The notes under the pieces: generated by a model
What the model saw: only the letters and a program-made list of their open reading frames with translations
Database searches by the model: none
Told to the model about the DNA's origin: nothing
Translations under genes and position numbers: made by a program
Assembly (NCBI GenBank): GCA_964016885.1
Contig: OZ024749.1
Span: forward strand, 16,678,001 to 16,742,000
Length of the DNA stretch: 64,000 nucleotides
Source: Eledone cirrhosa
Lineage: Eukaryota
Direction of reading: 5' to 3'
In this document: piece after piece, positions 1-64,000 of the stretch
Layout of the letters: each line of letters opens with the position of its first letter
How positions within the stretch are numbered: the stretch's first letter is position 1

Positions 1-17
1 GGAATTATTGATGAAAC

Positions 18-340
18 TTGTTAGAAACACAAGAGAAGTTCCTAGCCAAGATTAAGTTGCTTTATTTAGCTTTTGTAGATCTAGAAAAGGCCTTTGACAG
101 AGTACCTAACTCTTTTATCTGGTGGGCCTTCAGAAATTTAGGTGGAGAATGGCTTGTGAGAGCAGTGCAAGCCATGTACAGCGGAGCTGTCAGTAAAGTG
201 AGAGTAGGAAGGGAGTTTAGTGAGGAATTCAATGTACAGGTAGGTGTTCATCAAGGTTCAGTTCACAACCCACTGCTGTTCATTGTAGTTCTCCAGGCCA
301 TAACCAATGGGATTAAGACTGGCTGTTCATGGGAAACAGT
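18..340 (+). mobile_element. RTE-clade LINE reverse transcriptase fragment
   Basis: Translation has LAFVDLEKAFDRVP and VGVHQGS..PLLF RT motifs; homologous to 30771-31025. Confidence 0.85.
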
Positions 341-451
341 CTATAATAATAATAATGAAATTATTGTGTAAAGTGCTCAGGTGCACTACAACTCGTCAAT
401 ATAGTACATAGAATAATACACAAATGTCAGGGAAGTACATGTGTGCATGTG

Positions 452-3283
452 TTAGCTGTAGTGTTGGCGGTTCTCGGGAAGCATGGAGGCCTTAAAGGAT
501 GCAGTGTCTCGACAGCTAACAACTGATGCAGGTAGTTTGTTCCATGCTTCAGCAACTCTGAGCGTGAAAAAATGTTTCCGAAAGTCATGGGAACTGTGCT
601 GTTTTCTTACTTTGTGGGCATGTCCACGTGTGTTAGACACATGGAAATCGAAAAGGCACTCAGGGTTGTTGTTGGCAACATGGTTAACAATTTTATGGGT
701 GTTTACCAAGTCAGTTGCCAGGCGTCGGAGCTTCAATGAATCCATGCCCAGGGAAGCAAGGCGCTCAGAGTATGGTAGATGCCTGATGGAGGGTATTCGC
801 TTGGTTGCACGTCTCTGAACAGTTTCCAGGCGGTCAATGTCCTGAGCAAGATAGGGGTTCCAGACTGGTGATGCAAATTCTAAGTGTGGTCGCACCATAG
901 CTGTATACAGCCTTAAATAGATATCTGGAGAGCGGCTGACAAAGGTCTTGCTGAGTGATGCTAAGACACCCTCGGCCCTCTTGACAATTTTAGAGACGTG
1001 CCTCGTCCAACGCAAATCACTGCTGACCGTAATGCCCAGGTCACGTTCACAGGAAGACTTCTTGATATTAGTGCTGTGGAGGGAGTATGTGGACGCTGGG
1101 TTTTTACTCCCAAAATGCATGGTGGTGCATTTGTCCACAGCTAGCTTGAGTTGCCAGTCTGAGATCCACTGTTGCATTGTGTCCAGGTCAGACTGCAAGC
1201 AAGATCTATAGTGTTCAGGATCTGTCCTTTTTATCTCAAGGTACAGCTTGATGTCGTCTGCGTACTTTAGTACTGTGGCATTCCTTAAGTTGGCATCTAT
1301 GTCATTAATATATGCCACAAACAAAAGGGGGCCAAGAACAGATCCCTGAGGTACACCAGATGACATCTCATATGGTGAGGAATGCTGTCCCAGAACCGTG
1401 ACTACCTCTCTTCGACTGAGAATGAAGGACTTCAACCAGTTAAAAAGATCATCCTTCACACCCATTGCAGAGAGTTTTGCCATAAGCCTTTTGTGTGGCA
1501 CAGAATTGAAGGCCTTCGCAAAGTCAAGGTAAACAACATCCACCCATGAGCCGCCATCAGTGATCCGGGTGATGTCCTCAAGAAACTCTATAAGTTGATC
1601 ACAGCAGCTGGAGTTGGGGATAAATCCAAATTGCGAGGGCCGGATAATACTGTGAGAGCTCCAGAAGTTCCAAAGTGTTTCTCTGACACAGGATTCCATC
1701 AGTTTGGCGATGCAACTAGTAAGACTGACTGGACGATAGTTCACAGGTGATGTGCGGTCACCCTTTTTGAACAGAGGAATGACACTGGCAGTTTTCCACT
1801 GTTCTGGAATAGCACTGATGTTCAGACAGAATTGGAAGAAGCGTGATAACTGGTGTAGAAGGAAGTACCCACCACGTTTAAGAAGCAGGTACGTAACACC
1901 ATCAAGACCAGGAGAGGCATGGTTGCGTTTATTTTTTAGGTGACGTCGCAGCATTGCAAGTGTAAATTCCATGGTTGTAATAGAGTCCGGTGTCATAGGT
2001 GGTGGAGATGGTACACTCTGGTCTTCAATGGTGAAAATGCCTGCATAGCATTCAGCAATGAGCTCTGCGCATTCCTTGGGGTCGTCAGTAACCTGGCTTG
2101 TGTGGGGATTGCGAAGAGGACCAACTGGAGAGTGAGGCCTCTGCTTTGAGTGAACATACTTCCAGAACACCTTACTGTCAGGTTGCTATGCGCTGCTCAA
2201 ATTGAAGCACTGCCTTTTTGTCACCTGTTTGAGGTGGTTGGACGATCTATTTCGCCTCTTCCTATTAATGTCTGATTTGTGAAGTTTGTACTCACGTTCA
2301 GCATTGCGCCGTTCTTTTCTGGCAAGACGGACTGCTGCAGTCTCCCAAATTGCGCTTTTAGGATGTTTTTTCCGCTTACGTGGCACCGATGCTGCACATG
2401 CTGTACATGCTGTACATATTGAGCTCAGGATGTTCTGGAGTACAGTGTTGACATCTCCAGAGTCATAGAACTCAAGCCAGTTTGGCCGTTGCAACTCGGT
2501 GCAGTAACAGTTCCAGTCTGCTTTATTCCAGTCAAAGTGAGCAGTTTGGAGATGGTTGTGGTTCTTGTTACTGCCCATGAGGGATAGATTGGCAATGATC
2601 ATAGCATGATCAGAGTCACCTAAAGGTTCCTCAGCAGTAACACTAATGACCGTTTCAGGAGTAGTGGTGAAGAGTAGGTCCAAAGTGTTGTCACCTCTCA
2701 TTGGGGAGGTGACCACCTGGGACCAACTCGAGTCCAGCACCAGCTCAAGGAAGTCATTTGCACTTGGCGGCCAACGAAAGGTCTCCCAGTCAATCTCAGG
2801 GTGATTGAAGTCACCTGCAATGAAAACATAAGTGGCTGTCTTCCTGGCAGCAGCTCTGAGGATATCACAAAGTTGAGTGTCCTGATGGTAATTTGGGGGA
2901 CGGTAAACGACTCCAAGTAGCAGTGTTGACATGGTCATACGTATATCGCAGAAAAAAACTTCCTGCTGTGATTGGTTCAAATCAGCACAAGGAATTGCCG
3001 ACAGATTTGACCGAACGTAGACCATTACACCACCACCACGACGATTAATACGGTCTTTACGAAACAGGTTGTAGCCAGTCATGCTGAAAACCCCATCACA
3101 GAGTAAGGGATGTGCCCAAGTTTCCGTGGCTGTAATGAAGTCCGGGTTGATACTTTTGACGTAGGAGTCAAAAAGATGAATCTTATTGCATAGACTACGT
3201 GCATTCAAGGACAACAGTTTGTACTTTGATTCCAGTCTATGATTATGTGCAGGGGATGGCAGGTTGTTCTGATTTAGTTTCCC
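452..3283 (-). pseudogene. LINE ORF2 (APE endonuclease + RT) interrupted by one in-frame TAG at 2186-2188
   Basis: LNARS, TETW, GDFN, SDH (APE); [29 protein letters not shown] (RT); ORFs 2186-3214 and 452-2170 are in the same frame. Confidence 0.9.
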
Positions 3284-4602
3284 AGAGTTTTTTCAGTTTC
3301 TTTATTGTCAGTTGTTGTGGGTACAGTGTTTTCAGACCAGCTGGTGTCTCTTTTCCATGATTCGCCAGCCTTAACAAACTTCCATATCTGCCCATCATCT
3401 CGTAGGCTGAAGCTTTCATGTTCTGCCGAGCTGCGGTTTAGGGAAGCTGCAGCACGCAACTTTGGGCGGACATCAGGTGGAAGACCAGGACGTGTTCGGA
3501 AAGCAATCCGACTTTCACGCCTAGCTTTATCAGAGGCTACAAGGTATGAACGTGCCTCAGCCGAGTTTGAAAACGACAGTCTAATTAACCTGGGTTTCGG
3601 GCCTGGTCGGCCAAGGCGTAGAGCACCCTTTGCGGGAGCACAGCCCAGGTCTTTGGATGAACTGGCAGCAAATGCCTGAAGATCAACTATGTCTTCCGGC
3701 ACACCAATGGCAATCACTTCGTGGTTTGCAGATTCAGTGGCATTCTCAATGCGTCTAGGTTCAACATGAGGTACGCGGAGATTTTTTAACAAGGCACTCC
3801 TGTAAGATCTCTCATTGTGGGGTTCTACACGAACGCTTGATTTTATTTCCGCTATTTCTTGACTTAAAGCGGAAATCATTTGCTGTATTTCCTCAAACTC
3901 CGTATTGACGGTCGGTTTTTGTTGTTGTTCTTCTCCTTCAACAGGCATGGTAGAAGACACAGTCGTCGGTTGTTGTTGTTGATGAAGTCCTTCAACGGGG
4001 GTAGTAGCAGAAACTACGGTCGTTGGTTTTTGCTGTTGTTCAGCGACAATGGTAGAGGAAGACACGATCCTCGGTTTTTGTTGTTGTTCAGGAACAATGG
4101 TAGAAGACACGATCTTCGGTCTTTGTTGTTGTTCCGCAGCAATGGGAGAAGCAGGCATACAGTCCAGGCACTGAAAGGACCAGTTTGTTAGCTGGACCAT
4201 CTCCCAGAGTTTATCCATCGTAGCAATGTGATGTTTCTTATTTTGGCCTGGGATCTTCCGGAAGCCTGTGGCGCATTGAAGGCAGACAGAGATGCGACAG
4301 GTTCCACATTCGACCCAACGATTACGGAACGAGTTTTCGGGTTCCGTACAGATATGGCAGGTGTGATCTTCCGGGCAATATTCTATTTTTGGACATCGAC
4401 CAGTTTTGTCGCAAATTTCATCGATGGATATCACCATGGCAATTTTGTTATTTCTACCCATCCGTAGAAAAACACAGAATGTAAACAATATAGGTTTAGC
4501 GCACTTGATTACGATAGAAATAAAATGTCTGTTTTTTTGTGTATTTTGTTTCCGTTTTCCTAAATGTTGTGTGTGTGTAGAAGAGTCTGTGCATGTAAAC
4601 AA
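3274..4602 (-). CDS. LINE ORF1 with PHD-like Cys-rich finger, Q-rich repeats and coiled coil
   Basis: CHIC..WVECGTC..VCLQC..FQCLDC; RLGRPGPKPRLIRLSF typical of ORF1; true start may be MGRNNK (~4460). Confidence 0.8.
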   Translation of the reverse strand: MFTCTDSSTHTQHLGKRKQNTQKNRHFISIVIKCAKPILFTFCVFLRMGRNNKIAMVISIDEICDKTGRCPKIEYCPEDHTCHICTEPENSFRNRWVECGTCRISVCLQCATGFRKIPGQNKKHHIATMDKLWEMVQLTNWSFQCLDCMPASPIAAEQQQRPKIVSSTIVPEQQQKPRIVSSSTIVAEQQQKPTTVVSATTPVEGLHQQQQPTTVSSTMPVEGEEQQQKPTVNTEFEEIQQMISALSQEIAEIKSSVRVEPHNERSYRSALLKNLRVPHVEPRRIENATESANHEVIAIGVPEDIVDLQAFAASSSKDLGCAPAKGALRLGRPGPKPRLIRLSFSNSAEARSYLVASDKARRESRIAFRTRPGLPPDVRPKLRAAASLNRSSAEHESFSLRDDGQIWKFVKAGESWKRDTSWSENTVPTTTDNKETEKTLGN

Positions 4603-4974
4603 ATAAATATGCTGCGTAAGTTAAATGAAACGTACTGTAGAAGGCAGTTGTTTATTAACAGCGAATAACGTTTTTTTTTGTTTTGTTTTTTCCCCCTGAT
4701 ACTGCTTCTTTATAGTAAACTTTCAATAATATTTTTTTTTTCAAATTATTAACTTTCAGCTGCTAGTATATATATATAATTAAAAGGTGTATGTGGGTTA
4801 GAAGCGAAGTCAATGTTAAGAAATATTTTACCACATATTTTACCAATGTAACTATGTGAATGATATGGTCCTTATAGCTGAATCCATAAAAGAACTAGAG
4901 AATAAGTGACCCTACTGCATATGTAGGAAAGTAGTAGGCATAAACTGTACACAATGATAGCTTCCGCTATCTAG

Positions 4975-5130
4975 GTGGGGAGAAATGGAGCGACCATGAT
5001 TCGTTGGATGTGCAACGTAAATGTGAGAGGAAGGCAGAGCTTGGATAAATTGAGGAAGAAATTGGACTTCAGAGGAAACCGAAGTAGTGTGCAAGAGAGA
5101 AGACTGCTTTGGTATGGATATGTGATATAT
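4975..5130 (+). mobile_element. RTE LINE C-terminal fragment
   Basis: MIRWMCNV..LRKKL..RRLLWYGYV is typical of the RTE ORF C-terminus. Confidence 0.7.
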
Positions 5131-5649
5131 AGTTATTCCCGAAATGTATACACACTTACATAGACTGTAGTTGAAGTGTGTATACATTTTTGGGGAGGCC
5201 CTGTATATATTTTGTATACACATATATGTTAAAAGATGATTAATATACAAAGAAAAACATATATACATAAACACACACATATATTTATAGATATCTATTC
5301 CATTAAATATTTTACAAGTGTATATATATTTATATGAATATATATATATATATAAAGATATATATATACTCTTATGTGTATACGTCTGAAAATGTATATA
5401 TGTATGTAAATATATTTTTATACATACATGTATACATATAGATGGACAGTTATGCACTTACAATATTTTATTATTTATATATATAAATACGATGAATTAT
5501 TAACTTATTAAAAACTACAATGTATGATTAAATTATGTATGAAAGAAAATTATTATAATTGATCTAAATTAATGTTAAAATAAATTTTTAAAAATCTAAA
5601 TAAACAGTTTATTTGTCAACATAACCGTCGTGATAATATTGGTTCCCTA

Positions 5650-5783
5650 TATAGGCATAAGACCAACAATTTTGGTGGAGAGGAAAGTAGATTAAATCAA
5701 ACCCAGTGCATTACTGGTACTTTATTTTATTGACCCCGTAAGGATGAAAGGCAAAGTTAACCTCGGAGGGATTTGAACTCAGA
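5650..5783 (-). mobile_element. tRNA-type SINE (partial)
   Basis: Reverse complement of the GAGTTCAAATCC B-box and of the core TTGCCTTTCATCCTTACGGGGTC..AAAATAAAGTACCAGT seen in about 10 copies in the window. Confidence 0.8.
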
Positions 5784-6685
5784 TCATACCGTCGTCATAA
5801 TGTTATAAATAAAAAGAGAGAGAGTCGGGCTGCTAACTGTAAGGTTCTTATCATTAGGTGGAGTGTTGTGTTGGTCGTTGGGTAGGAGCTGTTGGCCGAT
5901 GTTTTGAGCATGTAGTGTCACTGAAACACGATCAAGGCTGCCAGAGTGATGCTTCTGTGGTTTCATATTTCAACACAGGCAAGATGATCTATAATATGAA
6001 CAGCTAAAATGTGGAGAAATGCATTCAATTACTACAGGTCTGACCCTTAGTTTGAATTATATCTACTTATGTATGTTTAAAGCAACCGACCAAACAGTCC
6101 TTTCCTAATTCAAGAAGGTATGTGACCTGAAAGAAATTTGGCTGCTATTTCCAACAGGTAAATTAACCACATAGAGGTTTTCACTCCTTCTCTTGAAACA
6201 AACATATTTGTCATTGTTAGTTGTTTTAGCCAGAAAGTTGGTGTTGAAATCAGTAATATTTTACAGGAAAGTTGGCATTAACTAATGAACTTGATACAAT
6301 TGAGTGAGGGAAGATTTTAGCTGGCCAACATAGAAAAAACTTTCTAAATGAGACAGAACACTTTGTAGAATAATTATTTCAATGATTCTTTTCTACCTTT
6401 TCCTTTCAACTTTCTCTTTCATTTCACTTGTTTTTCCTTCTTTTCTTTAACCTTTTGATTAGATTATATGTTGTCTTATATTTTCACTTGGACTCTATAC
6501 TTCTCTGTGTTATATCTATAAGGTTCCATTCCATGTGAAACACCATAACTAGAATACAATTGAACAACAAACAAACGATTCGTTTCGGTTATAAAGAATT
6601 TTTCGTTACAACGAATTATTTTTATACCCCGTGTATTTCGTTACAACGGAATCTCACTGTATATATATTATGTGTGTGTGCGTGC

Positions 6686-6721
<36 letters not shown>

Positions 6722-6929
6722 CAAGAAGGAGAATGATATTCTGGCGGTTTTCGAGCTTATTCTGAAGTCGGTACAAAAGACTTGCTGTGTTGATTGTTTA
6801 ACTAAACGTAAGGGTTTAAAGAAAAAAATGGATAATTTCACTGCTATTTCTAGCAGGGTGAGAGACTACGTAGATATATAATTGATATTTTATTGAGTGA
6901 TACTTTCTGATTTACAATAAATTAAATAC

Positions 6930-6994
6930 GATTGGAACTGTGTCTGAAGGTATTAAATTATATCAGGGACTTTTAACGTATGACACCGGTAAGA
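6930..6994 (+). promoter_or_regulatory. Putative non-coding first exon and 5' splice donor of ZNF gene 1
   Basis: CCG|GTAAGA donor (GT 6989-6990); paralogous segments at ~15150-15210 and ~21080-21165 (AAG|GTATAT); acceptor TTTCTTTATTTCAG ends at 9484. Confidence 0.45.
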
Positions 6995-7669
6995 GTGTTG
7001 AATCATTCCCAACGACACCGAGTACCTGCTGTCTTCATTATAACTTTAATTAATCTAATTATATCTTGTGTAACAATTATATATATATACACACAATTTT
7101 ATTTCCCCGACATCAGTCTTACACTGTCATATCTATTCTTACTTTACAATTGTGTCTACTAAGAGTTCCATTACAATCTGTAGTAGTAAAACTACTATTT
7201 CACCAGAACATCTGCTGTCAGTCATTTATAGACAATATATATATATGTTAGACCACATATCAACCTAATATATAGATATTTCCTATCAAATCTGTAGCTA
7301 AAGACATAAAATCAGCCTCACTACTTCTTTCTGACAAGTTATCAATTTATGACTAAAGATGAAGAAGTTACACCAACGTTAATGACGTGAAATAAAGCTT
7401 AATATCTTTGAAACTTCTAATTTGATAACAAAGAGATTATTTCTTTGGTTGTTTAGTAAAAACTAACAACACAATACATTGATTATATGTGAAGGAGGTA
7501 AGTTGACAAAGATTTACTTAATTTACTTAATGTCTATATTAATGTGTGTAAATAATATAATTATGTGAACCCTACAACGATCCAGTAATTATATACAAGT
7601 GAAAATATATATAACTACATTAGAAAAATTTATTTCTTCCTCCACTTTTATATATAGAAAAAAAACTTC

Positions 7670-8051
7670 CAAACTGAAATGTTGATGTGTTACTTTTCAA
7701 TAAGCAGATTCCGCTGTTACATGTGATATAAAATATATTTGTTTCTACTTTAGGCACAAGGCCAGCAATTATCCAGTTCATTACTGGTACTTTATTTTAT
7801 CGACCCCGTAAGGATGAAAGGCAAAGTCAACCTCGGCGGGATTTGAACTCAGATCGTCCCTTTACGATCTGAGTTCAAATCCCGCCGAGGTTGACTTTGC
7901 CTTTCATCCTTACGGGGTCGATAAAATAAAGTACCAGTAATGAACTGGATAATTGCTGGCCTTGTGCCTAAAGTAGAAACAAATATATTTTATATCACAT
8001 GTAACAGCGGAATCTGCTTATTGAAAAGTAACACATCAACATTTCAGTTTG
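7670..8051. repeat. Perfect inverted repeat (188-bp arms, 6-nt loop) containing head-to-head SINE halves
   Basis: 7670-7857 is the reverse complement of 7864-8051; loop CCCTTT. Confidence 0.95.
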
Positions 8052-8329
8052 ATATAAAATATATTGTTATCATGACTGTCTTTATGATTTAAAATACCTC
8101 CGTCTATATATTGTTATCATGACTGTCTTTATTATTTAAAATACCTCCGTCTACCACTGGAACAACCTCAAACAAGAAACAGTTGTCGCATCCTCAGTCA
8201 ACATTTTAAAGTCAAAAATCAAAATAAATGTTATCAGTGTATATAGATAGATGTATGTTGTGTGTGTATATATACAGTAATCCCCCGCTGTATGGCGGTC
8301 CCGTTACATCGTGGATATTTCTTTGGAAC

Positions 8330-8720
8330 GAGGGCGGTGGATTGGCAGTATCGGTAGAGGGTCGGACGCCATGCTTTGACGCATAGAGTTACGGCCCTTG
8401 CCATTCTGAGTTCAAATCCCACCGAGGTTAACTTTACCTTTCATCCTTACGGGGTCGATAAAATAAAGTACCAGTTATACACTAGGTATTTGCTGGCCTT
8501 GTGCCTAACTTAGAAACAATTATTTAAAATACCTCCGGGGGATTGGCAGTATCGGTAGAGGGTCGGACGCCATGCTTTGCAGCACAGTTACGTCCCTTTA
8601 CGGACTGAGTTCAAATCCCGCCGAGGTTAACTTTGCCTTTCATCCTTACGGGGTCGATAAAATAAAGTACCAGTAATACACTGGGATAATTGCTGGCATT
8701 GTGCCAAAAGTAGAAACAAT
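8330..8720 (+). mobile_element. Two tandem tRNA-type SINE copies (~8330-8520, ~8537-8720)
   Basis: A-box-like TGGCAGTATCGG, B-box GAGTTCAAATCC and the shared core. Confidence 0.85.
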
Positions 8721-8871
8721 TATTTAAAATACCTCCGTCTATATTTCAACTACTGGAACAACCTCAAACAAGAAACAGTTGTCACACCCCTCAGTCAACA
8801 TTTTAAAGTCAAAAATCGAAATAAATATTATGAGTGTTTATATATAGATGTATGTTGTGTGTGTATATATA

Positions 8872-9030
8872 GAGTAATCCCCCGCTATATCACGGTTCAC
8901 TTTTCGCGGTCCCGTTACATCACGGATATTTCTTTGGAACGTATCTAATTTCCTATCACGGTAATCCTCGCTACATCGCGGATTTTTCGTTAGAACATAT
9001 CTATTTTCTTATCGCGGTACGTCTGAATAA
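8872..9030 (+). mobile_element. Tc1/pogo (Tigger-like) DNA transposon end fragment
   Basis: AGTAATCCCCCGCTATATCACGG terminus with subterminal repeats; partial duplicate at 8275-8325. Confidence 0.5.
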
Positions 9031-9818
9031 AAAGTGTTTAAATTTTGAACTTATTAAATAAGCCTGTCAGCTGTGCCACTATGAAGAGGCATGGCCAGTT
9101 GGCTGCACCAAACCCATCTCACTTGGTCACCGCAGTTTTGGGGCCTTGTACTAGATGACATCGCTATGGTGATGTAGCTGTTGTTTGACATATATATAGC
9201 CTTGGTTTATATAAATAAACATCACACAGGTATATTTCTACAGTTTACCAATGTACGCTATTTACCGGTGCCGACGATGCTTCGTCCTCGAGAACTCACC
9301 CTAATTTTGACAAGCAAAAATTTGAAAAAAAACATTAAACAACCTTCGGCCTGAGACTTATTTTAGGTAAAAAGTAACGTCTTCGATGCTGGGAAATACT
9401 GTAAAAAATGTAAAATTTCCACTGTTAAATCTATCTCTGCTTCTTAAGTATTCTGTATTATCTCACACTGTTTCTTTATTTCAGAATACCAGATGACATT
9501 GGGATAAATTATTATTTTCTATCTCAGATACATCCCCTCTATTTATCATCATTTTAAGACTAAAATGTTTTATACAGAACTCATATAACACTGTTTATAT
9601 AAATCTGTGAAATATTTCCTCAAAACAGTTCATTTTCTTCACTATGAGATGATTTTGTATTTTAACTAAACTTGGATGAAAAAGAAGTTTGCATCAACTT
9701 CAGATCTTGACTGAGGTCACAGTTGAGGAATATATAGCAGAAGAAATATCTTCAGGAATATAATATAAAAAATAAGACAGGAATAACATCTGTAAATTCT
9801 GCCAAGGGAAGAAGAAAC

Positions 9819-11936
9819 ATGGAAAATAAATTGATTGAGAAGAAGATTAAATGTGAAACATTGTCTAAAGATATGGCTACTCCAGAAGAGATGCCAAACA
9901 ATAGAGAAGGGGGGCCATATCACTGTGATATCTGTAACAACTCATTTTCTGCATCAAATACTTTAATTAAATACATACGCACCCATACAGGTGAGAAACC
10001 ATACCACTGCGATATGTGTGGTGAATCATTCTCTGTTAGTAGTACCTTAACTAGACACAAATGTATACATACAGGAGACAAGCCATATCACTGTAAAATC
10101 TGTGGTAAATCATTCCCAAAGAGTGGTTCATTAATGTCTCACATATGTACACATACAGGTGAGAAGCCATATCACTGTAATATCTGTGGTAAATCATTCT
10201 CAGAGAGTGGTTCATTAATGTCTCACATATGTACCCATACAGGTGAGAAGCCATACTACTGTGATATCTGTGGTAAATCATTCTCTCGAAGTAGTACATT
10301 AACTAATCACAAACGTATACATACAGGAGACAAGCCATATCACTGTGATATCTGTGGTGAATCATTCTCTCAAAGCAGTAGCTTAACTAACCACAAACGT
10401 ACCCATACAGGAGACAAGCCATATCACTGTGATATCTGTGGTATATCATTCTCTCAAAGTAGTCACTTAACTAGCCACAAATGTACCCATACAGGAGACA
10501 AGCCATATCACTGTGAGATCTGTGGTATATCATTCTCTGATAGTAGTACCTTAACTAGACACAAACATATACATACAGGAGACAAGCCATACCACTGTGA
10601 TATCTGTGGTAAATCATTCTCTGCAAGTAGTAACTTAACTACACATAACCATATACATACAGGAGACAAGCCATACCACTGTGATATCTGTGGTAAATCA
10701 TTCTCTGTAAGTAGTCACTTAACTAGCCACAAACATATACATACAGGAGACAAGCCATATCTCTGTGAGATCTGTGGTAAGTCATTCTCTGTAAGTAGTG
10801 CCTTAACTAGCCACAAACGTACCCATACAGGAGACAAGCCATATCACTGTGATATCTGTGGTAAATCATTCTCTCGAAGTAGTCACTTGACTAGCCACAA
10901 ACGTACCCATACAGGAGACAAGCCATATCACTGTGATATCTGTGGTAAATCATTCTCTGTAAGTAGTGCCTTGACTAGACACAAACGTATACATACAGGA
11001 GACAAGCCATATCACTGTGATATCTGTGGTAAATCATTCTCAGAGAGTGGTACATTAATGTCTCACATATGTACCCATACAGGTGAGAAGCCATACTACT
11101 GTGATATCTGTGGTAAATCATTCTCTCGAAGTAGTACATTAACTAATCACAAACGTATACATACAGGAGACAAGCCATATCACTGTGATATCTGTGGTGA
11201 ATCATTCTCTCAAAGCAGTAGCTTAACTAACCACAAACGTACCCATACAGGAGACAAGCCATATCACTGTGATATCTGTGGTATATCATTCTCTCAAAGT
11301 AGTCACTTAACTAGCCACAAACGTACCCATACAGGAGACAAGCCATATCACTGTGAGATCTGTGGTATATCATTCTCTGATAGTAGTACCTTAACTAGAC
11401 ACAAACATATACATACAGGAGACAAGCCATACCACTGTGATATCTGTGGTAAATCATTCTCTGCAAGTAGTAACTTAACTACACATAACCGTATACATAC
11501 AGGAGACAAGCCATACCACTGTGATATCTGTGGTAAATCATTCTCTGTAAGTAGTCACTTAACTAGCCACAAACATATACATACAGGAGACAAGCCATAT
11601 CTCTGTGAGATCTGTGGTAAGTCATTCTCTGTAAGTAGTGCCTTAACTAGCCACAAACGTACCCATACAGGAGACAAGCCATATCACTGTGATATCTGTG
11701 GTAAATCATTCTCTCGAAGTAGTCACTTGACTAGCCACAAACGTACCCATACAGGAGACAAGCCATATCACTGTGATATCTGTGGTAAATCATTCTCTGT
11801 AAGTAGTGCCTTGACTAGACACAAACTTATACATACAGGAGACAAGCCATATCACTGTGATATCTGTGGTAAATCATTCCTTGGGAAAAGTAGCCTAACT
11901 ACTCACAAACTTATACATGCAGAAGAGAAATCATAA
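9819..11936 (+). CDS. C2H2 zinc-finger protein, ~24 tandem fingers
   Basis: CxxC-x12-HxxxH repeats with TG(D/E)KPY linkers; uninterrupted 705-aa ORF; AATAAA at ~12525. Confidence 0.95.
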   Translation: MENKLIEKKIKCETLSKDMATPEEMPNNREGGPYHCDICNNSFSASNTLIKYIRTHTGEKPYHCDMCGESFSVSSTLTRHKCIHTGDKPYHCKICGKSFPKSGSLMSHICTHTGEKPYHCNICGKSFSESGSLMSHICTHTGEKPYYCDICGKSFSRSSTLTNHKRIHTGDKPYHCDICGESFSQSSSLTNHKRTHTGDKPYHCDICGISFSQSSHLTSHKCTHTGDKPYHCEICGISFSDSSTLTRHKHIHTGDKPYHCDICGKSFSASSNLTTHNHIHTGDKPYHCDICGKSFSVSSHLTSHKHIHTGDKPYLCEICGKSFSVSSALTSHKRTHTGDKPYHCDICGKSFSRSSHLTSHKRTHTGDKPYHCDICGKSFSVSSALTRHKRIHTGDKPYHCDICGKSFSESGTLMSHICTHTGEKPYYCDICGKSFSRSSTLTNHKRIHTGDKPYHCDICGESFSQSSSLTNHKRTHTGDKPYHCDICGISFSQSSHLTSHKRTHTGDKPYHCEICGISFSDSSTLTRHKHIHTGDKPYHCDICGKSFSASSNLTTHNRIHTGDKPYHCDICGKSFSVSSHLTSHKHIHTGDKPYLCEICGKSFSVSSALTSHKRTHTGDKPYHCDICGKSFSRSSHLTSHKRTHTGDKPYHCDICGKSFSVSSALTRHKLIHTGDKPYHCDICGKSFLGKSSLTTHKLIHAEEKS

Positions 11937-12485
11937 CGCATTGACATCAGTGATAAATCATTCTCTCAAATTTGTGAATTAATGAGAATACAAATATACA
12001 TCATTGTGACATCTGAGGGAAAATCATTCTCTTTGAATGTTACATTAACTACACACAAACATATACATACAGCTGGGAAGCTAAATCACTTTGATATATT
12101 TGGTAAATCATTCTCTAAATGTTGTGGCTTCACTAGACAATAACATATACAGGCGAGGAACTATATTACTGTGATGTCTGTGATAAATCCTTCTCTAAAT
12201 ATTGTGGCTTCATTAGACACTAACATATACAGGAGAGGAACCATATCACTGTGATGTCTGGTAAATCATTGTTTAAATGTTATGGCTTCACTAGACACTA
12301 ATATATACAGGAGAGGAACTGTATCACTGTGATGTCTGCGGTAAATCATTGTCTAAATGTTGTGGCTTCACTACACACTAACATATACAGGAGAGGAACC
12401 ATATTACTGTGATATCTGTGCTACATCATTCTCTTGTAAAGATTACTTAATTCAACACAATCAGACAAGATAAAAACCATATCAC
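11937..12485 (+). pseudogene. Degenerate zinc-finger repeats downstream of the stop (3' UTR)
   Basis: About 6 decayed ~81-84 bp units (cactgtgatgtctg..aaatcatt..catatacaggagag) with stops and indels. Confidence 0.8.
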
Positions 12486-13064
12486 TCACCCAAAATAGTG
12501 CCACAAATGTTGTTAATATTTTGAATAAAACTGTTTTACTAAGAAATTCTTCTTCTTTATTTTATTTGTAGAAGTTGTAACCAAGACGTGTGCTGACAAA
12601 ACTGTATTGTACAGAATTTACATACGCTATGTATACGTGAATGTATGTCTAGAAATTTGTGTCCATGTATATGTTTGTATATAAGTATGTGTATATCTGT
12701 GTTTGATTTATTTGTGTATGTATGTGTGTATATGTACGGCATCTTCATCAACATGAAAGGCTCTGCCTTTCTTTCACACTTACATAACATATCCTACAAA
12801 GCATGGTTGTTTCATTTCTCTCCAGTCTACATATCCTCTGCAGTCACAGCCCTTGTTTCGTTACCATTCATCATTGCACATCACCCACAGGCGTCATACA
12901 GTTGTCCTTTTGTACAGAGAGAGAAACCTTTTGTGGTCAACTGTTGCAGTAGCTCTCTAAACTTTTTCCATCCTATCCTTATTCTAGCTATTCATCTTTC
13001 AGAGCAGCCTCCTCCACTACTAATTAAGTCACCTCGATTGCAAAAGCTATCAACCACTTCTATG

Positions 13065-13390
13065 TATGTCTAATTACATATATAATTAAGCCTGACAATT
13101 TCACCACTAAAGATTTATCTCCCTTTTTGACAATATGAAACTCTCCTCTGTTTCGGGTGAAAATTGTTGGAGGAAAGAACTTCCTTTTAATATATTTGTC
13201 GGCATGCCATGTATATTTTATCCGCCTCCTCATGGAATGTTGTAAGGATGAGTATGTCATCTACATATCGGGTGATGAAGGTATGGGAATGGCAGGTGTT
13301 GAGGGCTCGGCATTCTAGCTGGCTCATATAGGTGATGGCCAGCAGGCCCGATAGGCTGGATCCCATGGGTAATCCACACATACTTACACC
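13065..13390 (-). mobile_element. Penelope-like element RT fragment
   Basis: GLPMGSSLSGLLAITYM..ITRYVDD. Confidence 0.8.
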
Positions 13391-13720
13391 TTCACGCATT
13401 CTCCCACACTTAAACAGGCATATACAAAAAAAAAACCTTTTAAAAGGAGACTACTCTTTATCCACCTAACCTTAACTCTTTGATATTAGAGATAGAACAG
13501 ATACTCTATACCATTTCCTGTCAGCATGACTTGGCAAGCAATTTAGAACACTGGTTTAACCGCTTTACTTCCCTCCGAAGAAGAGATATTATCTCAAAAA
13601 TTAAGGACATTTAAATAAATCTAAGGTACAAGACTAATTGTCAACAATATCTTTTGCATTTGCATTCTTTATTCTGTGTCAATACCTGCATTGTTTTGGC
13701 TTTATTATACATATACAAAC

Positions 13721-13764
<44 letters not shown>

Positions 13765-13864
13765 ATAATAATAAATTTGAAGGCTAAAATTCAAAGAGGG
13801 CTTGATAAGGATAAATATATGTCAGATATACAAGAACCAGAGAGCAAATATTTATTAAAAAAAT

Positions 13865-14930
13865 AAAATATTTATTAAGCAAAGAATCGCTGCTTTCATC
13901 CTTAACGGATTCTTCTTAAACTAAAAAAGTCAATCTGTGAACGCTGAAGTTAATATTTCAAAAAACGTTGCAACCGAAGGAAGACGATACTTTGGTTCCT
14001 GGAAACGTTCCCTGACAAAGAACGGGCAAAACAAAGATAATACGTCATTATGTGGTGCGGTGAGAACAATTACACGCAAAGACAAAACCACGTAAATGGT
14101 ATAACTGAAGTCGTAGACTAAAATTCTATTAGGAAAGCGAATGATTCTCGGCTTCAGAGTTAAAATTAAAGTAAATAAAATACAGAGGTAATTGAGATTA
14201 AATATTTACATACACGCATCCATATACATACGTACACAAGCATATGCGAAAACACTCGCCATGGGTATGCAAATACAAGCACGTACACAAAAAGAAAACA
14301 AAAAAAAACACGCGCAGGCACATACAGAACCCACGCAACGCCTGTACCCGCACACATACGAATGTATACACTAAATACACATAAAAAAAAATATATATAT
14401 ATGTGTGTCTGCGTGTATACATAATATATATAAATAAATCTTCGTATTATTTTCGTTTTTTCCGTTCATTGCCAGAGAACGTCTCCATGAACCACCTAAG
14501 AGAATATTAGTCTACGACTTCATTTATACCATAAACGTGGTTTTGTCTTTGCGTGTATTTGTTTTAACCACTCCAAATAATGACTATTATCTTCGTTTTT
14601 CCCCCGTTCTTTGCCAGGGAACATTTCCAAAGTATCGTCTTCCTGTCTTCCTTCGGTTGCAACGTTTTTTGAAATATTTACTTCTGCGTTCACAGATTGA
14701 CTTTTTTAGTTTCAGAAGATCCCGTTAAGGGTGAAAGCAGCGATTTTTGCTTAAATTTTAATCTGTTATTTTAATATATATATATATATGTGTGTGTATG
14801 TGTGTGAAGACCAAAATCCGGAGCGGGCTCGATAAGGATAATATATATATATATATATAAGCCGTAGACCAACTATTTATTAAAAGAGTTTCAGAAGATC
14901 CTGTAAAGGGCGAAAGCAACGATTCTTTGC
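13865..14930. repeat. Dispersed repeat as an inverted pair (13865-14130 minus, 14440-14755 plus); another copy at 29560-29960
   Basis: Shared block GTTGCAACGTTTTTTGAAATATT..CACAGATTGACTTT..TTCAGAAGATCCCGTTAAGGGTGAAAGCAGCGATT. Confidence 0.75.
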
Positions 14931-15479
14931 TTAAAGAGAGAGAGGAGAATAATATTTTGACGGTCTTCAAGTTTATTCCGAAGTCTGTACAAAAGATTGT
15001 ATAACTAAACTTTGGAGATTTTAAACAAAAAACTAAGTTGTAATGGATAATATCGCTACTATTTCTAGCAGTTAGAGATACTACGTAGAGGTTTTCTTAT
15101 TCATATATAATTGATATTTTACTGAGTGATACTTTCTGATTTAAATACGATTGGAACTGTGTCTGAATGTATTAAATTATATCAGGGACTTTTAACGTAC
15201 GACACCGTTACGAGAGTTGAAACATTCTCAACGATACCGAGTACCTGCTGTCTTCATTATAACTTTAATTAATCTAATTATATCTTGTGTAACAATCATA
15301 TATATATATATTTAGGAGAGATGGTCACCAATTTTAGAAGGCTGCGTTGTTTTACGATTTAGAGGGGAGTTCGTTTCCCTAGCTTGGCTGGTAGAACATC
15401 TCTTCTATTTGTTGTTAGGTGTAGGTAAACAATTAAGCAAAAAGAACATATCTCGAGATTATATGTACATGAGCATTTT

Positions 15480-15835
15480 AATCAGAGCAATAAACAAAAC
15501 AGGTTATATCAGTTGCTCCAAATATCCCGTGACCGCATGGTGTGATATCGCTGTTTCACCACAGTGAAACACGTCTGGTCGCATCAACACACCAACGAGC
15601 AACGATCGTTGCTGTACACTACGGCTTAATACGGGATGTTTGTTTACAAACACTCCGAGCATTATAATAAATGTTCGGTGAATCCATACGTACATATATA
15701 TATGTGTGCATGTATGTATATATATATACATACTACTGTATGTCTGTATACATATATGTATGTACGTGTACATACTTATATTTAAGTAACAGCCGTACTA
15801 AGAGTGGGAAATGAAATTTCGTTTCATTTTTCCTG
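15480..15835 (+). mobile_element. Divergent single copy (variant C) of the hammerhead/retrozyme-like structured repeat
   Basis: Shares the TTTA-loop hairpin, long TA-rich hairpin, closing stem TACGGCT/AGCCGTA and 3' GAAATGAAATTTCGTTTCATTTTT with 41.8-42.2 kb; ribozyme core degenerate. Confidence 0.65.
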
Positions 15836-15837
15836 TT

Positions 15838-15900
<63 letters not shown>

Positions 15901-16096
15901 TACACAAAGAGAAATGTGTTACACGGTGAGAAGTGTGTAAAGAATTATTACAAGTGATTTTACCGTTACTGTATAGGGAACAATATCTACAGGTAAGCAA
16001 TTAAATAGAAAACCAGATCAGAATCAAATCTCTGGATTGGAATTTTAAATCACAAACCTTATAACTATATTTTGCTGATACGAACCTAGCTTCGTT

Positions 16097-16305
16097 TCAC
16101 CACTTATATGTGTCACCACTTATATGTGTCACCACCTATATGTGTCACCACTTATATGTGTCACCACTTATATGTGTCACCACCTATATGTGTCACCACT
16201 TATATGTGTCACCACTTATATGTGTCACCACCTATATGTGTCACCACTTATATGTGTCACCACTTATATGTGTCACCACCTATATGTGTCACCACTTATA
16301 TGTGT
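16097..16305. repeat. 16-bp minisatellite (CACCACYTATATGTGT)x~13
   Basis: Direct inspection; C variant recurs every third unit (48-bp higher-order repeat). Confidence 0.95.
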
Positions 16306-16480
16306 AGTATAACAGTCAACATGGATCATCAGTCAGCAAAATGTGAGACTGAACACTGCACATCTACGGTAGATATAAGTGGTTTCGCAGTTCTTCTGCT
16401 TTTCAAAAGTAGAGTTGAGATGGAGGGTCTGTGGTTTTTCTCACATCTGGTTGGTCTCTGAATGTTACTTGTTTTATATG

Positions 16481-16720
<240 letters not shown>

Positions 16721-17149
16721 TATATACAAACATAAATTATCGAGATTCGCATTTCGGCCCACGAAGTAACGAAAAACAACCTCCGAGATGTGCGGCAAGT
16801 GCTCAATGATTCAGATGAACCAGAGCTATAACAAACGTTAAAGGCCAAACACACCGAGACGATGGTTAAACAATCATTCGCATAGCCAAAAAAAAACGAT
16901 GAAGTAATTCGGGTATTGAAATTTTACCTGGACCCCTGGAAGGTTGGTAAAATTCAGTATATGGGTTTCTGCGGCTCCTAAATCAAGTACCGTCCGCTTA
17001 CTTAAATAATGTCAGGCTTCTGGTAAGATGATTGAACAAGGAAGCCACTTTCTCAACAGGTTTTAGTTCAATGTTAATACAAGGACTGACTATTGCTGAC
17101 CCCACGTGGGGATCGGCAAGGGAGGCAACCCCTATATCAGGCGAATGAA

Positions 17150-18780
17150 TTCAGTTGTGTATATTTCTCTTGTGTTAGTGATGTGGGGTTGCATTGCCTG
17201 GATGTAGTTTGGCAGACTGTCAACCGACATTCTGCCAGACTTGTCGGTTGGAAAGCATGCTATCTCTCCATTACGCGAGCGCTGCATGAGCTTACGCAAG
17301 CCATTTGCAGATTTTTCTCCCAGTTGCTGGGCCACCATTCTATTATGCTTCTTGCTATACTGTTCTATAATATTTCTAAGTTTATATCTAGCTATACTAA
17401 ATTGTGCTTCTGTTTGTTCATCGACCTGCGACGGCAATTGCGTGCGTTTGTTAAAAACTAAAGTCGTGGCGTGGACTCGTCGCAGGTCAAACGACTTATC
17501 GGAAGGATTATAAAAAGTAGAGTTCCAGGCTGCTGCTTTATGTGTACTAGTGCTATTGTTATTGTTAGTTGTGTTGTTTCTATTTCTATTTCCACCAACA
17601 GCCTCATGGTTGTTTCTGTCTCTCATTATTACTCCTGTCTCTTTCCTCTGGCTCATTGTTATTATCTACTCTATTTTGTGTGTCTGTGTGTTCGTCTTGG
17701 TTATTTTCTCTGTCCATAGTCTCCCTTCTCCTTTCAATCCTATTACCTTCCCTTATTTCTGTGCTACTGCCATTACTTGTTTTCTGTGTCTGTGTGTTTG
17801 TTAAGATTGTGGTGGTGGTGAGAGGCATTGAATGTGTGTGTGTGTTGTTGTTGTTGTTGTTGTCTCCGTGTGTGTTATTATTGTTGTGTGTGTTGTTATT
17901 GTTTGTGTCTGCGTGTCTGTTGTTGTTGTTTCTGAGTATGTTATTATTGTTGATGTGTGTGTTGTTGTTATTGTTGTTTGTGTCTGTTGTTGTTGGGATG
18001 TGCGTTGTATATGTGTGGCGTATGTTGTTACTTTTGTTTTTGTTTTTGAGGCTCCAACGTAATTTTGTAAATGATTTTTCTATTTCTGACAAACACCTAA
18101 TCATATTTACCTTTTTGAATGTCGCATACTTAGGTGGTAGTTGTAATGCAGATAATTCATCAGAGTCGACCGTAGTGTTGCCGTATATATTTGTGTTGTT
18201 GTTGTTGAACTCATCTGTTAATGAGATGTCGGCCATATTTATACCGTCAATTTTGTCGGGATATCTATTGGTATTCTCTAAAGTATCTTGATTTAGTTTT
18301 ATCTGTTTAAGCCACTTTAGTTTCTTGTTAAAGTGCTTATCACATTCTTGAACAATGTACTGTTCTTCAGGACGTATAAGGTTTATAAATATAAGTTTTT
18401 CTCTTGGTGTGGTGATCTTAGTTATTTCTTGTATTAGGTTACGCTTATGTTTTTCTTGATGACTTAATTCTCTATAGATCTTCTTTTTTATGTTTAGAAT
18501 TAGTGTTCGTTTTAGCCTATCTGATTGCTTTTTGGTAAGCTGTAATTTTCTTACATCGGTGTTGATGGTGTTGGTGTAAACTCGGGACGAGGCACATTGT
18601 TTTATGAAGTGTAGTTATCGAGATGTTATTGTTTTTCCTAGAGAACAGAACATGGTGGTTTTCATTATCTTGTTAGCCTGGCTAAGGCTTACGATATTTC
18701 GTTTCTGAATTTGTTTAGCAAGATTCTTTATCTGAAAACGTGTGTTGAAACCGATATTGTTATACTTTGGGAGGGTCATG
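17150..18780 (-). mobile_element. Penelope-like element, N-terminal ORF region (degraded)
   Basis: LSALQLPPKYA..IEKSFTKLRW and PTDKSGRMSV motifs; ORF starts MTLPKYNNI. Confidence 0.75.
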
Positions 18781-19162
18781 TTGCCAATAAGAAACACACG
18801 CACCAGTTGCTTTCACTTAAATTTATTATAATAAATTTATAAATTTAGGAATTTATAAATTTCCGGTTGGTTGGTTGGTTCCACAACCAGATGGTTGTTT
18901 ATATATTGTCAAAGTTCTTTCGTCACACATTCTGTGACCTCTTCAGTGACTGGGGATTCTTTTCTTTGTTTTTGTGCCTCTCCTTTTTTCTGTCCTACGC
19001 CATCTTGTTTCTGTGTGATAGGAACAATCGTCTGGTTTTGGAACCAACCAACAAACCGGAAATTTATAAATTTATAAATTTAATTTATAATAAATTGAAG
19101 TGAAAGGAACTGGTGCGTGTGTTTCTTATTGGCAACATGACCCTCCCAAAGTATAACAATAT
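18754..19162. repeat. Imperfect inverted repeat (~150-bp arms) ending ...CCCTCCCAAAGTATAACAATAT; related copies at 32875-33172 and 57178-57236
   Basis: Arms are reverse complements; left arm overlaps the PLE ORF start. Confidence 0.85.
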
Positions 19163-19189
19163 ATATATATATACTCCTCTATCAACTGG

Positions 19190-20450
19190 AAGAAATAAAC
19201 TGCGATATATCAAAGATTACCACAATAACTAGGGAGCCGAGGACAAGATATGCTGGACATTCCTACCCATGAATGGATGACCCGACGAGCTGGCTCCTGT
19301 GGTAGATACCTAAACATAGTAAGACCCTAATGGGATGACTGAAAATGACCTACATAGATCAGATGTCTAGGGATGTTCAGGTAGGGATTAATGATCTCAA
19401 GAATGCCACGAAATAATAATATATATTAATGAACATTTATTATGGTGAAATATGTTAGAAATTATTCTCAGGTTTTGTATCGTAATCCACAAATACACCC
19501 TGTAGAAAGTTCTACTTCATGTTATTTGTCATTAAGGTTTCTTATAGAGACGCAATCTTATTTTATTGCTGTGGGTGGTGGTTTGGTAGAATTAGTAGAG
19601 CATCAAACAACATGCTTTGTGTCATATAGTTACAGCCCTTTATGTTCTTTGTTTAAATCCTGCCAAGGTCAACTTTGCCTTTCATCCTTACAGGGTGGAT
19701 GAAATAAAGTACCAGTAATGCACTGGGGTTCCATTCCCCTTTCCTTCAAATAGCCAGCCTTGTGTCAAAAGTAGAAACAATTATCTAATGTCTATGTATG
19801 TAACAATGTATATAATGCTTTCTGCCATATGTGTTCTGGTTCTCTGCTCTCTGAGTTTAAATCCTGCTGAAGTCAACTTTGTCTTTTGTCCATTCAAGGT
19901 TGACAAAAAACAATACCAGTCTATCACTGGGGTCTGTTCTTCCCCTCTATATTTCTTTCTTCTTCTCTGGAAGAAATCAACTATTCTAACCTGGAGAGTA
20001 AAGGGCTCCACCAAACTTCAAATAGCCACAGTGACACCCCTATGACTACATCAGACAAAATAAAAGAATTATGTGTTTATTTTATAATACCTAACTGGTT
20101 TATGTTTATATTTGTGACAAAATATCCACATTTATGTGAAAATAAAAACAATTTTATAACTTTAACCCTTTAGTAACCACAGTATTCTATATATACTATT
20201 ATATTTTAATGGTAAATGCTTTATCTCACATAATTATCTCACATAATATCGAATCTATGAGATTTTGAAAGTATTTATTTTGAGAACAATACCATAACAT
20301 CAGTATGAGTGACCAGTTTCAACAGAAAGAGGTAGAGAATTCTGGCCGGTTTGAACATTAAAGGGTTATTATTTATTGGATGGTACTTTCATCACAGTTA
20401 ATATTATGACTTTGTTTAGAAATAATTCATATTTAAAAATGCTTTAAATA
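19190..20450 (+). repeat. Third copy of the ZNF 3' flank (paralogous to 23010-24350 and 28100-29230)
   Basis: Same order: RTE 3'-end remnant, decayed finger, SINEs, AATAAA block. Confidence 0.85.
20166..20365. mobile_element. piggyBac-type MITE (~200 bp)
   Basis: TTAA|CCCTTT...AAAGGG|TTAT; paralogous copies (~24267, ~29146) have an empty TTAA site. Confidence 0.75.
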
Positions 20451-20569
20451 TGTGGAGTGGATGTTGCAGTGGGTGTCTCTGGTTATTCTCTGTGGTAACA
20501 CCTTTGCCATTTTGTCTGTATGGTGGGGCTGAGTTACAGCTCACACAGGAGTATAGAGTCTGTCCCTTT

Positions 20570-21030
20570 CCCATTAGGTGGATTGGCAGTGTGAGTAGAG
20601 GGTCGGACGCCATGCTTTGCAGCATAGAGTCACGTCCCTTTAAGGTCAGAGTTCAAATCCTGCCGAGATTAACTTTGCCTTTCATCCTTACTGGGTCTAA
20701 CTTGGATGAAACTGCCTTTCATTCAATAGCTGTCATTCAATAGAAACAATTATTTTAGTTGCTTCATTCGTATTCATTTTTCGTTCTTTACATTTCTAGT
20801 TTATTACCTTTAATATTGTGTTTTGTTTTAATATGAACAGTTATGTAACATTAATAATTGTTTCTATTTTAGGCACAAGGCCAGCAATTACACTGTACAT
20901 TACTGGTACTTAATTTTATCGACCCCGTAAAGATGAAAGGCAAAGTTAACCTCGGCGGGATTTGAACTCAGATCATAAAGAGCTTCAAAGCATGGTGTCC
21001 GACTCTCTACCGATACTGCCAATCCACCGT
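20570..21030. mobile_element. Two SINE copies in opposite orientation (~20570-20700 plus, ~20860-21030 minus)
   Basis: B-box and SINE core on both strands. Confidence 0.8.
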
Positions 21031-21989
21031 AACATTAATAATGTTATTTATTGTTACCATATTGATTGAACGTGACATAACGGAAGTTGTTTCTGAATGT
21101 ATTAAATTATGTAGGGGACTTTTAAGTCATGACACCGGTGTCAACTAGACGGTGGAAAGGTATATCCACATTTATGTTTAACAAAATACTTCTTTACATT
21201 TCCATTTCTTAAATATGTTATTACCTTTAATATTGTGTTTTGTTTTAATATGAACAGTTATGTAAAATTAATAATGTTATTTATAGAAAACTTAAACCTC
21301 ATCTAATTTCATCTTTTATGGTGATTATTTCATATTAAGGTGAACGTTAATGTTTGTAAATAACATAAGGTGACTTATTTACCTTATAGTTGTTGTTTTA
21401 TCACCTGTATTATTAAATATTGAAGTGGTTGTTCAACATTTTACAGGACAGGAAAATATTATTTTAATCAGAAATCAGTGAATATTTAGTTTTTACTAAC
21501 TTTTCTTGACTTTATATTTGGTCTTGAAAACTAAAGTACGTATTATTTCTTTTTCCATCACATCACAAACATTGTGAACTTTTTTACTATCTGAATTGAA
21601 ATATCTTGATTTATTACAACACCTACACACATATTTCTACACACACACACGTCTATTTCTTTCTCTCATACTTACACACTGTATGTCTGTATATATATAT
21701 ATGTATATATATTAACCTTCAACTTTTGTAATTATGGATATTAATTCTCTTGTCACCTGAACCTTAAATTACGAAGACTGATTCGTCTGTTTTATGAGCT
21801 GAGGATTTTATTGTGAATAGAGCTCTCACCTTAACAAAAATAAAAAATACACACACATATATATATGTAAGCACTTGCCTTTTCTTCTTCCAAGATCAGT
21901 CTTACGCTTTCATACATCTTATTACTTTACCAACTGAATGCTACATTTCTTAATATATGAGTGGAAGTGGTGAGATTCCTTTATGAAAT

Positions 21990-22832
21990 ATGTCTGAATA
22001 TAGCTGTGAGATTTGCAGGAAAACTTTCTCTTCAAAACTGAAACTATCCTCACACCAGAAAATACACAGAGAAAAAGCCTTCCACTGTGAAATATGTGGG
22101 AAATCTTTCACTAATAATTCTGCTCTTGTCGTCCACATACGGAGTCACACTGGAGAAAAACCCTTCCACTGTGAAATATGTGGGAAATCTTTTACTCAGA
22201 AGTACATTCTTGTAGAACACAAAAGAAAGCACACAGGAGAAAAACCTTATTCATGTGAAATATGTGGGAAATCTTTTTCTCAGAGTTCTCATCTTGAACG
22301 TCACAAAAGAACACATACTGGTGAATTACCTTATTCATGTGAAATATGTGGGAAATCTTTTTCTCAGAGTTCTCATCTTGAACGTCACAAAAGAACACAT
22401 ACTGGTGAATTACCTTATTCATGTGAAATATGTGGGAAATCTTTTTCTCAGAGTTCTCATCTTGTACAACACAAAAGAATACACACTGGTGAAAAACCCT
22501 TCCATTGTGAAATATGTTGTAAATCTTTTTCTAATAGTTCTCATCTTGTAAAACACAAAAGAATACACAATGGTGAAAATATTTATTCATGTGAAATATG
22601 TGGTAAATCTTTTTCTCAGAGTTCTCATCTTGTACAACACAAAAGAACACATACTGGTGAAAAACCTTATTCATGTGAAATATGTGGGAAATCTTTTTCT
22701 CATAGTTCTAATCTTGAACGTCACAAAAGAATACACACTGGTGAAAAACCTTATTCATGTGAAGTATGTGGTAAATCTTTCACTCGGAATTCGTCACTGG
22801 TTGTTCACCTACGTAGTCAACACTTGCGGTAA
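21990..22832 (+). CDS. C2H2 zinc-finger protein, 10 fingers
   Basis: Intact 280-aa ORF of [15 protein letters not shown] repeats. Confidence 0.93.
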   Translation: MSEYSCEICRKTFSSKLKLSSHQKIHREKAFHCEICGKSFTNNSALVVHIRSHTGEKPFHCEICGKSFTQKYILVEHKRKHTGEKPYSCEICGKSFSQSSHLERHKRTHTGELPYSCEICGKSFSQSSHLERHKRTHTGELPYSCEICGKSFSQSSHLVQHKRIHTGEKPFHCEICCKSFSNSSHLVKHKRIHNGENIYSCEICGKSFSQSSHLVQHKRTHTGEKPYSCEICGKSFSHSSNLERHKRIHTGEKPYSCEVCGKSFTRNSSLVVHLRSQHLR

Positions 22833-24899
22833 ACCACATCACTGTGAAATATGAAAAACACAAATATATAGACACACTTTGGAAGGCAGAATATAAAATG
22901 TGAAGCTTGAGAAATCTTATACATCTCAACATATGTTGTGTGTGTGTATATATATATTTTTTATTATTTTTATTTTTTAATACATTACTCAAAGGGAAGA
23001 AATATACTGACATATATAACTAGGGAGCGGAGGACAAGATATGCTGGACATTGCTACTGAGGGTAGGATGAGCTAGCTATTGTTGTAGATACCTAAACAT
23101 TGTAAGACCCTAATGGGATGACTGAGATTAACCTACATAGATCAGATGTCTCAGGATGTCCAGCTGGAGATTAACGATCTCAGGAATGCCATGGAAGATC
23201 GTGACATCTAAAAAAGAAGAGTAGAATTGTTCTGGCCAATCCACCTCACCTAATAAATCTAAACTATAATAAAGTAATCAGTGCGGGACTGCGTACAGTT
23301 TATAATTTATCGCATTAGTAAAATAAGTTGCATTACTTTGAATAAATAATGAATGAATATTACACAATTTATCTACTAAATTCCGTGGCTGTTGATTAAA
23401 TATATTTTGTTTATTTAAAGATTCACTTTAAAATTTCTGAAATGTGAACACATTCGGTTGGCCATCGCTTAAATAAACATTCAAATATTTCCGTCACTAA
23501 TTTTCTCCTAATGCAGTTTATATATAATATCGTCTTTTTTAATGTATCATGGATTATGTTTCTGATTAAATAAGACAGTGTAACGCAGTCTTCGTTCAAT
23601 TTCTATGTATTATATATTGTCAATTATGATTTTATTTGATGTATCATATCTACATGTATATATACCTGCATATAATATAAATATGCACACTACACATGCT
23701 AGCAGAGAATAATAATAATAATAATATATATTGATGAACATTTATTATGGTGAAATATGTTGGAAATCATTCTCAGAGGTTTTGTATTGTAATTAACAAA
23801 TACACCCTGTAGAAAGTACCTCTTCATATTATTTGTCATTAACGGCTCTTACAGAGACACAATCTCATTTCATTGTTGAGGGTGGTGGATTTGCAGAATC
23901 AGTAGAGTGTCAGGCGATATGCTTTGTGTCATAAAGTCCTTTATGTTGTGGTTTTAAATCATGCCATGGTCAACTTTGACATTCATCCATTCAAGGTTGA
24001 TAAAAAACAGTAAGTCTGTCACTGGGGTCTATTTTTCTATCTCACTTCCTTTCTCTCTCCTTCTCTGGAAGAAATCAACTGTTCAAACCTGGAGAGTGAA
24101 GGGCTCCACCAAGCTTCAAATGTCCACAGTGACACTCTTATGACTACATCATTTAAAAAAAAAACATTGATGTGTTTGTATGTGTTTATTTTGTAAACCT
24201 TAACTGGTTTATATTTATATTTATGACAAAATATCCACATGTGTAAATAAAAACAATTGCATAACTTTAATATTTGTTGGATGGTACTTTCATGACATAT
24301 CAAATTTTGACTTTTTAAAAAAATAATTCACATTTGAAAATACTTTACAACTTTCTTCTCTTTTTCTTCACCCATTGCTGAGGGGGTTGTAGGGGTTAGA
24401 CTCCTCACACACCCCTTCTACGTCCTATGTTTGTAAAATTTCCTCTTTACACTACACATCACCCTGCACACACACACCACAATATATACATCATGCCACA
24501 CCACATACCATACCACACCACACCACGTTATACCACACCACAACACATTATACCACACCACAACACACCATATACCACACCACAACACATACAAACCAGG
24601 TAGTTATACCAACCCAGTAACTTGATTTTAGTGATTTTTTTTGTAATAAATCTCAACATCTCAGTTCTTACCAAGTGGAGTGGAACTCATCAGATTGGAC
24701 CAAGGAAATAATGTTTCCATTGGTCTTTCCAATTCATGATATTGAATCGGATTATAAAGAGAGAAAAAAAAAATAGAGAATATATTTATTTAAAAGCCAT
24801 TGACCTGCACTTCGGTCAAGAAGGCCATTGGAACATCACTCACAGAATCTGATACAGCAGCCAGCTTGACAGCCGATATAGGTAGCACCAACAATTATC

Positions 24900-25145
24900 A
24901 CTACCATTAACAAGAGGAAGGCAGCAACAGCAGTGGTGACATTAACAACAACAACATATATGTGTATACACCAACATCTTACCAGCAAACACTACCATTA
25001 ACAAGAGGAAGCCAACTCCAGCATCAGTGACATTAACAACAACAACATATATGTGTATACACCAACAACTTACCAGCAATCACTACCAATACCATTAACA
25101 AGAGGAAGCCAACTCCAGCATCAGTGACAATAACAACAATACATG
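24900..25145. repeat. ~90-bp tandem repeat, ~3 copies
   Basis: CTACCATTAACAAGAGGAAG..CAGTGACATTAACAACAACAACATATATGTG repeated. Confidence 0.8.
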
Positions 25146-26339
25146 TTTTCAGGACTCACCTTTAGCCACAAGGTTCTATGAGAAACTGCTAACATGCTCG
25201 CATGTGTGCGTGCTGAACTCTGGGTCTTTCCGCTGGGAACAACCCCCTGTTTTCTTTTTTGTATATTCATCCATTCATTCATTTATTTATTTGCTAACAT
25301 TCTACCTTCTTGTGCCCCCCCCCCTCCATGCATCCCTTTCTTTTCTCTCTTGTCTTCTGATGCCTCCATATCTGATGTAGGTGAGCTATAAGGCCCTCTT
25401 ATCAGCATTTTCCCTTCTACCCACACAGTTGTACCTAGCACCTAGGCTGGTGACAACCAGCCACTCACCCCTGATGCCGCTTGGTGCCCCCCCCCCCAAC
25501 AAAAATTCTCCATCCCCTGCAGTCGACACCACGAATAGACGGGAGAGGGGCCGGAACTGATGGGTGCGGCTGCTTCCACCACCTCACCTGTGTTGGCTTG
25601 ACGCGTCAAACCTCCAGTGCCCTCGCAGCGTGGAGAAGCTGAAACTGTCTCTTCACCTCGTCTGCCCAACCACGGCCATCTAGCACACGACCAGATGAGA
25701 CAACGAGCTTGTCTGACGCCCAAGCCTCATTGGTCAACATCGCTTGGCTCAGGCGGCACCGGAAGATCCCACTCAGGATACCAAGAGCAACCCGGGTGCC
25801 GGTAGCCGATGCCCTCGCTTCCTCTTTTAAAATGATTATTTCATATTAAGGTGAACGTTAATGTTTATAAATAACATCAGGTGACTTATTTACCTTATAG
25901 TTGTTGTTTTATCATCTGTATTATTAAATATTGAAGTGGTTGTTCAACATTTTACGGGACCGGAAAATAAATATTATTTTAATCAAAAAAGTTAGACATT
26001 TGAGAGAGATTCTGTTGAGGTCCCCTCGTTATAGTATTAGAGAGGGGTACACAGATTGATTGAGTGTTAAATACAGTGTGTGAGTGTAAGATACACGAAT
26101 GAAATGCTAGATGTAGTGTGTAGTGCTCGATAATATGAGTGAAGTGTTAGATACAGAGTGTAGTGTGTGAGTGTTAGATGCATGAATAAAATGCTAGATT
26201 TAAGAATGTAATGAGTGATATAATGGAGGGTGCTAGATATAGTATGTAAGTGGCTTGACGATTTAGTGTGTAAGTGTGAAATGAAGGCTAAATATAGAAT
26301 GTGTAGAGTGAGTATTAGATATAGAGTACATAGTGATTG

Positions 26340-26520
26340 AGTGTTAGATATAGTGTGTGTATAGTGAGAGAGTGTTAAATATAGTGTGTGTGTAGTGAGA
26401 GAGTGTTAAATATAGTGTGTGTAGTGAGAGAGTGTTAAATATAGTGTGTGTGTAGTGAGAGAGTGTTAGATATAGTGTGTGTAGTGAGAGAGTGTTAGAT
26501 ATAGTGTGTGTAGTGAGTGC
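26340..26520. repeat. ~30-bp minisatellite
   Basis: GAGAGTGTTARATATAGTGTGTGTAGTGA repeats. Confidence 0.85.
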
Positions 26521-27001
26521 TAAATAGATACGGATGCTAGGTAAAGCAAGTGAGTGGATGTTAGGTAGACAGGGAGAGAATTGAAACGAGAAAGTGCTAG
26601 ATAGAAAATTTAGATAAAAGTGAATGTGTAACTGTATAAGATATACAAAACAACGAAAAAGAAAAAAAAAAGAAAGATTACTAAATATATTGAATGCTAA
26701 ATAGAGAGTTAATATAGCTATAGTTATGAAGAGATAGAACGTTGAATAGCAAGAGAAAAACAAAACAAAAAAAATGAAGGGAAGAGTACAGTTTATAAGA
26801 AAGCGTTGAAGAGAAAAGATAGGGGTACTATGAAAAAATAAAATAGCACTTGAAAGAGAATATACGTATGTGAGAGAAAGTAAGACACAGAAAGTTAACA
26901 GGGAGTATAAAGAAAGACAGAGAGAAAGAACAAGAAAATTTAGAGGAAAGGGAGAAAAACAGTTAAAGTAATGATACGAGCCGAAATACGATTCTCGCTG
27001 A

Positions 27002-27032
<31 letters not shown>

Positions 27033-27493
27033 TGTCAAATGTCTAACTTTTCTTGACTTTATATTTGGTCTTGAAAACTAAAGTACGTATTATTTCCTTT
27101 TCCACCACAACACAAACATTGTGAACTTTTCTATCTGAAGTGAAATATCTTGAATTATTACAACACTTACACACATATTTCTACACACACACACACACAT
27201 CTCTCTATCTCCTCCCTATCTCTCTCACACACTCTCTCTCTCTCTCATTGAATTATATAATATACGCTTGAATTTTCTTCGTCGAAAATCAGTCTTGGGC
27301 TGTCATATATCTTATTACGTGTACCAACTAAATGCTACATTACAACTATGTAGAAGAAGAAAGCGGAGTTCTGCAGTCTTTTATGGACCCTTTGTATATT
27401 AGACTACATAGCATATAATAACGATATCTACATTTCTTAATATATAAGTAAAAGTGGTGAGAATCCTTTATGTAAAGATCACTAGCTAGAAAT

Positions 27494-28010
<517 letters not shown>

Positions 28011-30079
28011 TCCTTCTCTTATACATCTCAACATATATATGTGTGTGTGTGTATATACATGTATATACACACACACACCCAAGCGGAAGAAATATACTCC
28101 CATATATCGAAGATTACCACAATAACTAGGGAGCGGAGGATAATATATGCTGGACATTGCTACGGAGGGTAGGATGACCTGATGAGCTGGCTCCTGTGGT
28201 GGATACCTAAACATAGTAAGACCCTAGTGGGATGACCGAGATTGACCTACATAGATCAGATGTCTCTGGATGTCCAGCTGGAGATTAATTATCTTAGGAA
28301 TGCCATGGAAGATCGTGATATCTAAAAAAGGAGAGTAGAATTGTTCTGGCCAATCCACCTGACTTAATAAATGATAATGATAATAATATATATTAATGAA
28401 CATTTATTATGGTGAAATATGTTGGAAATTATTCTCAGAGGTTTTGTATTGTAATCCACTTCATATTATTTGTCATTAAGGTTTTCTTATAGATATACAT
28501 TCTCATTTCATTGTTGAGGGTGGTGGATTTGCAGAATCAGTAGTGTGTCAGACGATATGCGGTGTCATATAGTTACATCCCTTTACATTCTGTATTAAAA
28601 TCTTGCTGAGGTTAGCTTTACTTTTCTTCCTCAGAGGTTCAGTAAAATAAAGTACCAGTAATCCACTGGGTGTTGATTTAATCAACTTTCTCCTTCCCTC
28701 CCAATTGTGGCCTAGAGTTAAAAGTAAAAATATTTATTTAAAGTCTATAAAACAATAGATAGAATGCTTTCTGCCATATTTGTTCTGGTTCTCTGCTCTC
28801 TGGGTTTAAATCCTGCTGAGGTCAACTTTGCCTTTCGTCCATTCAAGGTTGATAACAAAAAAGTACCAGTCTACCACAGAGGTCTGTTCTTCCTCTCTAT
28901 ATTTCTTTCTCACTTCCTCTCTCTCATTCTCTCTCCTTCTCTGGAAGTAATCAACTGTTCAAACCTGGTGAGTGAAGGGCTCCACCAAGCCTCAAATGTC
29001 CACAGTGGCACCCCTATGTCTCCATCAGTGCAAGAAAAACAAAACAAAAGATCAATGTGTTTATTTTATAAACCTCAACTGATTTATATTCATATTTGTG
29101 ACAAAATATCCACATTTATGTTTAAATAAAAACAATTTTACAACTTTAATATTTGTTGGATGGTACAGTCATGACAGTTCAAATAAGGACTTTTTAAAAA
29201 AATTAACATTTGAAAATACTTTACAACTTTCTTTTCTTTATCTTTACCCATTCCTGAGAGGGTTGTAGGGGGTAGAGTCCTCACACACCCCTTCTAGGTC
29301 ATGTGTTTGTAAAATTTCCTCTATATACCACATCCCACACAACAGACATACATCATACCACACCACATACAAACCAGGTAGTTATACCAACCCAGTATTT
29401 TGGTTTAGTGATTTTTTTTGTAACAAATCTCAACATCCCAGACCTTAGCAACTGGAGTGGAACTCATCAGATTGGACATTAAATGATGAGCTGTGACATC
29501 ATTGGTGTTAACCTGTTTCAGCCATTCCTTTGGACAACATAGTGTATGTATATTTGGTTTCCTACTTAGAATTTTAGTCTACAACTTCAGTTATACCATT
29601 TACGTGGTTTTGTCTTTGCGTGCAATTGTTCTCCCCGCTCCACATATGACGTATTATCTTCGTTTTTTCCGTTCATTGCCAGAGAACGTCTCTATGAACC
29701 ACCTAATAGAATATTAGTGTACGACTTCTTTTATACCATAAATGTGATTTTGTCTTTGCGTGTAATTCCACCGCTCCAAATAAAGACGTATTATATTCGT
29801 TTTTTCCCGTTCTTTGCCAGGGAACATTTCCACGAACCAAAGTATTGTCTTCCTGTCTTCCTCCAGTTGCAACGTTTTTTGAAATATTCACTTCTGCGTT
29901 CACAGATTGACTTTGTTAGTTTCAGAAGATCCCGTTAAGGGTGAAAGCAGCGATTCCTTGATCTGTTATTTTAATAAATATATATATATATGGAGAGAGA
30001 GAGAGATCATATATATATATATTTGTGTTCAAGAGACTAGGTGGAGGGGTGCGTCTGCTAGATTCATTGTGGGTAAACA

Positions 30080-31025
30080 ACGATGTTATAAACCTTTCTG
30101 GGTGGGAAATGACAATGGGATGGGGGAAGTAGAGAACACTATCAAGTGGCTAGGAGAGAATCTAGGAGACAAGTGTACCTTGCAAGAAGGGAAGCAGGGG
30201 ATAGAAAGTTCAAGCATGTTTTACAACACAAGGACCAAAAACGTGAGGTGTTCAGGATTGCAAGACAATGTGTCAAGGAAAATCGTGATATCTTCGGCGA
30301 GAAGTTTGTCCGTAATGATGATGGTGTACTTGCCCTCACTTTTACTGATAAGAAGATAGCTTGGAAGTGTCACAACGAGAGGCTACTAAATGAGTAGAAT
30401 AACTGGGAAAAAGATAGTCTGCCCCAAATTGATCCAATAGAGGGTGCAAGTTAATGGTAGTATAATAAGTAAGGCAATCAAAGATATGAAGACAGGCAAG
30501 ACAGCTGGGCCTTCGGAGATAGTTGCTGAGATGTTGAAAGCATCTGGACTGGTGGGACATACTATGGTCACACAGATAGTAAACCAAGTAATACAGAATG
30601 GGGTCAAACCAAATGACTGGCGTAGCAGCATCATCGTTAACTGCTACAAGGGTAAAGGGGATGCTCTAGATAGGGGAAATTATAGAGGTATTAAGTTAGT
30701 TGACCAGGTCATGAAGGTCACAGAAAGAGTTATAGCACAGCTAATCAGAAACTGAATTGATCTAGATGAAATGCAGTTTTGGTTTGTGTCAGGTAAAAGT
30801 ACCACAGACGCTCTTTTCCTTGTACGACAACTACAGGAGAAGTACCCAGCTAAAAGTAAACCCCTATACTTAGCTTTCATTGACTTGGAGAAAGCCTTAG
30901 ACAGAGTCCCCAGCTACATTTTCTGGTGGACCCTTAGAAAACTAGGAGTAGATGAATGGCATGTGAGAGCCATGTATAAAGAAACAGTCATCAAGGTGAG
31001 AATTAACAATGAATATAGTGAAAAA
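30080..31025 (+). mobile_element. RTE LINE ORF fragment (degraded)
   Basis: KTAGPSEIVAEMLK, YKGKGDALDRGNYRGIKL, AFIDLEKALDRVP with stops. Confidence 0.9.
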
Positions 31026-31420
31026 ATGATAGGAAGGAAGAAATAGAATGGGTACCAACAAAGATATTTATTTCTCTGTTGTTACGAGCCTTCCATTCTT
31101 CGCAGTAATCTCAGATAAATCATTGAAACTGCAGGTGGTCTTAGATCTGATGAATGTATTTTAATATTTGTGACCTCCTCTCACCTATTCTATTTCTTCC
31201 TTCCGATCATTTTGTTGAGTCAACTCACATCAAGCCGCTGATTTATGTCCTTCGAGGTAATGTTTTACCCAACACAGCTTTGATGGTATTTTGCTGTTTA
31301 AACACCGAGTTTTTCCATTATATATATATGTATGTAAAGAGTAAACAGAAATAACAACACAATCGGTACAGTATATGAAAGGAATATATTAGGTTAATGC
31401 TTGAAATAGTAGGAAGAGGG

Positions 31421-31454
31421 TCTTAACGTTTCGGACACTAGTCCTTAATCAGAG
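31421..31454 (-). ncRNA. Minimal type I hammerhead-like motif, core mutated
   Basis: TCT CTGATTA A GGAC tagt GTCC GAAA CGT TA AGA; core CUGAUUA instead of CUGAUGA. Confidence 0.55.
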
Positions 31455-32543
31455 AAAGAATGACAAATTAGTTAGATTGAAGGGACGGGCAGGATGGAAT
31501 TGGAAAAAATATCTTTAGATAACAGGTCCATTCATGTTGACATCTCTTGGAAAACTGTTGATGCTGGCGTTTTGTGTATGATATATTTTGTGTTAAAAAC
31601 TCACATTAATCCCCTATAATTTAAGGAGCTCGAGGATTAGATTCCGGGTTCTTTATAAATCACCATATAGAGAGAAGTACACATAGAGATATGTGTTCAA
31701 TCATAGGGGATTAAAAACCACCAGAGTGACGAACATATTAACTACGGAAGTAATGCTGGTTACAAATCAATTAAAATAATATATTCAAGTGTACTAACCA
31801 TCTATTTAACATCCAGACATGCTCAAATAAGAGTATGTTTCGCTATAAAAGTGAAGAATATATATTGTAGATGTAGCTCATCGGCGGATACCTATCAATA
31901 TGAACAACACTTCTAAAAATATATTAGATAACTAAGAAAACACGAATGGTATAGGAAAAGACATGTTTTATAGCCCATGGTGGTGTGAATAGAACAAAAG
32001 ACCGCTAAAAATATATATGATAATGATGATGATGATACGTCTAGAAATATATTTTTATCACATGTATGTTAACATACATATGAAAATTTGGAGCTGATTT
32101 AGTTGCCATTTCTAACATTTTTCACGTTACATATTTTTATTGTTTGGCTGCCATTTCTAGCATTTGTATTTACCACACAGACCGAAAAGTTTAACAAAGG
32201 GGAATAAATCTTTAAAGTTTGTTTGCTATTATCTCCCTTTGACTGTAAAATTTATGATAGTAATCTAGACTAGAGAGACCCTCACTAAATGTCCTTATAA
32301 CTTTCTTAATAACATATTTTGTAATAACATTTTGCAGAGATACGAATTACAGTTGGAACTGAAATTACAATATATCTTTACGTACAAATGTACTAAGGCT
32401 AGAAATTACCAGGTAGGGTGTACAGTTTTTATCATATTTCCTATTTAGTAAAATAAACTATTTTATCACAATATAAAGAAAGAGGATATAGATTTGTTTG
32501 GTATTTCTAGCGTTGTTTATGACACACACATATATATATATAT

Positions 32544-32601
<58 letters not shown>

Positions 32602-32779
32602 ATATATGTATGTGTGTGTATATATATATACATGTGTATATATATATATATACATGTGTGTGTGTGTGTGTATATATATATACATATATATATATGTTGT
32701 TTATACACATACATACATACAAATGTATATATATATACATGTATATATATATACATGTATATATATATATATGTATATA

Positions 32780-32813
<34 letters not shown>

Positions 32814-34059
32814 TGTATACTTCGATTTTGAATTTGTTTTTCAAGATTGTTTACCTGAAAACGGGTTGTAACAGATATCGTTATACTTTGGGAGGGTCAT
32901 GCTGCCAATAAAAACACACGCACCTTTCGGTTTCACTTCAATTTATTAGTATTATTATTTGGCTAGTTTAATAACCAGATGGTTGTTTAGTTGTTGATTG
33001 TCAAAGATCTTTTGTCACACATTCTGTCACCTCCTCAGTGACTACTTTTGTAGTTATTTTGTGTCACTTCCTATTTTGTACTACATCAACTTGTTTTTGT
33101 GAAAATTTGAAATGAAATCCAGCAGCTGTGTAGTTTTATTGGCAGCAGGACCCTTCCAATGTATACCAATATGTATATGTCATCAACATATATATATAAT
33201 AAGGATAATGTGAAGTTTGGTGTAGATGTTAAAAGTTCCTTTATTAACAAAGCTGTGATACACATTATAATGACAATCATGGTTACATGATTGAACAATC
33301 ATGGTCACATGAAAGTACATTAATGGTATCTCAAATGAGTCCCTATCATATAAGGTTATAAATTTAAGTATCTTATCTATAAATTACAGTGTAGTCTATC
33401 AAGAAGTACTAAAGGTGTTCATATTAGGATGATTACCTTCTATCATAGAGTACCACAACCGAATATTCTACATGAAGAGTCAGATCTCCAAATCAATGAT
33501 CTATGTAAGTGTAGTCCACCCGCAGAACCTGGCAGGGTCTTATTAGAATCACTTCTATATATGACTCCTGGTAAGCTCTGAGTCATTGCATGTCTGATTG
33601 CATGGCAAAGTTAAATATCACTAGGGTAGTCCAGAGATCAATTCTAACTCACAAAGACACTAATCTGACCATCAAGTCATACATGTATTTATAACTCATA
33701 CATCACCTATACATAATTCATTGCACTCAGCATATAGATTACATAGCTCTTTTATGTTAATAAATTAATTACTTAATCTTCCATTTATCCAATGATGGCA
33801 CTCTATACACAGGACAATGTTAGCACAACCAATTCCGTGCTTAAAGTTTACATTAATTATATATTGGTGTAATGTAGTCTAAGTAATTGAAGGCCAATAT
33901 ACCAAAAGTAGAAGTACATGGGGATATCTCTAGGGTAAAAGGTACTAGGAGGATGTCACTATTTGCGTTAAAGTGGATTAATGGGTGTGGAGGTGAGGTG
34001 TAAGGTGTGCCCCTGATGTTTGTTGCTAGAGGTGGTGACGGGTTCAAGTCTGACATTGT

Positions 34060-37085
<3,026 letters not shown>

Positions 37086-37119
37086 TTATTATTATGTAAT
37101 AAACAACATAAGGCAATTA

Positions 37120-37179
37120 TTCCATTTACCAGTGGTTTCTTAAAAGCAAAAGGTTTTGCTTTCAATCCTCAGAATGAAA
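37120..37179 (-). ncRNA. Type I hammerhead ribozyme
   Basis: TTTCATT CTGAGGA TTGAAAGCAAAA cc TTTTGCTTTTAA GAAA CCA c TGG TA AATGGAA: three stems and a GUA site. Confidence 0.75.
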
Positions 37180-37312
37180 AAATCCTGGTTTGTTTATTGA
37201 ATTTGGATCTTAAAAACAAAAAAAGCAAGCTATATGAAAGTGAGGCTGGAGAAGGAAGAAGGAAAGGAAAAATAAAAATAAAATAAGACTACCCATACAA
37301 CCACACATACAC

Positions 37313-37360
<48 letters not shown>

Positions 37361-37881
37361 ACACGCGCATACACACACACGTTATTCTGGGTTGAATCGG
37401 AGGCAGCCACAGTAAGCAAGGCACTCAGTACACCGCAGAGCATGAAGGTTATAATACAGATGACACACACACACACACACGCATGTGTATGCGCGCACGC
37501 GTATACAAATATAAATATATTTCCCCCATACACATGTGTGTGCGCGCATACGCGCAGGGTATGTTCTGTTGAAAGTGTCTCGTGAATTTATGGCTACAGT
37601 TGTATAGATTATACTTAGAAATTGTCTACAGAATTCCCTAAACCTTCGTCAATTTACTAGAACCTTTAAGAATTTAGCTTTTAAGGAATCTCCCCTTCCT
37701 CCAAAACTATCTACCATGACTGACCCCATACTGATCTTACAGACACCTGTAAGCTAAAGAGAAAGCTAATGATAAGGATTGGCTCCAATCTGAATACAGA
37801 AATCTGTCTGCCTTTGTTCCTCTAAGAACAAACATATACAAACATTCATACACACACAAACATATTTACACACACACACGC

Positions 37882-37916
<35 letters not shown>

Positions 37917-38049
37917 TACACACACACATACACACATACACATACACACACACACACATATACACACGCATATATATACACATATGTATATATACATATA
38001 TGCGCGTGTGTACACGCATACACATACGTACACAAAGCCATACCCACAC

Positions 38050-38124
<75 letters not shown>

Positions 38125-38663
38125 AATATATATATATATATATATATACATACATACATTCACACAATCAAGCATATATACACACGTACATGCATACACA
38201 TACATAAATGCACTCCTCTACATATTCACACACGCAAATAAATATAAGAAAAAAATATATATATATATTATAAAAATATTGAGACCGTTACATAAGGCAG
38301 CAAACTGGACAGACAAGCGTGGTAAGAAACACACACAAAAGCACATATACATACGCACGAAATAGTCAACGCATTCACACACTCTCACACATAAAAAAAA
38401 TTTTAAATACAAATACATAACCGCATACATACGCATACATGCATAACCACGCACAAGTGTACAATCTATACACACACACATGTGTATACAACTATATGCA
38501 CACACACACAAATATGCATACATAAACACACATATATATACATAAATACAAACGTACACACACACATATATATACACGTACACATACACACACATATACA
38601 TAAATAGCTAAACAATTATACACATACAAATACGTATATATCATAAACACGCACAACAGAACA

Positions 38664-38709
<46 letters not shown>

Positions 38710-38754
38710 TACAATTATCAATATATACACACGCACATATGTACACACACACAT

Positions 38755-38805
<51 letters not shown>

Positions 38806-38971
38806 TGCATATACACATATACACACATACACAACCACGCACACACACATGCATACGCATACACACACGTATATGCGTGTGTGTATGTAAAACTCAATCT
38901 TAGATAAATCATAAGGACCTTACATATACGTATATATAGTAGTAAAGTATTAAGGCAACATAAGGCAATTA

Positions 38972-39033
38972 TTCCATTTACCAAGGGTTTCTTAAAAGCA
39001 AAAAAAAATGTTTCTACAATCTTCAGGATGAGA
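38972..39033 (-). ncRNA. Degenerate hammerhead, paralog of 37120-37179, ~390 nt 3' of the PLE ORF
   Basis: CTGAAGA..GAAACCCTTGGTAAATGGAA; stems eroded. Confidence 0.55.
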
Positions 39034-39164
39034 GAAACCTGGCTTATCCACACATACACATATATACACACACACACAAATACATACATATATAAATACA
39101 TACACACAGGCACACACACACATACGTATAAACATATATACATACACACATACACACACATATC

Positions 39165-39200
<36 letters not shown>

Positions 39201-39417
39201 CATATATATACACAAATATACACACACATACACATAGGTATGTGGAGGGCAAGGCAAAAAGAATATATGTGGGGGGGGGGGGGGGCATAGGAGAAGGTAA
39301 AATATAAGGGGAGGTAAGGGAGAAAAAAAATATATAATAAATGTAAGTATACAAGAGTACAGAACGTAGAAACAGTAAAATAAAAACCGTAGCAGAAGTA
39401 AAGAGCAGGAAAGGAGT

Positions 39418-41555
39418 TCAAGGCGGTTGATTTCTCATAGGAGTGTCAATCCAGTTACAGATCAGGTGCGGTCTCAGATGAGGACAGCATCTGAAGATCT
39501 CAGTCTTTGAATTAAGGCAAGCGGAAGTGTCTCTCAAGTTTAGCAAAATCCTATACTTTTCTGTGGTACACAAAGAACAATTCTTTGTGCCCCTTTGGTA
39601 CTCCCTCGAATGGTCTAATATAGACCAATCAATAGAGTACGGGATGTTACTATCCTTGAGTTCCCACACCTTACTTGCGAGGGCTGTTGATGTTCGTTTA
39701 TCAGAGTGCTTAAAAGAAGCGACATGTGAGTAAAATCTGGTTTTAAACCTGTCCTGGGTCATACCGACATATCGCTCACTCCTGGCTGGCTGGTTGTTGA
39801 TTACTGGTGTTATCGTAGCCTCATAAACGACAGATTTAGTGTTACATCTACCCTGCAATGGGCATTCGTCCGGCTTCCTGCAACTGCATCCTGGATTTAT
39901 TCTCGTCCGGTTTGAGCTGGTGATTTTGGACTTCATGGATGGGCAACAAGAGTAGCTGACCTTGACTACGTTCCTATTAAATATCTTATAGTATCTATGA
40001 TTAGGAGGAAAATGTTTGTCTAATAGTTCAAGGAATTTCCTTCCTACATTAGTTTTGACAGTTAGAGAGAAGGGGGGTGTGAACCAAATAATCTTCCTTT
40101 TCCTGTTATTGTGGTTAGTTTTAGGGGGGGGGGGGGAGTAGGTAAATAAAAAAAATTTTCTGTAAAACCGCTGTTCTTAAGGGCTTTATTATAATAAGGG
40201 GCGGCTTTATTAAAAATGTCTATAGACGAAGATAAGGTAGAAATCCTACGGCTAATGTTAGGAATAAGATTATTAAAATCTATAGGGGGATGGCAAGACT
40301 CTTTGTGTATATACCTAAGATTTTCGTTAGGTTTATGGTAGGGTTTAAAAGAGGCAGTAAGTAAATCAAGATTAATATCAAGAAAGTTAGCATTAGTAAG
40401 GTTCGTATCTATAGTAATTTTAAGGTTAAGATTAGCAAAAGTATTGATTAAATCTTTACGGAATTTATCAAGGTCATGGCCGTTGGTGGTATGAGAAACT
40501 GCTAATCCGTCATCACGGTATAAACCGATATTATGGGACGGAAATTTCTCTTTGAGGGTGTGGAGAAGGAACAATCCAACTAAGTCACACACATCCGCAC
40601 TGTCATATGAACCCATTGCGACATCAAAAGAGTTTTCAGCGTTTCACTTTTTAACCCAAATATTATCATTAGTAAAAAGTAAAGTTTTTCTAGCATGGAG
40701 GATAATGTCTTCTTCTAATTTAGAAATATTAATGGAGGGTCTTGCAAAATCTAAGGCCTTAGTTAATAAGGAAACAGTAATAGAAGGGTAAAAATCGACA
40801 ATATCAAACTGGGTAAATCTACACTTATTTTTACCTTGTATATTATTGAACCAAGAAATAACAGAGGAAGTATTTAGCCACTGTGATAGGTCAGTGTTAG
40901 TTCTGATTTGGAGAATTATTTTTCTTAAGATATTCTTACTAGCAAGGCCAACCTCGGATTTAACCGGGTTAATCAATCTACAACTAGGTCGATTAGTAAA
41001 GTCCAATTTATGGTCTTTAAGGGTAATATATTCTTTACGCTTAGCTAAGCTTTCAATCTGGTTATCTATTTATAAAGAACGAGCTAGTTCTTTAGCTTCT
41101 TTATTGATAGTATTGTAGGTATTATTATTAGTTAATATATATTCATTGGTAATACTATTAGTTAAAAGTTGGTTATACAAAGTACTATTAACTTCAAAGA
41201 GGTTTTTAGTTTTATCAGAAAGAACGAAAGTGTTTGTAGAATTTCTAAAATTAGAAATATCGTTAGAAAGCTTGGTTTGAAAGTAATGATTGTACTTACG
41301 AAACTTGATATCATTAATTAGATTAACGAGGTCTAATTCGAAGTTGGCCATGTCTTTAATTCTAGGTGGATATTTACGAGATTTGATGTCAAAACAATCT
41401 TTAGTATCAGCCCTGAATAGTCCGTCGTAAACCATTGCCTTCCATCTCATTCTTTTAACGACTTGTTCGATTTTGTCTATGAGAATTTTGGTGTAAGTTG
41501 TGTTGGAAGGAGTGGGTATATTTTTGATTGAATAATCCAAATAATAAAGGTCCAT
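39418..41555 (-). mobile_element. Near-complete Penelope-like element (Naiad-like) with several frameshifts
   Basis: YSIKNIP..KRMRW, SDKTKN, CRLINP.KSE, QFDIVDFYPSI, MGSYDSADVC, GLYRDDG, CSCRKPDECPL, YVGMT..FKTRFYSH GIY-YIG. Confidence 0.93.
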
Positions 41556-41583
41556 GGTGTATGTTGGTTAAATTCCTGAAAAC

Positions 41584-41619
<36 letters not shown>

Positions 41620-41646
41620 CATATATATACATATATATATATATAC

Positions 41647-41689
<43 letters not shown>

Positions 41690-41692
<3 letters not shown>

Positions 41693-42395
41693 ATAAATGT
41701 AAGTATCCATGTATACGTACATACATATATGTATACAGACGTACAGTAGCATGCACATATATATATATATATACATATATACATACATATGCATACAGGT
41801 ACACATCCGTTAATTTTCATAAGGAAAGTATATACTTTCGAACGTTCAACTATCTGGCAGATGGGTAAACGGTGCTGATGATAGCTAACAAGCTTGAAAC
41901 TAGTACATCGTTCCTGTGTCAGTGTTGAACAAAAAGGTGACGTGGTTGCCTTAACACCGTATGGCATAAATTCAGGCTGTTCAGTTTGTTTACAAACGAA
42001 CAAAGCGACGTTATAATAAGCGCCGCTAAACTGATACGTGCATATATGTATGTGTACCTGTATGCATATGTATATATATATGTATATATATATATATATA
42101 TGTGCATGCTACTGTACGTCTGTATACATATATGTATGTACGTATACATGCATACTTACATTTAAGTAAGTGCCATACTAAGAGTGAGAAATGAAATTTC
42201 GTTTTCATTTTGTTTCAATTTATCGTTTTCGGTATGCCTGACCGATTTAACTCACTCAATATGCAAATTAGGCTGCTCAGCCGTTAATTTTCATAAGGAA
42301 AGTATATACTTTCGAACGTTCAACTATCTGGCAGATGGGGTAAACGGTGCTGATGATAGCTAACAAGCTTGAAACTTTTCATTTTGTTTCAATTC
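41690..42395 (+). mobile_element. Hammerhead/retrozyme-like repeat variant B: ~1.2 monomers of 474 bp plus an inverted 5' fragment (41690-41806)
   Basis: CCGTTAATTTTCAT at 41807 and 42281; octamer 42261-42268; flanked by (TA)n. Confidence 0.8.
41868..41912 (+). ncRNA. Minimal type I hammerhead ribozyme
   Basis: AACGGTG CTGATGA TAGC taacaa GCTT GAAA CTAG TA CATCGTT; truncated second copy at ~42343-42375. Confidence 0.75.
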
Positions 42396-45751
<3,356 letters not shown>

Positions 45752-45829
45752 ATAAATATATGCTTTCATAGAAAAAGCATATAACGATATGTGCTTTTAC
45801 GATTCTCTAGAAAGGCCGGAAGATAGGTA

Positions 45830-45874
45830 AATATTGCTGATGAGTTGTAACAACAACGAAACTAGTTCAATATT
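45830..45874 (+). ncRNA. Type I hammerhead ribozyme (representative of 12 copies)
   Basis: AATATTG CTGATGA GTTGT aaca ACAAC GAAA CTAG TT CAATATT: 7-bp stem I, 5-bp stem II, intact core, palindromic minimal stem III, GUU site. Confidence 0.9.
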
Positions 45875-46203
45875 CCTTGTCTGGCTTTCTGGAGAATAGA
45901 GGAAAGGTGTTTCCTCAAAAACCAGTATGACTCTAAAAACCGGTTTGTCTGTGTGTTTACATACAGAATAGCTGGCCACTCACAGTAAAGTGACCAGTGA
46001 AAAAACTTGGTACATCTACATATGTATACGTGTGTGTATTCATATACATACTAGTATTTCAGTATACATATATGGATGTACATCTTTAACTTAATTGTTT
46101 AAGCGTCAGTCATACAAAAGTGAGTTACAAACGAAACGAAATTTAATTTCGTTTCGTTATTTGTTTTTATCGTCTCCGTTGAACCGGTACTTACTCACAC
46201 TCT

Positions 46204-46251
46204 ATGCAAATTAGTCTGCCCACTACTAATTTTCATAGAAAAAGCATATAA
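46204..46251 (+). promoter_or_regulatory. Putative snRNA/U6-type promoter module (octamer + PSE-like + TATA-like), one per monomer
   Basis: ATGCAAAT at 46204-46211, TAATTTTCATAG from 46227, ATATAA; same motifs and spacing in variant B (42261-42308). Confidence 0.5.
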
Positions 46252-48972
46252 CGATATGTGCTTTTACGATTCTCTAGAGAGGCCGGAAGATAGGTAAATA
46301 TTGCTGATGAGTTGTAACAACAACGAAACTAGTTCAATATTCCTTGTCTGGCTTTCTGGAGAATAGAGGAAAGGTGTTTCCTCAAAAACCAGTATGACTC
46401 TAAAAACCGGTTTGTCTGTGTGTTTACATACAGAATAGCTGGCCACTCACAGTAAAGTGACCAGTGAAAAAACTTGGTACATCTACATATGTATACGTGT
46501 GTGTATTCATATACATACTAGTATTTCAGTATACATATATGGATGTACATCTTTAACTTAATTGTTTAAGCGTCAGTCATACAAAAGTGAGTTACAAACG
46601 AAACGAAATTTAATTTCGTTTCGTTATTTGTTTTTATCGTCTCCGTTGAACCGGTACTTACTCACACTCTATGCAAATTAGTCTGCCCACTACTAATTTT
46701 CATAGAAAAAGCATATAACGATATGTGCTTTTACGATTCTCTAGAGAGGCCGGAAGATAGGTAAATATTGCTGATGAGTTGTAACAACAACGAAACTAGT
46801 TCAATATTCCTTGTCTGGCTTTCTGGAGAATAGAGGAAAGGTGTTTCCTCAAAAACCAGTATGACTCTAAAAACCGGTTTGTCTGTGTGTTTACATACAG
46901 AATAGCTGGCCACTCACAGTAAAGTGACCAGTGAAAAAACTTGGTACATCTACATATGTATACGTGTGTGTATTCATATACATACTAGTATTTCAGTATA
47001 CATATATGGATGTACATCTTTAACTTAATTGTTTAAGCGTCAGTCATACAAAAGTGAGTTACAAACGAAACGAAATTTAATTTCGTTTCGTTATTTGTTT
47101 TTATCGTCTCCGTTGAACCGGTACTTACTCACACTCTATGCAAATTAGTCTGCCCACTACTAATTTTCATAGAAAAAGCATATAACGATATGTGCTTTTA
47201 CGATTCTCTAGAGAGGCCGGAAGATAGGTAAATATTGCTGATGAGTTGTAACAACAACGAAACTAGTTCAATATTCCTTGTCTGGCTTTCTGGAGAATAG
47301 AGGAAAGGTGTTTCCTCAAAAACCAGTATGACTCTAAAAACCGGTTTGTCTGTGTGTTTACATACAGAATAGCTGGCCACTCACAGTAAAGTGACCAGTG
47401 AAAAAACTTGGTACATCTACATATGTATACGTGTGTGTATTCATATACATACTAGTATTTCAGTATACATATATGGATGTACATCTTTAACTTAATTGTT
47501 TAAGCGTCAGTCATACAAAAGTGAGTTACAAACGAAACGAAATTTAATTTCGTTTCGTTATTTGTTTTTATCGTCTCCGTTGAACCGGTACTTACTCACA
47601 CTCTATGCAAATTAGTCTGCCCACTACTAATTTTCATAGAAAAAGCATATAACGATATGTGCTTTTACGATTCTCTAGAGAGGCCGGAAGATAGGTAAAT
47701 ATTGCTGATGAGTTGTAACAACAACGAAACTAGTTCAATATTCCTTGTCTGGCTTTCTGGAGAATAGAGGAAAGGTGTTTCCTCAAAAACCAGTATGACT
47801 CTAAAAACCGGTTTGTCTGTGTGTTTACATACAGAATAGCTGGCCACTCACAGTAAAGTGACCAGTGAAAAAACTTGGTACATCTACATATGTATACGTG
47901 TGTGTATTCATATACATACTAGTATTTCAGTATACATATATGGATGTACATCTTTAACTTAATTGTTTAAGCGTCAGTCATACAAAAGTGAGTTACAAAC
48001 GAAACGAAATTTAATTTCGTTTCGTTATTTGTTTTTATCGTCTCCGTTGAACCGGTACTTACTCACACTCTATGCAAATTAGTCTGCCCACTACTAATTT
48101 TCATAGAAAAAGCATATAACGATATGTGCTTTTACGATTCTCTAGAGAGGCCGGAAGATAGGTAAATATTGCTGATGAGTTGTAACAACAACGAAACTAG
48201 TTCAATATTCCTTGTCTGGCTTTCTGGAGAATAGAGGAAAGGTGTTTCCTCAAAAACCAGTATGACTCTAAAAACCGGTTTGTCTGTGTGTTTACATACA
48301 GAATAGCTGGCCACTCACAGTAAAGTGACCAGTGAAAAAACTTGGTACATCTACATATGTATACGTGTGTGTATTCATATACATACTAGTATTTCAGTAT
48401 ACATATATGGATGTACATCTTTAACTTAATTGTTTAAGCGTCAGTCATACAAAAGTGAGTTACAAACGAAACGAAATTTAATTTCGTTTCGTTATTTGTT
48501 TTTATCGTCTCCGTTGAACCGGTACTTACTCACACTCTATGCAAATTAGTCTGCCCACTACTAATTTTCATAGAAAAAGCATATAACGATATGTGCTTTT
48601 ACGATTCTCTAGAGAGGCCGGAAGATAGGTAAATATTGCTGATGAGTTGTAACAACAACGAAACTAGTTCAATATTCCTTGTCTGGCTTTCTGGAGAATA
48701 GAGGAAAGGTGTTTCCTCAAAAACCAGTATGACTCTAAAAACCGGTTTGTCTGTGTGTTTACATACAGAATAGCTGGCCACTCACAGTAAAGTGACCAGT
48801 GAAAAAACTTGGTACATCTACATATGTATACGTGTGTGTATTCATATACATACTAGTATTTCAGTATACATATATGGATGTACATCTTTAACTTAATTGT
48901 TTAAGCGTCAGTCATACAAAAGTGAGTTACAAACGAAACGAAATTTAATTTCGTTTCGTTATTTGTTTTTAT

Positions 48973-52044
<3,072 letters not shown>

Positions 52045-52050
52045 TATATG

Positions 52051-52098
<48 letters not shown>

Positions 52099-52100
52099 TA

Positions 52101-55078
52101 CTCTTTTACTCTTTTACCTGTTTCAGCCATCCGGCTGAGGCCATGCTGGGGCACCGCCCTTGTTGCTACACATTTTATCTCCAGCCTGTATAGGTTGGCC
52201 ACTGGTGTAGGAGGGAGTTTGTTGCTGCTGCCCTTAGGTTTCCCTCGTGTCTTGCTGTGGGCTCATCCGGGATCCTGGATAACAAGGTGTCGAGATGTTT
52301 CTTAAAGACATCCACCTCCACGTCATGCAAGTCTCGCAGATGCCTCGGCAGCCTGTTGAAGAGTTGAGGGCCCTTGAATCCCAGGCTATTGCAATACCTG
52401 CTCCTTATTCTAGATGTGGAAGACGGGACCTTTGGCACCACACAGTGACGTCCTGTTCGACGGTTGGTCCAGCTCCCAATGCCAAAGTTTGGTGCTAGTC
52501 CCTCCAGGATTTTCCACATGTAGATCACTGCGTATCTCTCCCGTCTTCGCTCCAAGGAGTAGAGGTTCAGTTCCTTCAGCCTCTCCCAGTAGCTTGTCTC
52601 CGTCATCTTGGCAATCCTCTTGGTGTAGCTTCGCTGGATTGCCTCAAGCTCTGTGGTTAGTTTGACACTATGGGGTGACCACAGCTGGGAGCAGTAGTCC
52701 AGGCGGCTTAGGACAGAAGTCCTCCACAGTGTCAACATGGTGTCTCGATCTCTTGTAAGGAAAGTCCTCAAGATCCAGCCAGCGAATCGTCTACATGCTG
52801 TCGCCACCTTCATGATGTGTGAAGAAAAAGATGCATCATCGCTCATGTCTATGCCCAGGTCTCGTATCGATTTTGACACGGGGATATCGGTCCCTCCTGG
52901 TCCTGTGTAGGTGTGTTCCGCTATATTTGTGTTTGTGTTTGCAGGTTTGTATTGTAGGGCTTGGAATTTGCCAGCATTAAACTGCATGTTGTTTTCTTCC
53001 GCCCATCTGTATATGGCATCCAGATCCTGCTGTAAGAGGGCAGCGTCAGCCGGGTTTTTGATTGCCTGTGCTACCTTAGTGTCATCAGCATAGCTAGTGA
53101 GGGATGTTGTTGCATGCACCACAGAGGGCATGTCCGAGAGAGCCACCAAAAACAGTAGTGGTCCCAGGACTGTCCCCTGAGGCACCCCACTTGTTATCGG
53201 TGTTTCCCTCGAGAGGGCCCCATTTGCTGCGACTGCCTGGCTTCTGTCCCTCAGGAAGCCATGCAGCCACTCACCTACTTTTCCAGTTATGCCGAGTCCG
53301 TGTAGTTTGTGACATATCATTCCGTGGTCGACCTTGTCAAAGGCCTTCGCAAAGTCAAGATATATCACGTCTACATGTGAGCTGTCTAGTAGCTGTCTCA
53401 GTACCCAGTCGTAGTGATGTAGCAGCTGTGTAAGGCAGCTTCTTCCTGGGCGGAAGCCATGTTGCGTGCTAGTCAGGCGGTCATTTTCTTCGAGGAAAGT
53501 GATTAGTTTCTTTCTGACGACTCGCTCCATGACCTTACTGATATGCGACGTCAGGGAGACTGGCCTATAGTTCTTGGCCTCCGCTCTACTACCTCCTTTA
53601 TGGATAGGGCATATTGTGCCTTCTTTCAGCTCCCTGGGTAGTACACCGCTAGCCAAGGAGCTTCCGAAGAGCATCTTCAGTGGAGTTGCTAAGGCCCGCT
53701 TACATATTTTTAGGAGAACTGCTGGGAATCCATCAGGTCCAGCAGCCGAGTCTGTTCTAATTTCATCAATGGCGTACACCACATCCTCCTCCGTTATGTC
53801 TATGTGGTTGATGGTTGCCATTTCTTGATGTAGTGTTGTGGCATCAAAGAACTCCTCTGGCTTCGTTATTTGCATGTGCCTCAGTGGACATGTGAAGACA
53901 CTTTTGTACTGTTCGTTCAGTATTTCACATATCTCTTGGGGATTTTCGGTTAATGAACCGTCCGTGTGGAAGAGTGGTCCAATCTTGCAGTGTACTGAGG
54001 CAGTTTCTTTTGCAAATTTAAAGAAGGCCTTAGGGTTTGTTTTAATGTTTTCTATGGCCCTGTTCTCTTTCCTTGCCCTCTCATTCTCATGTGAAAGCTT
54101 GAGTGCAATCTCGGTGTCAAGTAGTGCACGTTTCAAATAGGATTCCTTCTTGTTTTGGTTTTGTTGACTATTCAACTGGTTTGAGAGTTTAGTTCTACGT
54201 CTCATAAGGATTTTCCTATCTCTGGGAATAAGATTTTTGTGTCTGTTTGCCTCTTTCTCCGGGACACACTTTTTGCATATGGTGTGTATCGTTGTCATGA
54301 AGTGTTGAAATTGTGTGTTAGTGTCTTGTGTGGCGATGTTTGCACTCCATGTTTGCTTCCGGATTTCACTCTTAATCTTCTTCCAGTCAGCCCCGTAGAA
54401 GTTAAGGCTGGATAGCGTCCCGGAGCTTCTTGGTGGTTTTGTCTCTGTTGGTTCTCTTGGACCACATATCATTAGCTCTACCAAGTTATGATCCGAGAGA
54501 ATTGTTGGTGTCACCTTTACATTGTGGATGAGCACTTCGTTGTTTGTAAAACAGAGGTCCAGGACATTTTCGCCTCTTGTTGGGAGGAGTATTGCTTGCT
54601 CCATGAACAGCCTGTGTGTGAGGGCCAGCAGGGATTCCGTCTGTCTCTGTTCTATTGACGTCATTCCAGGGAGGAGGTGGCCCTCAGGCCATTTGACCTT
54701 TGGTAGGTTGAAGTCTCCCAGCAGTAGGATGTTGAGACCCTGGTCCAGTTTGTCAAGGACCTCTTCTATCCTACTTAGGCTATCCTCAAATTTACCCTCA
54801 TGACTGGGGGCATCGGGCGGCCGATATGTGACACATATTACCGTCTGTAGTTTCTTCATATGTATTATCAGTGTGTCACAGACTGAGTTTGAATGTGTCA
54901 ACAGTACAATTGGTGTGACATCTTCACGGATATACAGAGCAACCCCACCATGAGTTCTCTCCTTCCTGTCCGAACGAAATACAGTATATTTCGGTATATG
55001 TATTTCTGCATCTGCTATACTGCTTGTCAGGTGCGTTTCGGTTAGTGCCATGCATAGTGCTTGATTGCTTATGGCTAA
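52101..55078 (-). mobile_element. 5'-truncated CR1/L2-group LINE with open APE-RT ORF2 (52175-55078) and (GTAAAAGA)n tail
   Basis: [45 protein letters not shown] with no stops; 3' GGCGGTGCCCCAGCATGG..GTAAAAGAGTAAAAGAG; (TA)n on both sides. Confidence 0.93.
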
Positions 55079-56711
<1,633 letters not shown>

Positions 56712-57233
56712 ATAAGGGTGCTGCGGAGTTGCAAATGGGGTACATATGAAAAAAGTTTGTTCTTCATCAGTGATCTTCCAACTATCATAGGCATTTCATC
56801 GCTTTAAAGACCATCAAACCTGGTTGAAATGTGAGCAAGGAAGGAATTTCGCACAGGTCTAACGGGAGGAAGAAGGGGTCTGGTCTGCGAATTCGGTAAA
56901 CATAAGTTCTGTGAAATCGTAGACGAGGGAGAAAAAATTCCGACCAGCTTGGCCGAGAATATGAGAGAAAAGAATTACTCACAGGTCAAACGGGAAGAAA
57001 GAGGAGGAGATATATATATACATATATAGTGGTTAATGTTATATATGTGTTTGTGTCTATATTGTATCTGTATTATTTTTGACCGTCGGTCAGTCAATGG
57101 CAACATTGAGGACCGAGTAAGTTAGATTACCGATATAAAAGACAGCGAGAAGCGAAAACCAACCAAACAGTGAATGTGATATTGTTATACTTGGGGAGGG
57201 TCATATTAAATATGACCCTCCCCAAGTATAACA

Positions 57234-57264
<31 letters not shown>

Positions 57265-57265
57265 T

Positions 57266-58140
57266 GAAAAAATGGGGAGAAGAATACTGCATGGTTGCAC
57301 ATGGATAACATGTTATAAAATGAGTCCCTCATCAGTGATTTACCAACGGTCATATGTATTTCATTGCATTAAAAATCATATACCTCACGTTGGCGCAATA
57401 ATAACTAAAATAAGTTATTAGGACAATTAAAACGCGTAAAGCGAGTGAGACAAGTAAACAACACAGAGGAAACCTAACCGAAGATAGGAAAGACACAAGC
57501 TACATAGTTATTCTATCAGTATAAACTGGGTGAATATATGAGCGAGTAGAAAATAGACCTTTCGAGATGAATCCAATGTAAGAAAGAAGGAAAATCGTTA
57601 ACATCGCGAACGGGGGGAAGTGAGAAGGGGAGAAACAATGAGTGAGTGAGTAGAAGTGTGAGGAAGAGGTCAGTAGAGAGAAAGTGTTAACTGACATGAC
57701 AGAGGGGACGAAAGAAAGTAAGAGAAACAGAGAGAACGAGGGAGCAGTAAGAGAGAGAGAAAAACAGAATAGCAGTTTAGGTAAATATATGTGAAAAAAT
57801 GGGGAGAAGAATACTGCATAGTTGCACATGGATAACATGTTATAAAATGAGTCCCTCATCAGTGATTTACCAACGGTCATAGGTATTTCATTGCATTAAA
57901 AATCATATACCTCACTTTGGCGCAATAATAACTAAAATAAATTATTAGTACAATTAAAACGCGTAAAGCGAGTGAGACAAGTAAACAACACAGAGGAAAG
58001 CTAACCGAAGATAGGAAAGACACAAGCTACATAGTTATTCTATCAGTATAAGCTGGGTGAATATATGAGCGAGTAGAAAATAGACCTTTCGAGATGAATC
58101 CAATGTAAGAAAGAAGGAAAATCGTTAACATCGCGAACGT
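57266..58140. repeat. 527-bp tandem duplication (~1.7 copies)
   Basis: GAAAAAATGGGGAGAAGAATACTGC at 57266 and 57793. Confidence 0.9.
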
Positions 58141-58299
58141 TAACATCGCGAACGTTAACTTGTGGATGGGACACCTGATCTATATGTGAGATGCGAGTTT
58201 ATGTATTGCTTGGTGGCCAGACAAGTGTCCTGGTATGAGAGATTTAATCTCCAGATTGTAATCATCATGATATGAACTCCTTTAGTACCTATTAATGGA

Positions 58300-58745
58300 C
58301 TCCACTCTAACTTGTAGATGTGATACCTAATTGATTATATATGAGATGGGAGGTAATCTATTGCTTGATGACCAGACTAGTGCCTTTATATGAGAGATTA
58401 GATCTCCGGACCACCCCGAAGGTATTCAGATTTACCGGAGATTCAGGCATGCAATAACCCGGAGCCTACCGGGGGGCATATATAATAGTGGGACCATACC
58501 AGGTCCTACTGTTATATTACATTTGCATGGAACAGGGATTTGAGAGTCTGACTCCTCTTATAGAATATTCAGATATGACACCCCTTAATGGATGGTAATC
58601 ACCCTAATATATACACCCTTGTACTTCTTAATGGACAACTCTCTAACCTATAAATGGGAAACATACTCTAGAAATTAGTTATAACTTCATATGATAGGCA
58701 CGTATTTGAATCACCATTAATCTAGTTTAGGATAATAATTTAACC
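58300..58745 (+). mobile_element. Non-coding segment homologous to 33300-33620 (minus), probably PLE 3' region
   Basis: Shared blocks such as CAGRCATGCAAT, TAGAATATTC, GGTAATCAYCCTAATAT, TATGATAGG..ACCATTAAT. Confidence 0.6.
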
Positions 58746-59440
58746 AAGATAACTAACTAGTTACCTCCCCTTACGCTTTAACTCCCCTTAGTCATTCAGA
58801 CACTTCCGGAATCTAAACAGCATGATCTATTAATTAAGAACCGACTGGATACGGTATATAACTTGATTATATGCCGAACCATCGTGAATTATACGATAGA
58901 CACGTGTTCTATATATTGCGTCTCATGGATTATGTGAGTGGTGAGCGAAGACAGTGGTACGGCTTTGCCTACGATACAATAAGGTTTATAGTATGTTGAA
59001 AGTTTCTGATATTTTGGTGTTTCCCTGCATCCGGAACTGTATATCATACAGATGTATGCGAATAAATCACTTAATAATTCAGCCTACATAATAGATCGAT
59101 TGCCTGCTTCAACTGCCTGACCCTGCAAATATCATTCTGACGCACTCTAATCATGTATAAATAAGACACGCGTGCATGCTACACGTGAGATTGTTTCATA
59201 CACAGACTACTCTAAACTTTCCTTTTGTTTTATCTTCATAGACTGCCAACGCTTCATGTTTATCTTTATTTTCATTTTTGTTTTTATTTTTATTTATTTT
59301 TATCCTGTAACCTTTATATGTAAATTGCCATGCTATATCATTTGATGAATGTCACCCCACTGTTGATCAATATGCGCATATGTCTTATATGTCTCTTGGG
59401 TTGAAAAGGAGGTCAAGTATGTTATAGATCAGTAAATAGC

Positions 59441-59487
59441 TGCTCCGAAGAATCCAAACCTCGGTTTGGAGGAAACAATTGTAAGCA
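59441..59487 (+). ncRNA. Hammerhead variant (CCGAAGA core)
   Basis: TGCT CCGAAGA A TCCAAACC tc GGTTTGGA G GAAA CAATTG TA AGCA. Confidence 0.6.
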
Positions 59488-59693
59488 AATAAATGACTTA
59501 AACTGAACTTTGATTATTGTAATCTCTATATAACTGCTCTGTAAAACAACTGATGTTATTACATTGAGCTATTTACCTTACTGGTAATAGGATAGTAATT
59601 AATGACTATCTTTCACTGTTTAAGGTTTGTATAAATAATATATTACCATTAAAGGTTTTATTACATACATAACCATAAATAGTATCCTTAATA

Positions 59694-61522
<1,829 letters not shown>

Positions 61523-61570
61523 TAAGAGAGTAAAACAAAGAATCCTTTAATACATCAAAAGTTTTTATTA

Positions 61571-61608
61571 GCCGACAATGTTTCGTCCTATTAAGGACTC
61601 ATCAGGGC
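61571..61608 (-). ncRNA. Minimal type I hammerhead ribozyme (canonical GUC site)
   Basis: GCC CTGATGA GTCCT taat AGGAC GAAA CA t TG TC GGC, followed by AATAAA. Confidence 0.85.
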
Positions 61609-61819
61609 AATCAAACAACAAGAAGTAATTTCGGCAGATACAAGCCAGAAACTCTGAAGAATATGGGGTTTGCATATACTAATGTCTTACAAGGATATAC
61701 GATAATAAAAATGAGGATAAAACTATAATAACTAAGGATGTAGATGACATTAAGAACCATATTACAAATATGGTCCAAAGTCACCAACTTAAATCTAAAC
61801 AAATTTGGTTATATAGAAC

Positions 61820-63436
61820 AGGAATTATATCGTGATGATGCATTGTTTATAATTAACTCTAGTACCAATAATGTAGAACGTAATAAGAAGAAGCTTCATA
61901 AGTTTTTTAATAACTACAACCTTTCAATCACGATAGATAGAAACGATAGAGCGGTTAACTTTTTAGATGTGACTTTGGACTTGGCCACTAATAGTTTTAA
62001 ACCCTTCCATAAGCCTAATGAAATTCTTTCTTATGTTAACCCCAATTCTAACCACCCTAAGTCTATGATAAACTCTATAATTAAGGGCGTTTCTAATAGG
62101 ATTTCCACACTATCTAAGGACATAGGAACTTTTAATGAGCATGCGGAGTACTACAATAACGCCCTAGCAAATTCAGGTCACTCTAGTAAAATAAATTATA
62201 ATAATAGTAACCTTAGAAAGTCTCCGCTTACTCTTAATAATAATAACATTATATCACATAACATGGCTATGAATGTGAGTAGCAAACTTAGTAACCGTAG
62301 TACTTATATAGGAGTATCTGAACCCACCCATAGGTTATCCCACCGGACTCGTAGTAACAAGAGACAAGTCGAGCCCCCTGTGCGCTCACGCATTGGTGTT
62401 GATTTGGCTGGATCTTGTTCTAGTAATGTTGCTCCTACTGATCCTTTTATTGGCCTTAATCCTCTTGTAGGGACTCTGAACAACAGTGGATCTACTGGAG
62501 GTAGAAAATATAATAGGCAAAATGTAATTATGGCTGATTCTATGAATGCGGCTTCAGATATTCCCGATAGTAACCCTGGTCTTGAAGGTGTGACTTTTGA
62601 TAGAGGTAGGGTCGATAGGAGTAAAAATAAAAATAAAAATAGAAGGCGATTGAATACTTATTTCAACCCGCCATATAACCAGGATGTATCAACTAATATC
62701 CCTAGGTCTTTCTTCACTATCCTGGAGAAAAATTTCCCCCCCTTCTCACAAATACCATGGTATTTTTAATAAAAATATTATTAAACTATCATTCTCTACC
62801 ACCCCTAATGTTAGTTCTCATTTAGCTAGCACTAATAATAGGAAGATTAGGGGTGGATTCTCCTCTCTGCAGAATAATAGCCTGAATGCATCGGACAATG
62901 CTTTACCACCAGAACAGTCCTTATCTAATGGAGGTCCTAGGTGCAATACATCACCACTTGAGCCAACCAATAACACCCGGAAGTGCAATTGTAGAGTGAG
63001 TGCTAACTGCCCTCTAAACGGTAACTGCCTTTCTAAAAACATAGTCTATGCTTGTGAGGTTATAACTAATTCCTCTAAAGGAACATATATAGGATCTACT
63101 TCAAACACCTTTAAGACTAGATTTAACTCTCATATCTCTAACTTCAAGCATATTAGGTTTAAGAATTCCACCTCTCTAGCGCATTATATCTGGGACCTTA
63201 AGGGAGCTTGTATACCATATAGCCTTAACTGGAGTTTAGTAGCACAATCTAACCACCTTTCTGCACATAGTAAGTTTTGTAATCTCTGTATACTTGAGAC
63301 ACACTCTATTATTTTCTCTAGCGTACCCTTACTGAATAGAAAGTCTGAGATATTTTCTTTTTGCCCCCATGCAATTTCTAATTCTTACTTTTATTATAAA
63401 CCCAAATGTTCTAGTAGTACAAATCGAACCCATTAG
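61820..63436 (+). mobile_element. 5'-truncated Penelope-like element (RT thumb, long linker, GIY-YIG), one frameshift near 62740
   Basis: LYRDDAL, VNFLDVTL, SNHP, YFNPPYN, CNCRVSANCPL, YIGSTSNTFKTRFNSH, CNLC; same family as 34060-35950. Confidence 0.92.
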
Positions 63437-64000
63437 CAGATATATTCCATTACTTAGTTCTTTGTTTAGGTTCTTTTGTTTGCCAACACTATTGTTAACA
63501 TTGGTTTTTGATGACTCTTCATTCTAGCTCTCATAATCATTTGGCCACTGTACCGTATCTATGTCTTCACTATTACACCTTGTTAGTATACATAAGATTA
63601 CACACGTTATTACTTTTATATATTCTTTTATTATCATTAACTTTAATTTTTAATTTTAACATTATTTTTATTTTTATTTTTTATTTTCAATTCTATTTAT
63701 ATTTTTATTTTTAAGTCTATTCTTATTTTTAAGTCTATTCTGATTTATCTATTAACCCCCCCCTTCTCCCCCCCCCCTGCACGCATAAACTTATTGTCAA
63801 CCCCCCTAGATTGAATATGATTATATTAAAACCCCTCCCCACTCTTTTATGCTCTGTTCTATTATTTATTGTAGTATATCGAATTTATTATAATTTATTA
63901 TAGTATATCGAATTATTATAGTATATCGAATTTATTTATAACTATAGTATATTTAATTTTTAATTTTAACATTATTTTTATTTTTATTTTTATTTTTATT

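Follow-up and report, generated by a model that had tools for sequence, protein, structure and literature searches.

The window, which is the whole 64,000-nt stretch analysed here, contains 467-bp units arranged in two divergent arms and flanked by (TA)n tracts (Table 1). Judged from its sequence, the 467-bp unit is a non-coding type I hammerhead retrozyme with a predicted cleavage site, set in (TA)n with Penelope-type anatomy. Such an element very probably carries its own promoter and is mobilised by a Penelope-like element (PLE), whichever polymerase transcribes it. A more specific reading, in which a host octamer block and a TATA-like box serve as the promoter and transcription is probably Pol II read-through, not Pol III, has in our view an even chance of being correct.

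Table 1. Positions of the arrays, of one full unit and of its parts in the window
Feature	Positions	Strand
Right arm: 6.9 tandem family-A units, long tail-bearing end in (TA)n	45764-48972	+
Left inverted arm: 4.9 family-A units, short end in (TA)n at unit position 395	43476-45751	-
A complete unit, made up of linker, promoter module, hammerhead, body, a hairpin at the end, and T5	46169-46635	+
Octamer block TATGCAAATTAG, same as the upstream element of host U6, MRP and tRNA-Sec genes	46203-46214	+
Octamer ATGCAAAT	46204-46211	+
Site of the U1/U2-like PSE of sister families; degenerate in family A, CA column retained	46220-46231	+
TAATTTTCATAG, 'PSE' of the first-pass annotation; reverse-complement arm of the octamer block (hairpin 46201-46239)	46227-46238	+
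TATA-like box (ATATAA 46246-46251), 41 nt from octamer start	46245-46251	+
11-bp hairpin enclosing the TATA-like box; 3' arm is the T4 at 46262-46265	46240-46265	+
Predicted transcription start: A after a pyrimidine, inferred from host TATA at -30	46276	+
Type I hammerhead, with its core at 46304-46328 and a short, palindromic stem III	46297-46341	+
Site that is T5 in 18/28 family-A loci; C-interrupted in the window copy	46550-46554	+
Short insertion end position, unit 394-400	46562-46568	+
Terminal hairpin 46597-46625, T5 46631-46635, long insertion end position (unit 467-470)	46597-46638	+
Family-B insertion (variants C and B of the first-pass annotation)	41690-42395	
Family-B insertion: inverted short arm, then a near-full unit and a broken second unit	41690-41806 (arm)	
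Family-B insertion: octamer; TATA; two hammerhead cores	42261; 42303; 41875 and 42350	

Tandem non-coding units that each carry a type I hammerhead are a feature of metazoan non-LTR retrozymes, and this feature is present here. The hammerhead of the tabulated unit matched the Rfam HH9 model with 37.7 bits (E = 5.5e-7), below the 52-bit cut-off, with core and stems complete. At the gathering threshold, Rfam gave no match in the window, and miRNA matches in a sub-threshold scan were rejected as TA repeats. Cleavage is predicted after position 46334 at a GUU triplet; another family-A subfamily, seen on the contigs, differs by a pair of compensatory changes in stem II and by having the canonical triplet, GUC, instead of GUU (window 46779, 46790 and 46801). 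Exact matches to a 27-mer of the hammerhead put family A at a minimum of 5,209 copies in the 3.0-Gb genome of the host, probably a cephalopod, and a 30-mer of variant B gave at least 10,488 family-B copies in the same genome, with no match to the reversed-pattern control in either case. Variants B and C, described separately in the first-pass annotation, are consecutive units of a single family-B array (41807-42395). At the inversion junction between the family-A arms (45672-45820), the innermost units differ from the rest of the array at five positions, one of them on both arms, which suggests a template switch or a mixed template. Elsewhere in the window we observed C2H2 zinc-finger arrays with an 84-bp period (9914-12486, 22086-22780 and 27555-28007) and a LINE-like endonuclease/RT ORF broken by TA repeats (52175-55050, minus strand).

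The first-pass annotation had proposed that each unit carries an snRNA-class promoter made up of an octamer, a proximal sequence element (PSE) and a TATA-like box. The motifs stand where it placed them, with ATGCAAAT and TAATTTTCATAG 23 nt apart from start to start, and variant B has the same motifs 24 nt apart (42261 and 42285). For comparison, we took host genes from the same genome, which gave 48 matches for U6, 42 for U1, 48 for U2, 15 for U6atac, one each for MRP and RNase P, and two strong ones for tRNA-Sec. The comparison set consisted of eight distinct Pol III and nine distinct Pol II (U1/U2) upstream regions, leaving out U6 and U6atac copies that were duplicates, an array variant with a promoter insertion, and copies that lacked the elements. 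Host U1, U2 and U6 genes sit in tandem arrays. In seven of the eight host Pol III promoters, TATGCAAAT(T/G)AG was matched at 11-12 of 12 positions, at -76 to -79, with a TATA near -30. The RNase P promoter, for which the start is set by our reading of the P1 helix, showed the block at 8/12 at -76 and a TCAGT at -62. None of the nine U1/U2 promoters exceeded 8/12; they carry TCAGT at -56 to -58, mostly together with a TATA at -30. Among the 17 host promoters compared, only those of Pol III genes have the octamer block.

The window unit matches this host octamer element at 12/12 positions and one U6 promoter at 14/14. Chance does not account for the match of the 12-nt block, which was reached by 0 of 20,000 shuffled monomers. 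The proposal that every unit contains an snRNA-class upstream module was borne out to this extent, as the module matches the host's own genes. The same cannot be said of TAATTTTCATAG as a PSE. When aligned to the upstream regions of the 17 host genes, it had no match at a fixed place (best 7-9/12, at scattered positions), it varies across sister families, and, one mismatch apart, its sequence is that of the octamer block read as the reverse complement. Internal A and B boxes in the correct order were found in neither family A nor family B. The octamer block and the TATA-like box are likely the unit's own promoter.

The module extends well beyond the two families in the window. A genome search for octamer block plus TATA, with a pattern built to skip copies typical of A and B, returned 2,924 matches compared with 560 for the control. 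A hammerhead core (at most one mismatch) lay at +84 to +110 in 23 of the first 29 distinct, unselected matches; control windows had one in 4 of 145 cases, and none of the five host genes did. The combination of block, TATA and hammerhead recurs in about ten related families, which were sorted by eye (including old-B, D, E, E2, F, G, H and I) and have widely different bodies. Block and TATA conservation is partly circular for old-B and D-I, which were picked on the pattern, but not for A and B, which were picked on the ribozyme. In loci sampled from contig C1 and from the window (28 of family A, 30 of family B), shared variants were found in 1 of 116 promoter columns versus 45 of 441 body columns (A and B together, p = 4e-4), so that by this comparison the promoter segment in A and B is under purifying selection. 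Among the other hammerhead-pattern loci listed, 10 of 14 were without an octamer block with a unit around it. Family D is old, dispersed and found mostly as single units of promoter, hammerhead and a body of about 120 nt (L186, L187, L205, L219 and L249-L252); two of its copies share an identical 35-nt ribozyme core with diverged flanks.

The family-A motifs could instead be relics kept for RNA folding, with all transcription supplied by read-through from flanking host promoters. A review proposes this source of transcription for metazoan retrozymes, and retrozymes seem promoterless according to it (the portion of PMC7761336 consulted). The A promoter segment does fold strongly, with z = -5.2 compared with -2.1 to +1.3 in 13 host promoters and -3.5 to +0.6 in other families, and in family A both the TATA and the PSE are degenerate. 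In L077 (C1:30830000-30839900), an array of about 22 units, the octamer is also lost in 18 of 18 units scored; all of these carry three A>G changes over 6 nt of the octamer arm (unit positions 36, 40 and 41). However, 25 of 26 A loci retain the octamer, and octamer block and TATA keep a near-fixed spacing across families that differ in their bodies and hairpin registers. RNAalifold predicted no pairs when we looked for a conserved hairpin register across families, so the octamer hairpin is a prediction for each family separately. We therefore consider the relic explanation quite improbable. The A>G cluster in L077 is a pattern resembling A-to-I editing of a template RNA. As a general signature, such editing was not established: array-private shared changes were 4 A>G versus 0 T>C in A (p = 0.06) and 9 versus 6 in B (p = 0.24).

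Which polymerase would use the promoter is a more difficult question. The unit had been described as a Pol III transcription unit of the U6 type, and this assignment is contested by our comparison: the confinement of the octamer block to host Pol III genes speaks for it, while the geometry and start base of the sister families are like those of U1/U2. The window unit itself departs from host U6-class genes in three respects, namely TAATTTTCATAG as a PSE, the spacing and the predicted start base. Two of the outcomes that the first-pass annotation had itself named as counting against its proposal apply wholly or in part. From octamer to TATA, host Pol III genes have 46-48 nt. The distance is 41 nt in all 18 distinct A promoter sequences, 42 nt in all 34 B sequences and 40-43 nt in D, E, G and H, which leaves these families 5 nt, or half a helical turn, short. 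U6-type geometry is seen in families F and I, with 47-49 nt in nine of ten F sequences and 48 nt in I. The PSE-to-TATA distances of host RNase P and U1/U2 differ by 5-6 nt, which is similar to the gap between the short retrozyme spacings and those of host Pol III genes. In insects, PSE sequence and PSE-TATA spacing are described as conserved markers of promoter class (PMC1761439, in the part available to us).

The sequence at the PSE site and the predicted start show a similar division. We trained a PSE matrix on nine U1/U2 blocks; this matrix and its Pol III counterpart, built on eight promoters, are small, the promoters are partly related, and the anchor was picked after the resemblance had been noticed. 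The matrix peaked 27 nt before TATA in 8/8 representatives of E, E2, G and H (scores -2.3 to 11.0), and the U1/U2 PSE site, 26-28 nt before TATA, ranked second in B and in 4/7 D. Family A ranked 19 of 56, and family F fails too. Host Pol III genes scored -7.6 or lower at that site, with RNase P matching at 32 nt. At TATA+30, GC|AG was found in 28/34 B and 22/31 E promoter sequences, as in U1. Families A, B, E, G and H would start on A by this prediction, not on G as in host U6-class units, and the F and I copies scored have inferred starts that are mostly Y|G, as in 8/8 host Pol III genes. Family A scores as neither class (PSE -6.1 versus -7.4; initiator -3.2 versus -2.4), and its Pol II call follows from geometry and from the related families. 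A host-like 3' box was found in none of the A, B or E units, which is consistent with read-through. In F and I copies (L213, L214, L233-L239 and L241), we observed a T-run about 75 nt (73-79) after the predicted start, just past the hammerhead. These two families form a possible Pol III-geometry clade, by their sequence features.

T-runs bear on the same question, since a promoter that recruits Pol III would have most transcripts stop at the T5, with a leaky fraction reading on to the next hammerhead and yielding the unit RNA that bears the promoter. The window copy has no T4 from 46266 to 46630, ahead of the terminal T5, as the first-pass annotation had noted. Taken by itself, this copy does not make the absence significant (shuffle p = 0.145; Fisher test against A-runs p = 0.09). 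Over the bodies of eight short-spaced families, the ratio of T3 to T4+ runs was 35:0, compared with 41:17 for A3 to A4+ runs (p = 2e-4), in a test that used one representative per family, eight chosen from 20 measured bodies, with ends set just before the terminal T-tracts. When the family-A T5 and family F were added, the depletion had p = 0.002-0.003, and among all 20 measured bodies, 13 were without a T4, three had one, and all four F bodies had two or three. The T4-free stretch is a subfamily trait and does not hold family-wide: an additional T5 lies 81 nt ahead of the terminal T5 in 18 of the 28 A loci, some of them arrays of 5-7 units. A T7-8 occurs at internal tandem junctions in 8 of 25 B loci, and family F has mid-body runs of T5-T8 despite its U6 geometry, so that geometry and T-runs are not both strict determinants. 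The T4 depletion is real and incomplete, and strong T-runs did not block propagation.

We consider Pol III recruitment of this kind unlikely, yet a serious rival to the Pol II reading. Besides the octamer block and the depleted bodies, it gains from F and I, with their exact U6 geometry, Y|G start and T-run soon after the hammerhead, and from the four T3 runs that precede the T5 in the terminal hairpin arm of A. Against these points, and apart from the short spacing, the 18 A loci with an additional T5 would require read-through of T5, T5, T4 and T4 per unit, and the B loci with T7-8 at internal junctions were propagated all the same. The long ends of B lie about 6 nt beyond the T-run, one old-B array is without a T-run, and the ends of autonomous Penelope-like elements are also T-rich. 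The short octamer-to-TATA spacing, the U1/U2-like PSE and start in sister families, and the T5-T8 runs inside propagated units together favour Pol II, which leaves the T4+ depletion in the bodies unexplained. Use of both polymerases, with Pol III making short T-terminated RNAs and Pol II the propagating multimers, would square this depletion with the tolerated T5-T8 runs. It would also suit a module that combines a Pol III-type octamer with U1/U2-type PSE and spacing, and human RPPH1 is described as carrying both polymerases (PMC3499247, consulted in part). The short Pol III products would be of no obvious benefit to the element, however, and we regard dual use as improbable.

The ends of the insertions are more readily explained by a Penelope-like element than by termination. 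The first-pass annotation had read the T5 as a Pol III terminator at which the insertion ends. The right arm does end at the T5 plus a 2-nt AT microhomology (48966-48972). The left arm stops 72 nt before it would reach the T5, at unit position 395 (43476), and the terminator reading gives way because only one arm ends there, as in Penelope tails. Eighteen of 28 A loci are two-armed, and 17 of these have one end at unit 465-470 and the other at 394-400; the ten one-armed A loci comprise eight with the long end and two with the short end. The ends of family B behave like those of A. Separate hammerhead-bearing elements with RT/GIY-YIG-type ORFs show the same inversion, the same two ends and the same (TA)n target, with T-rich ends. 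PLE insertions usually bear a tail on one end, according to the sections of Craig et al. available to us (bioRxiv 2021.04.23.441226). Since a tail on one arm is found both there and in PLEs of the same genome, a PLE-type priming end is the better reading of the T5 end than a terminator. A search for tail sequence shared between A or B and seven PLE ends of this genome gave chance T-rich matches only. The window also contains two broken Penelope-like elements with an RT YRDD motif plus GIY-YIG at the C terminus (61540-63440, plus strand; 39420-41555, minus strand), the first of which has an inverted terminal piece with a hammerhead (61605-61577, minus strand).

Every tandem unit contains the promoter module, and the hammerhead-to-hammerhead RNA has a predicted fold of -155 kcal/mol, with z = -11.4 as a linear and -7.9 as a circular molecule. 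The octamer, TAATTTTCATAG, the TATA and the T4 at 46262 all fall in hairpins of this predicted RNA. The earlier suggestion that tandem layout and ribozyme cleavage place the next unit's promoter within the RNA agrees with the repeated module and the unit-length fold, and we consider it likely from the modelled RNA that the promoter is carried in this way. Within most arrays the units are identical, and between arrays they differ by up to 7%, a pattern expected of rolling-circle copying of one template. Alternatively, single units could have been retroposed and the arrays grown at the DNA level by satellite-type expansion with no circular template; local amplification is favoured in the portion of bioRxiv 2026.07.22.740005 that we consulted. 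A few arrays do have mixed or periodic unit variants, with variants recurring with a period of 2 or 3 in L088 and in the minus arm of L092, which may mean that the templates were dimers or trimers, or that the arrays later expanded at the DNA level. The periodicity was rejected as proof of multimeric circles, being limited to L088 and one L092 arm and absent in L080. Array growth at the DNA level appears very improbable given the identity within and divergence between arrays, the inverted arms and fixed ends, and a unit RNA that folds far better than shuffles. A single retroposed unit would, moreover, still have to contain the promoter.

Under the preferred reading of a self-promoted, PLE-mobilised retrozyme transcribed by Pol II, a captured snRNA-type promoter would start the transcript about 28 nt before the hammerhead core, and the transcript would run through the T-runs and the next unit's promoter. 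Successive hammerheads would cut it into a 467-nt RNA that includes the promoter, which would then be ligated into a circle. A Penelope-like (Neptune-type) element could copy this circle by rolling-circle reverse transcription into (TA)n, with homogeneous, often inverted arrays and a tail on one arm as the outcome. More broadly, and as a tentative proposal, one retrozyme superfamily may have captured a normally external host snRNA promoter, moved by way of ribozyme-made circular RNA, and come to comprise two clades separated by 5 nt of spacing, one with Pol II geometry (A, B, D, E, G and H) and the other with Pol III geometry (F and I). If this is true, more than 15,000 octamer/TATA modules seeded genome-wide would form a natural series for SNAPc-type polymerase choice, and the two geometries make that choice testable. 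The elements show how a retroposed element can retain an upstream promoter. In addition, the comparison defines host U6-class and U1/U2-class promoter elements, which are useful for guide-RNA expression.

Earlier publications cover retrozymes, retrozyme circles and a proposed link to PLEs (Cervera and de la Pena 2020, PMC7229834, and bioRxiv 2026.07.22.740005, both seen in part). Metazoan non-LTR retrozymes are described in the former as tandem, non-coding, low in GC and equipped with a type I hammerhead. The units here resemble them in strongly folded unit RNA, thousands of copies and coexisting hammerhead-bearing PLEs, and differ from those described there in their longer unit (467 nt), host-matched snRNA-type promoter, visible Penelope-type inversion and one-arm tail. 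For animal retrozymes, the PLE link has so far consisted of co-occurrence and ribozyme similarity; the elements here combine a host-matched promoter under selection with insertion anatomy identical to that of PLEs in the same genome. The word 'promoter' is absent from the accessible text of the retrozyme preprint (bioRxiv 2026.07.22.740005), and the giant squid genome paper gives 235 hammerhead loci with no detail in the part consulted. In the open literature, which excludes Repbase, Dfam, subscription papers and supplements, we found no report of a promoter-bearing superfamily or of a promoter in cephalopod hammerhead repeats.

Neptune-type PLEs, as described in portions of Craig et al. (bioRxiv 2021.04.23.441226) and Li et al. 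(bioRxiv 2026.07.22.740005), share with these units (TA)n targeting, an inverted 5'-truncated arm, a tail on one end and a hammerhead. Compared with them, the units have no ORF and a tail of 59-72 nt without a match to the seven PLE ends compared, so that a pLTR origin is unsupported. With the type 3 promoters of host U6, U6atac, MRP and tRNA-Sec genes, the units share an identical octamer block and a TATA element, whereas, F and I excepted, their spacing is shorter by 5 nt, they have a different block after the octamer, and their predicted start is A, not G. The schistosome Sm-alpha repeat is likewise a hammerhead repeat with its own promoter, described as Pol III and tRNA-associated (PMC2220036 and PMC4918200, in part), whereas families A and B have no ordered A and B boxes.

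The closest parallel is newt satellite 2, which according to Coats et al. (1994) is reportedly a hammerhead tandem repeat with an internal snRNA-type promoter. This promoter is described as using Pol II (PMC2220036, in part). Both systems thus pair a hammerhead tandem repeat with an internal snRNA-type promoter. The elements here differ from what is described for the newt in having a TATA-like box and an octamer beside the PSE, a match to host Pol III genes and two geometries, and in belonging to a separate animal lineage. By analogy, the element, known here from its sequence, may work in the way of newt satellite 2, with insertion by a Penelope-type route added.
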